Assembly (NCBI GenBank): GCA_963827655.1
Contig: CAWHCF010000023.1
Span: forward strand, 32,001-96,000
Source: an uncultured Acidobacteriota bacterium
GTDB taxonomy: Bacteria; Acidobacteriota; UBA6911
Length of the DNA stretch: 64,000 bases
Reading direction: 5' to 3'
This document shows, piece by piece, positions 1 to 64,000 of the stretch (its first letter is position 1; the number at the start of each line of letters is the position of its first letter). The notes beneath the pieces are model-generated. The model was not told the DNA's origin, searched no databases, and saw only the letters and a program-made list of their open reading frames with translations. A program made the translations under genes and the position numbers.

Positions 1-82
1 CAAACCGCCGTGATCCTGGCGGCCCAAGACGGCCGTCGATGACAAAACGCAGCCACCCCAACCCAGAGACTACTCGATCCCG

Positions 83-1153
83 TTGATTGACCTCGCTGGT
101 GAAAAGCAACGGCAGGTGATTGTCGATCGCGAGCCGGGACAGTACCTCGGTCATCCTACGACGGTGTTGCTCGAGGACGGCAAAACGATCATCGCCGTCT
201 ATCCGAAAGGCCACGGGCGCGGCGCGATTCAGATGAAACGCAGTACAGACGGCGGCTTGACGTGGTCGGAACGATTGCCCACGCCAAAAAACTGGGAGAC
301 TTCGCTCGAAACACCGACGATCCATCGCGTGATTGACGCGCGGGGCAGGAAGAGGCTGATTGTCTTTTCCGGTTTGTATCCGATTCGGATGTCGGTTTCC
401 GAAAACGACGGCAAAACATGGAGCGAGCTGAAACCCATCGGCGATGGCGTCAATCACTTCGGGGGCATCGTAGCAATGGGCTTCGTCGAAGCATTGAAGA
501 CGGGCCAAGGCCATTATCTGGCGATGTTCCACGACGACGGACGGTTTTTCCGCAAGGACGGCAAGAAGACTCCCGTGATGACGCTCTATCAAACGATCTC
601 GAAAGACGGAGGGCTGACGTGGTCCGAGCCGCAAGAGATTTTCAAATCGGATCAGATTCACCTGTGCGAGCCGGGGCTGATTCGTTCGCCGGACGGAAAG
701 CAACTGGCGGTGCTGCTGCGCGAAAACAAACGAGACCGCAATTCGCATGTGATCTTCTCGGACGATGAGGCGAAGACGTGGATGCCACCGCGCGAATTGC
801 CAGGCGCGCTGACCGGCGATCGGCACACCGGCAAATACGCGCCCGACGGACGGCTGTTCATCTCCTTCCGCGACACGACACAGGAGAGTCCGACGAAAGG
901 TGACTGGGTCGGTTGGGTCGGGCGTTACGAAGACATTGTCAAAGGCCGCGAAGGCCAGTATCGCGTGCGGCTGATGGACAACCACAAAAACGACAAAGGC
1001 TGGGACGCCGACTGCGCTTATCCCGGCGTCGAGGTGCTCGGCGACGGCACGTTCGTCACTACGACGTATGGACATTGGATCGAAGGCGAGACGCCTTACG
1101 TCGTCAGTGTGCGGCTCACGCTGAAAGAACTTGACCGGAAGGCGAGCCAATGA
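83..1153 (+). CDS. Sialidase/BNR (Asp-box) beta-propeller glycoside hydrolase; N-terminus probably upstream of the window
   Basis: Repeated Asp-boxes (STDGGLTWS, SENDGKTWS, SKDGGLTWS, SDDEAKTW) and C-terminal DCAYPG; signal-peptide-like QTAVILAAQD at the window edge in another frame. Confidence 0.8.
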   Translation: MIDLAGEKQRQVIVDREPGQYLGHPTTVLLEDGKTIIAVYPKGHGRGAIQMKRSTDGGLTWSERLPTPKNWETSLETPTIHRVIDARGRKRLIVFSGLYPIRMSVSENDGKTWSELKPIGDGVNHFGGIVAMGFVEALKTGQGHYLAMFHDDGRFFRKDGKKTPVMTLYQTISKDGGLTWSEPQEIFKSDQIHLCEPGLIRSPDGKQLAVLLRENKRDRNSHVIFSDDEAKTWMPPRELPGALTGDRHTGKYAPDGRLFISFRDTTQESPTKGDWVGWVGRYEDIVKGREGQYRVRLMDNHKNDKGWDADCAYPGVEVLGDGTFVTTTYGHWIEGETPYVVSVRLTLKELDRKASQ

Positions 1154-1245
1154 CTGACAGACTGGAACAAGACAAGAAGAATGTGATGGCGTTCTCTGAC
1201 AAGTCAATGTCAACCCGCCGAGGCCATTGAGAATATGTTGGAGGC
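1150..1245 (+). pseudogene. Remnant of a SnoaL/NTF2-like protein N-terminus
   Basis: ATGA overlap with the sialidase stop; reads MTDRLEQDKKNVMAF then PAEAIE..YVG across frameshifts, resembling SnoaL-like N-termini. Confidence 0.4.
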
Positions 1246-1452
1246 GGAGGGCGCGAAGTCACAGAGCGCCGCGCGTGGCGAGTGGGCGGCGACGCCGGCT
1301 TCACGCGCTATTCTCCGGCGTGCAGTTCGTCGCGGGTCACCTCGCGCAGGTTTCGTGGATATTTGCAAGCCCCGGGGATAGATCGTTCCTTGACAAGTCT
1401 ATGTGTCTCTGACATTGTGAGATCTGTTGGATATCCTGCAAATCGTAAGGCA

Positions 1453-1692
1453 ATGGCGTCTGTTACGAAGATCACAGCCAAGTATCAGGTTACATTACCG
1501 CGCGAGGTCCGCCAGGCCTTGAAGGCGAAGATTGGCGATCTGCTGGTGTTTGTCCGACAAGCGGACGGCACCTTCCGGGTTCGGTCCGTCCCGCCGCGCC
1601 TGACTCAAGCGTTGCGGCTGGCGGGAAAGGATCTGTCGCCTGACGATTTCCGGCGGGTCCACAAAGAGTTTGAAGAAGGATGGGAAAGATGA
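1453..1692 (+). CDS. AbrB/MazE/SpoVT-family antitoxin
   Basis: KITAKYQVTLPREVRQALKAKIGDLL swapped-hairpin motif; ATG at 1453; directly upstream of a PIN gene. Confidence 0.85.
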   Translation: MASVTKITAKYQVTLPREVRQALKAKIGDLLVFVRQADGTFRVRSVPPRLTQALRLAGKDLSPDDFRRVHKEFEEGWER

Positions 1693-1698
1693 AGGGCC

Positions 1699-2151
1699 AT
1701 GAGGAATCCACCGCTGGCCTGTCTGGATGCAAACGTCTTCCTTGCTGTCCTCATTCCTGAATCAACCCGGGTTCCAAGAGAAGAAATCGCCGGGGCGGAA
1801 CGAGTGCTCGGAGCGCTTGAAGAAGGACAACTGCGAGGTATTTCGACTACTATTCTCTTCGGTGAGATTCGCTACGTGTATTTGAGAGAAAACAAGGCTG
1901 GCTTTGAAATCGCCTGCGCGGCCATCGAGGCAGAGGCAAATTTCCAGGCAGTGGCCATAACTGTGCCTCTTGCTATTCATGCGGCCGAACTCAGGAGAAA
2001 GTATTACTCCAAGAAGAATGCTTTTTCCTATAACGATGGTCTCTATCTAGCTACGGGCCTGGCCGAACATGCTGACCTTCTGATCACTACGGATCCTCAC
2101 CTCCTCAATACCGCTGATCTCAAGGCCATTCTGCCGAGCCAGTATCGATAA
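1699..2151 (+). CDS. vapC: PIN-domain (VapC-like) toxin
   Basis: CLDANVFL, conserved E, SYNDGLYLA and LITTD acidic PIN motifs; 150 aa. Confidence 0.85.
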   Translation: MRNPPLACLDANVFLAVLIPESTRVPREEIAGAERVLGALEEGQLRGISTTILFGEIRYVYLRENKAGFEIACAAIEAEANFQAVAITVPLAIHAAELRRKYYSKKNAFSYNDGLYLATGLAEHADLLITTDPHLLNTADLKAILPSQYR

Positions 2152-2213
2152 GGCCTAATTCCTCTCCCGATCCTCGAAATCTGTCGGCGCATCCGCGCAG
2201 GCAAGAGCGTCCT

Positions 2214-3794
2214 TTACTTCTGAAGAAGGGTCCGGGCATGTGATTCCACTTCCATCGCTTCCTTATTTCGCTTCATTTTGCGAAGGGCGAGAGCGAGTTT
2301 CTGCAGAGAGTCAGCTAATTCCGGGTTCTCAGGTCCAAGGGTTTTTTCCAGGATGGCCAGTGCCCTTCGGTATAGCGATTCAGCTTCAGAATGGCGTTTC
2401 TGCGCGTAGCAAGTTGCCGCCAGCTTCAACAAAGTACGAGCTACCCACGGATGTTCCACGCCTAAGGCTTTTTCCCGGATAGCCAGCGATCGGCGGAGAA
2501 GCAGCTCAGCCTGCGCGTGCCGGCCCTGATCCTGTTGAAGCAGTGCGAGACTCTCCAGGCTGTGGGTCAAGTCGGGATGGTTCGGACCAAGAGCTTTTTC
2601 TCGGATGGCCAGTGCGCGCCGGTGGAGAAGTTCAGAGTTGACGGGCTGCCTTCGCGCCTGCACCAGGTTTGCCAGATTGTTAAGAATACTGGCCACTTCA
2701 GGGTGGTCTGGTCCTAGAGCTTTTTCGCACATGGCCAGGGATCGCCGCAAGAGCCGTTCTGCCTCGGCATAACGGCCTTGAATTCCATAGAGTGTTGCCA
2801 GGTTGTTGAGACCTATTGCCAGCTCTACACCTTCCCCCAATGCCTTTTCTCGAATCTCGGCGGCACGCAAAAAGAGGGGCTCTGCCTCGACATACCTTTT
2901 CTGTTCGTGATAGAGCGCCGCCAGGTTGTTTAGAGCGATGGCGACTTCGGGATGATGCGGCCCGTGGGTCTTCTCGATTATAGCCAGGGCCCGCCGGAAA
3001 AGTGATTCGGACAACACGTATTTTCCGAGAACACCGTAGAGCGTTGCCAGGTTGGTGAGAGTCGTCGCCAAATCGGGGTGCTGCAAGCCCAAAGTCTTTT
3101 CTTGCACCGCAAGAGCCCGGAGGAAGACTTGCTCGGCTTCTTCATACCGACCCTGATTGTGGTAGAGGACCGCCAGATTATTGAGCGTGCTGGCAACCTC
3201 GCGATGTTCCGATCCCAGGGTTTTCTCATTAATGGCCAGCGCTCGTTTGTAGAGCGGTTCCACTTCTTTATAACGGGCCTGGGCAGAGTACACGGCGGCC
3301 AAGCTATTCAGAGTCATCGCCACATCCGTATGTTCCGGACCCAGTGCCTTCTCACGGATGCCCAGGGATCGGCGGTAGTAAGCCTCGGCCTGATCGTACA
3401 AACGCTGATTAAGACAAACGAATGCCAGGTTATCTAGAACCGTGGCCAGGTCGGTATGATTCGTTTCCGGAATCGTGTCCCAAATAGTCAATGCCCTCTG
3501 AAGAAGCCTCAGGGCCTGGGTATACTTCCCCTGATTTCTGTACAGGGCGGCAAGATTGTTCAGACTATTCGCCAGACGAGGATTTCGAACTCCTGACTTT
3601 TCGGCCTCGCCCAGGGCCTCGAGGTAGCTCTTTTCAGCTTCCGCATAGCGGCCCTCCTTGCTGAGTTGATCACCGGCTTTGGTGGCTTTTTCCCAAGGAG
3701 TCTCTTGAGCCGCAATACCCGACCAGGAAGCCAGGGCTAAGGCTGTCACCAGGATCCAAGGGTTCCGAGATTCCTTGCTGCTGTCTTGGGCCAT
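2214..3794 (-). CDS. Exported tetratricopeptide-repeat protein (kinesin-light-chain-like 42-aa TPRs)
   Basis: About 10 repeats of LNNLAxLY..QGRY.EAE.L..RAL.I.EK.LG..HP; signal peptide after MAQD start. Confidence 0.9.
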   Translation of the reverse strand: MAQDSSKESRNPWILVTALALASWSGIAAQETPWEKATKAGDQLSKEGRYAEAEKSYLEALGEAEKSGVRNPRLANSLNNLAALYRNQGKYTQALRLLQRALTIWDTIPETNHTDLATVLDNLAFVCLNQRLYDQAEAYYRRSLGIREKALGPEHTDVAMTLNSLAAVYSAQARYKEVEPLYKRALAINEKTLGSEHREVASTLNNLAVLYHNQGRYEEAEQVFLRALAVQEKTLGLQHPDLATTLTNLATLYGVLGKYVLSESLFRRALAIIEKTHGPHHPEVAIALNNLAALYHEQKRYVEAEPLFLRAAEIREKALGEGVELAIGLNNLATLYGIQGRYAEAERLLRRSLAMCEKALGPDHPEVASILNNLANLVQARRQPVNSELLHRRALAIREKALGPNHPDLTHSLESLALLQQDQGRHAQAELLLRRSLAIREKALGVEHPWVARTLLKLAATCYAQKRHSEAESLYRRALAILEKTLGPENPELADSLQKLALALRKMKRNKEAMEVESHARTLLQK

Positions 3795-4060
3795 CGTGAT
3801 CTCGATCCTCCAAACACGCCTTCTTCTCGGCCCCCTCGAGTTATCGAGCGCGATCACGGCTGATCTGGTAATGCGAATCGCGACGAAACATTTGGGAGCG
3901 ATTCACGGACTCCCACGCGAGCCCTCTGCGCCGGCAACCCCAATCGACCTCAGCGCGGGTCCAGGTTTTTTAAGATTCTGGCTAACTCCGGATGTTCTGC
4001 TCTCCGGGGTTAAACCCCACGCATTTCTCAGTTTCACCCCAGTGAGTTAGCCGTTGTTCC

Positions 4061-5242
4061 TCAATCGAGCAGTTTCATGAAGGCCACGATGTCGGCCTGG
4101 TCCTGCGCCGTCAGGATCACCGCCGGGTCGCCATCGACCGAAGGGTCGGTGACAATCGCAAAGAAAATTGCGTAGTGCGCCGCGACGTCCTCGAGCGTCT
4201 TCGCAGAATTGTCGTGAAAGTAGGGCGCGGTGAGGCGGACTCCCCGGAGCGAAGGGATCTTGAAGGCGTCCACGTTATCGAAGGGGAAGATACGCGAATC
4301 CCCGGTGATGAGCGCCCGCCCGGGGTCGGGGCTTCTCACGACCGTCGTGGTTCCGTCCGGGTTTCTGAAAAGAAAATCCCTGACCGGGTTTCCGGCGGCG
4401 TTCAGCGCGGACACGAGCACGTCCTGAAAACGCGAGCCGGGCGGCAGCGGAAGGGGGAAAAACTGGTTGGTTTGGTTCAGCATGGGGCCGCTGTGGCACG
4501 TGGCACAGATCCCGGGCTTCGAGCTACCAGAGCCCCCGACATCCTCAAAGAAGAGCCGGCCTCGCCTTTCGGCGTCCGTCGCGCCCTGCGGCAACCCTGG
4601 AGCAGGACCTCCACGGGCGAATCGCATCAGCTCGCTCGAGGTGAAGAATGCGTCCGTCAGCTGAAACTGCGCGATCCGCCGGAGGTCGCTTTCGCTCGGT
4701 TCCTCGGTATGTTGAGTGTGGGCGCGAATGGCACCCAGGGCCTGGGTCTGGAGGTTGCGCTCACGCCCGTCGTACATTAGTACCGGGTCAAGCGCGGGCG
4801 TGTTGAGCGTGGTCGGAATACCCCGCCTCAGGACCACCGACCGGGCGCGAGGGTCATCGGCCAGGCTCACGTTCGGAGGCAGAGGTATTTCCATAAGGAT
4901 GGTTGCATCCGAGAGCATCCGCCTGACGCCGTGGCCAAGCCCGTCATCGCTGCCATCATGTACGAAAAGCGGATCCCTCGGATTCTCCGCGTGTCGCATC
5001 TGGGCGTCCCGCGGAGACACTGTTCCTGTGGTGCGGCTGTGGCAGGTCAGGCAGGTGCGCCCATTGCCTCCGAATGTCTCCCGCTCGAACAGGTGCTTGC
5101 CATCCTTCCGGTTGCCAACACTGTTGCCCTGTGCCGGGCTAGACCTGGAGCCTGTGATCGTGATCAGGCCAACTATCAATCCTGTAATGAGCAACGTCAG
5201 AAAGAATGACGGTTGTTCGTTTGAGGTTTTCAGGTGGTTCAT
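4061..5242 (-). CDS. Di-haem cytochrome c peroxidase/MauG-superfamily protein
   Basis: Two CxxCH motifs (CLTCH, CATCH); FKIPSLRGVRLTAPYFHD motif; N-terminal hydrophobic segment. Confidence 0.8.
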   Translation of the reverse strand: MNHLKTSNEQPSFFLTLLITGLIVGLITITGSRSSPAQGNSVGNRKDGKHLFERETFGGNGRTCLTCHSRTTGTVSPRDAQMRHAENPRDPLFVHDGSDDGLGHGVRRMLSDATILMEIPLPPNVSLADDPRARSVVLRRGIPTTLNTPALDPVLMYDGRERNLQTQALGAIRAHTQHTEEPSESDLRRIAQFQLTDAFFTSSELMRFARGGPAPGLPQGATDAERRGRLFFEDVGGSGSSKPGICATCHSGPMLNQTNQFFPLPLPPGSRFQDVLVSALNAAGNPVRDFLFRNPDGTTTVVRSPDPGRALITGDSRIFPFDNVDAFKIPSLRGVRLTAPYFHDNSAKTLEDVAAHYAIFFAIVTDPSVDGDPAVILTAQDQADIVAFMKLLD

Positions 5243-5661
5243 GACTTTGACCTTTCTTTCGGGTAGTTAAGCCTTTCAGCCACAAACGTTGAAGGCAGTC
5301 CGGTTCATCTCCTGAACAAACCGCGGTTGAATGCGTTACGGAAGTGCCGTTGGCCATGTTGGGTGTGCGTCGGCCTCTATACAGTAAAGCAATATTTCGG
5401 TGAGAAACGGATCACGCGGGGGCGACATTTTTAGTACGAGAGACGTTTTCTGTTGAAGCAGCCTTGCGGAATGACAAGTGGATTCAGCGCGAGCGCGCTG
5501 TTGCCGAAACGCGACGCGCCTTGGACCGAGCAGGGGGATTCTGGCCGCTATCCGCGGTCGAGCCCAAGTCGACTGAATCCGCTATTCATGCACCATGACA
5601 AAGAGATAAAATCGAACCACTCTTATTAAAGACCGGCTGACACAATCGGGCGGACGATGCG

Positions 5662-6222
5662 ATGCCAAAGGCTCAAGACCCGACCCAAATGCTCCTCGAC
5701 TTGACTGCCGGCCAGCGAGCGGCGCTGGACGAGTTAATGCCGCTTGTCTACGATGAACTGCGCCGGCTGGCCGATCGCTATCTTCAGAACGAGCGTCCTG
5801 ACCATACCCTGCAGACCACGGCGCTGGTGCACGAAGCCTATCTGCGACTGATAGATCAGACCGGCGTCAACTGGCAGAATCGAGCCCATTTCATCGGCAT
5901 TGCCGCCCATTTAATGCGGCAGATCCTGGTCAATCATGCCGTCGCTCATAAGCGGGGCAAGCGCGGAGGCGGCGAGTACAAACTGTCGCTGGAGGAAGCG
6001 GCTGATTGGCCGGACGAGGTCGAAGTGGACTTGATTGCGCTCGACGACGCTCTGAATGGGTTGGCCGCTATCGATGCGCAGCAAAGTCAGATCGTCGAGA
6101 TCCGCTTCTTTGGCGGGCTTACTGTCGAAGAGACGGCGGAAGCTCTCGGCCTGTCAACCGCCACGGTCAAGCGCGAGTGGCGCACAGCCAAGGCCTGGCT
6201 CCATAACCAGATCAAAAGATGA
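5662..6222 (+). CDS. ECF sigma-70 factor of the kinase-associated (TIGR02999-like) type
   Basis: LMPLVYDELRRLA, HTLQTTALVHEAYLRL, RFFGGLTVEETA..TVKREW. Confidence 0.92.
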   Translation: MPKAQDPTQMLLDLTAGQRAALDELMPLVYDELRRLADRYLQNERPDHTLQTTALVHEAYLRLIDQTGVNWQNRAHFIGIAAHLMRQILVNHAVAHKRGKRGGGEYKLSLEEAADWPDEVEVDLIALDDALNGLAAIDAQQSQIVEIRFFGGLTVEETAEALGLSTATVKREWRTAKAWLHNQIKR

Positions 6223-6263
6223 ATGATTTTTGATCGATCACCAATCGGCCCAACGCCAGTCAT

Positions 6264-9019
<2,756 letters not shown>

Positions 9020-9298
9020 GCGGCAAGAATCTTGGCGGTTGCGCTCACGGCCTTTGTGCTCACAGAAGACGGCCTCGGGCACTGGCAAGCGGCCGCGTGC
9101 CTGAGCCGAGACACTTGTGCATCGCCCCTGACCGGCGCCTCGGAGCGACGTCGGGAGGAGCAGGCTTCAAATGATGTTGAGAGGCAGGCGTATGTCTACA
9201 TGAGCCTGACGGACGACCGGCAGCATTCGGCAACAATGAACCATAAGTCCGGAAAGGGCACTGTGGCGGAATTTTGGTATCACCAGCTGCGGCTAAGC

Positions 9299-10459
9299 TC
9301 ATTTGGATCGCTCAGCCATCTGGTGCAAGCGCTCGATCAGCCACGGGAGATTGCAGGAGGCCCGCTTCGCGTCGCCGGTAGGCTTGCTGGTTCTGGTGAC
9401 AAGAAATCTGCGCGTCGCGTCGATCATGTCGGCGGCTCTGTTCAGTGAGTCCATGTCCTCTGGACGGGGCGAGGACGTGAGTTTAACCTCGATGGCCCAG
9501 CGTTCGCGGCCGACCTCCAGGACCAGGTCCAGCTCGTAGTGATCGCTGGTCCGGAAGTAGTAGGGACGGACGCTCTCCCCGTGCGCGGACATTTCCCCGA
9601 TGATTTGTTCGATTACGAAGCCTTCCCAACTCGCCCCAACCCATGGCTGCGCGAGAAGCGACCGCTCGTCGCGGACGTTCAGCAGGGCATGTAGTAGCCC
9701 GGTGTCGCGCCAGTACACCCGGGGACTCTTGACAAGCCGCTTGCGGATATTCGCCTGATAAGCGGGCACGCGCCGGATTAAGAACGCTCCCTCGAGGTAG
9801 TCCAGGTAACTGTTCACCGTGTGGTAGGACAGCCCGAGGCTCTGGCCGACCTGAGATGCGTTCCAGACCTGCCCGTGCAGCGCCGCGAGCATCCGCATCA
9901 AGCGGTCCGTCGCCTGGGGTTTGCTCGGCAGGCCCCACGTAGGCAGGTCGCGTTGCCCCAACAGCGCCAGATAGTCCAGTTGCCACTGAGGATAGCGCGC
10001 GGGTTCCAGCACACCGCCATCGGGGTATCCGCCACAGAGCCACAGACGTCCGCGCGACGTTTTCGTGGCCAACTCGTTCCACAGGAGCGGCGTCAGTTCC
10101 ACCAGCGACAGGCGTCCCGCGAGCGACTCGGATACGCGAACCATCAACGAGGGTGAAACGGAACCGAGGAGAAGAAACCTCCTCGTTCGCTTGCGTTCCC
10201 GGTCGATCGCGCCGCGCAGGCGCGGGAACACCTCGGGCCAAGACTGGGCTTCGTCGAGAATGACCAGGTCGTTGGCAGCCGTCAGGTCGTCCATTTCAGA
10301 TCCGCCCGCAGCCGCTCGATTCCTGTTCCAGGTCGAAGTAGTCGCCCCCAAGAGAGAGAGCCAGGGTCGTCTTCCCGCACTGGCGGGGGCCAATAATGCA
10401 ACGGCCGGATATGAAGCCGAGCGCGTGAGTAACGCTGGCTGGACTTGTCGCGCAAGCAT
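9299..10459 (-). CDS. AAA_14 ATPase with DUF4143 and C-terminal PD-(D/E)xK-like motif
   Basis: Walker A GPRQCGKTT lies in an alternate frame (compensating indels near 10330-10395); LDEAQ, GGYP, KSPRVYWRDTGL, ELDLVL..AIEVK. Confidence 0.85.
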   Translation of the reverse strand: MLARQVQPALLTRSASYPAVALLAPASAGRRPWLSLLGATTSTWNRNRAAAGGSEMDDLTAANDLVILDEAQSWPEVFPRLRGAIDRERKRTRRFLLLGSVSPSLMVRVSESLAGRLSLVELTPLLWNELATKTSRGRLWLCGGYPDGGVLEPARYPQWQLDYLALLGQRDLPTWGLPSKPQATDRLMRMLAALHGQVWNASQVGQSLGLSYHTVNSYLDYLEGAFLIRRVPAYQANIRKRLVKSPRVYWRDTGLLHALLNVRDERSLLAQPWVGASWEGFVIEQIIGEMSAHGESVRPYYFRTSDHYELDLVLEVGRERWAIEVKLTSSPRPEDMDSLNRAADMIDATRRFLVTRTSKPTGDAKRASCNLPWLIERLHQMAERSK

Positions 10460-10466
10460 ATTTTGT

Positions 10467-10494
10467 ATTTTAGAATCGTATTTCTATTTTGCAA
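10467..10494 (-). promoter_or_regulatory. Sigma70-like promoter, probably giving a leaderless transcript
   Basis: TTGCAA-N16-TAAAAT with ATG 7 nt downstream of the -10. Confidence 0.55.
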
Positions 10495-10795
10495 GGATTC
10501 TCTTTATCGAGAGAAGGATAAGAGATGGCATAGCTGGGGCGTCAGATTGCGGGTCCATGGATCAATTCAGGATGATGCCCCAGGCGTCCACAACGTTCTT
10601 GTCGCGCGAAACGCGCGAGTGGCCGGAAAGACGAACCCCGCCGGGAGAACCGCCTTCAGATCATTTCGATGACTCTGCAGGAAGGCGTAAAACTGATTTT
10701 GGGGCGAGCAAGCCGCTCAGAGAAAGACGTAATGCGGGAAACAAAAATACCACCAGGACACTAAGACACGAAGAAACACCGGGAAGCTTTACGAT

Positions 10796-12229
10796 TCAGC
10801 CCTTTCTCAGTTTCTCCATCAGATCTGTCTTGCCCCCGACATCGGTCAGGCGGAAATTCCGCCCGAGGTAGGGATAAGTCAGCCTGGTGTGGTCCAGGCC
10901 GAGCAGGCCGAGAATCGACGCGTGCAGATCGTGCAAGTGGACCGGATCCTCTGCCGCCCGGAGACCGAGTTCGTCCGTAGAGCCAATGACCCTGCCGCCC
11001 TTTACACCGCCGCCGGCCATCCAGATCGTGAAGCCGTACGGGTTATGGTCGCGGCCATCCGAGCCGCCCGCGCCGCCGTCCGAAGTCGGGCTACGACCGA
11101 ATTCGCCGCCCCAGATCACCAGCGTGGAGTCCAGGAGGCCGCGGGATTTCAGGTCCGCAAGCAGCCCGGCGACCGCCTTGTCGGTCTGGGCGGCTCTGGC
11201 TTGATGGTTCTGGTCGCACTGCGTATGGCCATCCCAGTCGGTGGCGTTCATTCCATCGCCGTTCCACACCTGCACGAAACGGACGCCGCGCTCCACCAGA
11301 CGGCGCGCCAACAGACAGCGGCCGCCGAAGTCCGCGCTGATCGGATCGTCCAAGCCGTACAGCTTCTTGGTGGCTTCGGATTCGCTGCTGACATCAGTCG
11401 CTTCCGGCGCCGACATCTGCATGCGGAACGCCAGCTCGTAGGACTCGATGCCGCGCGGCCAGCTCCGAATCACGGTTCCGCGCATCGAGGTGCTGCTCGT
11501 TCATCGCCCGCAGAGTATCCAGCAGATCGCGCTGCTCCTCCTGATTCATGCCGGCCGGACGGTTGAGATTGAGGATCGGATTCCGGCCCGCCCGGAACGT
11601 CGTCCCCTGATATGCCGCCGGGAGAAACCCCTGCCCGTAAACCGCCGGACCGGACCGGACGCCCCCCTGGAGCAGAACCACGAAACCCGGAAGGTTCTGG
11701 TTCTCGGTCCCCAAGCCATACAGAATCCACGAGCCGAGGCTGGGCCGGCCAATGCGCGCCCAGCCGTTGTTGATCAGGAACTGCGCCTGCGAGTGCGTGA
11801 AGCCCTCGTGGTAGCAGGAGCGGATCACGGCAATGTCATCGACTCGTTGCGCAATGTGAGGAAACAGATCCGACACTTCGAGGCCGGACTGCGCCATATT
11901 TCTTGAAAGTCCGTTTGGAGCCGAGGATCACCAGGTTCCGGAATTTGCCGTTCTGGAAGTCTTCATCGCCGAAGCTCGCCGGCGGGTGCTGGCCGTGGAG
12001 CTTGGTCAGCAGCGGTTTCGGATCGAAGGTGTCGACCTGGCTTGGCCCGCCCTGCATGAACAGATGGATCACGCTTTTTGCGGTGGCGGGTAGCGGCGGC
12101 GTTTTCGGAGACAGCGGACTGGGTGTGCTTGCCACGCCGGCTCGATTGCAACAAATCCATCGCGCGAGCCAGGCCAGATCCGAGGCCTGACGTCTGAAGG
12201 AACTTCCGGCGCGAACTGTCAATCGACAT
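10796..12229 (-). CDS. DUF1501 family protein with Tat-like signal (frameshifted)
   Basis: SRRKFL; [23 protein letters not shown]; [11 protein letters not shown]; WGGEFGRSP; GRDHNP. Confidence 0.88.
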
Positions 12230-14646
12230 AGATAAACTCACTCATGTTGAACATCAGAAGGCACAGCCGCTGCAAGGAGTTCCGCTGGACATAATCGAGT
12301 GCCGTCTGCACGTTCCTCGGCAGTCGGCGAACGCCCGAATGCCAGCCGCCATCCAGCCTCGACCGAAGCTTCCGGATTTTCGCCGGCTTGTTTCTTGATG
12401 CGTGCGGCGAACTGCGCCGCTTGCGCCACGGTGAACTCGCTGTTCATGAGCGCCAGCGCCTGCGGCGCCACAGTTGAGCTTTCCCGGCGGGCGACAACTC
12501 GTCGCCGTATCAGGCGCATCAAAGATCTGCAGCATCGGCAAAGTCAGGGATCGCTTCATTTGCAGATAGATGCTGCGGCGGTTGTGTTCGTTGGGGTCCG
12601 GGTTTGCGGGCCAAAGTTGGGGCATGCGCGCCGCCTGTATCTCTTCTTTGGTGAGCGGCGGAATCACACCCACGCCGCCCATCTTCAGGTTCAGAGTGCC
12701 GGCGACCGCCAGAACGGTATCGCGTATCGCATCGCCATCCAGCCGGCGCCGGTTCATGCGGCTGAGATAGCGATTCTCCGGATCTTTCTGGAGACTTTCC
12801 TCATCCGCAACGCTTGACGCCCGGTAGGTATTAGAAAGCATGATCAGCCGGTGCATCTGCTTGATGCTCCAGCCTCGCTCGGCGAACTCCACCGCCAGCC
12901 AGTCCAGCAATTCGGGATGAGTGGGCGGTTCTCCCTGGCGGCCGAAATCGTTGGGTGTTGTGACGATGCCGTTGCCAAAGTGGCCCTGCCAGATGCGATT
13001 CACCATGACGCGGCCCAGCAGCGGTTGGTCCGGAGAGGTCAACCACAGCGCCAGAGCCTTGCGGCGCTGCGGAACAAAAAGAACACCCTTGGGCTCGTCG
13101 ATCGGCGGACCCGGATTCAGAGCCGAGAGGAACCCGGGCTCGACCTTTGTCGCCTTTCTTCTTGAAATCACCCCGCATGAGAATGTGCGTGTCAGGCACG
13201 ACTTCTTCATGCGCCAGAACGTTGGCCGTAGGATACCGTTCGGGGGCCCGCAGATAGGCCTCGGCGAGCTTCTGCAGGAGCGCGGCGCGTTGCGGATCGG
13301 GCGTTGCGCCCGCGCGGAGGATGCGACGGCGTCGGCATCCGTCGGATCGCTTCCTGGGCCTGCGCTTGCTGTTGCTGCCGCACGCGCCTCCGCGGCTGCT
13401 GCCGCGCCGCGCCGCCGCCCCGGCCATCTGCTTCAGCACCTGCGCCTGGGCCAGCAACGGGAAGTTACGCGTGTTGGTTTGAACATCGAAGAGACTCCCC
13501 AGCGGAATCTCGCGCTCCACGCTGCCGGCGAACAGCGCCGTCATGCGGTAGTAATCGCGCTGGCTGATCGGGTCGAACTTGTGATCGTGGCAACGCGCGC
13601 ACGCCGACGGTGAGTCCCAGAAACGCCGCGCCCGACCGTATCAACGGCGTCAGCCTGCCATTCCGCCCGAAACTGGTCGCCGTAGTAGGTGAACTCGATC
13701 GGAAAGGAGCCAAGCGTGAACAGACTGGTGCCGATGCGCCGGTTGACGTTTTCCTGCTTTCTCTTTCGGCAGCTTGAGCGTTCCTTCCAGATCCATATTG
13801 GTGGACCACAACTCGTCCGCGGCGATCTGCTCCTGAACGAACGTGTTATACGGCTTGTCGTCGTTGAAGGAGTTGATCACCCAATCGCGATAGCGCCAGG
13901 CCGTGGTGAAAAAGTGGTCGGTCTCAAATCCGGAGGTATCGGCATAGCGAACCAGGTCCAGCCAGTAGCGGCCCCAGCGCTCGCCATAGCGCGGCGACGC
14001 CAGCAGGCGATCGATCAGCTTTTCATAGGCGTCGCTGCGATTGATCATTGACGAACTGCTCCACCTGCTCGGGCGAGGGAGGCAGACCGTGCAGATCGAA
14101 ATAGGCCCGGCGCACCAGAGTGCGGCGATCGGCCTGGGGCGCCGGGCGTAATCCATTCTGCTCCAGTTTGGCGAGAATGAAGGCGTCAATCGGATTCCGG
14201 ACCAGAGCGGGATTTTTTACCGCGGGCACCGGTGGCGGCACCGGCTTTCGGAAAGACCACCACGACGCCGCAGCAGTCGCCGGGGTAGATTCCCAGCGCG
14301 CGCCGGCGTTGATCCAGTCGCGCAGCGTCCGTATTTCGGATTCCGCGAGCGGAGCCTTCCCGGGCGGCATCTTAAGCTCGCCTTGCCGGGTGACCGCTTT
14401 GTAGAGTATGCTCGCTTCAGCATTGCCTGGCACGACCGCGGGACCCCGCTTGCCGCCCTTCAGGATCGTTGCCAGCTCGCGCAGGTCGAGATCTGAAGTT
14501 CGGAGGTCGCCGTGGCAGGTAAGGCAATTTGCCTCCAAGATGGCCTTGGCCGACTTTTCGACCGAATTGGACTGACCGAACGCGAAGGCCAGGAGGCTTC
14601 CCAGCAGCAACCCTGTCCCAAGCCGGACAAAGAGGAACCGAAGCAT
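12219..14646 (-). CDS. Planctomycete cytochrome c / DUF1549 / DUF1553 protein (frameshifted)
   Basis: CLTCH; [18 protein letters not shown]; CHDHKFDPI; [13 protein letters not shown]; [11 protein letters not shown]; pieces in several frames. Confidence 0.88.
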
Positions 14647-14743
14647 GACTTTCCTCGGGGTGGACCGACTGCGACATTATACAACATAGCCGGCGCTTCG
14701 AGTCTTCGTGTCTTAAAAGACTCAAGACACCAAGGAACAAACA

Positions 14744-15697
14744 ATGCACTATCTCAAGAGCTGCCTTAAAGAGTTCCCCGAAATCTGCAAGAAGAAGTAC
14801 GGTGTCGTATTCGACCTCGCGTCGATCGAGCGCAAGGTTGCGGATCTCCGGCGACAAAGTCCTCTTACCTATAAGGACCTGAAAAATTTCGAGTCTCCTG
14901 AACATTGGCGGTTCACAAGATTCTGGGTATTTCCGCCGGAGGAGCAACTCGGGCCGGCCCTCAAGGGTGTCACGTTTGACTTCTGGAATCTGCCCGGGAA
15001 AAAAGAAGAAAATCTCATCAGGGAACTTCTTCATGCTTTCAAGGCGATAGAACTTGTGTCCATCATTCTGCGCTTCATAAGGCCGGAAAACTACGCCATC
15101 TTCAGTTCACCTACCGAGAGGCTGCTGGATAGTCGTCGGGGCAGAGACCCGGTTGAAACATATGTAAACTACTTGACTGACTTGCGGTCGATACGGAAGC
15201 AATACGGCTTTGAATCGCGTCGCCGATGTCGACATGGCTCTCTGGGTCTTGCATGAGAAGTGCTACGGGACTCACAAGGATCCCGAGATCGAGAGGGCAT
15301 TTTCAAGCGATGCATTCCTGTTGCGTCTGATTGCGAAGAACCTTGCATCTCGTCTGAAAGATCTCTCCCACGCTCAACTGGCCAATGCTCTCCGCGAAGT
15401 AAAGCCTGATCTTGCGGCAGTGATAGCTTGTTATGCGCTGGAGATTTCGATTCGGAAGCTGGCAGGGGCCTACGGTACGCCCTCAAGGGTTGCACGCTCA
15501 AAGAGGTCATCGATGGAATGCCTGACTGAGGCGGTGTGGACGACCTGCGTAAAGGCAACTGGATATCGTTGAAGAAGATTAGAGACAACCTGTTCCACGA
15601 AGGACAAATACCGATCGATATGAAGATCGACCGGTTGATTAAAGAGGTTTTGCTCCTCGAGGAAAACTTGAAAAGAGCTGCCGCACGCATGGGATGA
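14744..15697 (+). CDS. Hypothetical protein: HhH/OGG-like N-terminal region plus putative C-terminal HEPN (frameshifts and one in-frame stop)
   Basis: SIILRFIRPENYAIF..YVNYLTDLRSIR..RVADVDMALW; IACYALEISIRKL helix and RDNLFH (RxxxxH) at 15581-15598. Confidence 0.5.
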
Positions 15698-15751
15698 TGC
15701 GGCTGATAACACAATTCCGGGGTTCGTGTCGGCGGCAGAATGCTCGCTTAC

Positions 15752-16543
15752 TCAAGGAAGCCCCCTCGTATCCCTGTGTGACGGTCGCTTGAAGCGCAGC
15801 AGGTTGGCGATGCTCCGTTGCGGGTTCAAGATGACGCGCAGGAGCCGTGCCTGTCCTGTGCTCTTGCCCTGCTCGAGCTTCCGAATGAGCTTCTTGTCGA
15901 GGTAGTCCTCGAGCAGGATCATGCCGAGGCCACCCACCGGCGTCACCACGAGGTCGACGTAACCCATGGTGCCGCGGTCGTAGCCCACGTTGCCAATGCC
16001 TGCTTCTCCCCAGGGTGCGAGCTCGTAGGTGGTACTGTACAGCGCCGCCCAGCCGAATGCCTTGAAACGGCTCATCCAGTACGCGCGGTTCCGGGGATCC
16101 CACTCGAGCGCGAGACCGTGAGGATCGTTCTGAATCTGAATGTAGCCTGTGATGCCGCCCATCATCGGATGCCCAACATAGTTCGTGATTATGGGGTTGC
16201 CGTCGTTCCATCCGCTCAAGCCGGCAACCGAATGCTTGTAGTCAGGCCAGAACGGCCCATCGAGGTGCGCCCGTGTCTTTTCCTGCGCCATGCGTAACGA
16301 GTGCTGTATCCCGAGCAGCAGTCCAGATTGTCCCAGAGCGCCTTTCCAGTTGAAGCGCGAAGAGGCGCTTTCCGCCTGGCGCGATGGTTGTCCGATGCCC
16401 AAGCCTTCGTGCTGTTCACAGGCCGGGCTGTGAGATATCGTCTCCGGAAACACGTTGCCGGTTTGAGGTTCCGCCCAACCGGCAAGCACCGCGCAAAGCA
16501 AGTATCCAGGAAGCAGGGCCAGACGAGTTAGAAGCGCAACCAT
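15752..16543 (-). CDS. Exported/membrane hypothetical protein (DUF3943-like)
   Basis: Signal peptide; WNDGNPIITNYVGHPMMG, YSTTYELAP, DLVVTPVGG. Confidence 0.6.
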   Translation of the reverse strand: MVALLTRLALLPGYLLCAVLAGWAEPQTGNVFPETISHSPACEQHEGLGIGQPSRQAESASSRFNWKGALGQSGLLLGIQHSLRMAQEKTRAHLDGPFWPDYKHSVAGLSGWNDGNPIITNYVGHPMMGGITGYIQIQNDPHGLALEWDPRNRAYWMSRFKAFGWAALYSTTYELAPWGEAGIGNVGYDRGTMGYVDLVVTPVGGLGMILLEDYLDKKLIRKLEQGKSTGQARLLRVILNPQRSIANLLRFKRPSHRDTRGLP

Positions 16544-16674
16544 GGCTTGTCTAAACCGCCCTAATGCCGCAACAAGACGTCGCCAGCACCGATCGGCTGC
16601 CGACAGGGGCCAGCGCGTGGCGCTCTCGTGTTCTTGGGGCCTTCGGCTGCACCCGGCGGCGAGCCGTCTTCCAG

Positions 16675-17661
16675 TCAGCCTCGCGCGGCCTGCTGCGCAG
16701 GGGGTGCTGTCGTGAATCTGCGCACACGATCGGCGTTCTCGGCCACCTGGTCGCTGTAGCGAGGATACATGCCGATGATGATTCCGTCGCTCGGCTTGAT
16801 GTTTTCCAGCGCGAAGCGGAAGGCAGCATCGATGTCCCGCGGCGAATCGGTCAGCCGGCCGGCGGCCAATACCTTGTAGGCGAGGCAGGGCTTCGAAGTC
16901 TTGCGGATCGCGGCGCACATGCGGGGCGGGTCCTCGGGCAGGTAGATCTCGCCCAGGGGACGGCTTCCCAGCACCTTCTTGAACTCATCGGGCGAACGCG
17001 TCAGGAAATAAAGAGCCGTCATGTAGAAATCGACATCCCACTGCTCCGACTCGGACTGCTCCAGGAAGAGGGGGTCGTGTGTGGAAAGACCGACCAGGAC
17101 GCCGTTGTCGCGAACCGCCTTGAGAAAGTCCTTCACCAGGCCGAGCTTTCCCTCCCGCCGTTTCCTCTCGGCCGACCCGCCGTGGTGGACAATGCCGATC
17201 GGCTTCTGTTTGATCACCTCGCCGATGAGGCGATGGTCATCCTCGATCTCGCGGTGGCTGAGGAGAATCCATTTCAGGTTGCCGCCGCGCCTGCGGTGCT
17301 CGCCGAGGTCTTTCATGGCACGCTCGTGATGCGAGAACTGCCAGGTGTTGATCCCTTGAGTCTCGCACCGCTGCAGCAGGTCGCAAACATGATCGGGCGT
17401 GGACCATTCCAGCATGTGAGAGTTCAGGAGTCTGTTGAAGTGGGAGTAACCGTGAATCGGATTGCTGCCGATGATCAGGCGCGAGACTTCGTGAGTGCCG
17501 AGGCGGATCATGGGTAGGGAGGCAGGGCTCGCGGGCGCCGCAGCCGGCGTCGCCGGCGGGCGCATGGCGGCACGCGCCTCCGCGTCCGGATCGCACATGA
17601 TCGCAAAGCCGGCGGCAAGGCCGGTGGCGGATTTGAGAAAGGCACGACGTTTTTTGCTCAT
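16675..17661 (-). CDS. Tat-exported protein with aldo/keto-reductase-like TIM barrel N-terminus
   Basis: KRRAFLK Tat motif; LPMIRLGTHEVSRLIIGSNP; PCLAYKVLAAGR. Confidence 0.6.
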   Translation of the reverse strand: MSKKRRAFLKSATGLAAGFAIMCDPDAEARAAMRPPATPAAAPASPASLPMIRLGTHEVSRLIIGSNPIHGYSHFNRLLNSHMLEWSTPDHVCDLLQRCETQGINTWQFSHHERAMKDLGEHRRRGGNLKWILLSHREIEDDHRLIGEVIKQKPIGIVHHGGSAERKRREGKLGLVKDFLKAVRDNGVLVGLSTHDPLFLEQSESEQWDVDFYMTALYFLTRSPDEFKKVLGSRPLGEIYLPEDPPRMCAAIRKTSKPCLAYKVLAAGRLTDSPRDIDAAFRFALENIKPSDGIIIGMYPRYSDQVAENADRVRRFTTAPPAQQAARG

Positions 17662-17757
17662 GATCGTAGCTCCTTCAGGTTCGGCTTATTGCTGAGGGTA
17701 ACCCATCACTGACTCGCCTGCGAGAAGATTCGGCCTTCTGTCGCGAAACTCAGGCCA

Positions 17758-17782
17758 GTAGGCCCAGGGCGTGAGCCCTGGG
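17758..17782 (+). repeat. GTAG-type REP-like palindrome
   Basis: GTAG followed by CCCAGGGC-GTGA-GCCCTGGG hairpin in intergenic DNA. Confidence 0.55.
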
Positions 17783-17879
17783 TCTGAATACCGAGTTGCT
17801 TGCAATCCGGGTTGGAGACACAGGCCGCATTCCATGCATGGTTTCGTGTACTAACCCCAAAACTTCGCTTGTAAACCAG

Positions 17880-18364
17880 TTACTCGCCGGCCAACTCGAG
17901 CACTTCAGCACGGACCGCGTCGGATATGAAGAACCCTAATTCATTCTGAGCCGATCCAGCAGCGGCCCCAGAGGTCCAACAAGGTTCTGTTGCTTCGCCC
18001 GCAGGAGGATCCCTAGCACACCGAGTGGCAGCAGACCGCGCTGGCGAGCGAGGGCCCGGCCCGCGGCTTCGTCAATAAGCACCGCATCGGCGTGAACTTC
18101 GACGGCCAGGGCCAGAGCTTCAGCCTCACCCGGGCCGATAGTCAGGAGTAGATTCTCCACGACAGCTCGGTCCCGCGGTGCAACGATCCGGACAAAAACC
18201 AAGCCCCGTAAAAAGATTGGTGAGAACCTCGAACGGGGTTGCTCCAACTCTGCGGCCACAGCTGGCGGGACCAGCACTTCACCGAAGAGGGCGTGGAGCA
18301 GTTCCACGCACCCCAGGTGCGCGAGTGCTCTGATTAGAGAAGTGTCGCTGACGACGATGGACAA
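17880..18364 (-). CDS. DUF3368 PIN-like protein (C-terminal frameshift)
   Basis: VVSDTSLI, GPGEAEALALA, LIDE, GVLGILLRAK; tail GFFISDAVRAEVLELAGE in the adjacent frame. Confidence 0.85.
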
Positions 18365-18366
18365 GG

Positions 18367-18615
18367 CTAAACTTTCAGCCGTTCCAGAGTGACCAGATCT
18401 TCGGCCAGGTCTGTAGGCTGTGGCCGGTAGATTGGAATTCCCCGCTGGAGCAGGGCATCTTCAATTCCGTTGCGATCGAGCCCTGCCAACTTCGCCGCTG
18501 ACCAGAGCGTCAGCTTACCAGCGTCGAAGAGCCTGCAGGCAAATTCAACCAAAACTTCACGCTCGGTCAGGCCAGCTTCCTGCAATACGTCGTCTGGAAT
18601 GGTAAAGGTTGGCAT
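18367..18615 (-). CDS. UPF0175 family antitoxin-like HTH protein
   Basis: LFDAGKLTLWSAAKLAGLDR..L..RGIP; SD AAGGAGG; upstream of DUF3368. Confidence 0.85.
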   Translation of the reverse strand: MPTFTIPDDVLQEAGLTEREVLVEFACRLFDAGKLTLWSAAKLAGLDRNGIEDALLQRGIPIYRPQPTDLAEDLVTLERLKV

Positions 18616-18736
18616 GATTACCACCTCCTTGCGACATCTTAGCCTCTCCTAGTTGCCGACGGAAGCTTGTTGCCAAGATTTCGACCAATGCCCCGACCTT
18701 GCAAGCGGCAAAGATCCTGGCGCGGCGGATGCCAGC

Positions 18737-19999
18737 TTACAGAGGAATCGCGCCGCGCGGGACGTTTTTGTAGACCCTGCCTCCCTTCATCACGAATACG
18801 ACGCGCCGCACGGCCGCGATGTCCTTCAGCGGGTCGCCATCGAGCGCGATGATGTCCGCCTCCAGGCCGGGCGCAATCGAACCGATCTGATCGGCCATTC
18901 CCAGTGCTTCCGCACCGAGTGAGTTGGCGGAGACCATCGCCGCCATCGGCGTCACGCCGCAGTCGCGCACGCGATTGATAAAGTCCTCGGCGTTTCGCCC
19001 GTGCACGCCCGCGACGGCATCGGCGCCGAAAACGATCTTCAGTCCTGGAATCTTCAGCGCGCGTCGTATCAGTTCGTGGTTGATCGGCAGGACCTTCTCG
19101 GCGGAGGTCACGAAGTCCTGCGGGTTGGCCGGGAAGAAGGGTGTGCCGGCGAACTTATCCCGGTACAGTCGATAGGTCTCGATCGTCAGCCCGGCTTGCG
19201 GATCGAAGTACGTCCCTCGTTCGGCCATCAGCTTCAGATCCTCGTCGGTCGCACCGACACCGTGCTCAATCTGCGTGCATCCGGCGAGAGTTGCCGCGCG
19301 GACCGCCTCTCGGTAAGCGTGTACCAGCGTGCGCAGGCCCTGCTTCCTGGCTTCGTCACACGCGGCATTCAGTTGCTCCTGTGACATCGTCATCGCGCCC
19401 TGGAGTATGCTCCCGCCCGTAAAGATCTTGATCAGGTCCGCGCCCGACTCCTTTTGCTTCCGCACGTAGGCGCGGATTTCATCGGGCGTGCCGGTCTCGG
19501 CGCCGCGGCCCGTGAGCGCCTCGCCGGCCGTCAGGATGCGTGGGCCGGGAGCAGGCCTCTCGCGATGGCATCGCGCAAGGGAACGTCCAGAGGGGGAGCC
19601 CACGCTCTGCACCGTGGTGAACCCCCCCATCAGCGTCACCCACGCATTCGAGGCCGTGGAGTATGCAGCCTCCTGCGTGGTTCCTCCCCCGCCTACATTT
19701 TTCCCGTCCTTGCCGAAGCTCCAGGTGATGTGGACGTGCGCGTCGATCCAACCCGGCAGCACGGTCAGGCCGCGCAGGTCGTAGTCCACGGGACGGGCCT
19801 TACGGTCGAGCGCGACGATCTTCGAGCCCTCGACCACTATCCGAGTGTCGCGCAGCACGGTCCCTTTGCCGTCGAGCACCGCGCTCGCGGCGAGTACGAT
19901 GCGTTTGGTCTGGGCGGGCGTCTGGGCCGAGACTCCTTGTGCACGGGCGCAAACGCCCAGAATGCTGAGGATGCATAGAAGGATCTTCACGGATTGCAT
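18737..19999 (-). CDS. Exported amidohydrolase (Xaa-Pro dipeptidase-like)
   Basis: PGWIDAHVH, GADLIK, IEHG, GSIAPGLEADIIA; signal peptide. Confidence 0.88.
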   Translation of the reverse strand: MQSVKILLCILSILGVCARAQGVSAQTPAQTKRIVLAASAVLDGKGTVLRDTRIVVEGSKIVALDRKARPVDYDLRGLTVLPGWIDAHVHITWSFGKDGKNVGGGGTTQEAAYSTASNAWVTLMGGFTTVQSVGSPSGRSLARCHRERPAPGPRILTAGEALTGRGAETGTPDEIRAYVRKQKESGADLIKIFTGGSILQGAMTMSQEQLNAACDEARKQGLRTLVHAYREAVRAATLAGCTQIEHGVGATDEDLKLMAERGTYFDPQAGLTIETYRLYRDKFAGTPFFPANPQDFVTSAEKVLPINHELIRRALKIPGLKIVFGADAVAGVHGRNAEDFINRVRDCGVTPMAAMVSANSLGAEALGMADQIGSIAPGLEADIIALDGDPLKDIAAVRRVVFVMKGGRVYKNVPRGAIPL

Positions 20000-20068
20000 G
20001 ACCGGTCCTCCCTCGGCTCGCTAAAAACGCGTTCTCTGGGTTCTATCACGACGGCAAAACTTGAAGCT

Positions 20069-20689
20069 TTATCGCATGAGGATCGCCCTGACCGGAGAGC
20101 CGTCCAGACCGGCAAACTTGAGCGGCAGGCAGACCAGTCCATAGTCTCCATCAGGCACGTGAGCCAGGCGCGTCCCCTCGAGAATGGCCACTCTGTGACC
20201 GAGGAGAACTTTGTGGGAGCGCAATGACTTGCTTTCGTATGCGTCAACCGAAGGGGTATCGGTGCCAACCAGAAGCAGAGCGCGCCGCCCAAGAAATTCG
20301 GCGCCATCCTCGGATAGATAAGCGAACTCGGGGTCGAATTGATCCTCAGGCAGGTTGCTGGAACGGGTTTTGAACAACACCCGCTCCACGCCATCCCAAT
20401 TCAGACGCTCGAGCTCCGCATGTGTGATGCATTCCGCAACGTCCATTGAGACCACACGAACGGGGCCAAGGTAATGCCGCAGCGGGACCGCAGCGATGTC
20501 GATCCCCGATTCTTCGAGGTGAAAGGGAGCATCCAGGTGGGTTCCAGTATGGATGCTCATGGTTACCGCCGATACATTACACGCGTCCCCGTCGTGAAGC
20601 CGCATGGTGCAGTGACGGCGAAACTCCTGGTCTCCTGGCCACACTGCGATCCCCTCTCGTAGGGTCTGAGAAATATCGTAGATCTCCAT
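20069..20689 (-). CDS. kynB: Cyclase family protein / kynurenine formamidase
   Basis: HTGTHLDAPFH, VGTDTPSVD, ILEG, DGSPVRA. Confidence 0.8.
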   Translation of the reverse strand: MEIYDISQTLREGIAVWPGDQEFRRHCTMRLHDGDACNVSAVTMSIHTGTHLDAPFHLEESGIDIAAVPLRHYLGPVRVVSMDVAECITHAELERLNWDGVERVLFKTRSSNLPEDQFDPEFAYLSEDGAEFLGRRALLLVGTDTPSVDAYESKSLRSHKVLLGHRVAILEGTRLAHVPDGDYGLVCLPLKFAGLDGSPVRAILMR

Positions 20690-21123
20690 CAGGTTCTCGG
20701 AGTCGCGGATTCTCTGTGCTGGGTTCGGGTTTCTTGCCTTTACTGCCGACTCACCAAGATTCGTCCGCTACTCCTGTCCGGCCTCGACTTGACCTCGAGG
20801 AGTTGGAATGGTCCCGCCGGTCATTGGCACTGGCGGCTTGGGTTTTGAAGCTACCACCGCGGCGGCCGAGGTTCAAGACCAACGGCACGGAGGTTTCATT
20901 AACAAGAAGACGATGCGTGCACGCCGGTGAGCCGTCGAAGAAGTTGAGAATCCGTGACAGGGTCTGAAGCAAATACCAAAAACGCGCTTGCCCGGGCAGA
21001 CCGAATTCTGTACCTTCTTCAGCGATCACACGAGGCCGAAGCGCTGCGAAATAAATACCGCTAGGACCAAAGACACGAAGAAACATCAAAAAAGCAGCGG
21101 CTTGATGCCGACCAATCGCGCCC

Positions 21124-22470
21124 GTGACCAGGGAGACGGGATTTTCAGTGACAACTCAATCTGATCGACCCAACCCGATCAACCACCTTCGGTGGTACAT
21201 CGGTGGCTTGCTGTTTCTGTCCACCGTCATCAATTATATCGACCGTCAAACGCTCAGCGTCCTGGCGCCGTACATCAAAAAGGAATATCAGTGGACCAAT
21301 TCCGATTTCTCCTGGTTGGTTATCTCGTTTCGAGTCGGCTATACCGTGGGCCAGACCGCCGTGGGCCGATTCCTGGATTGGATCGGAACCCGTAACGGAC
21401 TAAGTCTTTCGGTAGCTTTCTATTCCGTAGCGGCGATGTTTACGTCGTTGGCGACCGGCTTTCGCAGCTTTTGTTTCTTTCGCTTCTTGCTGGGAACCGG
21501 CGAGGGGGGGAACTGGCCCGGTGCAACCAAGGCAGTGTCCGAATGGTTTCCGCGTCGGGAGAGCGGGTGGGCGGTGGCGCTCTTTGACAGCGGTTCCTCG
21601 ATCGGCGGAGCTGTGGCGCCGTTGCTCGTCTTGTGGATCTATCACGCCTTCGGGAGCTGGCGCCCGGCATTCATCGTGACCGGCGCGCTCGGATTCATAT
21701 GGTTGTTGCTTTTCCGCTGGCTGTACCGTCTTCCCGAGCACCATCCGCGCATTTCGAGCGAGGAACGCGATGTGATACTGACCGATCGAGCCCAGGCGGG
21801 TGATGCTACCGCCAGAAACGACCCGAATCGACTGAGCTATCGTGTGCTGCTGTCTCTGCCACAGACCTGGGGAATCATCCTGGGAAAAACCTTGACCGAC
21901 CCGGTCTGGTTTTTCATCACCGATTGGTTTGCCATTTATCTCGACAGCCAAGGATTCAAGCTGGAAGAGAGCCTGATGGCTTTCTGGGTGCCTTTTCTGG
22001 CAGCCGACGTGGGAAATTTTGCGGGAGGCGGGCTCTCGAGTCACCTGATCAAACGCGGATGGTCCGTCGGAGCCGCGCGGAAATTCGTGATCGTAGTCTG
22101 CGGGATCGGCATGACTCTCATCTTGCCTACGGTCTACGTAACATCATTTCACTGGCTGGTAGCTTGTTTTGCCATCTCCACGCTTGCATACGCTGCTTTC
22201 TCGACCATGGTGCTCAATCTCCCGGCGGATCTCTACCCGACAAGCTCGGTCGCTTCGGTCAGCGGGATGAGTGGCACGGGCGCCGGAATCGGCACGATCA
22301 CGGCGACCTACCTGATCGGGCGAGTTACCGATCGAAGAGTTGCCGCTCGTTACTCTTTCGCGCCGGTCCTGGTGGCGGCCAGCATTGTTCCTCTTCTGGC
22401 AACCGTGGCGGTACTGGCGCTGGTTCGCAATAACGATGCCACGAAAAGAGGCATCGTTAATCCGATATAG
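21124..22470 (+). CDS. MFS transporter (ExuT/hexuronate-like)
   Basis: [31 protein letters not shown]; about 12 TM segments. Confidence 0.88.
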
Positions 22471-22542
22471 GGATCCCGCGACGCTTCGCGACGCGCTGGT
22501 AGGATGAAGGCATCGCAACCACGCGTATCACTGGGGTTCCCG

Positions 22543-22902
22543 TTACTCGAATCCAAGGCTGAGTAGCACTGCCTCTCGGATAGGCGGAAGGTATTTCGCT
22601 TCGATCTTTCCGATTCGGCGAATCAACCGGGACTGGCTCACGGTTCGAATGTGGCTCAGGTTGATCGCGCAACGACGCGCGAGTCCATTCTGGGTGCTCG
22701 GATCGACCTTGACCAGAGTGGGCAGATCCTTGATCATACCGGTAATCGCCGCAACGATCGTGGTATTAGCGTACCGGTTTCCGAGATCGTTCTGTAGAAC
22801 TAGCGCCGGGCGGATCTTTCCGATCTCAGAACCCTCAACCGGATCGAACCTCACTTGCCAGATCTCACCGCGTTGGACCGTTTTCTTCCTCGTCGAGTCC
22901 AT
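22543..22902 (-). CDS. mazF: MazF/PemK endoribonuclease toxin
   Basis: RGEIWQVRFDPVEGSEIGKIRPALVLQND..TIVAAIT. Confidence 0.92.
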   Translation of the reverse strand: MDSTRKKTVQRGEIWQVRFDPVEGSEIGKIRPALVLQNDLGNRYANTTIVAAITGMIKDLPTLVKVDPSTQNGLARRCAINLSHIRTVSQSRLIRRIGKIEAKYLPPIREAVLLSLGFE

Positions 22903-23122
22903 CGAGCAGAGTGGTATCCCAGAGTCTCAGCTCTTCCGCAAGCCTGCGGTCCGATGCCATCGCTTTGTATCCTTCAATCATCGCCCTCTGGAGTCGACTT
23001 CTGCGATGGGCACGAAGAGCATCGTTGATGAATCCGCTGAGATTCCGCTTTGCCTGATCGGAAACGTACTCCCAAACGTCCGGCTGGAGCGAAATCGTTT
23101 TCTTCACGACTGTCCTTCTCAA
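22865..23122 (-). CDS. Cognate antitoxin (ribbon-helix-helix-like)
   Basis: TTG start after GGAGGT; KKTISLQ..NLSGFINDAL..MIEGYKAMA..WDTTLLDGL; overlaps mazF. Confidence 0.75.
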   Translation of the reverse strand: MRRTVVKKTISLQPDVWEYVSDQAKRNLSGFINDALRAHRRSRLQRAMIEGYKAMASDRRLAEELRLWDTTLLDGLDEEENGPTR

Positions 23123-23139
23123 TAAGCTACCTCCCGCCT

Positions 23140-23171
23140 GGTATGACTCGACGATCATACCATAGGTATGA
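23140..23171. promoter_or_regulatory. Probable autoregulatory operator of the mazEF-like pair
   Basis: Three alternating half-sites GGTATGA (23140), TCATACC (23155), GGTATGA (23165). Confidence 0.65.
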
Positions 23172-23364
23172 CGGCAGGAAGAGTAAAGCCGATACGCCGG
23201 AAGTTCGAGCGGCCAATCCTGGTCGCACAGCAACCAGACCATGTGCCTCCCAACTGGTTTTCCGGATACCAGTCGCGCGCCGTCGGTGAACCCCGCACAA
23301 ACCGCATCAATTCGCCAGGTGATACGAGATTATCGAAACGAACGGTAAGGTCGCGCGCCAAGGC

Positions 23365-23805
23365 TCAGTGGTGCTTAGCCTCGACGTTCACGACCGTGAG
23401 CCCCTCGGCCCGGGCCGCCTCGAGCTGGCGTCGGTCTGCAGCGGCGAAGGTCAACTCGACGCCGAGTTCCTTGCGGAGCCCAAGCGCCGAAGCGACGTGT
23501 ATGGCGTCGAAACCACGCAGTGGATACCGTTCGACCAGGCGCCGGGCGCTCTTGAGCACATTGTCGGTGACGTCGACCAGAACGAACGCCATCCATTCGG
23601 CCTCGACCTGGCGCGAGGCCACCAAATACGCCTGCTCTGAAAGATCACCTTCCCTCTTCCTTCGGGCGAGCGCCGAAAACACCTCGGCATAGGCAATCCT
23701 CGACGTCGCGACCGGACCCTCCCGGGTGATCAGTGCATCGACGGTGCCGGATCCCACCTCGCGGACGAAGCGCTTGATCAACGCGCTCGTGTCAAGATAG
23801 TTCAT
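23365..23805 (-). CDS. vapC: VapC PIN toxin
   Basis: YLDTSALIKR, LRGFDAIHVASA, AADRRQ. Confidence 0.92.
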   Translation of the reverse strand: MNYLDTSALIKRFVREVGSGTVDALITREGPVATSRIAYAEVFSALARRKREGDLSEQAYLVASRQVEAEWMAFVLVDVTDNVLKSARRLVERYPLRGFDAIHVASALGLRKELGVELTFAAADRRQLEAARAEGLTVVNVEAKHH

Positions 23806-24083
23806 CGCCGATCTTCGACCACCGTCTCCGAGACCGGCCGCCCGGAAACCTCAACCCTGCGCACTCGTTTCATCGGTTTGCGCGTCGGCAATGTCACGAC
23901 CCCCCGAGCCGCGAGCCGTGCGAGCTTCGCCTCAAGGGTCTCGACTCGGCTTGCAGCTCCGATCGGCGTCAGCACGGCCACCGGTTTGCCCCGCTCGGTC
24001 ACGACGATCTCCTCACCCTGCTTCGTCCGCCGGATGTACTGCGTCAGCCTGTTCTTCAGCTCTTTGATACCGACCGTACTCAT
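23802..24083 (-). CDS. Phd/YefM antitoxin
   Basis: VGIKELKNRLTQYIRRTKQGEEIVVTERGKPVA; ATGA overlap with vapC. Confidence 0.92.
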   Translation of the reverse strand: MSTVGIKELKNRLTQYIRRTKQGEEIVVTERGKPVAVLTPIGAASRVETLEAKLARLAARGVVTLPTRKPMKRVRRVEVSGRPVSETVVEDRR

Positions 24084-24090
24084 GGTGGCT

Positions 24091-24119
24091 ATTGTAGCTA
24101 CTTTCGGCCTGAGTGGCAA
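24091..24119 (-). promoter_or_regulatory. Sigma70 promoter, probably leaderless, with overlapping operator
   Basis: TTGCCA-N17-TACAAT, ATG 7 nt downstream; GTAGCTAC/TAGCCAC repeats. Confidence 0.7.
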
Positions 24120-24158
24120 GCTTCCCGCGAGCAGGCGGGTCTATTCCGTGTCAGCGTT

Positions 24159-27100
24159 CTAGAACAAAATCTTCAAGCCGAACTGAATCACCCGAGGCCA
24201 GGTCCATTCATCGGTCACCTGACCGAAAGCAGTGCTGGTCGGTGTCGTGTTGGGCGCGAGAAACTGGGGGTGGTTGAGAGCGTTGATTGCTTCGGCGCGG
24301 AATTGCAGCCGAACTCCTTCAGTGATCTCGGTGTTCTTGATCACCGACAGGTCCCAGTTGTTCCCGCCATCTCCCCGAATCCCCGAGAAGCGGCTGGGGA
24401 AGGTCCTCAAGTTCGACGCCAGCTGCCTTTGGGAATTGCGCTCGAAGCCCGCGTCGACGTTGAACCATCGCTCCACCGTCCGTTCCCCCTCCGGGAGCAC
24501 GATGTCCTTCAGGTTCCCGAAGAAGATGGCATTGCCGAAGCCCAGCGGCGCCCCGCTCTGCCCCGTGTAAATGCCCTGCACCTGCCATCCGCTGATGATC
24601 TTGGACATCGCTCCGTTCGTGGCACCACCCCACCGCTTGCCCCGCCCGAAGGGCAGCTCGTAGAGCGAAGTTATGGCTATCCGGTGCGTGCGGTCCTGGT
24701 CGGAAATCACCTCTTCCGGCATCGGGTCGCCGCCGTTGAGGAAGCCTCTGGCTTCCATCAACTTCGACCAGGTCCACGACAGGGTCGAGGCAAGCCCCGT
24801 CGAGAAACGCTTCTCAAACCGCGTCTGCATCGAGTGATACCAGGAGTAGCCCTGGTTCGTGTCCGCCACATTAACGTTCGTGAACTGCGGATAGGGCCGC
24901 AGCAACTGGTTGCGCGGAACCGTGGTTCCGGCAAGATTGGTTCCCGGCAGCATGGGATAGAATGGATTCGACACCTGCGCGCTCAGATAGTTGATGGTGT
25001 TCTGGTCGCGCACGGGCGATGTGCTCAGGTACTGGTTGGGTAACGCATTCAGGTCCCGGGTGATGCGCTGCCCCACGCCCCGATTGCCCACGTAGGAGAG
25101 TTCCAGCACTGATCGGCCCGGCAGCCCCTGCTGCACGGCGAATTGCCAGCGCTGCATGTAGGGGGTGTGGATGTCCTCGTTGTAGAAAGTCACGCCTTGA
25201 CCCAGATTGGTCGAAAGCCCGCCGGCCGCCCCCATGGGGCTGAGAAAGCCGCTCGGGAACGGGTTGGTCAGGTTCGCGACGTAGCTCTGGCCGTTGTCGA
25301 CCGAGGTCACCAGCTCGGTCGATCGGCTGAAGCCGGTCTGGGTGACGTGCTGGTTGATCACGCCGATCGGTTCGAAATAAATCCCGTAGCCCACCCGGAC
25401 CACGGTATTGGGCGTTACGGAGTAAGCAAGGCCGATGCGCGGCATGAAGTTCTTCCGGCTCGTGTTCCACAGGGTCCGCGGCTCCCCGTTCACGTCTGCA
25501 AAGGTCAGGCCGCCACGCGCCTGGAACTGGCTGACTGGAACTTCGGGAATCGGATTATTGGCGTAGTTGGCCCGCGCCTGCTCTTCAATCGGGCTCGGAG
25601 CGGCGAATTCGAACCCGCGCACGGTCCGGTTGAAGCGTTCCGTCAGCGGCGTGGGGACTTCGTATCGCAACCCCAGACTCACGGTGAGCTTCCGGTTGAT
25701 CTTCCAGTCGTCTTGCAGATAGAGAGCCCAGATTTTGATCTGCTCGGCATAGGAAGCAGTGATCGGGAAACTGCCGCCGGTCGGCAGGCCATACAGAAAG
25801 CTGGCCAGACCTTGCCCGATCGGCGCCGAGGGAGACGTGCTCAACGGCCCGCGTGTCCAGTTGGTGGCAAAATCGAGGCTGCCCGATGAATTGCTCAGGT
25901 TAAAGGTGTTTTCGCGGTAGACCCGATAGCCGGTTCCGTAGCGCAGCGTGTGCGTATTCACGACGTTGGTGGCGTTCAAGGCGAAGTCGTGCGTATCGCT
26001 GTGCCGCTTGTTCAGCGTCTCGGAAGACAAGAGGGAGTTACCAACCACATCGATCCGCGGCAACCGCAGCGCCCGGCTATCCACCTGTTCGATCTGCTGG
26101 ATGTAGCTGCTCGCGAACCCTAACCCCGCCAGGTCCCACCCCAGCTGCATGGGCGTGAACGCGTTGATGAAGCGGGTGTAGCTGTAGCGTGTATTCACGA
26201 AGAACCGAGGGTGAGATGGTATAAACGTGGTCGAACGCGCCGCCCCGATTCTGGCGCACGAAAACGTCGCCGAACGCCCGGTTGTGGCGTTCGTTTTCCG
26301 GGCGGTCCATCAGGGTGAAATTCGCTCGCACATAGAACCGCTGCTTCTGCGACAGGTTGTGGTCAACCCGAACAATGTGATTCCAGTAGGTGTCCTGCGC
26401 GTTTTTGCCCTTGGTGTAGTTGTTGACCCCGTCGATCGTCCCGGCCTGGTTGGACTGGTCCCACAGGTCCGCGATTTTCCGCGCCACCGGATTGATCCGG
26501 CTCGGCGGGATGATGTTGTTCGGCAACGGCTGCCGGCGGAAAAGGCCGCCCGCCTCGGCCGTGGTCGAGAACGGATCGTAGATCTGGTACTGCGGGCCGA
26601 GGGCCAGCAAAGCGGAAAAGTCGCCGTTACGCTGCGCGGCTGTCGGGACCGCCTCGGTCACAAACGGGGTCGGGTCGAAGCTCCAGATTCCCTCATAGCC
26701 GTACATCCAGAAGGTCTTGCCCCGTCCGTCATACATCTTGGGCAGGTAGACCGGCCCGCCGAAGCTGGTACCCCAGCGATGCAACCGGAACCGAAGCTTC
26801 TCGGCCCCGATCCGGTTCAGGAAAAACCGGTTGGCATTGAACGCGGGATTCTGGTGGAAGTAGTAGAGCTGGCCGTGGAGGTCGTTCGTGCCCGACTTCA
26901 GGCTCATGTTCAGGGCCCCGCCGGCCATGTATCCGTAGGCCGCGTCGAATGTGGCGCTCTGAATCTTGAACTCATCCACCACCCCCGGCGGCGGCGAGTA
27001 GGCTACCTCCGCCCGCTGCATGTTGGGCGCGCCGTCGAGCATGTACTCGCTGCTTCCCGCGCGCGTGCCATCGATCGAGAGTTGCGACGGGGAACTCGTG

Positions 27101-27630
27101 TCGAACGGCCGGACATAGCCCGGCGACTGGGGCAGGAACAACACCCCCGGCGATAGAGTGGCCATGATCAGCACCATGCCGTCCTTCAGTGGAAGTTCCA
27201 GAATGGTCCGACTGTCGATGACCTGCCCGATCGAGGTCGTGGAAGTATCCAGCAGGGGCGTTTCCGCCGTCACCTGCAGGGTCTCGGCGGCTTGCCCTAC
27301 CTCCAGCATTACGTCGATCGTGATCCGCTCGTTGACTCGAACGCTGATTCCCGGACGGACAGATTTCTTGAACCCCGGGGCTTCCACCGTCAGCGAATAG
27401 GGACCTGGAATCAAGTACGGCAACAAAAAGTCGCCGCTCTCGTTGGCCGTGACCGCCGCCCGCACGCCGGTGTCGGTGTTCGCCGCTTCCACTCGGGCGC
27501 CTACGATCACACCGCCGGACTGGTCGGTCACGCGTCCCAGCAATGTGCCCCGTGTTTCCTGTCCCCACAACGGGAGTTGAACGCAGAACAGAACAGCCAG
27601 AAACAGACCGTTGATCTTGAGAAGTCTCAT
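24159..27630 (-). CDS. TonB-dependent receptor with carboxypeptidase-regulatory-like N-domain (frameshift near 26200)
   Basis: Signal peptide, GRVTDQSG, KSGTN, YLQDDWK..LGLRYE, C-terminal RVIQFGLKILF. Confidence 0.9.
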
Positions 27631-28125
27631 GCCTCCACCTCGCTCGATCTCGCCCGTCGGGCGGAAATCTACCCGCTCAGCCTGAGGCCGCTCTGCTCCC
27701 GAACCACCCGTGCGACCTCTGACCACACGTTGGTTAACATGCGACAAATCCGTAGACGAAAAGTTGGCGCATTCTACCAGAGAAACGAGCCGGGCGAATA
27801 CTGGTTTCTTTGCGCCTTGTACACGCCTTTCCCTAGGGAAGGCTGATGGAGCCAATCCTCGATCCGGTGCCGACAGGGCCGTCCAGGCGGCCCGCGCCCC
27901 AACCAGACTAGTCGAACTGAAGGCCCGAGGCCGAGAGACGCAATAAGCCTGGCGATAGACGGGCGCCCCTACAAGGGCGAAACCCGGTAAGGCCTTATAT
28001 AGGGCCTCGCCGCTCCGCAAAAACTCAGCTAGTCGACCGTTTTGAAAGTTTTTCACCATAGTCATTGCTCAGGCTTTGACCACGATGTGGGTGGCCATTG
28101 GTGAACCAAGCGACAGATTCGACGA

Positions 28126-28305
28126 CTATCTTGGTCTATTTACCAAACGCTCCTCTGGCTTACGTTCGGTGACCTTTCCTCGATTGTCCAGGGTGTGATA
28201 ACTTCGTTTCATGGCGGTTCTCCTGTCATCCAGGTTTGAGCACCCCGATTCTAATCGGATCGTGGTAAACCGCCGTCAATCTTCAACTACGTCCGGGACA
28301 CCTCT
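28126..28305 (-). mobile_element. IS256-like left-end remnant
   Basis: Terminus GAGGTGTCCCGGACGTAGTTGAAG, SD GGAG, truncated ORF MKRSYHTLDNRGKVTERK resembling acidobacterial IS256 transposase N-termini (recalled, not searched). Confidence 0.5.
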
Positions 28306-28449
28306 CGACCCCCGACTCCAATGGTGGCCTGAGGCTTGCAATGTGTTTGGCTGGACGGCATGTCGTTTCGCAACCAGATCGGTGGGAAGCGGGCGGCAAC
28401 CGGATTGATGTAGGCGATTCGCTCGCGAGTATGTGCAGAAGAGGTTGTC

Positions 28450-29256
28450 GTGAATTTGAATCCGTGGTTTTCAATGCGCAACTGGCTGCTTTCACGACTT
28501 CAATATCCGGAGTTGCGCGGAATTCCGATTGACTCGCCGGAGATGACGCTCCGCCGGCGGGCACTGCTGGAACGCAACGAGTGCGCACGCTTTTCATTTG
28601 AACGCTGGTATCGTGAACTTGCGACGGTGGTCTCCACTGCACCTGAGGGATTTCGAGTAGAATTGGGCAGCGGAGGTGGCTTTCTCGACCACTTCATCTC
28701 GGGCTTGATTAAGACCGACGTTATCGAGCTACCATTCCTCGACAACGTCTGCTACGCCGAGCAGTTACCTTATCCGGACCGTTCAGTCGGCGCCCTGGCA
28801 ATGGTCAACGTTCTGCATCACGTGCGTGACGTGGACGCCTTCTTCCGGGAAGCCGTCCGGGTTCTCGTCCCTGGCGGCGTGGTCGCCATGATCGAACCCT
28901 ATGTGAGCGGATTTTCACGGCTGGTCTACCGCTATATCCACGATGAGCCCTTCGACCCAGGCGCCACGGACTGGCAGCTGCCGCCCAGCGGGCGCCTTAG
29001 CGGGGGCAACGACGCATTGCCGTGGATTGTGTTCGTGCGGGACCGCGCGCGATTCGAACGGGACTATCCGCAGCTGCGCATCGAGGCCCTCCGTCCGCAT
29101 TCGCCGTTTTCGCATCTGCTCTCGGGCGGCGTCACGACCCGGCCCCTCGTGCCGTTAGGGGTTGTCCTGGGGGTGGCCAAGGTGGAGGGCAGTATGTCCT
29201 GGGCCATGCCGCAGCTTGCCACGTTCTTTACCGTTACTCTCCGGCGGTCGGAGTAG
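28450..29256 (+). CDS. Class I SAM-dependent methyltransferase
   Basis: VELGSGGG, LPYPDRS, VLHH, RVLVPGG. Confidence 0.88.
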   Translation: MNLNPWFSMRNWLLSRLQYPELRGIPIDSPEMTLRRRALLERNECARFSFERWYRELATVVSTAPEGFRVELGSGGGFLDHFISGLIKTDVIELPFLDNVCYAEQLPYPDRSVGALAMVNVLHHVRDVDAFFREAVRVLVPGGVVAMIEPYVSGFSRLVYRYIHDEPFDPGATDWQLPPSGRLSGGNDALPWIVFVRDRARFERDYPQLRIEALRPHSPFSHLLSGGVTTRPLVPLGVVLGVAKVEGSMSWAMPQLATFFTVTLRRSE

Positions 29257-30058
29257 GACGTCCCTCTGTGCTTTCACTCACCCCACGTGAGACGCTTGTG
29301 GCCGCACGCATTTCTTTTCGGAGCTGAAGCATGCCGATGAACTGGCGAAAGCAGATCAGGAAGAGTCTGGAAATAAAGAAAATGGACGTGCTGCCGATTT
29401 TGCGTTCGTAATGCGGCACGGGCACTTCGATTATTCTATGGCCGGCAAAATGCGCTCTGATGACAAACTCCGCCGTAAAGAAGGACATGTACTTTACCTG
29501 CGGGGCGAGTTCGGTGAGGATCGACCGACGAATCAAACGGAACCCCGTATCCATGTCCCGGTAAGGCACATCGAAAGCCCAGCGCATGAGTTGGTTGTAG
29601 CCCTTCGACAAGAAGATCCGATAGAAAGGGTCCTTGCGCGGCGACTTCCTGCCGAGAATGACATCATGGCTGTGGCGGTTAAGTTCCAGTCGCCAGAAAT
29701 CGATCGCCGCGAATTGGTAGTCCGAGTCCACAATGAAGACCCAGTCCTTCGTCGCGAGAGAGACCGCGTCGATCAGTGCCTGCTGATATCCCTTGCGCTG
29801 GTCACTCATGAACAGGCGAATCGGCAACTCATTACGCAAACGCTCTAGGACGCTTTTGGTGTCATCAGTGCTGCCGTCCTCAGCTACCACCACTTCGAAG
29901 TCAGAGATGCGCGGGCCGAGTTCGGCGATGTAGTTACGGAGCGTCTGCTCGATGATGAAGGATTCGTTGCAGACGGGTAAAACCAGAGAAATGCCGCCAA
30001 GGGCTGGATCGGCCGGACCCCGCGAGGGCGAGTAATCGAAATCGGCTTGCCTCGTCAT
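29234..30058 (-). CDS. GT2 glycosyltransferase (polyprenol-phosphate sugar synthase-like)
   Basis: SLVLPVCNE, EDGSTDDT, DSDYQ, DMDTGFRL, IEVPV. Confidence 0.88.
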   Translation of the reverse strand: MTRQADFDYSPSRGPADPALGGISLVLPVCNESFIIEQTLRNYIAELGPRISDFEVVVAEDGSTDDTKSVLERLRNELPIRLFMSDQRKGYQQALIDAVSLATKDWVFIVDSDYQFAAIDFWRLELNRHSHDVILGRKSPRKDPFYRIFLSKGYNQLMRWAFDVPYRDMDTGFRLIRRSILTELAPQVKYMSFFTAEFVIRAHFAGHRIIEVPVPHYERKIGSTSIFFISRLFLICFRQFIGMLQLRKEMRAATSVSRGVSESTEGRPTPTAGE

Positions 30059-30330
30059 ATCGACTGCCAGCTTGGTTCGCCTGATTGGTCGATTCTCTTT
30101 GTTATCCGAGACCAGCCACGCAGGTGATACAAGTTCAACCGGCCTGGAATTTGAAAATACAGTGTGTGAATGAAGTCTCATTGCAAGGCCAATTATGTCA
30201 TTATGCCGTTTCCGGTTCAACCGACTAGAGGTCTGAGTGACAAACGACTTTAGATTCCTCACCGAGGCCAGTCAGAAGGGCCGATGGGCCAAAGACACGG
30301 TCCGTTCAAACTGAAAGAGAGCATTCCGAC

Positions 30331-32064
30331 GTGGAAACACAACGACAGAGAGCGGCACTTGAAAAAGGGGCCGCATTTCCGGTGGCGGCGCGCGCCCTGA
30401 AGCTGGCGCTGATCTATCTGGCTTCCTGGTCGATCCTGCTGCTGGGCCTCGACAGGAATGCGATGAATGTGTTCGACGAGGGGGACGTGCTCTTTGGCGG
30501 GCTGCGCGTTCTGTGGGGCGACGTGCCCTACCGCGATTTCTGGACTGTCTACGGTCCGGCCCAGTACTGGGTGGTGGCCGGCCTGTTCAAGATCTTCGGG
30601 CCTTTTATACTCGTGGAGCGTGCTTGGGACGCGGTCGTTCGAGCCGGGTTGGCGACCATGGCCTACATGGTAGCCCGCGCGCTCACCAATGCCCGCCTCG
30701 CGGTTGGTGTATGGCTTTTCTCCTTGGGATGGCTGTGGATCGTCGACTTTTACGGCTATCCCCTTTTGCCAGCGGCCTTGTTCGGGCTTTCAAGCGTCTA
30801 CCTCTCCGGAAGATACGCGGTTGGATTAGGTGGCGCCGGGGGGCTTCTCGGGGCGGGCGCGCTCGCGACCTTGGCGGGTTTTTTCCGGCACGACATGGGC
30901 ATCTACACCTATGTGGCAGAGGTCGCCGTAATCCTGGCAGTACCGGCAGTGATTCGGTCCGGAGCAGATTTCGGTCGGATGGCGTCTTGGGATGGTCGGA
31001 TGTCAGCCGTTGCTTGGCTGACATCCGGGGCAATGCTGGCGTTCGTCCCCGTCGCTGCCTATCTGTTGGTCCATGTGCCCCTGCAGGACTTGTTGCACCC
31101 ATTGGTCATCTACCCCGCGAAGATCTACCCGGGGGCGCGTTCCTTGCCATATCCCTCCCTCGTTGAGCCGCTGTACGACTTGCTCCGAGGGAAATGGATC
31201 GCCGGAGCTTTGACCTTTTGCCGGGCCCTCGCACTGTATTTCCCTTGGGTCGTCGCCGGGGCAGGAGCCTTCGGGCTGTGGCGGCTGCGGCAGTCCCCAC
31301 TTTTGAACCCGAAGGATAAGACAGTGCAATTTGCAATTCTGGTGCTCGTGCTTATCGTGCTGGCCTTCAGTGTGAAGACCCTTGTCAGACCCAACGCGCA
31401 CCACGCTATCCATGCTCTCGTGCCCGGCTTTGTTCTGGCAGGTTTATTGATTGGGATGGGTGATCGGCTGCGCGCTAAGCCGGTGCAGGTGGTCCTCGTA
31501 GTGGCCATGGTGGCCTTGGCATTGCCGCCACTCGCTGGCCTTTACTGGTTCGCGAGGTCGTCGGGGATTGATCGCCTTCTGAGGGCAGGGACCGGATCGC
31601 CGGTGGAAAATGCGAAACGGGTCGTCCGGTACTTCATAGACCCAGGAAACGGCCCTGATCCGGCCATTTATTTCACAATCAGTGCGGACCAGGCTGCGGC
31701 CGTCTCGTATATTCGGACCCACACGGGACCTCGAGACAAACTTTTCGTGGCCAACGGCCGCCACGATATCGCCTGGGCCAACGATGTCCTTTTCTATTTC
31801 CTTGCCCAGCGGGCCGCCGTCACCAAGTACCACGAGTTCAATCCTGGCCTCACGACGACATCCCAGACGCAGCAGGCCATCATCGAAGCTCTTCGGGCCG
31901 AAAGCGTGCCCTATGTCGTCCGGCTGCGATCGTTTGACAATATCTCAGAGCCGAACAGCAGCGCCCGTAGCAGCGGCGTCATTCTTCTCGACCAATTTCT
32001 CGAACGCGAGTACACGGAAGTCGCGCGTTTCGGGCAATACGAAATTACCCAACGACGGCAGTAA
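30331..32064 (+). CDS. Polytopic membrane protein, GT-C/ArnT-like glycosyltransferase
   Basis: FDEGD..GDVPYRDFWTVYGP first loop; many TM helices; periplasmic C-terminal domain. Confidence 0.7.
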   Translation: METQRQRAALEKGAAFPVAARALKLALIYLASWSILLLGLDRNAMNVFDEGDVLFGGLRVLWGDVPYRDFWTVYGPAQYWVVAGLFKIFGPFILVERAWDAVVRAGLATMAYMVARALTNARLAVGVWLFSLGWLWIVDFYGYPLLPAALFGLSSVYLSGRYAVGLGGAGGLLGAGALATLAGFFRHDMGIYTYVAEVAVILAVPAVIRSGADFGRMASWDGRMSAVAWLTSGAMLAFVPVAAYLLVHVPLQDLLHPLVIYPAKIYPGARSLPYPSLVEPLYDLLRGKWIAGALTFCRALALYFPWVVAGAGAFGLWRLRQSPLLNPKDKTVQFAILVLVLIVLAFSVKTLVRPNAHHAIHALVPGFVLAGLLIGMGDRLRAKPVQVVLVVAMVALALPPLAGLYWFARSSGIDRLLRAGTGSPVENAKRVVRYFIDPGNGPDPAIYFTISADQAAAVSYIRTHTGPRDKLFVANGRHDIAWANDVLFYFLAQRAAVTKYHEFNPGLTTTSQTQQAIIEALRAESVPYVVRLRSFDNISEPNSSARSSGVILLDQFLEREYTEVARFGQYEITQRRQ

Positions 32065-32113
32065 ACGCAGATGGCGTATAGGAAATTCGGACTCTATCGG
32101 ACATTCAGCCCGA

Positions 32114-32137
32114 GCTGATAGCTGACCGCTGATCGCT
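32114..32137 (+). repeat. Heptamer tandem repeat (GCTGAYN x3)
   Basis: gctgata gctgacc gctgatc gct. Confidence 0.6.
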
Positions 32138-32172
32138 TAGCGGGGTCTACACTGCGAAATTATCACCAACCT

Positions 32173-32297
32173 TGATCGGGACCTTCGCGATGGTGCCCGC
32201 CTCGACGCTCCGCTCGATGGGCGCCCACTCCGCGCCCGCTGTAGTGCGCCGTCTTGATCCCGACGATCACGTCCTTGTGCTCGAGGCGCCATCTCGG
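32173..32297 (-). pseudogene. About 125-bp diverged copy of an internal part of the amidohydrolase gene (36186-36308)
   Basis: Aligns to the EMALKHKDVIVGIKTAHYSGPEWAPIERSVEAGTIAKIPI coding segment with a few substitutions and two 1-nt insertions. Confidence 0.85.
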
Positions 32298-32434
32298 GCG
32301 AGACCTTAGTCTAATCAAGCGCGCGGGCCTTCTAACGTCACAATTCGCCGATCACGGTCCCCGCGTCTGCGCAAAAAACCGCTCATCGGGACGGGTCCGC
32401 GAGTCTCTCGCATCCGCACAACGCGTGCGATCGT

Positions 32435-32761
32435 TTGACAATTTCACACGTATCCGCCACCATGGGGCGGTCTGCACTTTGCGCCGATGTGATCTCAGGC
32501 AGGTGCGGCGGCTCTGGTGAGGCTTCGGCGGCCTGAGGAGCCGGGCGGATTGGGTTCCGCCGATTACGGTCACGCCTGGAAAGGAGGTGGTCCAGTGAAT
32601 CTGAGTGATTACGTTTGGACGGAGGTGGCGTCCTCGTAAGGGGAACCGCCGGACACGTGGTGCTTTTGCGATATCTGGAAAGGGAACCCGATGAGGGAAC
32701 CCAACGCCACCAATGCCCACGGGAAGAGGCCCGCGAAGCGAAAGCAGATCCGGGCCTCTTC
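32435..32761 (+). ncRNA. Candidate structured small RNA with extended Shine-Dalgarno and 14-codon sORF (coordinates include promoter)
   Basis: TTGACA-N17-CACCAT; several hairpins with GNRA loops; GAAAGGAGGTGGTCCAG at 32579-32595; closing 11-bp stem 32723-32761. Confidence 0.55.
32595..32639 (+). CDS. Putative 14-aa peptide MNLSDYVWTEVASS
   Basis: GTG start just after AAGGAGGTG; TAA stop within a GTAA tetraloop hairpin. Confidence 0.4.
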   Translation: MNLSDYVWTEVASS

Positions 32762-32964
32762 TGACTACCGAACCTGCCTTCGTTTTTCAACGCTCCAGCA
32801 CTTCAGTTGGACGATGACTCAGTGAGCACGCCGCGCTGAGCCTGTGCGAAATTATCACCAACCCTCGGTCACTCTGCGGCGTCTATTGTCTAGCGCATCG
32901 AGAAAAGTAACCGATGCGTGTCTTCATCGAGTCTTCGCGTCTTTGTGGTTATTGGTGCTGAACC

Positions 32965-35433
32965 ATGCACGATTTGCGTCTCGCCTATCGCGCGCTCCGC
33001 GCGACCCCACTGGTTTCGATCGTGGCAATGCTGTCCCTGGCGCTTGGCATCGGCGCCAACACTGCCATCTTCTCCATCGTCGACAGCCTGCTCTTGCGCG
33101 CGCTCCCCGTGAAGCAGCCCGAGCGGCTCGTCCTGCTCGCCTACGAAAACGATCTTCCCACCGCCTGGACCAACCCGATCTGGGAGCAGATCCGCGACCG
33201 GCCTGATCTCTTCGACGGCGCCCTTGCGTGGTCGTCCACGCGCTTCGATCTTGCCCAGGGCGGCCAGACCGAATTCGTCGACGGCATCTGGGCCAGCGGA
33301 CGCTTCTTCGACGTGCTGGGCGTGCCGGCGATCCTCGGCCGCACCTTCACCGAGGCCGACGACCGGCGCGGCGGCGGTCCTGACGGCGCGGTCGCGGTCA
33401 TCAGCTACAACTTCTGGCAGAGCCGGTTCGGAGGCGCGGCCGACGTGATCGGCCGGTCGCTCACGGTGTCGCGCATACCGTACACGATCGTCGGTGTCGC
33501 CGGCCCCGACTTCTTCGGTCCGGACGTGGGCCGCACCTTCGACGTCGTGATCCCGCTCGGCACCGAGCCTCTGGTCCGCGGAAAAGAAAGCAGCCTGGAT
33601 CACCGGTCGAACTGGTGGTTGAGCGTGATGGCGCGGCTGAAACAGGGGCAGACAGTCGGGTCGGCAATCGCCTCGCTGCGCGCTGTGCAACCGCAGATTC
33701 GCGAGGCGACGATGCCGCAAAAATGGCGGCCGGAGCATAAGGCGAGCTACCTTAATCAGTCGCTGACCCTGAAGCCGGCAGCGACCGGCGCATCCGGGCT
33801 TCGGCGCCGCTATCAGCGGCCGCTCCTGACGATTCTGGTGGTGGTCGGGCTCGTGCTGCTCATAGCCTGCGCGAACATCGCGAACCTGCTGCTTGCCCGG
33901 GCGACCGCGCGCCGGCACGAACTGAGCGTGCGGCTTGCGCTGGGCGCCTCGCGCCTGCGGCTCGCGCGGCAACTGCTGGCCGAGAGTCTCCTGCTGTCAG
34001 GGATGGGCGCGGCGCTCGGCCTGGTCTTCGCGCAGTGGGGCAGCCGCCTGCTGGTCAGCCAGCTCTCCACGCAGACGAACTACGTGTTCCTTGACCTGTC
34101 GCTCGATGGGCGCGTGCTCGGATTCACCGCCGCGGTCGCGATCGGCACCGCGGTGCTGTTCGGCACGGCCCCGGCTTTCCAGGCCGCGCGCGTGCCGCCG
34201 ATCGAGGCCATGAAGGAGCACGGACGCGGGGTCAGCGGCGACGCTCGCGCGAGTCTCGGCAGCGCACTGGTCATCGCCCAGGTCGCCCTCTCGCTCCTGC
34301 TCGTCGTGGCAGCCGGACTCTTCATCCGCACCTTCGCCAGCCTCGCGAACCTGAACCTCGGGTTCGACCGCAACGGCGTCCTCGTCGTTACAATAAACGC
34401 TCAGCGGCTCCAGCTCGAGCCGGCGGCGCGCGCCGCGCTGTACGAGCGCGTGCGGCAGGCGGTTCTGCCTGTGCCGGGCGTCGCAAACCTGGGATTGTCC
34501 GTTATCACACCTGTGAGTGGAAGCGCGTGGAATGACCTGATCGTGCTTCCGGACGGCCCTCCGCTGGCGGAACGGGATCGCATTGCCTACTCCAACATGG
34601 TCAGCCCGGGGTGGTTCGCAACCTACGGGACGCCCATCCGTACCGGCCGTGATTTCACAGAAGCCGACCGAGCGGGCGCGCCGCGCGTGGCGATCGTCAA
34701 CGAGACCTTCGCGCGGCGCTACTTCAATGGCCAGAACCCTATCGGGCGAACGTTCAAGCTGATGGACCGTCCGGACAAGCCCGCTCCTCTGATGGAGATC
34801 GTCGGCCTGGCCGGCGACGCCGTCTATCGCTCACTGCGCGATCCGGTGCCGCCGACGATGTACTTCCCGATTCCGCAGGTGGATGAGCCGCCCTCGTCGA
34901 TGAGCCTCAGCGTGCGCGCGGCCGGCCGATCACCCGCGCTGCTGACCCGCAGCGTGGCCGCAGCCATAGGCGACGTCAATCGCGACTTGTCGCTCACCTT
35001 CCGACCCCTGGCAGATCAAGTCAACGCGGCGGTGATTCAGGAACGCCTGGTCGCGATGCTCTCCGGCTTTTTCGGGGCGCTGGCGCTGCTCCTGGCGGGA
35101 CTCGGCCTGTACGGCGTCACCTCGTACGCGGTGAGCCGCCGTCGCACGGAAATCGGCATCCGCATGGCGCTCGGCGCGGCGCCCGCCGGCGTCGTGCGCC
35201 TGGTCCTGCGGCGTGTCGCGGTCCTGGTGGGAATGGGAGTGATAGCGGGCGCCGGCGCCAGCCTGTGGGCGTCTCGATTCGTCGCGACGCTGCTGTACGG
35301 AACGCAGCCCTGGGACGTGTCAACGCTGACCGCAGCAATAGCGGTGCTCGCGGCCATCGGCGCGCTGGCCGGCTTTCTGCCGGCGCGGCGGGCGGCCAGG
35401 ATCGATCCGGCTCGAGTCTTGCGCGAGGGATGA
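32965..35433 (+). CDS. ABC permease, ADOP (acidobacterial duplicated orphan permease) family
   Basis: LALGIGANTAIFS, LLIACANIANLLLAR, RRTEIGIRMALGA, PARRAARIDP; no ATPase partner nearby. Confidence 0.93.
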   Translation: MHDLRLAYRALRATPLVSIVAMLSLALGIGANTAIFSIVDSLLLRALPVKQPERLVLLAYENDLPTAWTNPIWEQIRDRPDLFDGALAWSSTRFDLAQGGQTEFVDGIWASGRFFDVLGVPAILGRTFTEADDRRGGGPDGAVAVISYNFWQSRFGGAADVIGRSLTVSRIPYTIVGVAGPDFFGPDVGRTFDVVIPLGTEPLVRGKESSLDHRSNWWLSVMARLKQGQTVGSAIASLRAVQPQIREATMPQKWRPEHKASYLNQSLTLKPAATGASGLRRRYQRPLLTILVVVGLVLLIACANIANLLLARATARRHELSVRLALGASRLRLARQLLAESLLLSGMGAALGLVFAQWGSRLLVSQLSTQTNYVFLDLSLDGRVLGFTAAVAIGTAVLFGTAPAFQAARVPPIEAMKEHGRGVSGDARASLGSALVIAQVALSLLLVVAAGLFIRTFASLANLNLGFDRNGVLVVTINAQRLQLEPAARAALYERVRQAVLPVPGVANLGLSVITPVSGSAWNDLIVLPDGPPLAERDRIAYSNMVSPGWFATYGTPIRTGRDFTEADRAGAPRVAIVNETFARRYFNGQNPIGRTFKLMDRPDKPAPLMEIVGLAGDAVYRSLRDPVPPTMYFPIPQVDEPPSSMSLSVRAAGRSPALLTRSVAAAIGDVNRDLSLTFRPLADQVNAAVIQERLVAMLSGFFGALALLLAGLGLYGVTSYAVSRRRTEIGIRMALGAAPAGVVRLVLRRVAVLVGMGVIAGAGASLWASRFVATLLYGTQPWDVSTLTAAIAVLAAIGALAGFLPARRAARIDPARVLREG

Positions 35434-35502
35434 CTTCGTGTCCTGGTGTCCTGGTGGTATTTGTTTCGCAGCGCCAACCACAAAGACACGAAGACGCCAA
35501 GG
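35433..35502. repeat. Inverted arrays of 8-mer CACNAAGA between convergent genes (possible bidirectional terminator)
   Basis: acttcgtg tcctggtg tcctggtg ... cacaaaga cacgaaga cgccaagg. Confidence 0.65.
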
Positions 35503-36852
35503 TCAGGGCGTCCTGCGGGACCCGCCCGAACGCCCCGCGCCTCGGGTCCCATCCCAGCGGGGATCACCGGACGTGGTATAGTCCGGCGGCAGCGTGTTCC
35601 AGTCGGGCCGGCCCAGGCCATTGAAGTCGTAGACCACCTTTCCGTTGCGCAGCGTCATCTCGCAGGTCAGCCGCTGGTTGCCTCGCAGGCGGGCGCCGTG
35701 CATGTCGAGGTAGCCGAAGCTACCCTTCTCCAGCCGCAGCACCGCCACGTCGGCCGGCGACCCGACCGAGAGGTTGCCGAGTTCCTCGCGCTGGATCTCC
35801 CGCGCCGGGTTCCAGGTCGAGCGCGCGATGATGTCATCGACCGACAGCCCCAGGGCCAGAAACTTGCTCATCACGTTCAGCATGTCCTTCATGCCGGCGT
35901 TCATGCTTCCCGTGTGCAGATCGGTCGAGATGGAATCGGGAAGGAAGCCTTCCTTGATGGCCGGCACCGCAACGCGCCAGACGAAGCTGCCGCCGCCATG
36001 CCCGACGTCGAAGATCACGCCGCGCTTGCGTCCCTCGTAGAGCGCGGGGTTCAGGCGGCCGGTCGAGGCGTCGAGCTCCGCCCGCAGTCCGGAGTACACG
36101 TGCGTGTAGATGTCGCCTTTTCGCAGCTTCCGTGTGACCGCCTCGGCCATCGAGCGCTCGGCCGATGCCCGGCCAAAATCGACCATGATCGGGATCTTTG
36201 CGATGGTTCCCGCCTCGACGCTCCGCTCGATAGGCGCCCACTCCGGCCCGCTGTAGTGCGCCGTCTTGATCCCGACGATCACGTCCTTGTGCTTGAGCGC
36301 CATCTCGGCCGACGGCTTCGCCTCCATGTCGGCGAGATCCTGCTCGTACTTCCCGCCGCGCATCCCGTGGCCGACGATGTTCAGGAACGCCAGTACGCGC
36401 GTCCGCGACCGGTCGATGATCCGGTCCTTGAAATCCGGGAAGTTGCGCCACCCCGAGCTGCCGGCGTCCACCACGGTCGTGACGCCCGACCGGAACGTGA
36501 ATCCGTCCGGGTAGACGCTGTTGTCGCCCGCGTAGGAACCTCTCTCGCCCGTCCCGGCGTAGACGTGAACGTGGATATCGATGAGTCCCGGGGTGATGTA
36601 AAGGCCGGAAACGTCGATGACCTTGAACGCGCGGGACGGCTCGATCTTGGACTCGACCGCCGCGATCTTGCCGTCCTGAATGGCGACGTCGCGCACGGCG
36701 CTGATTTTGTTTTTGGCATCGATCACGTGGCCTCCGCGCAACAGCAGGTCATACTGCGCCTGCTGTGCCGGCGCCACGGCCGACAAAAGTATCGTCAGGA
36801 ACAGCGCCGCGAGCGGTAACGCCGGGCGCCTGAAACTCTGTTTGCTTGTCAT
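35503..36852 (-). CDS. Exported amidohydrolase/deacetylase (dihydroorotase-like EF_0837 type)
   Basis: PGLIDIHVH, GVTTVVDAGSSG, FDVGHGGGSF, ISTDLH; signal peptide. Confidence 0.88.
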   Translation of the reverse strand: MTSKQSFRRPALPLAALFLTILLSAVAPAQQAQYDLLLRGGHVIDAKNKISAVRDVAIQDGKIAAVESKIEPSRAFKVIDVSGLYITPGLIDIHVHVYAGTGERGSYAGDNSVYPDGFTFRSGVTTVVDAGSSGWRNFPDFKDRIIDRSRTRVLAFLNIVGHGMRGGKYEQDLADMEAKPSAEMALKHKDVIVGIKTAHYSGPEWAPIERSVEAGTIAKIPIMVDFGRASAERSMAEAVTRKLRKGDIYTHVYSGLRAELDASTGRLNPALYEGRKRGVIFDVGHGGGSFVWRVAVPAIKEGFLPDSISTDLHTGSMNAGMKDMLNVMSKFLALGLSVDDIIARSTWNPAREIQREELGNLSVGSPADVAVLRLEKGSFGYLDMHGARLRGNQRLTCEMTLRNGKVVYDFNGLGRPDWNTLPPDYTTSGDPRWDGTRGAGRSGGSRRTP

Positions 36853-37735
36853 TTGGGGTTGCCCTGCCTTTTCTTGATGTATTCCTCGAGCTCCTTGGCC
36901 AGCGCCGGGTCGCGCGGCCGGCCATAGATCTCGCTCGACTTGTATTTACGCGTGTCAAACTTCTGCTTCATCCATTCGTCGCGAATCTGAGTGCTTTCGG
37001 CCGCCTTGACCACCTCCTCGGCTAGCTGGGGCGGGATGAACAGAAGCCCGTGCCCGTCGCCCAGCACCACGTCCCCAGGCATGACCGTGGCCTCCCCTAC
37101 CCGAATCGGCACATTGATGCCCGTCAGCATCACGTTGCCGAGCGAGGACGGGTGCGTGCCGCGATAGTAGGCGGGCATCCCGCTCTTTTCGATGTTGGGC
37201 AGCCAGAACATCGCGCCGTCGACGACGAGGCCCGTGCCGGTCGTCCTCCAGATGTAGTGCGCCAGCTTGTCGCCGACGAAGGTCCCGCTCTCGATCTTGC
37301 CATAGAGGTCGACGACCGCTACGTCGCCGGCTCCAGCATATCGATGACCGTCTGGTTCCGGAGCGCCGGTTGATTCTTCGCCTTCCTTGCGGCCTCCATC
37401 GCCTCGGCGACATCAGCCCGCACGGGCATGAACTGCACGGTGACGGCCCGGCCGACAAGCTTCGTCCCTGAATTCAGGACCTTCCAGTCCCCCTCGTACT
37501 GGTTGGGAAAGCCCTTGCCGCGCAGCAGCCCCCAGCCCTCTTCGATCAGCACGTTTTTGAGCTTCTCGATGACGGCGTCCGGCACCTTCGGCCGGCCGTC
37601 CGGAAAACGCTCGTAAGGGCTCTTGGTCGTGTACTCCATCATTTGCTCGCGAGTGAAGGTGAAGACCTGGGCCCGCCCGAGCTCCGCTCCCAGGAAGAGA
37701 ATCACCACCATCGTCCATAAGCTGCGCGCGTCCAT
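36849..37735 (-). CDS. RraA/HMG-aldolase-like protein with signal peptide (frameshift near 37320)
   Basis: LVGRAVTVQFMP, VVDGA, VMPGDVVLGDGHGLLFIP; signal peptide ending AQ. Confidence 0.8.
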
Positions 37736-37831
37736 GCTTGCCTCCAACGATCGGCTTTACCTGAATATGTGCCCCGCATTATACGTGCTTTGTGTCTTCG
37801 CGTCCTAGTGGCGGTTTTGTTTTTACGGTGT

Positions 37832-37861
37832 TTGACAAGGCTTCCGCCCCGGGACTAGACT
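37832..37861 (+). promoter_or_regulatory. Sigma70 promoter of the TonB-dependent receptor
   Basis: TTGACA-N18-TAGACT, then SD AAGGAGG before ATG 37892. Confidence 0.6.
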
Positions 37862-37891
37862 CGCTCCACTCCGTCGAAGGAGGACAATCCG

Positions 37892-40800
37892 ATGAAACTC
37901 ACCAGCGTGCTCCTGGCATGCGCCTGCATTCTTCTCTATTCCATTGCGCTGCCGGCCCAGAGTGCCACGGGACAGATCAGCGGGACGGTCTTCGATCCCA
38001 GCGGCGCCCTGATTCCGGGTGCTTCGATTAAAGTGACCAGTGTCGGAACGGGCGTGACGCGCGAGGCCGCGGCCGGCGTCAATGGCACCTTCGTGGTTCC
38101 CTCCCTCCCGGCCGGCATGTACATCGTGCAGGTCGAAATGCCGGGCTTCCGGACCTACGTCGTGCAGAACGTCGAGGTCACGGTCGGCGCCGACTACTCG
38201 CTGCGCGTCGTCATGGAGACGGGATCGGTCGACTCCACCATCACGGTGACCGCAAGCGCGGTGCAGGTCCAGACCTCCGAGGCCTCCGTGTCGAACCTGG
38301 TCGACGAGAAGACCCTGGTGACGCTGCCGCTGAACCGGCGCAACCCGCTCCACCTGCTGAGCCTGATCCCGGGCGTCGTCGGCCACAGCGCCGAGGCGAC
38401 CACCGCGACCGGCACCGTGACCCACTACGTCAACGGAGACCGCGGGCGCGGCGTCCTGACCACGCTCGACGGCATCGATATCTCGGACCCGATCATCCCG
38501 CGCGGCGAGCTGACCAACGCGCCGGTGAACCCCGACATGGTCCAGGAGTTTCGCGTCACGACGGCGCTGGCGCGCGCCGAATACGGGCGCAACAGCGGCG
38601 CCCAGATCGAAATGATCACCAAGAGCGGGACCAACGAGCTGCACGGCAACGCCTACGAGTTTTTGCGCAACACGGCGCTGGACGCCAACAGCTTCTTCAA
38701 CAACCACCTCCCCGACCCGATCACGAGATCCGCGCCGATCCCGCGCGAGCTCCTGCAGCAGAACCAGTTTGGCGCCGCCGTGGGAGGTCCGATCATCAAG
38801 AACAAGATGTTCTACTTCTTCAACTACGAGGGGATAAGGCGGAAGCAGGCCTTTCTGACCTCGAGCACGGTCTTCACTCCTGCGGCGCGCCAGGGAATCT
38901 TCCGTTTCGTGCGCGGAAACATAACGCTATCGGACGGCCGCGTCTTCAACCGGCTCAACCCGGCCCTGGTCGATCCGGGAAGCGGCTCGGTCCGCGGCGA
39001 CGTCCCCCTTTGCGGCGGCTCGGTCGCGACCGATTGCCTCGACACCTACAACATCGTCGCCAGCGACCCGCGCCGGTTGGGCCTCGATCCCGTCATGCAG
39101 CAACTGATCAATCTTTATCCGGCGCCGAACGACTACACCACCGGCGACGGCCTCAACACGGCCTTCTTCCGCTGGAACTCGCCCAGCGAGGCGCCGGCGG
39201 ACGTCTACGCCGGGAAAGTGGATTACATCTTCAACTCGCGCTACGAGATGTTCGCGCGTTACAACCTGGCCTGGCGCAACGATCTCATCGGGGACTTCAT
39301 CAACGACGCGCTCGGCCGCACGCCGCGAACCGTGCCGGCGCGCTCGCGGCTCTCGCGCAACCAGGGGGCCGCGGCCGGTTTCAAGATGATCTGGTCGCCG
39401 AGCCTGCTCAACGATCTGCGCTTCGGCTTCACGCGCACTTCGCTGCAGTTTGTCGACACCACGCATCCAATCCGATCCGGAGCCGATGACTTCGGCAAGG
39501 TCCCGGAACTGCGCACGACGGCGATGAACACGCCGTTCGTCTACTGGGGAGGCACGTTCCGCTACCCCGAGCACTTCCAGCTGCGCGACGGCATCAGCTG
39601 GCAGCGGGGACCGCACGCGCTCCGCTTCGGCGGCGACCTCCGGTTCTATCGCTTCAACAACCGGCGTGACGTCGGTTCGAACCCGCAAGGAAGCGGCATC
39701 AGCGTGTTTCCCAGCGTCCGGTTCACCGAAGGCGTGGTGCCGTTTACCGGCACGACGCCGCTCAACGTTGTACCCAACGCGACCGACCGCACCACGCTGG
39801 AACGCATGTACAACGAGCTCCTCGGGATTGCGGCCCAGGTGGACCAGATCATGTACAGCGACGGAAGCCAGTACGCTCCCGGCAACGGTCTGATCATGTA
39901 CCAGCGCCAGCGCGAATACTCCCTCTACTTCCAGGACGACTGGCGCCTGCATCGACGCTTCACGCTGAACCTGGGGCTGCGCTACGAGCTGTTCGGCGTT
40001 CCATACGATGATGGCGGGCTGCAGGTCGTCCCCGACAAGCCGCTCCAGCAGGGTCCCGTCACCTTTCTGAAGGCCGGGCCGGGAACGGGCCGGCAGTGGT
40101 ACGGCTCCGACACCAATGACCTGGCGCCGGCCCTCGGCTTTGCCTGGGACTTCATGGGCGACGGACGCACGGCGCTGCGCGGAGGCTACCGCATCAACTA
40201 CAACCGGCTGGTCGCGTGGGCCCTGAACGTCGTCGAGCAGCGCCAGCCTGCGATCGGACTCGACCCGCAGATCCGCGGCGAGTGCCGAGATCCGAATACC
40301 GGCGCTTTCGGCGCCTGCGGCGGCGCCTTCTCAGACCCGCTGCGGCTGCCCGAGATCGCGCAACACCCGCGCGTGGTAGTCAACGACGGACTCCCGAGCC
40401 TCCGGTCGCCGGTGCCGAACCAGATCAACGCGACCCCGCCGGACACGCGCCGCGAGTCTCCCTTCTTCTTCGCCGACGACTTCCGCTCGGCCAAGGTGCA
40501 CCAGTTCTCGCTCTCGCTACAGCGCGAGCTGGCGGCCAATACGGTGCTCGAAGTCGGCTACATCGGAAGCCGCGGGCTCGGCCTGTTCCGTTTCCTGAAC
40601 GTGGACGACATTGAAATCCGTTCCAATGGCTTCCTCCAGGAGTTCGTCAACGCCAGGAAAAACCTGGAAGTGTGCCGCGCCAACCCGGCCGCCTGCCGGA
40701 CCGCCGCCGGGAGCACGTCTGCCACCTTCGCGAGCTTCGCGGACCTCGGCCTGCCGGGTCAGGTTCCGGTGCCGATCTTCACCTCCCTCTTCTCGGCGAC

Positions 40801-41761
40801 CGGCTCGCGCACCGCTGCCGGGTTCACCGATGCCACCAGCCTCACGAACCTCGACCAGAACAACATTGGCACCCTGGCCGACCGGATGGACAAGAGCCAG
40901 GGCGGGAGCCGCGGCCCCCTGGCTGCCTTCGCCCGCGACAACTTCTTCCGGCCCAACCCCCAGTTCGACGTGGCGGGGCTCGGCGCGTCGGTCTCGCGTT
41001 CCTGGTACAACTCGCTCCAGCTGCAGATCCGGAGCAACTACCGCAACCTTCTGCAATACGCGTTCAACTACACCTTCCAGAAGTCGATCGACGACACCTC
41101 GAACGAGACCGTCGCCGCCGGCACGGCTTTCGACTTTCCCTACGACTCGAAGAACCTCCGGCTGAACCGCGCTCGCTCGGACTTCGATGTCAGCCAGGTC
41201 TTCCGCGGCTATGCCATTTACGACCTGCCCGTCGGCCGGGGCCGCCGCTTCGGCTCCTCGCTCCATCCGGTGTTCGATCAGATCGTGGGCGGCTGGCAGG
41301 TCAATACGATCATCGATATCTCGACGGGCTTTCCGTTCACGGTCAGCTCCGGCAGCCAGACTAACGGCTACTTCACCGCGTCACCGGCAGACTGCGGCGC
41401 CGGCGGTCGCGGGACGGCGAACGTTGACAAGAACGACGCGCGCGGCGGGGTCTGGCTTTTGGGTGCGGACGATTCGAGCAACCTCAGCATTCCGGCGGCC
41501 GGCATGCTCGGCAGCTGCGGGCGCAACACCTTCACCGGCGCGGGCTATACCCAGTTCGATTTCGGCATCTTCAAGAGCTTCCGGATGAGCGAGCGCTCGA
41601 GGCTCGATTTCCGGGCCGAGATGTTCAATGCCTTCAACCAGGCGAATTTCAACAATCCGACCGAAGCCAACCGGAGCATCCAGAGCGCCACGTTCGGCAA
41701 GGTCACGAGCCTGCGGGCGCCGAACCGGGTGATGCAGTTCGCATTGAAGCTGATTTTTTGA
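37892..41761 (+). CDS. TonB-dependent receptor with carboxypeptidase-regulatory-like N-domain
   Basis: Signal peptide, GTVFDPSG, KSGTNELHG, FQDDWR..NLGLRYE, C-terminal RVMQFALKLIF. Confidence 0.92.
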   Translation: MKLTSVLLACACILLYSIALPAQSATGQISGTVFDPSGALIPGASIKVTSVGTGVTREAAAGVNGTFVVPSLPAGMYIVQVEMPGFRTYVVQNVEVTVGADYSLRVVMETGSVDSTITVTASAVQVQTSEASVSNLVDEKTLVTLPLNRRNPLHLLSLIPGVVGHSAEATTATGTVTHYVNGDRGRGVLTTLDGIDISDPIIPRGELTNAPVNPDMVQEFRVTTALARAEYGRNSGAQIEMITKSGTNELHGNAYEFLRNTALDANSFFNNHLPDPITRSAPIPRELLQQNQFGAAVGGPIIKNKMFYFFNYEGIRRKQAFLTSSTVFTPAARQGIFRFVRGNITLSDGRVFNRLNPALVDPGSGSVRGDVPLCGGSVATDCLDTYNIVASDPRRLGLDPVMQQLINLYPAPNDYTTGDGLNTAFFRWNSPSEAPADVYAGKVDYIFNSRYEMFARYNLAWRNDLIGDFINDALGRTPRTVPARSRLSRNQGAAAGFKMIWSPSLLNDLRFGFTRTSLQFVDTTHPIRSGADDFGKVPELRTTAMNTPFVYWGGTFRYPEHFQLRDGISWQRGPHALRFGGDLRFYRFNNRRDVGSNPQGSGISVFPSVRFTEGVVPFTGTTPLNVVPNATDRTTLERMYNELLGIAAQVDQIMYSDGSQYAPGNGLIMYQRQREYSLYFQDDWRLHRRFTLNLGLRYELFGVPYDDGGLQVVPDKPLQQGPVTFLKAGPGTGRQWYGSDTNDLAPALGFAWDFMGDGRTALRGGYRINYNRLVAWALNVVEQRQPAIGLDPQIRGECRDPNTGAFGACGGAFSDPLRLPEIAQHPRVVVNDGLPSLRSPVPNQINATPPDTRRESPFFFADDFRSAKVHQFSLSLQRELAANTVLEVGYIGSRGLGLFRFLNVDDIEIRSNGFLQEFVNARKNLEVCRANPAACRTAAGSTSATFASFADLGLPGQVPVPIFTSLFSATGSRTAAGFTDATSLTNLDQNNIGTLADRMDKSQGGSRGPLAAFARDNFFRPNPQFDVAGLGASVSRSWYNSLQLQIRSNYRNLLQYAFNYTFQKSIDDTSNETVAAGTAFDFPYDSKNLRLNRARSDFDVSQVFRGYAIYDLPVGRGRRFGSSLHPVFDQIVGGWQVNTIIDISTGFPFTVSSGSQTNGYFTASPADCGAGGRGTANVDKNDARGGVWLLGADDSSNLSIPAAGMLGSCGRNTFTGAGYTQFDFGIFKSFRMSERSRLDFRAEMFNAFNQANFNNPTEANRSIQSATFGKVTSLRAPNRVMQFALKLIF

Positions 41762-41838
41762 TTTCGACCGGAGCGGGCGGCTTCGTGGGCCTGAGCGCTC
41801 GTGAATCGGACAGAACGGCAGAACATGCCGCTCGATTG

Positions 41839-44800
41839 CTAGAACGTGCCCATGACTGACAACTTCCTGATGGTCTCCAGCACGGATCCGCGATAATAAG
41901 GATTCGCGTCATAGTACGCGCGATTGAGCGCGATCAGGACCGGGCGGAGGTTTTCTGGGTTGTTCTTCCAGTCCAGCATCCCGAGGCTGGACAAAAGGCC
42001 CCAATTTTCTTTACGCACGGCGCGACAGAGGGCGGCGACGATGTCGCTGCGGGCCAGGCGGAGTTCACCCAAGCAGGAGACGGCAGCACCATGGTCGAAT
42101 CCAATCGTGTCGTTCGTCTTGCTCAGCAATTTCGCGATAAGCTCTTCACTAACCGCACCCAGGCGTATCAGACCGACGGCTGCCGAGCGCCACACATCAT
42201 GGTCGTAATGATCCATCGCTCTTCTGAGCGCGTGGATCACCGGCTCTGTCGCGCGTCCAAGCCGCGTCAGAGCCACGGCTGCCGCCCGTTTCACGAAAAT
42301 GTCAGCATCGTCCAGTGCACTAACAAGTACGGCGATCGTCTCATCGCTCGGATCTGAAAGGTGCGCGAGACCGAATGCAGCAGCCGTCTTTATGTATCTG
42401 CTGCCATCATCCTGCCGAGAGAATGACGTTCTCTCCAACATTTGGAGGTAGAAATCCAGATCCTTGTTCGGCGCCGGAGATTTATGGTCGATAGCCCGAA
42501 GCAACGCTCTCAGCGCTCCGGGGTTTTCGGAAGCCAGCATTCCCAAGCTGCGCGCCGCGGATTTGCGCGCGCTCAACTTTGTCATGTCGCGCCGCATAAC
42601 GATCTCGTCACCATGGCTCTGCGCGATAAGAACACGTTCCAGTTGGCCTACTACCCGGTCCTGCGATTGATGAAGCTCTCCCAGCGCCTCCGCCGCGGCG
42701 GCGACAAGACCATCGTCTTTGCTCCCCAACGACTGAACCAGTCCGGTCACGATATCGTCGCGAACACGGCCGAGCTTTGCCACGCTCCTTGCCGCCTCGA
42801 CTCGAGCGCGAGGATTCTTATGCTGCAGGGCGCTTACGAGTCCGGCCAGAACCTCGTCTGTAGCGCGCCCGATTTCCCCGAGACGGGCCGCAGCATCCTC
42901 GGCGTCAAGATAGCCGTCCAATTGCCGCAGTAATGCCGCCAGGACCTGATCATTCGTTCGACCGAGCTCCACGAGCACCTTTGCGGAAGCTCTTTGAGCA
43001 GGTAGCGTCTGCGATCCGTGTGCACGTGTCAGGATCGAGATCACTGGCTCTGTCACCTGTCCGAGACGTGCCAGCCCGACCGCCGCTGACATCCGGACTT
43101 CCCAGTCGGAATCCTCAAGCGCTCGCATAAGAAACGGCAGCGTCGCAGCGTTGCAGTGGGCGGCAAGGCTGTCGACCGACGAGCGCCGAATGTTCACGTC
43201 GGGGTCGCTGAGCGAGTCCGTCAGGATCCTGGTCACGCGCGGGTCTCGGTAATCTGCATACGACAGGGCGGTCAAGGCCGCATCTCTGGCCCGTCCTGAC
43301 GCGCTTTCACCCGCGCGAACAATCGCCGCGAGGGCTTCGGCGTTCGACACGGACAGTCTGCCCAGGAACCCAATGGCAAATCGCCGTGCGTCGAAATCAT
43401 TGCTGTCGAAAGCGCGGCTCAGAAGCGATGTCACGGGTTGCGGGAGAGCGCTACGTAAGACGTTAAGAGTGGCTAAAGCCAGCGGACTGAGGCGTCCCTC
43501 GGAGTCGGCTGCTCTCGCACGATCATCCAAAAGCTCAAAGATGAGATCCGACGCCTCGGATTGGAGCCGCGCTTGGACTCGGGACATGTTGGCGTGCGGC
43601 ACACTTTCGGCCCAGGCTGCCGCGACGAGTTCGAATTCGCGGCGCAGCATGCCCGCTATGCGGCGTTCGAGCTGAACACCGGCGAGGTATCGCCCCGGTT
43701 GAATGCGCGGGTTGAGCTTTGGATTGAACCGGAGGATCGAGAGGGGACGGGAGCACAGGCCCAGAATGCGCGATACCAGCTTGACCGTCTTCTCCGGGTC
43801 GTCGCCTGCGGATATGAGGTGCGCGATTGCCAGAACATGGACCTCATGCCACCACTCCTGGTGCAAGTGTTCGAGCACGGCATCAACGCACTTGGCCTCG
43901 GGCAGGCGCGCAATGTATAACGCGGCGAGATACTCTTGCAGCGTCTGATGTGGAAATCCGTACTGGTCGGGACCAAACCGCTGGAGAACTCCCGACCGCA
44001 CCGCCAGGCTGTCGAGCAGCGCTCCCGCCTCGACGCCGCCCATCGCCGAGGCCTCCTGGACTATCATGAGCAGATCCGAGCGGCCGGCCCGCGACTGTCC
44101 GCGCGAGTGAACGGCGTAGGCTACGGCAGCAAGGATGCGGGTCGGGCGCTCTTCGTCAATCGCCGCTTGATGTTCCCGTCCTATCTCCCGAACGCTCTGC
44201 CACTTCATCAGCATCCGGCAGCACCGGTCGTAGAGCTGCACTTTCAGCTCCGGCAGATATCCCTCGTTGCGCCAGATGAGAAACAGGATGGTTGCCAGCA
44301 GCGGTGTCCCGGAAAGGTCCGCCAGGCGGGGGTTCGACTGGATTCTCGAAAACAGAGCCTGAGCCTCGGTCTTGGACTGTCCGGCAGTCAGGTTCGCATC
44401 TCGAGAGTACCAGCGTTCGAAGTATGCCTGAACATTTTCCGAAGTGAACGGCTTCACCTGACAGACTCGGAATCGAGTTCGAAGCACGGTCTCGGTTTCC
44501 GCCAGCGGACCCGGCCGGGTCGTGAGGATCACCCGATGGTTGGGATAAACGCGCGAGAGTTCCACCAGCGACTCGCTGATTCGAAGGCGTGCTTGCGCGC
44601 TCGCGACCTCATCGAGACCGTCGAATAGCAGCAGGCAGTCGCGCGAGGCCAGCGCGTCCGCAAAGAACGTCTGCGGTATGCCCGCGAAAGCCTGCTGCCG
44701 CGCCAGCATCTCCGGAAGAACCGCAGGCCAGGATGGCGAAACCCGGCCGCTCGAGATCTCGTCGGGTAAGCGGCCGAGTTCAATGAGAATCGGGATGCGA

Positions 44801-45543
44801 CCCCCTCGCTCCACGGAGGTCACGGCCAGCCAGCGGAGCAGGGCGCTCTTACCTGCCCCGGGCGTTCCGGAAAGAACCACATTCCCTTGCAATATCGCGT
44901 CGAGCGAGACCCGCTCCGAGACGGTAACAACCATCTCTGTGTCCTGCCTGCCGCGGGACTTATCTTTAGGCGCCGGCTGGCGAACTAACTTGAGCTCGTC
45001 AATCGAAAGAGGCACGTAAACGTCGAGCAGCGATACGCCACCGGTGAAGACATCGCTGCGCTCGAATGCGGCGAAGCTGACAGTGTTGTAAGCAAGCGCA
45101 AGGCGGTTCACGTACTCGCGTTCGGCTGCCCTCGGGTGCGCACTCCCGAGTGTTTCGATAATTGAAACCCTTAGCCGTTCTGCCAGAGTCTCCAATTCAC
45201 CGGGACCGCCGTAGGTCAGCGACCGATGGTGCCTGACGTCAAACGGGAGCGAATCGGCGGAGTCCACGAGCAGGATCGCCGGAACCTGGGTCCGGCCGAG
45301 CTCGAAGAACACATTCGGATTGTTTCCGGTGAGAAGTGCGATGACGAGATCCGCCCGCGCGAGTTCGTCCTCGACATGATCCATGATCACGCCGGCACGG
45401 CTGATACGGGCCGGATGGACAAGTTCGATGCCCGCGCCCCTTCCAGCCGCACGGATCGCGTCCTGGACGGCCGCAAACACTGCCGCGTCCTCGTTCCCTG
45501 CGCGTTCCGGCGTGAACGGCGTGATCAGGAACGCACGGCTCAT
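41839..45543 (-). CDS. NLR-like protein: NDT-like N-domain, NACHT NTPase, HEAT repeats
   Basis: ADLVIALLTGNNPNVFFELG..PFDV; Walker A GTPGAGKS; Walker B LLFDGLDEV; TPLL; FPHQTLQEYLAA; many HEAT repeats. Confidence 0.85.
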   Translation of the reverse strand: MSRAFLITPFTPERAGNEDAAVFAAVQDAIRAAGRGAGIELVHPARISRAGVIMDHVEDELARADLVIALLTGNNPNVFFELGRTQVPAILLVDSADSLPFDVRHHRSLTYGGPGELETLAERLRVSIIETLGSAHPRAAEREYVNRLALAYNTVSFAAFERSDVFTGGVSLLDVYVPLSIDELKLVRQPAPKDKSRGRQDTEMVVTVSERVSLDAILQGNVVLSGTPGAGKSALLRWLAVTSVERGGRIPILIELGRLPDEISSGRVSPSWPAVLPEMLARQQAFAGIPQTFFADALASRDCLLLFDGLDEVASAQARLRISESLVELSRVYPNHRVILTTRPGPLAETETVLRTRFRVCQVKPFTSENVQAYFERWYSRDANLTAGQSKTEAQALFSRIQSNPRLADLSGTPLLATILFLIWRNEGYLPELKVQLYDRCCRMLMKWQSVREIGREHQAAIDEERPTRILAAVAYAVHSRGQSRAGRSDLLMIVQEASAMGGVEAGALLDSLAVRSGVLQRFGPDQYGFPHQTLQEYLAALYIARLPEAKCVDAVLEHLHQEWWHEVHVLAIAHLISAGDDPEKTVKLVSRILGLCSRPLSILRFNPKLNPRIQPGRYLAGVQLERRIAGMLRREFELVAAAWAESVPHANMSRVQARLQSEASDLIFELLDDRARAADSEGRLSPLALATLNVLRSALPQPVTSLLSRAFDSNDFDARRFAIGFLGRLSVSNAEALAAIVRAGESASGRARDAALTALSYADYRDPRVTRILTDSLSDPDVNIRRSSVDSLAAHCNAATLPFLMRALEDSDWEVRMSAAVGLARLGQVTEPVISILTRAHGSQTLPAQRASAKVLVELGRTNDQVLAALLRQLDGYLDAEDAAARLGEIGRATDEVLAGLVSALQHKNPRARVEAARSVAKLGRVRDDIVTGLVQSLGSKDDGLVAAAAEALGELHQSQDRVVGQLERVLIAQSHGDEIVMRRDMTKLSARKSAARSLGMLASENPGALRALLRAIDHKSPAPNKDLDFYLQMLERTSFSRQDDGSRYIKTAAAFGLAHLSDPSDETIAVLVSALDDADIFVKRAAAVALTRLGRATEPVIHALRRAMDHYDHDVWRSAAVGLIRLGAVSEELIAKLLSKTNDTIGFDHGAAVSCLGELRLARSDIVAALCRAVRKENWGLLSSLGMLDWKNNPENLRPVLIALNRAYYDANPYYRGSVLETIRKLSVMGTF

Positions 45544-45633
45544 CTCTGTCACTATACCTTTGGTGTCACCCTTGAAAATTCAATTCTGTTAACCGACTGG
45601 CGGCGGCGACGCGTCAGACGATTTTCCGAATTT

Positions 45634-48172
45634 TCAAGGCCTGACACCATCCTTACGCTTGACATAGATCGCGCGCGCTTCCCGGTACTGAGCCAGGACG
45701 TGCTCTTTCTCCCAGTCCGAACGCCAACCGGGATGGGCCTTGGTTAGTTCCGTCAGCTTGTCAATCCAGCGAATGAAGTAGTCGGCGGATGCCGCCGAAC
45801 GGATCGGAGCTTCGCCGACGTACACGAAGATGGGGTTGGTCGTGGCCATGGGACGACTGTCTTCGACGGGATGGCGCGCCTTCTCCGAAATCGCCTGAAG
45901 CGTGAACCATCCCGACCGGTGACAGAAACTTCCTTGTCGAATTTTGCCTGACGGCGTTCGCCGTCAAGCGGGATCTTCTCGAGTACCGACCCGTTGCGCA
46001 CCACCTCGAGGCGATCCACGGGCGCGATCGAGTTCAGCGTTCCGCGCAAGCGCACGGTTCCACCTCCGGCCGGCAGGCGGATGTCGTCCCCCGGCATGGC
46101 CTCGTTCACGGTGAACTCCAGGAGCGGGCCGTTGGTCACGAAACCGCGCCCCTTCAGCAGCGCGTTCTTGAAGTTCTCCCAGCTCAGGTTCCCGGGTCCG
46201 AGGAAGAAGTAGCCCCGCGTGGCTCCCACCAGCCGCGTTCGGTGCAGGTTGGAGATCGAATCCTCGCCGCCGGTGGCGGGAAGCTTGAATCCGTTATTGA
46301 GCACATGGTGCCACACAATCAGCCCGCCCGCGCCTGCCGTCGACCAGAGCTCAAGATAGCTCATTGACTCGAGGGCGGCGTCCACCGGAAGACCTTTCGC
46401 CACGCCCAGATCGGATTCGAGCGGATCGCGCTCGCCATAAGGGTGCACGTAGGCTCCGATGCCGCCCTGCTGCTTGGCCAACCGGAAGATATCCGGTGTT
46501 CGAAGGATAGAGGCTCTCGATCGCCGTCCCCTCGTATCCCGTGGTAAAGGGCGAGATCAGATGCTCCTTCAGATTGAAGAGCGAGATGTGGCCGTAGAAA
46601 GGAGGACGATACTCCTGGCCTGTGTGCATGATCTGCTCGCGCGTTGATGCGGGATGGGTCATGCGGCCGGCTGCGTAGTGCTGATAATCGAGAATGCGGT
46701 TATCCTTGTTAGCAATCTGGTGTCCGATAATGTCGGCATCCTCGGCGGCATTCATGAACACCAGGTTCTCCGGCGTGTTGTGAAGATTTCCGCCGTAGTT
46801 CATGTGAACGTGGTTGCTGCCTGAGTACCATCCCTTCGCCTTCAAGTTCACCATGCGGCGCAGCGTCAGGGTGAGCGAGGCGGTTTGCCCGGCAGTAATA
46901 TTGGCGGTGGCCTTGGCAGGCTCGTATTCGAAGCCTTTGACCGCCTCGACCGAATACGAGCCGGGCGGGACTTCAGTGACAAATTCTCCTCGAGTGTGAA
47001 ACAAAGGCTGGTTGAGGGAGGAGAGGCGCTCGTACGAATCGGGCGGGGTGTAAGACTTGCCATCAGCGGCACGCTGGTAGATGCGCGCCGGCGTCGGCTT
47101 GCCGGTTTCACCGTCGACAACACGCACCTCGACCTTGCCCATCGGGCGAGCCCAGCGCTTGGCGGAGATCCGGACCAGCCGCTGCGTGCCTCCCCACGCC
47201 TTGAGCAGCTTCAACTGCGGCAATCCCTCTTCATTGGATACGTAGGCAATCCACTCGCCGTCGGGCGACCAGCGAGGGTGGAAGCTGTCGTACTCGCCGA
47301 AGGTCAGCTTGTAGGGCTCCCCTCCGGCGGCCGGCAAGACAAAGAGGTTGCTGTATTGATGCCCGAGGTGAGAGCTGTAGACAATCCGCTTGCCATCACG
47401 CGACCAGTGAGGACGAGTCCGGTAAAGGGTCTCCTCCTTGTGAATCATCTGGGCGCGGGAAGAGTTCATCACGTCCGCAACCACCGGGGCGCGCCAGATC
47501 GCGCCCGATCCGAGCGGGATCCCGCGGTTACTGACAAATATGATTTCACGGCCGTCCGGCGACCAGGTGGGCGAGATATGCAGATCGTGATCGCCGAAAT
47601 AGAGCCGGTCTCTGCCAAAGCGATGATCGGAAGTCAGGGCCGAGACGCTTCCCTTCTTGCCGTTCTTGAGCTCCATGACGTAGATGTTGTAGTAGCCGTT
47701 CGGCTCCGTGGAGACGTAGGCCAGCCGGGTGCCATCGGGTGACCAGGCCGGATCGAGATTGAGGTGGTTCCCGGAGGTGAGAGTCTCGGACTGCCCGGTT
47801 TCGATATTCAATATCTTCAGATTTATCGTCCGTGCCGTCATCCGCCGTGTAAACGAGCCATTTGCCGTCGGGCGACCATTCGGGCGAGGAGAGATACTCT
47901 TTCGAGTAAACCATCTCCTGCGCGACGGTTTCGCCCAATCCCATCTTCCAGAGCGAACCATCCATCGCGAAAGCGATCCACTTCCCGTCGGGTGACCAGG
48001 ACGGCCACCAGGGTGTGCTGCTGCCCGAAGGGGGGAGATAGAAGTTCAGCATGTAGTTCCCGCCGGTCCTGGCAACCGGGTGGGGCTGGCTTCCGAACTG
48101 CGCACGGGCCGGCTCAAAGACCATACAGCTGAGACTGAGATACAGGAGCGGAACGACCATGTTGCCTTTCAT
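45634..48172 (-). CDS. PD40/TolB beta-propeller plus CehA/McbA-family PHP metallohydrolase (frameshifted)
   Basis: WSPDG repeats; GWYSGSNHVHMNYGG; AYVHP; TGGED; TNGP; ATTNPI. Confidence 0.85.
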
Positions 48173-48317
48173 AGACTCTCCTCCTCCCTCCACCATCGCC
48201 GCGCTTCAGGCTGGTCGAGTAGGTAGTGCTCGCGTGCTACACTTTCCTCGAATATACGGAGGCTATCATGACGGCGTCGCTCGACCATCGAGAATTTCTT
48301 CAGCAGGCAGCTATCGC

Positions 48318-51107
48318 ATGAGATACAAGCGCAGCTTCTGGATTCCTGGTTTGCTTTGCCTTGTCCCCGTACTCAACGCGCAGTCTCGCGTGCCGCCGTA
48401 TGACCTGTGGAATCCCCAGGTTCTCTCCCAGATTCGAGACCGCTCGACGCTTGAGCTCTCGACCGCGGTTCACCTCGGATACTCGGATGTGTTCTTTACC
48501 TCGAATCCATCCGCCAGCTGGTTCGAGGCGGTCCCTCCTTATGCCGAGCACCGCAACGAGCGAATCCGGATTCATGGGTTTCTGGCTTCGCCTCTGGTTG
48601 GCGGCCCTTACCCCGCGCTGGTACTCGGGCATGGACACGGCGGGAGAGCGGATCGTGACACGGCTCTCCTGGTAGCGAGCCTGGGCTATGTTGCCCTGTT
48701 CATCGATGGTCCGGAGGCAGGCGAGTCTACGGGCGGTCCCGAGGATGAGAACCAGGCATGGATCTCGGTCGATCGAGGACCCCAGTATGGCTACCTGTAC
48801 CATTATGCCTACGCCGGCATGCGAGCGCTCACCGCGCTGGAGTCCCTGGCCGCGCTGCCGGGAAATCCCTTCCGCATCGACGCCGCCAGGCTCGGCGTCG
48901 TCGGCGCGTCCATGGGGGGAATCATGGCGACTTACCTCAACGGAATTGATGAACGCGTGAAGGCGGCCGTGATTGTCGCGTCGGCGGGCAACTGGCACCA
49001 CGCGCTCCGTTATCCTAATTCCTGGCTGTATCACGGCATTTACAACGGAACCCGCGATCTTCCCTATAACGGCAGCGATCCACTCAACTCGATCGAGAAC
49101 ATCGACACCGACGCGACGGCCGTGACCTTCTTGAATTACTTCGACCCGATTCGATACGCGCCGCGCCAGCACGCGCCTGTCTTGACCGTGATTGGAACTC
49201 ACGACCAGTACTTTCCACTCCCAAGCGCCAACCTGATGGAACAGGCGATCACCTCGGCCGGGACTCAGGCAAACTTCGAGAAGCGCCTCTGGCTTCTGCC
49301 CAACACGCCTCATGGATTTGGCGGGGCGGCCGACCTGCTCACCCTCGCGAGTGGTTTGCGGCAGTGGCTGGATTATGCCTTCGGAAGGCGGGACCGGCCT
49401 CTGGCTGCGCCTCAGGTGACGCCATTCCAGGAAGGAGGCGGCCTGCGGTTCGAGATCACCCTGGCGGAGAGCGCCGCGCGGCTCTCGGGCGCACAGGCGA
49501 CCCTTTATGCGGCGACGCGCGTGGATTCGACTATCGCGCCGATCCGCGACTTCAAGGCATACCCCGCGGCTCGGCAGGGAGATCGATTCGTCGCCCAGAT
49601 TCCGCCGGGAGAAACCAGCGGCTCCGGGGATATCATCCAGATCGGCAACGTGATCTTCTACGCAACCATCACCGACGCGCTCGGCCTGCCGGTCTCTTCT
49701 CTGATGTACAAGGGGAGGGCTCCTATGGATTTGTCCTCCGACTTCACTCCCAAGCTTGATCCCTTCTCCGGCAACAGCGCGGCTCCTCTACCACCGCCAC
49801 CCTCGGATGCAGCCGTCAGGGTCTTGAGCTCGATACCGGTGTCGGAAGGCGCGTTCCAGGGAGTGGCGCTCTCCAATACGACTGACAATACTCTGACCGT
49901 GCGGGTCGAGGCCCGCTCCCTTGACGGAAGGATCGCAGCGGCGGAGGGGCTCATGAACCCCGCGTTTGTGACTCTCGCTCCGCGCTCGCAGAACGTATTC
50001 CTTGCCGAGGAGTGGTTGGGACCGGGCGCAAGGCGCTTTGACGGGAGTTTCCAGGCGGCCTGGAGCGAGACCCGGACGTCCTTGCTGGCATTCCGCGGCA
50101 GCGCCATTCCTTCCGTGCTGGAGAGCATCGGTCCGTTACCCGCGCCCGCCGTCGATTTGTGGCTGCCGCTTGCTCCCGAACACGAGGGCGCGGCTTCACG
50201 GCGAATCCGAATCTTCTCCTCGGGGAGCGCGGCCACGGCCGAGGTGATCTTCCGTAACAAGTTCGGTACGACGGTGCAGACCCGTCAGGTCGCGATCGCG
50301 GCCAACGGTACCCTGGATGTGGCTCCGCCCGCCGGGTCCGGATTTTTTGAACCCGCTTCCGCCGAAGTGCGCTCCTCCGCGCCCGTGTCGGCGCGTCTCG
50401 AGGTAACGGGCGCCGGCGACTCCTGGAGCCTGGATGCGCGGCCGGGCCCGTCGCTGACCCGGTACGTTCAGCCCCATGTAGAATGGAACGGAGCTTTTCA
50501 GACACGGCTGATCTTTGTAAATCCCTCGGCCCAGACCCGCAGCGTCGCGTTGCAGCTCCGTTCCGCGGATGGAGTCGTAGCCGCTCCCAATTCGTTGCTG
50601 GTCATGATGGGCTTCTCCACCGCGAGCCTGACCGTCGAACAGCTCTTCGGCGGCATTCAGACGACCCGCGGGGCGGGATGGCTGGAGGCCAATGCTCTCG
50701 GCGGGCCGGTCCTGATAGCCGCGCTCGCCGCCGACCCGAACAGCGGGGCCGCGGCGGCCTCGTTTCTGGAGTCGAGCGGACCTGGTTTGTGGTCGATGCC
50801 TTTTTTCATCGAGAATTCGGGTTATTTCACGGGACTCGCGCTGGCGAATCCGGGCGATACGGCGGCCTCCATAGCGATCACGGCGTACGACCGCGCGGGC
50901 GTGGTGCTCGGGGGCGCCACCATCACGCTCGGTGCGCGCCAGGCGCAGACACGTCTCATCTCGCAATGGCTTCCCGAACTCAGGCCGGGTGCATCCGGTC
51001 ATATTTCGATCTCGTCGGACGGCGCGGCGGTGCCGCTGGCCTACTTTGGTACGACCGATGGCGCAACGCTGGCCGCGCTTCCGCTGCAACCTGTGGCGCC
51101 TCGGTAA
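48318..51107 (+). CDS. Exported alpha/beta hydrolase (acetylxylan-esterase-like) with long beta-rich C-terminal region
   Basis: PALVLGHGHGG, GASMGG nucleophile, GTHDQYF, PNTPH; repeated GLALAN/GVALSN/RLIFVN strands. Confidence 0.75.
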   Translation: MRYKRSFWIPGLLCLVPVLNAQSRVPPYDLWNPQVLSQIRDRSTLELSTAVHLGYSDVFFTSNPSASWFEAVPPYAEHRNERIRIHGFLASPLVGGPYPALVLGHGHGGRADRDTALLVASLGYVALFIDGPEAGESTGGPEDENQAWISVDRGPQYGYLYHYAYAGMRALTALESLAALPGNPFRIDAARLGVVGASMGGIMATYLNGIDERVKAAVIVASAGNWHHALRYPNSWLYHGIYNGTRDLPYNGSDPLNSIENIDTDATAVTFLNYFDPIRYAPRQHAPVLTVIGTHDQYFPLPSANLMEQAITSAGTQANFEKRLWLLPNTPHGFGGAADLLTLASGLRQWLDYAFGRRDRPLAAPQVTPFQEGGGLRFEITLAESAARLSGAQATLYAATRVDSTIAPIRDFKAYPAARQGDRFVAQIPPGETSGSGDIIQIGNVIFYATITDALGLPVSSLMYKGRAPMDLSSDFTPKLDPFSGNSAAPLPPPPSDAAVRVLSSIPVSEGAFQGVALSNTTDNTLTVRVEARSLDGRIAAAEGLMNPAFVTLAPRSQNVFLAEEWLGPGARRFDGSFQAAWSETRTSLLAFRGSAIPSVLESIGPLPAPAVDLWLPLAPEHEGAASRRIRIFSSGSAATAEVIFRNKFGTTVQTRQVAIAANGTLDVAPPAGSGFFEPASAEVRSSAPVSARLEVTGAGDSWSLDARPGPSLTRYVQPHVEWNGAFQTRLIFVNPSAQTRSVALQLRSADGVVAAPNSLLVMMGFSTASLTVEQLFGGIQTTRGAGWLEANALGGPVLIAALAADPNSGAAAASFLESSGPGLWSMPFFIENSGYFTGLALANPGDTAASIAITAYDRAGVVLGGATITLGARQAQTRLISQWLPELRPGASGHISISSDGAAVPLAYFGTTDGATLAALPLQPVAPR

Positions 51108-51346
51108 CCGGGAGTTTCTGAAGCCTTATGTGCAAGTGCGACGCCTTAGACGCTCAGGTTTGTTGTCCCGGCCCCACAGAAGGCTGTGAAAGTGCGGGTC
51201 ATTAGATGACCGGATGCAAGAACTTTCCGAAGCCTTATTGGCGACGGATCAATCAGAGACGCTGTTGCAAAACTCAGCCGCGACCCGGCCGACGGGCTTG
51301 ATAGCCCGTCCGCACATGGTCGGTGGTTTTTGCACCCCGCTGAGGG

Positions 51347-52318
51347 TTGACTCGTGACCAAGATGCTCTCGACTCTGATCCTGCTACTCGCAGGCCTGTG
51401 TGTCTCGTCATTCGGCCAGACAGAAGGTCCTCAACCAATCCACAGCGTGCCGTCGCGGTAACCTTCGACGACCTCCCTTACGTCGCTGCCGGCCGCGATC
51501 CTTATCTGCCGCACGCACAGCGAGCGACAAGCCAGATCCTGCGTGTGCTGAAATCGCATCGCGCTCCGGCCATAGGGTTCGTCAACGAAAACAAGCTGCA
51601 CGCGCCAGGCGAACTCGACCGTCGCGTCGCGCTACTGCAACAATGGATTGATGCCGGGATGATACTGGGCAATCACACTTATTCGCACCCCGATTTCAAC
51701 CGGGTGACGGTTCAAGAATTTCAAGACGAAATCATCAAGGGCGAAATCATCACGCGGCGCCTGATGCATGCGCGCCAGCCATACACCCTCTATTTTCGTC
51801 ACCCGATGACGCACACCGGCGATACAAAGGAAAAAAAGGAAGCCATCGAACAATTCCTCGCCGCGCGAAGCTATCGCGTCGCACCGCACACAATCGAGAA
51901 CAGCGACTTCGTCTTTAATGTTGGTTATGTTCGAGCGCTGGCGGCGAAGGACGAAGCAATGTCGCGGCGGCTGCGCGACACCTATCTCGGTCACACCATG
52001 GCCGTGACCGATTTCGCTGAAAAAATTTCGGTCACCATCTTTGGCCGTGAGGTAACCCAGACCTTGCTGCTCCACGTCAATGACATCACCGCTGACTGCC
52101 TCGATGAAATGCTCAACCGCTATGAATCTCGCGGCTACCGTTTTGTCACACTCGATGAGGCAATGGGTGATCCGGCCTATCAGACGAAAGACACCCTTGT
52201 CACCAAGTACGGGCCGTCATGGCTGTGGCGGTGGATGAAGAGCCTGGGAATGAACATCAGCCTCGCCGGCGATCCCGAGCCGCCGCCGTGGGTGATGGAT
52301 CTTTATAACCAGCGATGA
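51347..52318 (+). CDS. Polysaccharide deacetylase (CE4)
   Basis: VTFDDLP, GNHTYSH, YFRHP, LLLH; signal peptide MTKMLSTLILLLAGLC in an adjacent frame. Confidence 0.88.
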   Translation: MTRDQDALDSDPATRRPVCLVIRPDRRSSTNPQRAVAVTFDDLPYVAAGRDPYLPHAQRATSQILRVLKSHRAPAIGFVNENKLHAPGELDRRVALLQQWIDAGMILGNHTYSHPDFNRVTVQEFQDEIIKGEIITRRLMHARQPYTLYFRHPMTHTGDTKEKKEAIEQFLAARSYRVAPHTIENSDFVFNVGYVRALAAKDEAMSRRLRDTYLGHTMAVTDFAEKISVTIFGREVTQTLLLHVNDITADCLDEMLNRYESRGYRFVTLDEAMGDPAYQTKDTLVTKYGPSWLWRWMKSLGMNISLAGDPEPPPWVMDLYNQR

Positions 52319-52347
52319 AGTAGGCAGTAGGCAGGGCGCGGCTCGGA

Positions 52348-53307
52348 TCACTTCAACCACATAGAAAGATCACGCCCCAATAGTCCCGAGAGCCTGCGGA
52401 TATCGTCCCGGTAGAGGTCCACCAGGTAGGCCCTGTCTTTCGGGTCCATCGTAGTCGTTTCACGCCGGCTGAAACCCAGGACTCGAAGGACCTTTCGAAC
52501 GGGGTACGGAACCACCTCGCGCGCTTTCTTGAGGAAGCCTTGTCGCCGGAGAACGAAGCCGAGCGCCGAAAACCTCGGCAAGAGCGGTTCCATGTATTTC
52601 TTCGATACGTCGACCTGGAAATCCGCTGCTACGTTCAGGAAGCGAAAAATATCTTCGAACACCGCCAGGGTTTGGAGCTTGTATTCTTCATAAAGGTAAA
52701 TCCGAACCCGATCTGCAGTGAAAGTCTCCAGGTACCGCTGAACCTGTATGTGATATCGCCCATAGTCCAGGAAGGGATAAAGGATGCTGAAGCCTATGCC
52801 ATTCCGCCTGGCATCCAGCTCGACCAGTTCTCGAAAAGTGCTGCGCACCCACCCGCTCGCGAGGGCTTGAAGGTATTGAGAAAACGCCCTCTCGACCGGA
52901 TTTCTCAGGACCATAATGATTTTTGCCGCGGGGACACGCTGGCGGATATTCAAGGCTGCCGTTTCAGACCACAGATAACAAACACTGGCCTCGCCGATTG
53001 CCGTCTCGTTCTGGACATTCTTGAAGAGTTTGAGATAGTCCTCCCATTCCAGGACCAGCGCCGCCACTCCCTTCTCCTGCATAGGGCCATCGAGGTAGGC
53101 GCGCAGTTCACGCGGGTCGTGGCGTATGAGTGGCCGAGCTTCATGGCTGAGCAATTCGAGCCTGATGTCCGAGGCGAAAAAACTGGGCTCCTTGACCGGA
53201 CTCATATAGATCTCCGGGTGCTGGTCAAGGCAATGATAGAGCGAGGTTGTTCCGGATTTGGGCGCGCCGACAATAAAGAAGTTGGGCAAGGCTTGTCTGC
53301 TCTTCAT
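52348..53307 (-). CDS. Sulfotransferase
   Basis: GAPKSGTTSL 5'-PSB motif; LRNPVERAFS 3'-PB motif. Confidence 0.92.
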   Translation of the reverse strand: MKSRQALPNFFIVGAPKSGTTSLYHCLDQHPEIYMSPVKEPSFFASDIRLELLSHEARPLIRHDPRELRAYLDGPMQEKGVAALVLEWEDYLKLFKNVQNETAIGEASVCYLWSETAALNIRQRVPAAKIIMVLRNPVERAFSQYLQALASGWVRSTFRELVELDARRNGIGFSILYPFLDYGRYHIQVQRYLETFTADRVRIYLYEEYKLQTLAVFEDIFRFLNVAADFQVDVSKKYMEPLLPRFSALGFVLRRQGFLKKAREVVPYPVRKVLRVLGFSRRETTTMDPKDRAYLVDLYRDDIRRLSGLLGRDLSMWLK

Positions 53308-53470
53308 GCCTCTCCGTTGAGCGCAAGAGCATTCGGGCTAGAATCGGGATTTGATTGTACGGGCAACGAGTCCAGGACGCGTTTCTTTGAAGCGCGCGCG
53401 AGCAAACGGCCTGCAAGCTGCCGCTTTAGTAATACGACGTTGATCGCTCGGCGTTTCCGTTTGGGTTCAT

Positions 53471-53547
53471 TGGAGTGCGGCAGCTCTGCTATCGCATTGG
53501 CTGTGCGAAGCTTGCTTCGCCTGGCGCAAGCAAGCTAGCGCGCTCCA
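53471..53547. repeat. TGGAGTGCG...CGCGCTCCA REP-like palindromic element
   Basis: Terminal inverted repeats at 53471 and 53539 with internal hairpin GCGAAGCTTGCTTCGC. Confidence 0.55.
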
Positions 53548-53581
53548 CGGGGGCCGCCTGGTTCCGCGTATAATAGCCGTC

Positions 53582-55123
53582 ATGCGCCTCGCCGGTCTGG
53601 TGGAAGTGGTCAGCAAGATTCGGTCCACCACAAAAAAGACGGAGAAGGTTGCCCTGCTTGCTGACTTTATTCGCCAGACTCAGGGCGACGAGACGGAACT
53701 GGCGGCACTCTATCTGTCGGGCGTGCTGCGGCAAGGCAAGATCGGCGCCGGCTGGCGCATGATCCAAGGCGCCATGGTCGAAGGTCCGCCTGCCGGAGAG
53801 ACGTTGACATTGACGGAAGCAGACCGCGCCTTCGATGTAATAGCGGCAGAACAAGGCCCTGGCTCGACCGAGCGGAAAATCGGCGCACTGCGCAGGCTCT
53901 TCGAATCGGTCAGCCCCGACGAACGCCGTTTTCTCGCGCAACTGGTGATGGGTGAAATACGGCAAGGCGCGCTCGAAGGCCTGGTGCTCGATGCCATCGC
54001 CAAGGCTTCTACCATTCCTTCCAGCCAGGTGCGCCAGGCGATGATGTTCTCCGGCAACATCGGCGAGGTAGCCCGCGCTGCATTGCACGAAGGAACGGCT
54101 GGACTCTCCCGGTTTTCACTGCGGCTCTTTACGCCCGTCGCGCCCATGCTCGCCCACAGCGCCGAAGATGTGGCGGAGAGCCTTTCGCGCCTGGGGGGAG
54201 CGGCGTTCGAATTCAAGTTCGATGGCGCGCGCATCCAGGTGCATAAGAGCGCGGACGACATTCGGATCTTCACGCGGCAGCTCCAGGACGTGACTGGGCG
54301 CTTGCCGGAGGTAGTGGAGTGGGCGCGGGCCTGGCCGATCCGGGAGGCCGTTCTGGAAGGCGAAGCGATCGCTCTGCGGCCGGATGGACGACCTCTTCCA
54401 TTTCAGATTACGATGCGGCGGCTCGGCCGAATCAGGGACGTGGAGGCGGTCCGCCGCGAGATTCCGCTGTCCTCTTTCTTCTTTGATTGCCTGCACCTGG
54501 AAGGCGACGGCCCCTTGATAGCAAGGCCCTATCACAAACGCATGCAGGTCTTGACCGCAATCGTGCCGCCGGCTGCCCAAGCCCCGCGAATTGTAACCAG
54601 CCGGCAGGATGAGGCTGAAAGCTTTCTCCAGAAGGCGCTCGCTGCAGGGCATGAAGGATTGATGGCCAAGTCGCTTGACGCACCTTATGTCGCAGGCCAG
54701 CGTGGTTTTCACTGGCTCAAGCTGAAAGCGGCTACGACACTGGATCTCGTGGTGCTCGCGGCGGAATGGGGACACGGGCGGCGCTCCGGTTGGCTCTCGA
54801 ACCTTCATCTCGGCGCGCGAGATCCGGAGAGCGGGAAGTTTGTGATGCTCGGAAAAACTTTTAAAGGCCTCACCGACGAAATGCTTCGGTGGCAAACAGC
54901 GAAACTCTCTTCTCTGGAAACGAGCCGCGATAATTGGACGGTCTACGTACGACCGGAATTGGTGGTTGAGGTCGCGTTCAGCGACATCCAGGAGTCGCCA
55001 CGCTATCCGGCCGGCCTGGCGCTCCGCTTCGCGCGTGTCAAGCGCCACCGGCCCGATAAGACCGGCGGCGAAGCCGATACCATCCAGACCGTCATGGCGC
55101 TGTTCCAGAAACAACGGGAATAA
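53582..55123 (+). CDS. lig: ATP-dependent DNA ligase (LigB/archaeal-like)
   Basis: EFKFDGARIQVHK (motif I), EGEA, FDCL, EGLMAK, WLKLK, LRFARV; TATAAT 7 nt before ATG. Confidence 0.93.
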   Translation: MRLAGLVEVVSKIRSTTKKTEKVALLADFIRQTQGDETELAALYLSGVLRQGKIGAGWRMIQGAMVEGPPAGETLTLTEADRAFDVIAAEQGPGSTERKIGALRRLFESVSPDERRFLAQLVMGEIRQGALEGLVLDAIAKASTIPSSQVRQAMMFSGNIGEVARAALHEGTAGLSRFSLRLFTPVAPMLAHSAEDVAESLSRLGGAAFEFKFDGARIQVHKSADDIRIFTRQLQDVTGRLPEVVEWARAWPIREAVLEGEAIALRPDGRPLPFQITMRRLGRIRDVEAVRREIPLSSFFFDCLHLEGDGPLIARPYHKRMQVLTAIVPPAAQAPRIVTSRQDEAESFLQKALAAGHEGLMAKSLDAPYVAGQRGFHWLKLKAATTLDLVVLAAEWGHGRRSGWLSNLHLGARDPESGKFVMLGKTFKGLTDEMLRWQTAKLSSLETSRDNWTVYVRPELVVEVAFSDIQESPRYPAGLALRFARVKRHRPDKTGGEADTIQTVMALFQKQRE

Positions 55124-55163
55124 ACCCTTTGCGCCTCCGTCCTGGAGCTGCGAGTTTCTCGGA

Positions 55164-56150
55164 TTAAAATGTTTGAGAGAGGAAGGCGAGCGATTCCGGA
55201 AGATGCGAGGCTACCAGAGCCCAGCCATGGGGCTCACCCGGATACTCCTTGAACGAATGCGCCACACTCGCCTCTGTCAGGGCCCGATCGAGCGCTTTCA
55301 CGCCCTGGTCCAGGCGAATGCTCTGGTTGTAACGATCCCCGGTCCCGTAATCGAAGTGGATCTTCAGCTTTTCCAGCTTGCCGCTCCTGGCCAGGAGCAA
55401 AGGATTGTTAGCGTCCCAAAGCTCCTGCCGGATCGGGTCCCCAAACAGAGGCCGCAGGATGTTCACGAAAAACTGGTAGTAGCGCGACCCCTTCATCTCG
55501 TCTGGAACATCCAGGGGGTTCTTGCCTAGAAAAATAATGGGCGAATGCCCGACCGTGGCGGCATAGCGATCGGGAAACTTCATCGCGATCTTCAGCGCGC
55601 CGAACCCACCCATGGAAGTCCCCCCTATGGCGCGGTTCTCACGCCCTCTTTTCGCGCGATAGCCTGATTCAACGTAATCGACCAGCTCCTGGGTCACGAA
55701 ATCTTCGTATCTCTTGCTGCCGTCGGCGTAGTTGCAATAGAAGCTGTTGTCTGCCTTGGGATGCACCATGATGATCTCGGGCAATTTCTTGGCCAGGATC
55801 ATTTCTTCCAGCTTGTTCTGGAGGTTGCCGTACCGGTCGACGGTCCAGCTGGTGTGATCGTTGTTCAATCCGTGAAGGAAGTAGATCACAGGATAGGTTC
55901 GCGAGGATTCCTTTGAATAGGACGGCGGCAGAAAAATGCTATAGGGTTGATTCGTGCCCAGCAACTGCGAGTTCATCGACTTGAATTCGACCACCGATCC
56001 GCCCGGCAGCGGAATCGATGCCAGCTCCCCTCTTCTCCGCTCTTCGCCGAACTGCGCCTGGACTGGCCGCAACAGTTGCAGGGAAGCTATGGCTACCAGG
56101 ACAAGAACGGATGCCTTGGCAATATTTCGGTCACGGCTCGCGCTAGTCAT
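55164..56150 (-). CDS. Exported esterase (alpha/beta hydrolase, PF00756-like)
   Basis: YPVIYFLHG, GTSMGGFGA, GEPHGW. Confidence 0.88.
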   Translation of the reverse strand: MTSASRDRNIAKASVLVLVAIASLQLLRPVQAQFGEERRRGELASIPLPGGSVVEFKSMNSQLLGTNQPYSIFLPPSYSKESSRTYPVIYFLHGLNNDHTSWTVDRYGNLQNKLEEMILAKKLPEIIMVHPKADNSFYCNYADGSKRYEDFVTQELVDYVESGYRAKRGRENRAIGGTSMGGFGALKIAMKFPDRYAATVGHSPIIFLGKNPLDVPDEMKGSRYYQFFVNILRPLFGDPIRQELWDANNPLLLARSGKLEKLKIHFDYGTGDRYNQSIRLDQGVKALDRALTEASVAHSFKEYPGEPHGWALVASHLPESLAFLSQTF

Positions 56151-56280
56151 CAAATGTTCTCCTTGGAACAACAATCGACTGCCGGCAAAGGCGCAACTGC
56201 TCAATCTTTGGGTGCCCAGTATAGACCAAAGGTCACCGCCAATCACTTTCTCTGACCGCCATTGAGCGGCGCGCCGCCTA

Positions 56281-57312
56281 CTACCTCTTGAAATTCGCGA
56301 TGATTGCCCGCGCGACTTCGTCGGTCGTAGCCTTACCGCCCAGGTCCGGGGTAAGGGTTTTCCCCTCGCGCAAGACTTGCCGCACCGAACGGTCGATTCG
56401 GGCTGCCATCTTGCTCAGTTTCACGAACTCCAGCATCAAAATGGCCGAGCGCAGCAAAGCAATCGGGTTGGCGATTCCCTTCCCGGCGATGTCCGGGGCG
56501 GTCCCATGCACGGCCTCGAATATGCCGCAACCGTCACCATAGTTAACCCCGGGTACGACTCCCAGGCCCCCAACCAGGCCTGCTGCCAGATCCGACATGA
56601 TGTCACCATAAAGATTCTCGAGCAGCATGACATCGAAGTGCTCCGGCCGCGAGATGAGCTGCATGCAAGCGTTATCGACGATGTATTCGTCGCACTTGAT
56701 TCCAGGATAGTGGCCGGCCACATCACGGCAGGCCTGCAGGAAGAGACCGTCGCTCATTTTCATGATGTTCGCCTTGTGAATTACCGTTATCTTCTCGCGC
56801 CGCGCGCGCCGGGCAAATTTGAAGGCGAAATGGGCGATCCGCTCGGTGGCTTTTCGAGTGATGATCTTGAGGCTCTCCACCACTCCTGGAACGACCTCGT
56901 GCTCTATTCCCGAATAGAGCCCTTCGGTATTCTCTCGTATGACGACGAGGTCCAACCCGCTCCATTTTGAGGGAATCCCTTCCAGGCTCTGAATCGGACG
57001 AAAGTTGGCATAAAGGTTGAAGTGCTGGCGCAGGGTGACGTTTACACTCTTGTAGCCTGTGCCGATCGGTGTTTTCAACGGACCCTTGAGCGCGACACGG
57101 CTTCGCGTGATGGATTCGATCAGATCGGGAGGGAGCGGAGTGCCCAACTTTTCCAGAGCGGCATCGCCGGCGAGAACGGTTTCCCACTTCGGGCGAAACC
57201 CAGCCGCCTCGAGGACCTTGACCACGGCTCGGGTTATTTCGACGCCGATCCCATCTCCGGGAATCAAGGTGACTACCGAACCGAGCCGAGCCTTAGCCTT
57301 GCGATTCTTCAA
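56281..57312 (-). CDS. icd: Isocitrate/isopropylmalate dehydrogenase family, NAD-IDH-like
   Basis: IPGDGIG, SVNVTLR, RENTEGLY, HKANIMK, NLYGDIMSD, EAVHGTAPDIAGK. Confidence 0.85.
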   Translation of the reverse strand: MKNRKAKARLGSVVTLIPGDGIGVEITRAVVKVLEAAGFRPKWETVLAGDAALEKLGTPLPPDLIESITRSRVALKGPLKTPIGTGYKSVNVTLRQHFNLYANFRPIQSLEGIPSKWSGLDLVVIRENTEGLYSGIEHEVVPGVVESLKIITRKATERIAHFAFKFARRARREKITVIHKANIMKMSDGLFLQACRDVAGHYPGIKCDEYIVDNACMQLISRPEHFDVMLLENLYGDIMSDLAAGLVGGLGVVPGVNYGDGCGIFEAVHGTAPDIAGKGIANPIALLRSAILMLEFVKLSKMAARIDRSVRQVLREGKTLTPDLGGKATTDEVARAIIANFKR

Positions 57313-57622
57313 GGTTCCCCTCCAGATCTACTTCAATGCGAATGGTTCCGCCGGGGTCGATGTCCTTGAGATGCTGTATCATTCCCCGGATCGTATCGCG
57401 GACCATAATCTCGGCAAAACCCTGACTCTTGTCGAGCGGGACCGGAGTCTGATCAACTCTAAGCTCTATCAGATCTCCCTTCAGAATAAAATCTATATGG
57501 CTGGTGAAGCGCGGAGTCTTGAGGGAACTTACGATGGCCTGGCAAACATTCGCCGTGAATTTAGAGACAAAGGGCTTCACCTCGGTCTCGGACCCATTGC
57601 AATAGAGGCGCACGCGCGTCAT
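57293..57622 (-). CDS. Small hypothetical protein with internal duplication
   Basis: Two similar halves (LYCNGSETEVKPFVSKFTANVCQAIVSSLK and LRVDQTPVPLDKSQGFAEIMVRDTIRGMIQHLK); overlaps icd start. Confidence 0.65.
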   Translation of the reverse strand: MTRVRLYCNGSETEVKPFVSKFTANVCQAIVSSLKTPRFTSHIDFILKGDLIELRVDQTPVPLDKSQGFAEIMVRDTIRGMIQHLKDIDPGGTIRIEVDLEGNLEESQG

Positions 57623-57668
57623 CGCGCTATTCTACCAGAGTGCACAGGCACTTTCGTGCCCCCTCGAT

Positions 57669-58622
57669 CAGGCGCATCCGCTGGGCAAGTTCAGTGTCAG
57701 TCATTTCGCGCGTCTTGCAATTGGAACCGAGAGTATCGGGTTGCGCTATGTCGTCGATATGGCGGAGATTTCCACGTTTCAAGAATTGGAAAGAATTGAT
57801 ACGGATGGCGACAGGTCTTTTTCAAAAGCCGAATACGACGCTTACTCCGAGGTCGTGGGAAGGCAATTCGCAGACAATCTATGGAATACTGTTGACGGCT
57901 CGCGCGTGCCGTTGCGAGTAAGCGCGAGGAAAGTCAGCGTGCCGCGCGGCGATGGCGGACTGCCGATCCTGCGCATCGAGTGCGATTTCACGGGCGATTT
58001 TCCTCGGTCCGGCTCTGGCACGGCCCGCCGGCTACGCCTGGAAGATACGAACAGACCCGATCGCAGCGGCTGGCGTGAGTTGGTGGTAAAGCCGGAGGCC
58101 GGCGTCACGGTTTTTGATAGTACGGCTTTTGGTAATGGAATCACGGACGAGCTGAAAGCTTATCCGCAAGACGGGGTTTCCGCGCCGCTTAACAAAAGGA
58201 CCGCGGAGATGTCGTTTACTGGAGGGGAAATTCCGTCGGGCGTTGCGCCGCCCCGCATGCGGGACAGCCGTCCAGTCGAGACGAAAGAGCGCGACCGTCT
58301 GGCTGAGCTGATTGGAGTCCGCGACCTGACGTGGCCGAGAGCGCTGTTTGGATTGTTGATTGCTGCGATGCTGGGGGGCCTGCATGCGCTCTCGCCAGGA
58401 CATGGCAAGGCCGTGGTCGGCGCCTATCTGGTCGGGTCGCGCGGCACTCCGAAACACGCAGCTTTCCTCGGCCTGACGGTGACCGTTACGCATACAGCAG
58501 GCGTCTTCGCCCTGGGACTGGTTACGCTGCTCGGATCACACTACGTAGCGCCGATCGTCGTTCGAGCAGCTACTCCGACTGATGAATCGGACCCCTCGAT
58601 TGCCATCGCGGCTCCACTCTAA
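57669..58622 (+). pseudogene. Truncated Ni/Co transporter (RcnA/HoxN-like)
   Basis: AHPLGKFSV N-terminal motif without start or signal; HALSPGHGK and TVTHTAGV; stops before the His-rich loop and remaining TMs. Confidence 0.7.
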
Positions 58623-58641
58623 TATTCTCGTCGACTCGACT

Positions 58642-58689
58642 CTGTTCAGGCTTTTTTATTGAACAGGCAACTTCAAAAAAGACTGAACA
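58642..58689. promoter_or_regulatory. Palindromic operator-like site upstream of TonB receptor
   Basis: CTGTTCA-N11-TGAACAG plus a second TGAACA at 58684 in an AT-rich tract. Confidence 0.45.
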
Positions 58690-58725
58690 AAATCGAGCCC
58701 CCGGGGATGTATCTCAGGGATTCGC

Positions 58726-61497
58726 ATGCATCGTAACAGCCGTTGCCTCATGGGATCAACGCTTCCACGTGCTTTGACCCTGTTGTGCTTCGCCTGGACC
58801 ATTTCGGCGTTGCCGGTGTTCGGCCAGCGTTCCGCAGGTGAGGTTCGCCTGGAAGTAAAGGACCCGTCCGGAGCGGCCGTGGAGGCCAGCGGGACGCTGG
58901 AGAACCTGGCGGTGGGAGCGAACCAACCATTTCAGACAGACGCTGAGGGCCGGCATGTGTTCAGAAACCTGGTTTATGGCCGTTACCGGTTGCAAGTCTC
59001 GAGGGCCGGATTCGCCACACAATACCTTTCTTTGAACGTGCAGTCTGATGAACCCGTCTTGAGCACCGTTGTGCTCGCGTTATCAGCACCGGCCTTCCAG
59101 GTCGACGTCGCGGGAACTACGCCGCTTCCCGGTGTGGATCGCTCGCTCGATGAGATCCCCGCTCCGGTCCAGGCCGCGACCGCCAGCGATATAGAGCAGA
59201 GCGGAGCACTCGATCTCTCTGATTTTCTGAACCGGCGTATGAACGGCGTGTACCTGAATGAAGTGCAGGGAAACCCGATTCAGCCGGATTTGAACTATCG
59301 TGGATACACGGCTTCTCCACTGCTCGGAACACCCCAGGGCATTTCGGTATACATGGACGGAGTGCGTCTGAACCAGCCCTTTGGTGATGTGGTAAGCTGG
59401 GATCTGATCCCGCGCATCGCCATCTCGGAAACCACGCTGATCCCGGGGTCGAGCCCGTTGTTCGGGTTGAACACCCTGGGCGCCGCGATCTCAATCCAGA
59501 CCAAGGACGGCCGGAGCCATACGGGTACCTCGCTGGAGCTGAGCGGCGGGAGTTTCGGGCGCGGGGCGGCGGAGTTTGAGCACGGCGGTTTGAACTCGAA
59601 AGGATTGAACTGGTACCTGGCGGGGAATCTTCTGTTCGAAGACGGATGGCGTGAATCCTCGCCTTCGAACGTCCGCCAGTTCTTTGGCAACGTCGGCTGG
59701 CAAGACTCCAAAACTGTCCTGGGCCTGACCGTGGGGTACGCGAACAACTCGCTGATAGGTAATGGACTTCAGGAACAGCGCTTCCTCGCCGGTGACTACA
59801 GTAGTGTGTATACCAAGCCGGACAATACCGCCAACCTGGCTCCCTTCGTCAATCTCAGAGTTGCGTCACAGCCCGAGCAGCAGATTGACGTTCTCGAGTA
59901 ATGTTTATTATCGCTATATCCGCACCAACACGTTGAACGGCGACATAAACGAGGACTCGCTGGATCAGGCGGTTTACCAGCCAAACGCCGAGGAACGCGC
60001 CGCCCTGACGGCGGCAGGATACACGGGGTTTCCCGTCGCCGGCGAAAATGCCGCCAACACGCCCTTCCCATTCTGGCGCTGCATCGCACAATCCCTGCTG
60101 CGTGATGAACCGGCGGAGAAATGCAATGGCCTTCTGAATCGCTCCAACACGAAGCAGCAAAACTTCGGCTTCTCGGGACAGATGAGCTGGTTTGGCCCGC
60201 TGGGCGGCAAACCCCATCAATTCACGGCGGGTGCGGCTTACGATCGGAGCACGGTGGATTTCGTTCAGTCGTTGCAGCTGGGCTATCTGAATCCCGACCG
60301 CAGCGTCACGGGTGTGGCCTCGTTCGCCGATGGCGTTACCGGCGGCGATGAAGACGGAGTGCCGTTCGACACGCGGGTCGATCTGGGCGGGGAGATTGAT
60401 ACCGGGAGCGTGTACGCCACCGATACGCTTTCCTACCGCAATGCCTGGAATGTTGTGCTGTCCGGGCGGTACAATCGCAGCTCGATTCAGAATCGCGACC
60501 GCATCCGGCCCCTTGCCGGTACGGGTTCGCTCACCGGTGATCACGTGTTCGAGAGATTCAACCCCGACGCAGGAGTGACTTTCAGAGGGGCGGACTGGTT
60601 CAACCTCTTTGCGAGATACAGTGAGGGCAGCCGCGCGCCCAGCTCCATCGAGCTCGGCTGTGCCGATCCGGAACAGCCGTGCAAGCTTCCCAACGCCATG
60701 GCGGGCGACCCTCCTCTCGATCAGGTGGTTACCAGGACCGTTGAATCGGGTGTGCGAGGCGGACTGGAACGGAATCTGAGATGGAACTTCGCGTGGTTCC
60801 GCTCGGATAACCGCAAGGATATTCTCTTCGTGACGTCAGAACAGAGCGGCTTCGGTTACTTCAAGAACATCTCCAAGACGCTCCGGCAAGGATTCCAGGT
60901 CGACATTAACAGCCGCATATCGCGGGTCAATTTTGGAGGCGGGTACACGTTTCTCGATGCAACGTTCCAGAGCGAAGAACAGGTCAACGGAACGGGGAAC
61001 AGCACTAATGAAGAAGCCGAAGACGGCATCCCGGGCGTCGAGGGCACGATCGAGATCGAGCCGGGCAATCGGATTCCACTCAGCCCCCGGCACATGTTCA
61101 AGGCCTACGCCGATATCGAAGTCGCCTCAAAATTGCTGGTTGACTGGGGCCTGGTCGCCAGCTCGAGTTCTTATGCCCGCGGCAATGAAAACAATTTGCA
61201 TCAAGCCGACGGCACCTACTATCTTGGGCCGGGAACATCACCCGGCTATGCCATAGTCAACCTGGGAGCGCGTTACCAGGTGCACAGGCGGCTGGACCTG
61301 TTCGTCCGAATCAATAATTTGTTTGATCGGCAATACGACACGGCCGCACAACTCGGTCCGACCGGATTTACAGATACAGGCAATTTCATTGCGCGCCCTT
61401 CCCGGCGGTCAATGGAGAATTCCCGGTCCAGCAAGCGACCTTTTTCGCGCCGGGCGCGCCCAGGGGCGCCTGGGGTGGAATCAGACTCCGGTTCTGA
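58726..61497 (+). CDS. TonB-dependent receptor (frameshifted near 59860 and 61400)
   Basis: Plug [27 protein letters not shown]; NNLFDRQY; C-terminal GGIRLRF. Confidence 0.88.
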
Positions 61498-61526
61498 CCG
61501 TCAGGTTGAGGCTCGAGGCAAACCAT

Positions 61527-62612
61527 ATGGCAAAGACCACGCTGTTTTCACTCATCTCGTTTGTCGCTTTCCTGTCGGGTTGCGGTACGGCGACAGTGAC
61601 CAAAGAGACGGCCAAGGCGCCGAAGCCGGAAGGCATGTACCGCATATACGTCACAAACGAGTCCTCAGGTGATCTGAGCATCATCGATTCAGCGCGAGCA
61701 TGAGGTCATCGCCACGGTAAAGCTGGGAAAACGTCCCCGGGGCATTCACGCCAGCCCGGACGGGAAGACGATTTACGTCGCGTTGAGCGGGTCCCCATGG
61801 CTCCGCCCGGCGTTGACGAAAGTAAACTCCCGCCGCCCGATCGCAGCGCCGACGGGGTCGGCGTTTTCGATGTGGAAACCCACCGGCTGGTACGGGTCAT
61901 CGCGTCGGGGAACGACCCGGAGGAGTTCGACCTGAGCAAGGACGGCAAGCTGCTCTATGTATCCAACGAGGACGCTGCCAAGCGTCAGCATTGTCGATTC
62001 GCGGCGGGCAGGGTGATCCATGAACTGCCGGTCGGCGAGGAGCCGGAAGGAGTGACGACGAGCCCGGACGGCAAGTTCGTGTACGTAACCTCCGAGGACG
62101 ATGGCGCGATCTTAGTTATTGACACGGCTGCCGCCAAGGTGGTCAAGAGCTTCAAGGTAGGGTTGCGTCCGCGCGACGTGGCGTTCCTGCCCAATGGGAC
62201 CAAAGCCTACGTGACCCGGGAGAATGACGGGAAGGTAGGTGTGATCGATGCGGTGAAACATGCACCCATGGGCGAAATCGAGTTGGCCGCCACTGGAGAT
62301 AACGCCAAATCCCCAGGGGTTGAGATCAAGCCGATGGCAGTGACGCTGTCACCCGATGGCACAAAAGCCTACGTCAGCACCGGCCGCGGGAAGAGAGTCT
62401 TTGTCGTTGATACCGCTCGGGACAAGATCCTCTCGTCGTTCGAAGTCGGCCAGCGGCCCTGGGGCATCGGAGTCTCTCCGGACGGCAAAATGCTCTATAG
62501 CGCCAATGGGCCGAGCAATGACGTCTCCGTGGTAGACCTCGCAACAGAGCGGGTAATAAAGAAGATCAAAGTCTCCGATCGGCCGTGGGGCATACTCGTG
62601 TTGGCTCGGTGA
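61527..62612 (+). CDS. YVTN beta-propeller lipoprotein (PQQ-catabolism-associated-like; frameshifted)
   Basis: Lipobox LSGC; [35 protein letters not shown]. Confidence 0.82.
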
Positions 62613-62628
62613 GACGCATCGGACCTAG

Positions 62629-62689
62629 AGAAGTCAGAAATCAGAAGTCAGAATTAAGAAGTCGGTGCCGATGCTGACTTCTGAATTCT
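62629..62689. repeat. Heptamer array AGAAGTC x5 with inverted copy
   Basis: agaagtc agaaatc agaagtc agaatta agaagtc ... gacttctgaattct between convergent genes. Confidence 0.75.
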
Positions 62690-62750
62690 TGCTTGGAGCT
62701 CGCCTGGACTCACAACCGGCTGCAGCCGTCCGAAGTTTCAGCCGCGAAGA

Positions 62751-63188
62751 TCAGGGTATCAGATGCAGCCCGACAAGACGGGCGATCTCTCGGAGCCGCG
62801 CGTCGGTTGCCACGAGTTCCGTAATCTTGCTCGACAACGCCGTAGAGATGTGAATCACATCCAGGCTTCGCATCAAGACCGGCTGCGATAAGCGATACTC
62901 TCTCCTCACGAGCTTTTCGGCTTCGGCTTCAACATCCTGACTGTAGGGAATTGTCAGAATCCTGCCGGCCTTCACGTCAGACTTGAACTTCTGGTATATC
63001 GGCTTCGCTCCGCCCGGTTTCAGTGCGCGAGCCTGCTCCTTCCGATACAGCACACAGAGCACCTCTGTGGCCACTATTGCCGACGAGACGATGGGTTCGT
63101 CCGTGTTGCCGAGCAGTTGCAGGAAATAAGGAGAGTCGACTTCAGCGACGTAGAGCTTGACGAGGGCGGAGGTGTCCCAGTAGCTCAT
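62751..63188 (-). CDS. vapC: VapC PIN toxin
   Basis: YWDTSALVKLY, MRSLDVIHISTA, ATDARL. Confidence 0.9.
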   Translation of the reverse strand: MSYWDTSALVKLYVAEVDSPYFLQLLGNTDEPIVSSAIVATEVLCVLYRKEQARALKPGGAKPIYQKFKSDVKAGRILTIPYSQDVEAEAEKLVRREYRLSQPVLMRSLDVIHISTALSSKITELVATDARLREIARLVGLHLIP

Positions 63189-63191
63189 GTC

Positions 63192-63446
63192 TCACCTGCG
63201 GTCTTCGCGGTTTTCAGACAGGATCTCGTCGACCGTCGGATGAACCGCACGGCGGCCGTAAGATTTATGAAGTCTACGCAATTCTTGCACCCAGAGCGTC
63301 CTGTTTGAAGCCCGCGTGGGGGCCGTCGCACGGGTCAATCTGGCTTTGATCTTTCCCCGCACGCTGATCAACACGTCCTGGCCGTGGCCGGCCAGGTCCA
63401 CCAGTTCGGAGAGCTTGGCTTTACTTTCCCTCAACGTCTTGATCAT
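63192..63446 (-). CDS. Phd/YefM antitoxin
   Basis: TLRESKAKLSELVDLAGHGQDVLISVRGKIKARL. Confidence 0.9.
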   Translation of the reverse strand: MIKTLRESKAKLSELVDLAGHGQDVLISVRGKIKARLTRATAPTRASNRTLWVQELRRLHKSYGRRAVHPTVDEILSENREDRR

Positions 63447-63452
63447 GTGACC

Positions 63453-63481
63453 ATTGTAGTCATCTCGTCCGATCAGGTCAA
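63453..63481 (-). promoter_or_regulatory. Sigma70 promoter, probably leaderless
   Basis: TTGACC-N17-TACAAT, ATG 6 nt downstream; TGACCA/TAGTCA operator-like symmetry. Confidence 0.7.
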
Positions 63482-63719
63482 TTGAGTCCGTCATCTCCCC
63501 GGCTCGCCTGGTTGGCAGCCTAACCGCGAAAACACGAAGAAAGCACTAAGAGCACTTCGGTTGCGGCCGCAGACTACGTTGTGAAACAAGGTACAAAGTC
63601 AACCTGAAGGGCGGCGTTATTACCTGCCATACCAAATCAGGTTTTGGCTAAGTACAACCATGTCTGCTAAGATAGGTGGCCTGTTCGCGCGCCGGGAGCC
63701 GGTAGACGAAAGGTAGCTT

Positions 63720-64000
63720 ATGGAAAAAATGGCAGTAACCGGCGGTGCCGGCTTTATCGGGTCCAACCTGGCCGAAGAGCTTGTCTCCCGCGGATGCCAG
63801 GTCGTCCTGGTAGACAATTTCTCCACGGGAAGAGAAGAAAACCTCTCCGGATGGGTCGCAAAGGCGGGAGATCGAATTCAAGTCCTGCGATCCGATATCA
63901 ATGATACCGACAAGTTGCGCGAAGCCTTCCGCGGCGTGCGGTACGTTTTCCATCAGGCCGCAATCCCTTCGGTCCCTCGTTCCATTTCCGACCCCCAGGC
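63720..64000 (+). CDS. NAD-dependent epimerase/dehydratase (SDR), runs off the window
   Basis: MEKMAVTGGAGFIGSNL..VDNFSTG..VFHQAAIPSVPRS. Confidence 0.9.
   Translation, partial: MEKMAVTGGAGFIGSNLAEELVSRGCQVVLVDNFSTGREENLSGWVAKAGDRIQVLRSDINDTDKLREAFRGVRYVFHQAAIPSVPRSISDPQ

What the first reader, a model, noticed from the sequence alone, without database searches (positions are those of the whole stretch)
32435..32761. Unannotated structured RNA/sORF with a 17-nt complement to the 16S rRNA 3' end: possible ribosome decoy
Seen: in an ORF-free gap, TTGACA-N17-CACCAT is followed by hairpins (GGCTC..GAGCC enclosing AGGC..GCCT; GGCGGA..TCCGCC), then GAAAGGAGGTGGTCCAG (32579-32595), a 14-codon ORF containing a second GGAGGTG, a GTAA-tetraloop stem over the stop, and an 11-bp closing stem with a GAAA loop (32723-32761). 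Known: the conserved 16S tail is CUGGAUCACCUCCUUUC, whose complement GAAAGGAGGTGATCCAG matches 16/17 with the one difference giving a G-U pair; normal SDs pair 4-9 nt (the strongest other SD here, at 18620-18630, pairs about 11). Pairing this long would reach into helix 45. Inference: a small RNA that traps or protects 30S subunits (hibernation, anti-SD sponge, shield against MazF-like cleavage) or a type I toxin-like peptide gene with a gated ultra-strong SD. I know of no described family that fits.
Basis: partly seen in the sequence, partly recalled or inferred. Interest (0 to 1): 0.82.

Follow-up and report, generated by a model that had tools for sequence, protein, structure and literature searches.

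The report
Ribosome-clamping small mRNA, rre type
This is a small, expressed RNA whose ribosome-binding site pairs with the whole free tail of the 16S rRNA ahead of a 14-codon reading frame; such RNAs were described in 2016 in alpha-proteobacteria (rreB/rreR), their function is still unknown, and here one turns up in a different phylum with extra structure.

Summary
Window 32579-32595 (GAAAGGAGGTGGTCCAG) pairs with all 17 terminal bases of this genome's own 16S rRNA (16 Watson-Crick pairs and one G-U). Outside the rrn operon it occurs once in 8.18 Mb. It ends in the GTG of a 14-codon ORF.

This is the hallmark of the rre small mRNAs (rreB/rreR, Hahn et al. 2016, PMC5711450). rreB binds 30S subunits through a 17-nt extended Shine-Dalgarno sequence, is translated weakly, and decays in a start-codon-dependent way. 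Rfam CC2171 is one alpha-proteobacterial subtype of this kind; the window scores 26.7 bits against its cut-off of 75.

New points:
- **Spread:** the same design occurs once per genome in 55-57 of 401 sampled genomes of the window's phylum. It also occurs in records titled Planctomycetota, Krumholzibacteriia, Fibrobacteraceae, Gemmatimonadota and Burkholderiales.
- **Selection on pairing:** departures from perfect complementarity are almost only wobble-preserving.
- **Frame:** the reading frame is kept in 66 of 66 sequences.
- **Extra structure:** this type has a covarying 5' domain and a second, invariant GGAGGUGGCG inside the ORF, paired with a distant ACGCCACC.
- **Expression:** soil and rhizosphere metatranscriptome contigs cover 32490-32772.

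Function remains unknown.

The parts
32435..32463 (+). Promoter-like TTGACA-N17-CACCAT (uncertain)
   Evidence: Present in the sequence. The -10 matches the consensus at only 3 of 6 positions and the promoter scan found no site. A TTGACA at a similar distance is seen in some relatives (L037, L038, L043; L235). A start here would lie about 20 nt upstream of where the RNA contigs begin.
32490..32772 (+). Transcribed small RNA (core, about 283 nt; read-through forms reach about 32843-32858)
   Evidence: Metatranscriptome contigs from 4 runs of 4 studies lie on 32490/32495-32772 (X1), 32490-32858 (X2), 32490-32644 and 32615-32719 (X3), and 32490-32843 (X6). Contigs from three of these runs (X2, X3, X6) end at exactly 32490, one of them (X2) next to adapter letters. 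This is a weak hint of a 5' end; contigs cannot give the strand or true ends.
32509..32544 (+). 5' domain helix H1 (GGCUC/GAGCC core), enclosing an inner hairpin whose loop carries UCGGCGG
   Evidence: RNAalifold on 41 relatives: the pairs in columns 33-36/71-74 have changes on both sides in 8, 14, 6 and 6 sequences.
32544..32561 (+). 5' domain hairpin H2 (GGCGGA...UCCGCC)
   Evidence: RNAalifold on 41 relatives: the four pairs have changes on both sides in 7, 4, 3 and 4 sequences.
32525..32531 (+). Loop motif UCGGCGG, one arm of a likely pseudoknot with the stretch just 5' of the Shine-Dalgarno sequence
   Evidence: In relatives the loop motif and the pre-SD pentamer change together: GGGCG/CGCCC, GAGCG/CGCUC, AGGCG/CGCCU, CGGCG/CGCCG. 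The exact complement of a sequence's own pentamer is present in 32 of 41 sequences, against 25 of 287 for pentamers of other classes. In the window only 4 Watson-Crick pairs (GGCG/CGCC) or a 5-bp alternative with two G-U pairs are possible.
32573..32579 (+). Pre-SD stretch CGCCUGG, the other arm of the likely pseudoknot; it abuts the 16S-complementary region
   Evidence: The motif CGCC(C/U) is conserved in the alignments.
32579..32595 (+). 17-nt complement of the 16S rRNA 3' tail (extended Shine-Dalgarno, the '17c-region' of rre genes)
   Evidence: Among 70 unique relatives, deviations at positions 3-15 are wobble-preserving (A>G, C>T) in 69 instances and pair-breaking in 4. The 16S tail is identical in 5 of 5 genomes checked that carry such variants.
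32595..32639 (+). Small ORF: GTG plus 13 codons plus TAA (MNLSDYVWTEVASS)
   Evidence: Taking sequences without any ORF criterion, 66 of 66 unique relatives keep the start-to-GAGGTGG distance a multiple of 3 (27, 30, 33 or 42 nt) and have an in-frame stop 15 or 18 nt later. Starts are GTG in 60 and TTG in 6.
32621..32631 (+). Second SD-like element GGAGGUGGCGU inside the ORF; its 3' part is one arm of a long-range helix
   Evidence: Codons 10-12 (GAG GTG GCG) are invariant or nearly so at the nucleotide level, third positions included, while codons 2-9 vary at all three positions. RNAalifold pairs GGUGGCGU with ACGCCACC. GGAGG ends 8 nt before the codon that sits in the P site when the stop codon is in the A site; this spacing holds in 64 of 66 sequences.
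32631..32644 (+). Hairpin UCCUC-GUAA-GGGGA with the stop codon in its loop
   Evidence: A stem of at least 4 bp around the stop codon occurs in 26 of 56 unique relatives, against 10% of shuffled controls. A stem of at least 5 bp occurs in 17 of 56, against 4%. The stems differ in sequence between lineages.
32698..32711 (+). Conserved AACCCAACGCCACC; ACGCCACC (32704-32711) is the 3' arm of the long-range helix
   Evidence: 8 predicted pairs, mostly invariant or G-U variants. Two pairs show compensatory changes: GC>AU in 2 sequences, and UA>GC or AU in 6.
32723..32761 (+). 11-bp closing stem with an inner GC-GAAA-GC; sits where relatives have their terminator, but lacks a U-tract
   Evidence: Relatives carry a GC-rich hairpin followed by a T run at this position. 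The scan found no terminator here, and two RNA contigs run past it.

Best explanation
The locus encodes an rre-type small mRNA, the kind first described as rreB and rreR in alpha-proteobacteria.

**What it is.** An RNA of about 280 nt, with longer read-through forms. It carries a structured 5' domain, then a 17-nt stretch that can pair with the entire free 3' tail of 16S rRNA right up to the GUG start codon, then a 14-codon ORF whose 3' half is folded into conserved RNA structure.

**How it most likely works.** The steps below are inferred by analogy with the experiments on rreB, except where marked.
1. The first few bases of the complement (GAAAG) are predicted to be single-stranded (shown here as a prediction only). 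They act as a seed.
2. A duplex of 15-17 bp with the anti-Shine-Dalgarno tail then clamps a 30S subunit on the RNA with GUG at the P site.
3. Because the duplex leaves no unpaired spacer, and the start codon is GUG, clearance is slow and translation weak.
4. The occasional ribosome that does translate must open the helix GGAGGUGGCG/ACGCCACC and the hairpin that holds the stop codon. It reaches the stop codon with the second SD-like element 8 nt behind its P site.
5. This probably couples the RNA's structure or decay to ribosome engagement.

The physiological role is not known for any member of the kind. The peptide itself is probably not the main product in this lineage.
For: **Shown here**
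- 17 of 17 pairing with the genome's own 16S tail, unique in the genome apart from the rrn operon.
- One copy per genome in 55-57 of 401 phylum genomes by pattern search. The covariance model R1 finds it in 34 of 137 class genomes.
- Deviations from the perfect complement are almost all wobble-preserving (69 against 4 at positions 3-15). The 16S tail itself is unchanged in 5 of 5 such genomes.
- The start codon is kept (GTG 60, TTG 6) and the frame is kept in 66 of 66 sequences.
- Codons 10-12 are conserved at the nucleotide level.
- Helices H1, H2 and the long-range helix covary. The pseudoknot classes covary.
- The predicted unpaired probability of the first five bases of the complement in the window is 0.73-1.00; the rest are mostly paired. 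This matches the seed arrangement proposed for rreB.
- RNA contigs from 4 metatranscriptome runs cover 32490-32772.
- The same exact 17-mer scan recovers the published loci: rreB in Afipia broomeae ATCC 49717 (L132) and in Bradyrhizobium records (L139, L151), and an 18-codon sORF of the rreR type in a Dinoroseobacter record (L142) and other Rhodobacterales records.

**From the paper** (PMC5711450; abstract, Results and Discussion read)
- rreB co-sediments with 30S subunits.
- The 5' extension of the SD is needed for this.
- Changing GUG to UAG lengthens the half-life from 10 to 37 min.
Against: - No experiment exists for this RNA or for any acidobacterial member. 30S binding, translation and decay are all inferred.
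- Outside the ribosome-binding site there is no sequence similarity to rreB or rreR. Against Rfam CC2171 the window scores 26.7 bits, well below the cut-off of 75. Common descent with the alpha-proteobacterial genes is therefore not shown; it may be convergence on one design.
- The RNA is nearly twice as long as rreB and has modules that rreB lacks.
- In the window itself the pseudoknot is weak (4 Watson-Crick pairs), the -10 box is poor, and the terminator lacks a U-tract.
- Distribution is patchy: only 4 of 50 other genomes of the same family have a hit to R1.
- Contigs cannot give the strand, the true ends or the level of the RNA.
- Within some lineages the peptide looks conserved with synonymous changes, for example D-K-H-G with GAC/GAT, CAC/CAT and GGC/GGT. 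A peptide function is therefore not excluded.
Confidence: 0.8

Rival explanations
1. It is simply a gene for a 14-residue peptide that acts in trans. The long Shine-Dalgarno sequence only sets the level or timing of its synthesis, and the RNA has no role of its own.
For: - The frame, start and stop are kept in 66 of 66 sequences, and all length changes are multiples of three.
- In several lineages a D-K-H-G-(L/M)-x-E-V-A pattern recurs with synonymous third-position changes.
- Hahn et al. regard RreB and RreR as conserved small proteins.
Against: - Summed over codons 2-9, variability is the same at codon positions 1, 2 and 3 (about 11 bits each).
- The conserved C-terminus (E-V-A) coincides with an invariant nucleotide block that is an arm of a covarying helix.
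- The window's family has quite different residues at positions 2-9 (NLSDYVWT, KSDCYVWT, YLLRCAST, DISKCAWT).
- Peptides of the different lineages and phyla are unrelated.
- RreB and RreR were unstructured, and putative RreB overproduction gave no growth phenotype.
Confidence: 0.12
2. It is a trans-acting regulatory RNA or sponge. Its GGAGG-rich single strands titrate CCUCC-containing small RNAs or an RNA-binding protein rather than ribosomes.
For: - The RNA is structured and ends at the place where relatives carry a terminator hairpin with a T run.
- It lies on contigs of four soil and rhizosphere RNA libraries.
- It has two GGAGGUG copies and internal CCUCC- or CGCCACC-type partners.
Against: - Selection extends over the whole complement of the 16S tail, far beyond GGAGG, and tolerates only wobble changes that keep pairing with 16S.
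- A start codon at fixed spacing and a preserved frame are not needed for a sponge.
- rreB is found on 30S subunits.
Confidence: 0.04
3. It is a cis-acting leader (attenuator) of the downstream MacB/FtsX-type permease gene at 32965-35433.
For: - Same strand, about 200 nt upstream of the permease gene (Pfam MacB_PCD and FtsX).
- The closing stem lacks a U-tract, and two RNA contigs run past it to 32843-32858.
Against: - Neighbouring genes are not conserved across lineages.
- The three same-family homologues aligned show no similarity beyond the RNA's 3' end.
- Relatives have a GC-rich hairpin followed by a T run.
- rreB is an independent 165-nt transcript.
Confidence: 0.03
4. It is a decayed fragment of an rrn operon (antisense of the 16S 3' end), or a chance match.
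For: The motif is the exact antisense of the 16S terminus.
Against: - Similarity to 16S is confined to the 17 nt. A BLAST of 32300-32900 against the own genome found nothing in the rrn locus, and Rfam found no rRNA in the window.
- The element is conserved with its flanks in dozens of genomes.
Confidence: 0.01

Closest known systems
rreB of Bradyrhizobiaceae (Hahn et al., RNA Biol 2016/2017, PMC5711450)
   Same: - 17-nt perfect complement to the 16S 3' tail whose last base is the G of a GTG start codon.
- A 14-codon ORF.
- A stand-alone small transcript, single copy.
- The first bases of the complement are predicted single-stranded and the rest paired.
   Different: - rreB is 165 nt with only 8 nt ahead of the complement. 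This RNA is about 280 nt or more, with a 5' domain of about 90 nt made of two covarying helices and a likely pseudoknot.
- The peptides are unrelated (VSYSKRCHLAGIAR type against MNLSDYVWTEVASS).
- This type has a second invariant GGAGGUGGCG in the ORF and the stop codon in a hairpin loop.
- It is in a different phylum.
- There is no experimental data for this one.
rreR of the Rhodobacter/Roseobacter clade (same paper)
   Same: Extended SD of 16-17 nt, GTG start, and a short ORF conserved within the lineage.
   Different: - The ORF has 18 codons and an unrelated peptide.
- In 23 of 33 rreR-type loci fetched here, a small RF-1-domain (ArfB-like, GGQ) gene follows on the same strand within 1.3 kb. 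Nothing like this is near the window's RNA.
Rfam RF01867, CC2171 (Caulobacter sRNA; seen on Northern blots in Methylorubrum, bioRxiv 10.1101/2022.01.24.477521, passages read; per that preprint first found in Caulobacter crescentus)
   Same: The family consensus begins with GAAAGGAGGUGAUCCAGUG and ends in a terminator. The window aligns to the whole model at E about 1e-3.
   Different: - The window scores 26.7 bits against a gathering score of 75. Only the ribosome-binding site and the terminal hairpin align.
- At the gathering score CC2171 hit 4 of 18 loci tested: a Caulobacteraceae record, Methylobacterium, Brevundimonas and Bosea. These are the 21-25-codon VSHC... type.
- It hit none of the rreB, rreR, acidobacterial or planctomycete loci tested.
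STAB-SD 5' stabiliser of Bacillus mRNAs such as cryIIIA (recalled, not looked up here)
   Same: A strong SD-like GAAAGGAGG that binds the 30S subunit without serving ordinary translation.
   Different: STAB-SD has no start codon behind it and lies in the 5' UTR of a long mRNA, which it protects. Here a start codon and a conserved frame follow, and the RNA is a small unit of its own.

Membership tests
rre small mRNAs (rreB/rreR) | At least 16 nt of uninterrupted complementarity to the 3' end of the organism's own 16S rRNA, spanning the canonical SD and both flanks | tested here: met
   17 of 17 positions (16 Watson-Crick pairs and 1 G-U) against the own 16S tail.
rre small mRNAs (rreB/rreR) | The last base of the complement is the first base of the start codon (GTG) of a small ORF | tested here: met
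   [quoted passage not shown] The start is kept in 66 of 66 relatives.
rre small mRNAs (rreB/rreR) | Small ORF conserved in length and frame within the lineage | tested here: met
   ORF lengths are 14 codons in 57, 15 in 6, 16 in 2 and 19 in 1 of 66 sequences. Every start-to-GAGGTGG distance is a multiple of 3.
rre small mRNAs (rreB/rreR) | Independent small transcript with its own promoter and terminator | tested here: inconclusive
   RNA contigs from 4 runs cover 32490-32772 and two run on to about 32850. Contigs cannot show ends or strand. The promoter and terminator scans found nothing on the + strand.
rre small mRNAs (rreB/rreR) | Tight binding to 30S subunits, weak translation, start-codon-dependent turnover | not testable with these tools
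   Known only for rreB of B. japonicum (PMC5711450).
rre small mRNAs (rreB/rreR) | Sequence homology to rreB or rreR outside the ribosome-binding site | tested here: not met
   The peptides are unrelated. The authors themselves report no similarity between RreB and RreR, so this is not required by their definition.
Rfam RF01867 CC2171 | Score at or above the curated gathering score of 75 bits | tested here: not met
   No hit at the gathering score. With the E-value threshold: 26.7 bits, E 0.0008-0.003.
Type I toxin-antitoxin | Hydrophobic membrane-active peptide (usually 19-60 residues) and an overlapping antisense RNA | tested here: not met
   The peptide has 14 residues, is polar at both ends, and varies freely at residues 2-9 in relatives. 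The definition of the family is recalled. An antisense RNA could not be tested because contigs give no strand.
rrn remnant | Similarity to rRNA beyond the 17-mer | tested here: not met

The most novel reading that the evidence does not exclude
RNAs that clamp the 16S tail may be a widespread class rather than an alpha-proteobacterial curiosity. They are found here in Acidobacteriota, Planctomycetota, the Krumholzibacteriia/Fibrobacteraceae records, and possibly Gemmatimonadota and some Burkholderiales.

In the acidobacterial type the RNA could be built to hold a ribosome twice.
- A pseudoknotted 5' domain presents the seed of a 17-bp duplex at initiation.
- A second, normally sequestered GGAGGUGG sits 8 nt behind the P site when the stop codon enters the A site.

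On this reading the RNA would act as a gauge of free or intact 30S tails. It would report on ribosome availability, on 16S 3'-end maturation or on damage to the tail. Its own folding and decay would provide the read-out. It would be neither a bulk decoy nor a peptide gene.
Probability: 0.15. Interest if true: 0.8.

Novelty: new variant of a known kind. Interest (0 to 1): 0.55.

Why it matters
rre genes are a published but little-followed oddity. They are the only natural mRNAs known to pair with the whole single-stranded tail of 16S rRNA, and their function is unknown.

In the paper library searched I found only the original paper and citations from the same laboratory. In the parts of the original paper that I read they are reported only for alpha-proteobacteria.

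Three results make the open question ("what is a ribosome-clamping mRNA for?") more general and easier to test by comparison.
- The same design exists, one copy per genome, in an unrelated phylum and in several others.
- Selection acts specifically on pairing with 16S, since almost only wobble-preserving changes are seen.
- The RNA lies on assembled contigs of soil and rhizosphere metatranscriptomes from four studies.

The extra modules seen here are concrete handles for mutagenesis and for structural work on 30S-mRNA complexes: the 5' pseudoknotted domain, the second SD-like element in a long-range helix, and the stop codon in a hairpin loop.

Tried and rejected
**Rfam.** At gathering thresholds nothing was found in the whole window. 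The weak sul1 hit on the minus strand (18.7 bits, E 0.4-0.8) and the scr5239 and Thr_leader hits (E above 6) were taken as chance.

**Repeat or mobile copy.** A BLAST of 32300-32900 against the own genome found only itself plus short chance matches.

**Conserved neighbourhood.**
- Two all-against-all clusterings of flanking ORFs gave no neighbour shared across lineages. The ORF calling was crude (stop-to-stop, high G+C), so weak associations could be missed.
I did not repeat it.

**Protein gene on the opposite strand.** Six ORFs in or next to the gap had no Pfam family at E 0.1 or better. The one exception was a sub-threshold Couple_hipA hit (14 bits against a cut-off of 22.5), taken as chance.

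**Stop codon in a hairpin.** An MFE-based test gave 21 of 70 against 104 of 700 in shuffles, which is no clear difference, because the criterion was too rigid. I replaced it with the register-free stem test.

**Pattern hits in the two same-family genomes G063 and G210.** These lay in long ORFs and were dropped as chance. So were 21 places in 20 further genomes, plus one in G106, which also has a true member.

**RNA cover.** In the four runs laid, no contig covered 32300-32489 or 32876-33000. No DNA run was laid beside them.

**Not attempted.**
- Peptide searches: the 14-residue peptide is below the length limits of the protein search tools.
- Supplementary files of PMC5711450: they are closed, and Fig. 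S1 (an extended alignment) may list further taxa.

**Literature.** The search for the motif as letters returned 922 papers that use it as the 16S reverse primer; it was of no use.

**Unpublished genome.** Genome G152 (locus L032) is marked unpublished. It enters only the count of phylum genomes with a member (55-57 of 401) and the listing of the REVPV subtype. No other claim rests on it.
Full report
**1. The observation**

Exact coordinates were recomputed.

The genome's single 16S gene found (G000:C8) ends ...GGCTGGATCACCTCCTTTCT. GAAAGGAGGTGGTCCAG at 32579-32595 is its complement over 17 positions, with one G-U pair. Its last G is the first base of a GTG that opens a 14-codon ORF, MNLSDYVWTEVASS.

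In the 8.18-Mb assembly the 17-mer, with up to one mismatch, occurs only here and as the antisense of the 16S gene. The reversed control pattern gave no hit.

The ORF list shows only short overlapping ORFs in the gap. None of the six tested has a Pfam family. Flanking genes:
- upstream, a 577-residue ORF with no Pfam family;
- downstream, a MacB_PCD/FtsX permease at 32965-35433.

**2. It is a conserved element, not a chance match or an rrn remnant**

A scan of 401 genomes of the window's phylum for AAGGAGGTGRTCCAGTG with up to one mismatch hit 77 genomes. I read every place.
- In 55 genomes, G000 included, the motif is followed by an ORF of 13-16 codons ending in E-V-(A/P)-x-x.
- Two more genomes are atypical: L044 has a 6-codon ORF, and L046 has a start shifted downstream.
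- The remaining 20 genomes had only hits inside long ORFs and were dropped as chance. The reversed control pattern also gave scattered hits at one mismatch.
- One of the 55 genomes, G152, is unpublished.

Each genome with a member has exactly one.

A covariance model built from 37 non-redundant sequences (R1) found one hit each in 34 of 137 genomes of the window's class. By family the counts are uneven:

| Family | Genomes with a hit |
|---|---|
| f6 | 14 of 15 |
| f8 | 3 of 3 |
| f105 | 3 of 3 |
| f7 | 4 of 15 |
| f3 | 0 of 16 |
| f1 (the window's own; other genomes) | 4 of 50 |

The distribution is therefore patchy. The search used the stricter filters, and many genomes are incomplete.

Similarity to rRNA stops at the 17-mer.

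**3. It belongs to a known kind**

With relaxed thresholds, Rfam gives one notable hit. RF01867 (CC2171, a Caulobacter sRNA) aligns over its whole model to 32571-32759, at 26.7 bits and E about 1e-3, against a gathering score of 75. The alignment shows why: the CC2171 consensus itself begins ...GAAAGGAGGUGAUCCAGUG. According to a preprint (passages read), CC2171 was first found in Caulobacter crescentus, was seen on Northern blots in Methylorubrum, and has no known function.

[quoted passage not shown] I read the abstract, Results and Discussion. The paper reports the following.
- rreB of Bradyrhizobium japonicum is a 165-nt mRNA with a 17-nt region perfectly complementary to the 16S 3' end.
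- That region includes the first base of a GTG start codon, and a 14-codon ORF follows.
- The RNA sits in the ribosomal pellet and co-sediments with 30S subunits.
- Removing the three bases 5' of the canonical SD moves it to the soluble fraction.
- Replacing GUG by UAG raises the half-life from 10 to 37 min.
- A 20-fold overproduction has no growth effect.
- They state that the function is elusive.

The words Rfam, Acidobacter-, Planctomyc- and phyla do not occur in that paper. Searches for rreB/rreR and for the paper's title found only the paper itself and three citing papers from the same laboratory. I could not see the supplements.

**4. How the known names relate to each other and to the window**

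- In 113 of them the GTG opens an ORF of 6-27 codons.
- L066 is cut by the contig end.
- Six lie in longer ORFs and look like chance.

| Record titles | ORF type |
|---|---|
| Bradyrhizobium, Afipia broomeae ATCC 49717 and related records | 14 codons, VS..KRCHLA..AR; this is the published rreB |
| Rhodobacterales | 18 codons, VSRKVLERGVGT...; this is rreR |
| Caulobacteraceae, Methylobacterium, Bosea, Xanthobacteraceae, Acetobacteraceae and others | 21-27 codons, VSHC... |
| Planctomycetota (11 loci) | 9-16 codons, often with D-C-x-x-G-L |
| Krumholzibacteriia (2 loci), Fibrobacteraceae (1 locus) | 15 codons, of the acidobacterial ...VEVxSL type |
| Gemmatimonadota (1 locus) | 21 codons |
| Burkholderiales (2 loci) | 24-26 codons |
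| Acidobacteriota | several subtypes: EVASS, REVPVT, ...EVAEG, and a 6-codon VRYxLR |

At its gathering score, Rfam CC2171 hits 4 of 18 loci tested: a Caulobacteraceae record, Methylobacterium, Brevundimonas and Bosea. It hits none of the rreB, rreR, planctomycete, Gemmatimonadota, Krumholzibacteriia, Fibrobacteraceae, Burkholderiales, Acetobacteraceae or acidobacterial loci. CC2171 is therefore one subtype of the rre design. That link is my inference; the paper does not make it.

The complete planctomycete genome (Kolteria novifilia) has the 16S tail ...GGTTGGATCACCTCCTTTC. Its RNA therefore also pairs over 16-17 nt.

**5. Selection acts on pairing with 16S**

I compared 70 unique acidobacterial-type sequences with the perfect complement.
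- Positions 1-2 vary freely.
- At positions 3-15 there are 69 instances of A>G or C>T, each of which keeps a G-U pair with 16S.
- There are 4 instances of pair-breaking changes, and only 2 of these are the opposite transitions (G>A, T>C).
- Positions 16-17, which would pair with the first bases of helix 45, are looser: A>G in 2, A>T in 2, A>C in 1, and G>T in 6. The last of these gives a TTG start.

These counts are of sequences, not of independent events. The sequences were found with a pattern allowing one mismatch or with a model. Several variants do occur in different families.

Five genomes carrying such variants all have the standard 16S tail. The changes are therefore on the mRNA side only. 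Two of the metatranscriptome contigs carry A32581G, again a wobble-preserving change.

**6. The ORF**

I selected sequences only by the SD motif, an internal [GA]AGGTG[GC] and the downstream anchor, with no ORF criterion.
- In 66 of 66 unique sequences the start-to-GAGGTGG distance is a multiple of three: 27 nt in 59, 30 in 4, 33 in 2, 42 in 1.
- All have an in-frame stop 15 nt (64 sequences) or 18 nt (2 sequences) later: TAG in 43, TAA in 22, TGA in 1.
- The start is GTG in 60 and TTG in 6.

This argues that translation, or at least the reading frame, matters.

The peptide itself looks weakly constrained. In 41 unique 14-codon sequences, codons 2-9 vary about equally at all three codon positions. 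Codons 10-12 (GAG GTG GCG) are invariant even at third positions. Within some lineages synonymous changes in a D-K-H-G motif hint at peptide-level constraint, so a peptide role cannot be excluded.

**7. RNA architecture of the acidobacterial type**

*5' domain.* RNAalifold on 41 sequences predicts helices H1 and H2, with changes on both sides in 3 to 14 sequences per pair.

*Pseudoknot.* The apical loop inside H1 carries (U)UGGGCG. This is complementary to CGCCCA(G/A), the stretch directly 5' of the SD.
- The two motifs change together in at least three alternative Watson-Crick classes.
- A sequence's own pentamer finds its exact complement in the loop in 32 of 41 sequences, against 25 of 287 for pentamers of other classes.
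- This pairing crosses H1, so it is a pseudoknot.
- In the window it is reduced to GGCG/CGCC.

*3' domain*.
- GGUGGCGU (32624-32631) pairs with ACGCCACC (32704-32711), with G-U variants and two positions of compensatory change.
- The stop codon lies in the loop of a small hairpin. A stem of at least 4 bp occurs in 26 of 56 sequences, against 10% of shuffles.
- Most relatives have CCUCC a few bases after that hairpin. The window has CCGCC instead.

*Terminal hairpin.* In relatives a GC-rich hairpin and a T run follow. In the window there is an 11-bp stem without a T run.

*Accessibility of the 16S complement.* Partition-function folding predicts that the first five bases of the complement are unpaired in the window (0.73-1.00) and that the rest are mostly paired. 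This is the seed arrangement proposed for rreB. These are predictions without pseudoknots.

*Spacing of the second SD-like element.* The internal GGAGG ends 8 nt before the codon that occupies the P site when the stop codon is in the A site. This is much like the 7-nt spacing at the true start, and it holds in 64 of 66 sequences. What this spacing means is my speculation.

**8. Expression**

Twenty public runs share words with 32300-33000, and 17 of them are on record as RNA. I laid four.

| Run | Cover |
|---|---|
| X1 | 32495-32772 |
| X2 | 32490-32858 |
| X3 | 32490-32644, and two contigs from 32615 to 32715 and 32719 |
| X6 | 32490-32843 |

The listed pieces carry 0 to 7 differing letters each. 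Contigs from three runs of three studies end at exactly 32490, one of them next to adapter letters. This is a weak hint of an RNA 5' end about 20 nt downstream of the start expected from the TTGACA/CACCAT pair. It also coincides with where sequence conservation among same-family homologues begins.

Contigs cannot give the strand, the ends or the level of the RNA.

**9. Context**

No neighbour is shared across lineages. The window's three same-family homologues that were aligned (a fourth hit, G471, was not fetched) share the RNA but not the flanks.

The association of rreR with an ArfB-like gene (23 of 33 loci) and of two Bosea loci with an RNase R-like gene is lineage-specific.

**10. Verdict**

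It is wrong that no family fits.

The window carries a member of the rre kind in a phylum where, in the parts of the papers I could read, it has not been reported. It differs from the published members in three ways:
- a larger RNA;
- an added 5' pseudoknotted domain;
- a second SD-like element embedded in conserved structure.

I file it as a new variant of a known kind. The mechanism is inferred from rreB, and the physiological role is open.

Noticed in passing
window 32153-32171 and 32845-32863: A perfect 19-bp direct repeat (TGCGAAATTATCACCAACC) brackets the RNA gene, with its two copies starting 692 bp apart. Allowing up to 3 mismatches, these two copies are the only ones in the 8.18-Mb genome. 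This could mark an insertion or recombination event that brought the RNA gene here. That would fit the patchy distribution in the family (4 of 50) and the non-conserved flanks.
   Followed up: partly
window 32137-32300, minus strand: Short ORF fragments between the upstream gene and the RNA look like a remnant of a gene. Read by eye, one frame resembles an amidohydrolase-type motif, but this is a recollection only. Pfam found nothing for the two 50-residue ORFs.
   Followed up: partly
L048, L054-L057, L068, L069, L077, L081, L082 and others (Rhodobacterales loci): In 23 of 33 rreR-type loci a 139-190-residue RF-1-domain protein with a GGQ motif (ArfB-like ribosome rescue factor) lies on the same strand within 1.3 kb downstream. 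In most of these its GGQ motif is 250-380 nt from the SD motif. A further variant locus, L158, classed with the longer alpha-proteobacterial ORFs, has it too. None of the other 86 loci does. Hahn et al. do not mention this in the sections I read. It may be plain synteny or a functional link to ribosome rescue.
   Followed up: partly
L099 3314-5629 and L103 4162-6477 (Bosea): An RNB/S1-domain exoribonuclease (RNase R-like) starts about 290 nt downstream of the CC2171-type RNA on the same strand.
   Followed up: no
L044, L052, L070, L092, L154, L157 (Acidobacteriota records, two titled Candidatus Acidiferrales): A separate subtype: the same 17-mer and GTG, but an ORF of only 6 codons (VRYxLR, or VRYGKS and VRYKLP). 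Its RNA structure was not examined.
   Followed up: no
window 32490-32564, minus strand: A weak Rfam hit to the sul1 RNA motif (18.7 bits against a gathering score of 36.2, E 0.4-0.8) on the strand opposite the 5' domain. Taken as chance.
   Followed up: no
window 32965-35433 and 35446-36819: The downstream gene is a duplicated MacB_PCD/FtsX permease of 822 residues. It is followed by a 457-residue ORF without a Pfam family.
   Followed up: no

What the first reader, a model, noticed from the sequence alone, without database searches (positions are those of the whole stretch)
41839..45556. Stand-alone bacterial NLR with nucleoside-deoxyribosyltransferase-like effector and HEAT-repeat sensor
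Seen: N-terminal about 130 aa with AFLITPF..ADLVIALLTGNNPNVFFELG..LPFDV, a full NACHT module and about 500 aa of HEAT repeats; frame intact; inserted between unrelated genes with its own promoter. Known: bacterial NACHT proteins confer anti-phage defence, and NDT-fold domains act as nucleotide/NAD-degrading effectors in retron systems (Eco1/Ec86, Sen2 RcaT). Inference: a single-protein immune receptor that oligomerises on sensing a phage protein and depletes nucleotides or makes a signal; this exact domain combination may be uncharacterised.
Basis: partly seen in the sequence, partly recalled or inferred. Interest (0 to 1): 0.7.

Follow-up and report, generated by a model that had tools for sequence, protein, structure and literature searches.

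The report
NLR-like receptor with NDT-type effector
This is one intact 1234-residue bacterial gene built like an animal or plant NLR immune receptor, with a sugar-base-bond-cutting enzyme domain at the front, a NACHT switch in the middle and HEAT repeats at the end; the design is already catalogued but this enzyme version has never been tested.

Summary
A single intact minus-strand ORF (ATG 45543, stop 41839-41841; 1234 aa) has three parts. Residues 1-135 are a small alpha/beta domain. Residues about 216-700 are a NACHT NOD module. Residues about 705-1165 hold about 13 HEAT-like repeats.

The N-domain gets no direct Pfam hit. It links to nucleoside 2-deoxyribosyltransferase/DNPH1/MilB enzymes through its homologues, a profile search of PDB and a confident AF2 model. 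Its Glu81 aligns with the DNPH1 glutamate and is kept in 160 of 165 relatives. By fold alone, TIR domains score almost as well.

The closest N-domains sit on other STAND NTPases. The closest NACHT-HEAT relatives carry TIR_2, DUF4062, EAD1 or trypsin in the same slot. This fits a swappable effector.

Best reading, inferred: a stand-alone NLR-type conflict or anti-phage receptor. Ligand-driven oligomerisation would switch on an N-glycosidase that destroys NAD+ or a nucleotide.

Against: no defence island nearby, no orthologue in 40 relatives, no expression data, and the claimed promoter is at chance level.

DrHyd/NDT-type effectors on bacterial NACHT proteins, and HEAT sensors, are already listed by Kibby et al. 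This is a new member of a known kind and is experimentally untested.

The parts
41839..45543 (-). Whole gene: 1234 codons plus stop (41839-41841); start ATG 45543
   Evidence: The start is set by homologues that align from residue 1-3. The public gene call P0003 is 1181 aa, 96% of the query. By arithmetic, not by alignment, it would begin near Met54 and cut the N-domain.
45139..45543 (-). N-terminal NDT/DrHyd-type (TIR-related) alpha/beta domain, residues 1-135; presumed effector
   Evidence: AF2 pLDDT 95.3, pTM 0.89, five strands with helices between. VIA: DNPH1 Z 14.4 (rmsd 2.5, 118 aligned), MilB 13.2, NDT 12.8-13.2, TIRs 12.1-12.7. A profile of 40 relatives hits DNPH1/Rcl in PDB at E 0.0025. 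PF05014 is found in 19 of 84 and in 18 of 48 homologues scanned. There is no direct Pfam hit.
45301..45303 (-). Codon of Glu81 (in NVFFELG), presumed catalytic nucleophile
   Evidence: It is aligned with the Glu of YELG in DNPH1/Rcl. It is invariant in 40 of 40 rows of A1 and is E in 160 of 165 domain instances. That this DNPH1 Glu is the nucleophile is recalled knowledge.
44896..45123 (-). Linker and pre-NBD region, residues 141-216, with a beta-hairpin at about 181-212
   Evidence: AF2 model of residues 141-700 has strands at model residues 41-50 and 63-72.
44401..44880 (-). NACHT NTPase domain (Pfam envelope), residues 222-381
   Evidence: PF05729 E 1.3e-13, 51.6 bits against cut-off 26.7.
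44845..44868 (-). Walker A GTPGAGKS, residues 226-233 (Lys232)
   Evidence: G226, G229 and G231 are invariant and K232 is kept in at least 90% of the 25 rows of A2.
44608..44637 (-). Walker B CLLLFDGLDE, residues 303-312, carrying the NACHT signature D[GAS]hDE
   Evidence: D308, L310, D311 and E312 are invariant in A2. The signature is as defined in the Kibby preprint passage.
43444..44400 (-). Helical/winged-helix part of the NOD module, residues 382-700 (includes invariant Arg343 in TTRP)
   Evidence: AF2 of residues 141-700 gives pLDDT 81.1, pTM 0.82. Foldseek best matches are NLRC4 4kxf_B (E 3.9e-12, TMq 0.59), then NLRP3, NOD2 and NAIP5.
42049..43431 (-). About 13 HEAT-like repeats, residues about 705-1165; presumed sensor
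   Evidence: HEAT_2 E 5.7e-32 in four stretches and HEAT E 1.3e-11. PADLOC HEAT-ARM_XIII E 4.5e-15. Repeat anchors are spaced 31-33 aa apart (and reading the sequence).
41842..42048 (-). C-terminal tail, residues 1166-1234, no family assigned
   Evidence: No Pfam match lies there. Not studied further.
45551..45578 (-). Sigma-70-like site TTTTCA-16-TATAGT upstream of the start; not evidence of a promoter
   Evidence: One site was found against a mean of 1.0 in 50 shuffles.

Best explanation
The gene encodes a stand-alone bacterial NLR-related (NACHT-clade STAND) receptor of a conflict or anti-phage type.

Shown:
- It has a tripartite build: an NDT/DrHyd-type domain, a NACHT NOD module and a HEAT solenoid.
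- The NTPase motifs are intact.
- The glutamate is conserved at the catalytic position of the NDT/DNPH1 family.
- The N-terminal slot is exchangeable among relatives.

Inferred:
- In the resting state the HEAT solenoid and NOD module hold the protein as an inactive monomer.
- Binding of an invader-derived (or guarded host) protein to the HEAT repeats allows nucleotide-dependent oligomerisation of the NACHT module.
- This brings the N-terminal domains together. Enzymes of this fold work as dimers or higher assemblies, so crowding completes their active sites.
- The domain then cuts an N-glycosidic bond. My split is about one half NAD+ (as in TIR, DUF4062 and retron Eco1 RcaT), about one third a nucleotide such as a (d)NMP or (d)NTP (as in DNPH1/MilB-type enzymes), and the rest something else.
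- This starves the cell and the invader (abortive infection).
For: Architecture and motifs:
- NACHT, HEAT, Walker A and B and the D[GAS]hDE signature are present.
- The NOD model's best structural matches are NLRC4, NLRP3, NOD2 and NAIP5.

N-domain identity:
- Exhaustive phmmer finds 6308 representative proteins at E<=1e-3 and 147 at E<=1e-10.
- PF05014 matches the homologous stretch in 19 of 84 of the best hits scanned, 6 above the gathering score.
- PF05014 also matches in 18 of 48 metagenome relatives, 3 at or above the cut-off.
- The family profile hits DNPH1/Rcl at E 0.0025-0.013 with the Glu columns aligned.
- The best viral hit is a 'CMP/hydroxymethyl CMP hydrolase'.

A conserved polar set that looks catalytic, out of 165 domain instances: N75 159, N77 160, E81 160, D102 156, R107 152, Y111 152.

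Modularity:
- The N-domain is 41-65% identical to N-termini of other NACHT, AAA_16/TPR and NB-ARC proteins.
- On a domain tree of 142 sequences the query lies in a clade of 34 (support 0.909). That clade holds all 17 rows I had labelled STAND/TPR (labels are mine, midpoint root).
- Of the 13 nearest NACHT-HEAT relatives, P0004 carries TIR_2, P0007 DUF4062, P0009 and P0015 EAD1, and P0013 Trypsin_2 in the same slot.

Patchy occurrence, as for accessory immune genes:
- No full-length match was found in 40 relatives searched.
- N-domain matches occur in 28 of 400 other genomes of the phylum, none in an ORF over 684 aa.

The same genome holds three more members of the N-domain family. They are fused to TIR_2, TPR-S and a SLOG domain.

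Literature, passages read:
- DrHyd is listed as a NAD+-targeting effector of bacterial NACHT proteins.
- The TIR-DrHyd-SLOG clade and DrHyd NADase effectors are described in PMC9503650.
- DUF4062, a TIR-like NADase next to NACHT, is described.
- RcaT NDT-like effectors are described.
Against: - No function was measured here. Every mechanistic step after 'domain present' is inference.
- There is no recognisable defence island. 0 of the 26 ORFs between 20072 and 63188 hit PADLOC at E<=1e-5. The nearest hits are more than 23 kb away.
- PADLOC has no whole-system model for the protein. Only a HEAT-ARM model and a partial 'Effector TIR' match (E 2.9e-6) appear, and no Avs or bNACHT-type model appears at E<=1.
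- The N-domain misses every Pfam model even at E 10.
- By fold it cannot be told from TIR domains. The Z gap is about 1-2, and scores fall smoothly to response regulators at Z about 10.
- The position aligned with DNPH1's Asp80 is Val57. The nearby Asp55 is D or E in only 125 of 165. The classical Tyr/Asp/Glu triad is therefore not demonstrably complete.
- Most family members are short two-domain proteins without an NTPase. The family is not specific to NLRs.
- Base composition gives no sign of recent transfer: GC 0.614 and GC3 0.694, inside the range of the 12 other window genes measured.
Confidence: 0.6

Rival explanations
1. The receptor design is the same, but the N-domain is a signal generator rather than a killer. 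On activation it would turn NAD+ into a cyclic or variant ADP-ribose (or another nucleotide-derived messenger), and that messenger would switch on a separate effector encoded elsewhere.
For: PMC9503650 passages say some DrHyd and TIR members make cADPR-type signals. The same genome has a family member fused to a ThsB-like TIR_2 domain and one fused to a SLOG domain, both typical of signalling systems.
Against: No candidate receiver or effector gene lies next to the gene. In single-chain STAND proteins the N-terminal slot is usually the executioner, and the relatives here carry trypsin or TIR_2 there.
Confidence: 0.12
2. It is not an immune gene. It would be a housekeeping or regulatory STAND NTPase whose HEAT repeats bind a cellular partner and whose NDT-like domain edits or senses a nucleotide metabolite.
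For: The neighbours are ordinary: a TonB-type receptor, hydrolases and a MacB-type permease. There is no defence island. Composition is like that of the host genome.
Against: No full-length match was found in 40 relatives searched, and no NLR-sized match in 400 genomes of the phylum. The N-terminal slot is swapped with TIR_2, trypsin and EAD1 in relatives. Family members occur on viral contigs, where 205 of 220 pattern stretches encode a relative.
Confidence: 0.13
3. The N-domain is a non-catalytic adaptor. It would be a TIR-like oligomerisation or nucleotide-binding module that recruits another protein.
For: TIR domains score within about 1-2 Z of the best NDT-family matches. The classical mid-helix Asp is not in place.
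Against: The polar residues are almost invariant: N75, N77, E81, D102, R107 and Y111 are each kept in 152-160 of 165 instances. That fits an active site better than an interface. The Glu sits on the DNPH1 glutamate.
Confidence: 0.07

Closest known systems
Bacterial NACHT (bNACHT) NLR-related anti-phage proteins (Kibby et al.; preprint 10.1101/2022.07.19.500537, passages read)
   Same: The layout is the same: N-terminal effector, central NACHT with the D[GAS]hDE signature, and a C-terminal repeat sensor. The preprint lists DrHyd among NAD+-targeting N-terminal effectors and HEAT among 'antigen receptor-type' repeats.
   Different: The legend of their tested set names LRR, HEAT, REase, TIR, TM, NNH1 and NCH1 but no DrHyd. 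No DrHyd/NDT-type bNACHT appears to have been tested there. I could not see their tables or the Cell version. This protein comes from a different, unnamed soil-type genome. The nearest NACHT-HEAT relatives found are only 30-39% identical.
DUF4062 TIR-like NADases next to NACHT (human TEP1, NWD1/2, NPHP3; bacterial Swarozyc; bioRxiv 10.64898/2026.05.01.722283, passages read)
   Same: A small TIR/NDT-related domain with a conserved catalytic Glu sits directly N-terminal of a NACHT module. The proposed activation is by NACHT oligomerisation and the action is NAD+ depletion. A 33%-identical NACHT-HEAT relative (P0007) carries DUF4062 in this very slot.
   Different: The N-domain here is not DUF4062. 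It has no Pfam hit, and hhalign of the family profile against P0007 gives probability 0.1. By sequence it links to PF05014/DNPH1 instead.
Retron type II effectors (RcaT of Sen2, Eco1, Eco9) with an NDT-like domain
   Same: They belong to the same superfamily. The catalytic Glu follows the third strand. [quoted passage not shown]
   Different: RcaT has a DNA-binding domain and is held in check by a reverse transcriptase-msDNA complex. Here there is no RT nearby, no PADLOC retron NDT effector match at E<=1, and control would come from a fused NACHT-HEAT module.
DNPH1/Rcl, MilB and nucleoside 2-deoxyribosyltransferases (PF05014 and relatives)
   Same: These are the best structural and profile matches: DNPH1 Z 14.4, MilB 13.2 and NDT 13.2, with profile E 0.0025. 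The ELG glutamate lies on the DNPH1 glutamate.
   Different: They are stand-alone metabolic enzymes of about 150 aa. Sequence identity is 11-22%. There is no direct Pfam hit. DNPH1's Asp80 column is Val here. The family has its own invariant set, N-x-N-V-x-x-E, P-F-D, R and Y.
TIR-domain NLRs and TIR effectors (plant TNLs, SARM1, ThsB, Cap12/TIR-STING)
   Same: The logic is the same: proximity-activated N-glycosidase on an oligomerising scaffold. The fold is related (Z 11-12.7). There is a PADLOC 'Effector TIR' partial match at E 2.9e-6.
   Different: No TIR Pfam model matches. The profile search of PDB gives Cap12 only E 0.65, against 0.0025 for DNPH1.

Membership tests
NACHT clade of STAND NTPases (NLR-related) | Match to the NACHT family model above its curated cut-off | tested here: met
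   PF05729 scores 51.6 bits against 26.7, residues 222-381.
NACHT clade of STAND NTPases (NLR-related) | Walker A GxxxxGK[ST], and Walker B with the D[GAS]hDE signature (as defined in the Kibby preprint passage) | tested here: met
   GTPGAGKS at 226-233 and LLLFDGLDE at 304-312. These columns are invariant in the 25-row alignment A2.
NACHT clade of STAND NTPases (NLR-related) | NOD-module fold (NBD plus helical and winged-helix domains) like solved NLRs | tested here: met
   AF2 pLDDT 81.1. The top Foldseek matches are NLRC4, NLRP3, NOD2 and NAIP5, with E down to 3.9e-12 and TMq up to 0.59.
bNACHT anti-phage proteins | Protection against phage that depends on NTP binding | not testable with these tools
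   This needs expression and a phage challenge.
bNACHT anti-phage proteins | Location in or near defence islands (a supportive feature, not strictly defining) | tested here: not met
   0 of 26 ORFs between 20072 and 63188 hit PADLOC at E<=1e-5. The contexts of homologues were not scanned.
NDT/DrHyd superfamily (PF05014, DNPH1, MilB) | Direct match to a family model | tested here: not met
   0 Pfam families at E<=10 for residues 1-187. Single-sequence phmmer against PDB gives Rcl only at E 1.3.
NDT/DrHyd superfamily (PF05014, DNPH1, MilB) | Homology through intermediates or a profile | tested here: met
   For example, P0091 matches the query at E 3.3e-19 and PF05014 at 30.3 bits against 28.8. 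The A1 profile hits DNPH1/Rcl at E 0.0025.
NDT/DrHyd superfamily (PF05014, DNPH1, MilB) | Fold | tested here: met
   DNPH1 Z 14.4 (rmsd 2.5, 118 aligned), MilB Z 13.2 (134 aligned), NDT 6evs Z 13.2 (115 aligned). TIR domains reach Z 12.1-12.7, so the fold alone does not separate the two.
NDT/DrHyd superfamily (PF05014, DNPH1, MilB) | Catalytic glutamate on the helix after strand 3 | tested here: met
   E81 aligns with the YELG Glu of DNPH1/Rcl. It is E in 160 of 165 relatives.
NDT/DrHyd superfamily (PF05014, DNPH1, MilB) | Second acidic residue (DNPH1 Asp80; RcaT-Sen2 E85) and the aromatic residue after strand 1 (RcaT-Sen2 F28) | tested here: inconclusive
   The Asp80 column is Val57. Asp55, two residues before, is D or E in 125 of 165. 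Phe10 after strand 1 is F in 124 of 165. The equivalence of Phe10 and Asp55 to the triad is inferred, not aligned.
NDT/DrHyd superfamily (PF05014, DNPH1, MilB) | Obligate dimer or oligomer with shared active sites | not tested
Retron type II RcaT effectors | NDT-like domain plus DNA-binding domain, partnered with a reverse transcriptase and msDNA | tested here: not met
   No RT family is found among the neighbours. No retron NDT effector model appears in PADLOC at E<=1. The domain is fused to NACHT-HEAT instead.
TIR / DUF4062 families | Match to TIR, TIR_2, TIR-like or DUF4062 models | tested here: inconclusive
   No Pfam hit. hhalign of A1 against a DUF4062 protein and against a TIR_2 protein finds nothing at their N-termini (single sequences, so low power). 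PADLOC 'Effector TIR' PDLC00733 matches residues 53-118 at E 2.9e-6.
Avs (antiviral STAND) families of PADLOC | Match to an Avs model | tested here: not met
   One search lists only HEAT-ARM_XIII, Effector TIR and a weak PprDinG at E<=1. The library dates from 2023.

The most novel reading that the evidence does not exclude
The N-domain represents a large, unnamed clade of the NDT/TIR superfamily. It has 6308 representative clusters at E<=1e-3, and no Pfam model reaches this member. Its near-invariant set (N-x-N-V-x-x-E, P-F-D, R, Y) differs from the Tyr/Asp/Glu triad of NDT/DNPH1 and from TIR.

It could carry out a chemistry not yet seen in NLR immunity. One possibility is cutting the base off a nucleotide other than NAD+ (a DNPH1/MilB-like (d)NMP or NTP nucleosidase). 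It would be switched on by NACHT-driven pairing of the domains.

The same module, fused to HEAT, TPR, TPR-S, pentapeptide repeats, tail-sheath domains, TIR_2 and SLOG, would then be a general plug-in effector of prokaryotic conflict systems.
Probability: 0.25. Interest if true: 0.6.

Novelty: new member of a known kind. Interest (0 to 1): 0.38.

Why it matters
NLR-type receptors with NAD+-cutting TIR domains are a shared theme of plant, animal and bacterial immunity. The sister superfamily (NDT/DrHyd) has been predicted as an NLR effector, but in the sources I could read it has not been tested.

This gene is a clean, intact, single-chain example. Its catalytic candidate (Glu81) and its switch residue (Lys232) are clear, so the prediction can be tested directly.

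Three results would add something:
- If the substrate is NAD+, that adds a third related fold (after TIR and DUF4062) to NACHT-coupled NADases.
- If the substrate is a nucleotide, that would be a new way for an NLR to starve a virus.
- The family also lacks a Pfam model that detects this member, and the public gene call cuts the domain off. Annotation pipelines will therefore miss such effectors.

Tried and rejected
1. Homodimer prediction of the N-domain (complex prediction, A1 in two copies). The job was never accepted because the queue was full. There is no result of any kind.

2. Synteny test for an insertion. The 982-aa neighbour has 56-60% identical matches in G005, G006, G014 and G016. 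In the 7-14 kb fetched beside those four matches, tblastn at E<=1e-8 found none of the other 11 window proteins or pieces. Nothing can be said about an insertion.

3. Promoter. One sigma-70-like site against 1.0 expected, so it is not evidence. The five terminator-like sites compare with 3.5 expected, and none lies just past the stop.

4. Composition. GC and GC3 lie within the range of the 12 other window genes measured. There is no sign of transfer.

5. Expression. No RNA holder is listed among the 22 runs.

6. Genome-contig scan with the single N-domain. It gave only 8 distant loci at 27-47% identity. I did not analyse them further.

7. Defence context of homologues. The defence context of homologues is therefore untested.

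8. hhalign of A1 against a DUF4062 protein and against a TIR_2 protein found no relation. These are single sequences, so the test is weak.

9. Retron RcaT structures do not appear among the 50 rows shown in either VIA list. This does not exclude similarity.

10. Earlier findings of this scan. Nothing near the window or by sequence. A word search gave one unrelated NACHT-HEAT/KAP pair in another genome, which I did not use.

11. The Cell version of Kibby et al. and its tables are not held, and preprint supplements are closed. Their Table S1 may list this very architecture.

12. Literature search for 'deoxyribosyltransferase' + 'anti-phage' + 'STAND NTPase' found 0 papers. The wider search gave nothing on an NDT-NLR experiment among the 12 listed.

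13. There are no tRNA genes in the window, so there is no obvious integration site.

Full report
**The gene**

The interval holds one long open frame on the minus strand. The stop is at 41839-41841. In-frame starts are GTG 45552 and ATG 45543. Relatives of the N-terminus align from residue 1-3 of the ATG form, so I take ATG 45543 as the start, giving 1234 aa (P0001).

The public protein collection holds this gene as an 1181-aa call covering 96% of the query (P0003). By arithmetic, not by alignment, that call would start near Met54 and lose half of the N-domain.

The gene converges on a TonB-type outer-membrane receptor gene (37892-41761, +). It follows, on the same strand and after about 90 bases, a broken PD40/metallohydrolase-like gene.

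Contigs of two soil metagenome runs from different studies cover pieces of the gene with 0-6 differences per piece and no indel. The frame is therefore not an assembly accident. One of these runs may be the sample the window came from.

**Middle and C-terminal parts**

- Pfam places NACHT at residues 222-381: 51.6 bits against a cut-off of 26.7.
- Walker A is GTPGAGKS (226-233). Walker B is LLLFDGLDE (304-312), which carries the D[GAS]hDE signature that the Kibby preprint gives as diagnostic for NACHT.
- These columns, and Arg343 in TTRP, are invariant in an alignment with 24 relatives.
- An AF2 model of residues 141-700 (pLDDT 81.1, pTM 0.82) finds animal NLRs first: NLRC4 4kxf_B at E 3.9e-12 and TMq 0.59, then NLRP3, NOD2 and NAIP5.
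- HEAT_2 matches in four stretches at E 5.7e-32. PADLOC's HEAT-ARM_XIII matches at E 4.5e-15.
- Repeat anchors 31-33 residues apart give about 13 repeats between about 705 and 1165 (and reading the sequence).

**The N-terminal domain**

Residues 1-187 hit no Pfam model even at E 10. Alone against PDB sequences they give only Rcl at E 1.3. The link to a known family is indirect, but several lines agree.

- An exhaustive phmmer search of 1.84 billion representatives finds 6308 proteins at E<=1e-3, 147 at E<=1e-10 and 20 at E<=1e-30.
- I scanned 84 of the best 150. Of these, 19 match PF05014 (nucleoside 2-deoxyribosyltransferase) on the homologous stretch, 6 of them above the gathering score.
- Of 48 metagenome relatives scanned, 18 match PF05014, 3 at or above the cut-off. 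Two of the 50 prepared were dropped for an internal stop.
- A profile of 40 family members hits DNPH1/Rcl chains in PDB at E 0.0025-0.013. The family's Y/F-E-L-G lies on DNPH1's Y-E-L-G. Cap12 (a TIR) gets only E 0.65.
- The AF2 model of residues 1-140 is confident: pLDDT 95.3, pTM 0.89.
- Foldseek ranks MilB CMP N-glycosidase first (E 1.3e-5, TMq 0.73), then DNPH1 and NDTs.
- VIA-align gives DNPH1 Z 14.4 (rmsd 2.5, 118 aligned), MilB 13.2 and NDT 12.8-13.2.
- TIR domains follow at Z 12.1-12.7, and scores fall smoothly to response regulators near Z 10. The fold alone does not separate NDT from TIR. The sequence evidence tips it to NDT/DrHyd.
- The ESM Atlas neighbours carry PF05014 in 30-35% of members and PF10137 in 27%.
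- The best viral structural match is annotated 'CMP/hydroxymethyl CMP hydrolase'.

**Conserved residues of the N-domain**

Counts are over 165 domain instances from the best hits:

| Residue | Conserved in |
|---|---|
| Glu81 | 160 |
| Asn75 | 159 |
| Asn77 | 160 |
| Val78 | 160 |
| Asp102 | 156 |
| Arg107 | 152 |
| Tyr111 | 152 |
| Pro9 | 147 |

- Glu81 lies on the helix after the third strand. I recall that this position holds the nucleophile in NDT/DNPH1 and the catalytic Glu in TIR.
- The column of DNPH1's Asp80 is Val57 here. Asp55 is acidic in 125 of 165, and Phe10 after strand 1 is F in 124 of 165. The classical triad is therefore not demonstrably complete.
- A preprint gives F28/E85/E107 as the triad for RcaT-Sen2.
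- The family has its own invariant set.

**Modularity**

- The closest N-domains (41-65% identity) head other STAND proteins with NACHT, AAA_16/TPR or NB-ARC.
- P0041 (668 aa) also has a very similar NACHT. It is probably an orthologue, possibly incomplete.
- I built a FastTree of 142 domain sequences. The labels come from my own Pfam reading, the tree is rooted at the midpoint, and it uses 140 columns. The query sits in a clade of 34 (support 0.909). That clade contains all 17 rows labelled STAND/TPR, all 3 tail-sheath fusions and 3 of the 4 other long proteins.
- Outside that clade the family is mostly short two-domain proteins. Their partners include HEAT_2, TPR, TPR-S, pentapeptide repeats and NUDIX, and PP2C and SIR2_2/HepT.
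- Conversely, 5 of the 13 nearest NACHT-HEAT relatives (30-39% identity) carry a recognised domain in the N-terminal slot: TIR_2 (P0004), DUF4062 (P0007), EAD1 (P0009, P0015) and Trypsin_2 (P0013). The other 8 have none.

This two-way shuffling is what an exchangeable effector slot looks like.

**Distribution and context**

- None of 40 relatives searched has a full-length match. The best is a NACHT-only match at 30% identity.
- N-domain matches at E<=1e-5 occur in 28 of 400 other genomes of the phylum, none in an ORF over 684 aa.
- The window's own genome has three more family members. They are fused to TIR_2 (also a ThsB-like PADLOC hit, E 9.9e-23), to TPR-S and to a SLOG domain.
- The family occurs on viral contigs: 205 of 220 pattern stretches encode a relative, all at or below 42% identity among the 80 kept. 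It also matches two PHROGs of unknown function.
- Against a defence reading, no PADLOC hit at E<=1e-5 lies among the 26 ORFs from 20072 to 63188.
- There is no tRNA in the window.
- Composition is ordinary.
- The one promoter-like site is at chance level.

**What is known**

Passages of the Kibby et al. preprint list DrHyd (deoxyribohydrolase) with TIR, SIR2 and PNPase as NAD+-targeting N-terminal effectors of bacterial NACHT proteins. They list HEAT with LRR and TPR as repeat sensors. The legend of the tested proteins names no DrHyd.

Kaur et al. 2020 and 2021 (passages) list DRHyd among effectors fused to STAND-type modules. PMC9503650 (passages) describes the TIR-DrHyd-SLOG clade. It says conflict-system DrHyd domains act as NADases or cyclases, while the superfamily as a whole handles a wider range of nucleotides.

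A 2026 preprint shows that DUF4062, a TIR-like NADase, sits next to NACHT in TEP1 and forms the bacterial Swarozyc system (passages). Another describes retron type II RcaT NDT-like effectors, their dimer and tetramer states, and Eco1's NAD+ hydrolysis (passages).

A search for deoxyribosyltransferase + anti-phage + STAND NTPase found no paper. I could not see the Cell version or any supplementary table.

**Verdict**

The most likely mechanism is inferred. The HEAT solenoid binds an invader-derived or guarded protein. The NACHT module then oligomerises. The crowded NDT-type domains become active and cut the N-glycosidic bond of NAD+ or a nucleotide, which aborts the infection.

I put about 0.6 on this overall. 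Within it, NAD+ is the likelier substrate and a nucleotide is the more novel alternative.

It is a new, untested member of a catalogued class (DrHyd-NACHT). Its N-domain clade lacks a family model that detects this member.

Noticed in passing
window 45634-48205, minus strand: The gene just upstream reads as one long gene with a signal peptide, PD40 repeats and a metallohydrolase-like part. It is broken over four frame segments (47546-48205, 46351-48045, 45753-46556, 45634-45963). Soil-metagenome contigs differ from the window by single-base indels at 45917/45918, 46493 and 47833, each inside the overlap of two successive frame segments. Related strains may therefore keep the frame open. The window has either a real pseudogene or three local assembly errors. 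The contigs there are only 93-97% alike, so they may come from other strains.
   Followed up: partly
window 45382-45543 (codons 1-53 of the gene): The public protein collection holds this gene as an 1181-aa product covering 96% of the query (P0003). It would therefore begin near Met54. That call removes strand 1 and helix 1 of the N-domain, so automatic annotation would miss the effector.
   Followed up: partly
L002 (G000:C48), L003 (G000:C21), L004 (G000:C6): The same genome has three more members of the N-domain family. One is fused to TIR_2 (ThsB-like in PADLOC, E 9.9e-23). One is fused to a TPR-S sensor (E 1e-21). One follows a SLOG cluster-4 domain.
   Followed up: partly
proteins P0044, P0048, P0089 (metagenome representatives): The N-domain (about 50-57% identical to the query's) is fused to phage tail-sheath domains (Phage_sheath_1 and Phage_sheath_1C) in three proteins of 610-640 aa. 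This could be an enzyme riding on a contractile sheath. On the domain tree they fall in the same clade as the STAND fusions.
   Followed up: no
L129-L208 (viral contigs); PHROGs 3634 and 10872: Relatives of the N-domain are common on IMG/VR contigs: 205 of 220 pattern stretches encode one. They also match two phage protein families of unknown function (E 6.2e-15 and 3.8e-11). A review passage states that viruses carry only the cyclase (ARC) versions of DrHyd (PMC9503650). I did not check whether these contigs are prophage cargo or host flanks.
   Followed up: no
window 2217-3857, 6481-8292, 9302-10459, 17939-18364: The only PADLOC matches in the window at E<=1e-5 lie more than 23 kb from the gene. 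They are a TPR protein, a Ser/Thr-kinase-like protein (PD-T4-6/mad6-type models, E 6.8e-66), a PDC-S01 candidate (E 1.4e-71) and a PDC-S70 candidate (E 4e-37).
   Followed up: no
window 45168: One short contig of run X4 (depth 3.3) lacks one base inside the N-domain coding region. It may be an error or a broken allele in a related strain.
   Followed up: no
window 45551-45578: The single promoter-like site ends 8 bases before ATG 45543. If it were real it would give a nearly leaderless mRNA. It is at chance level.
   Followed up: no
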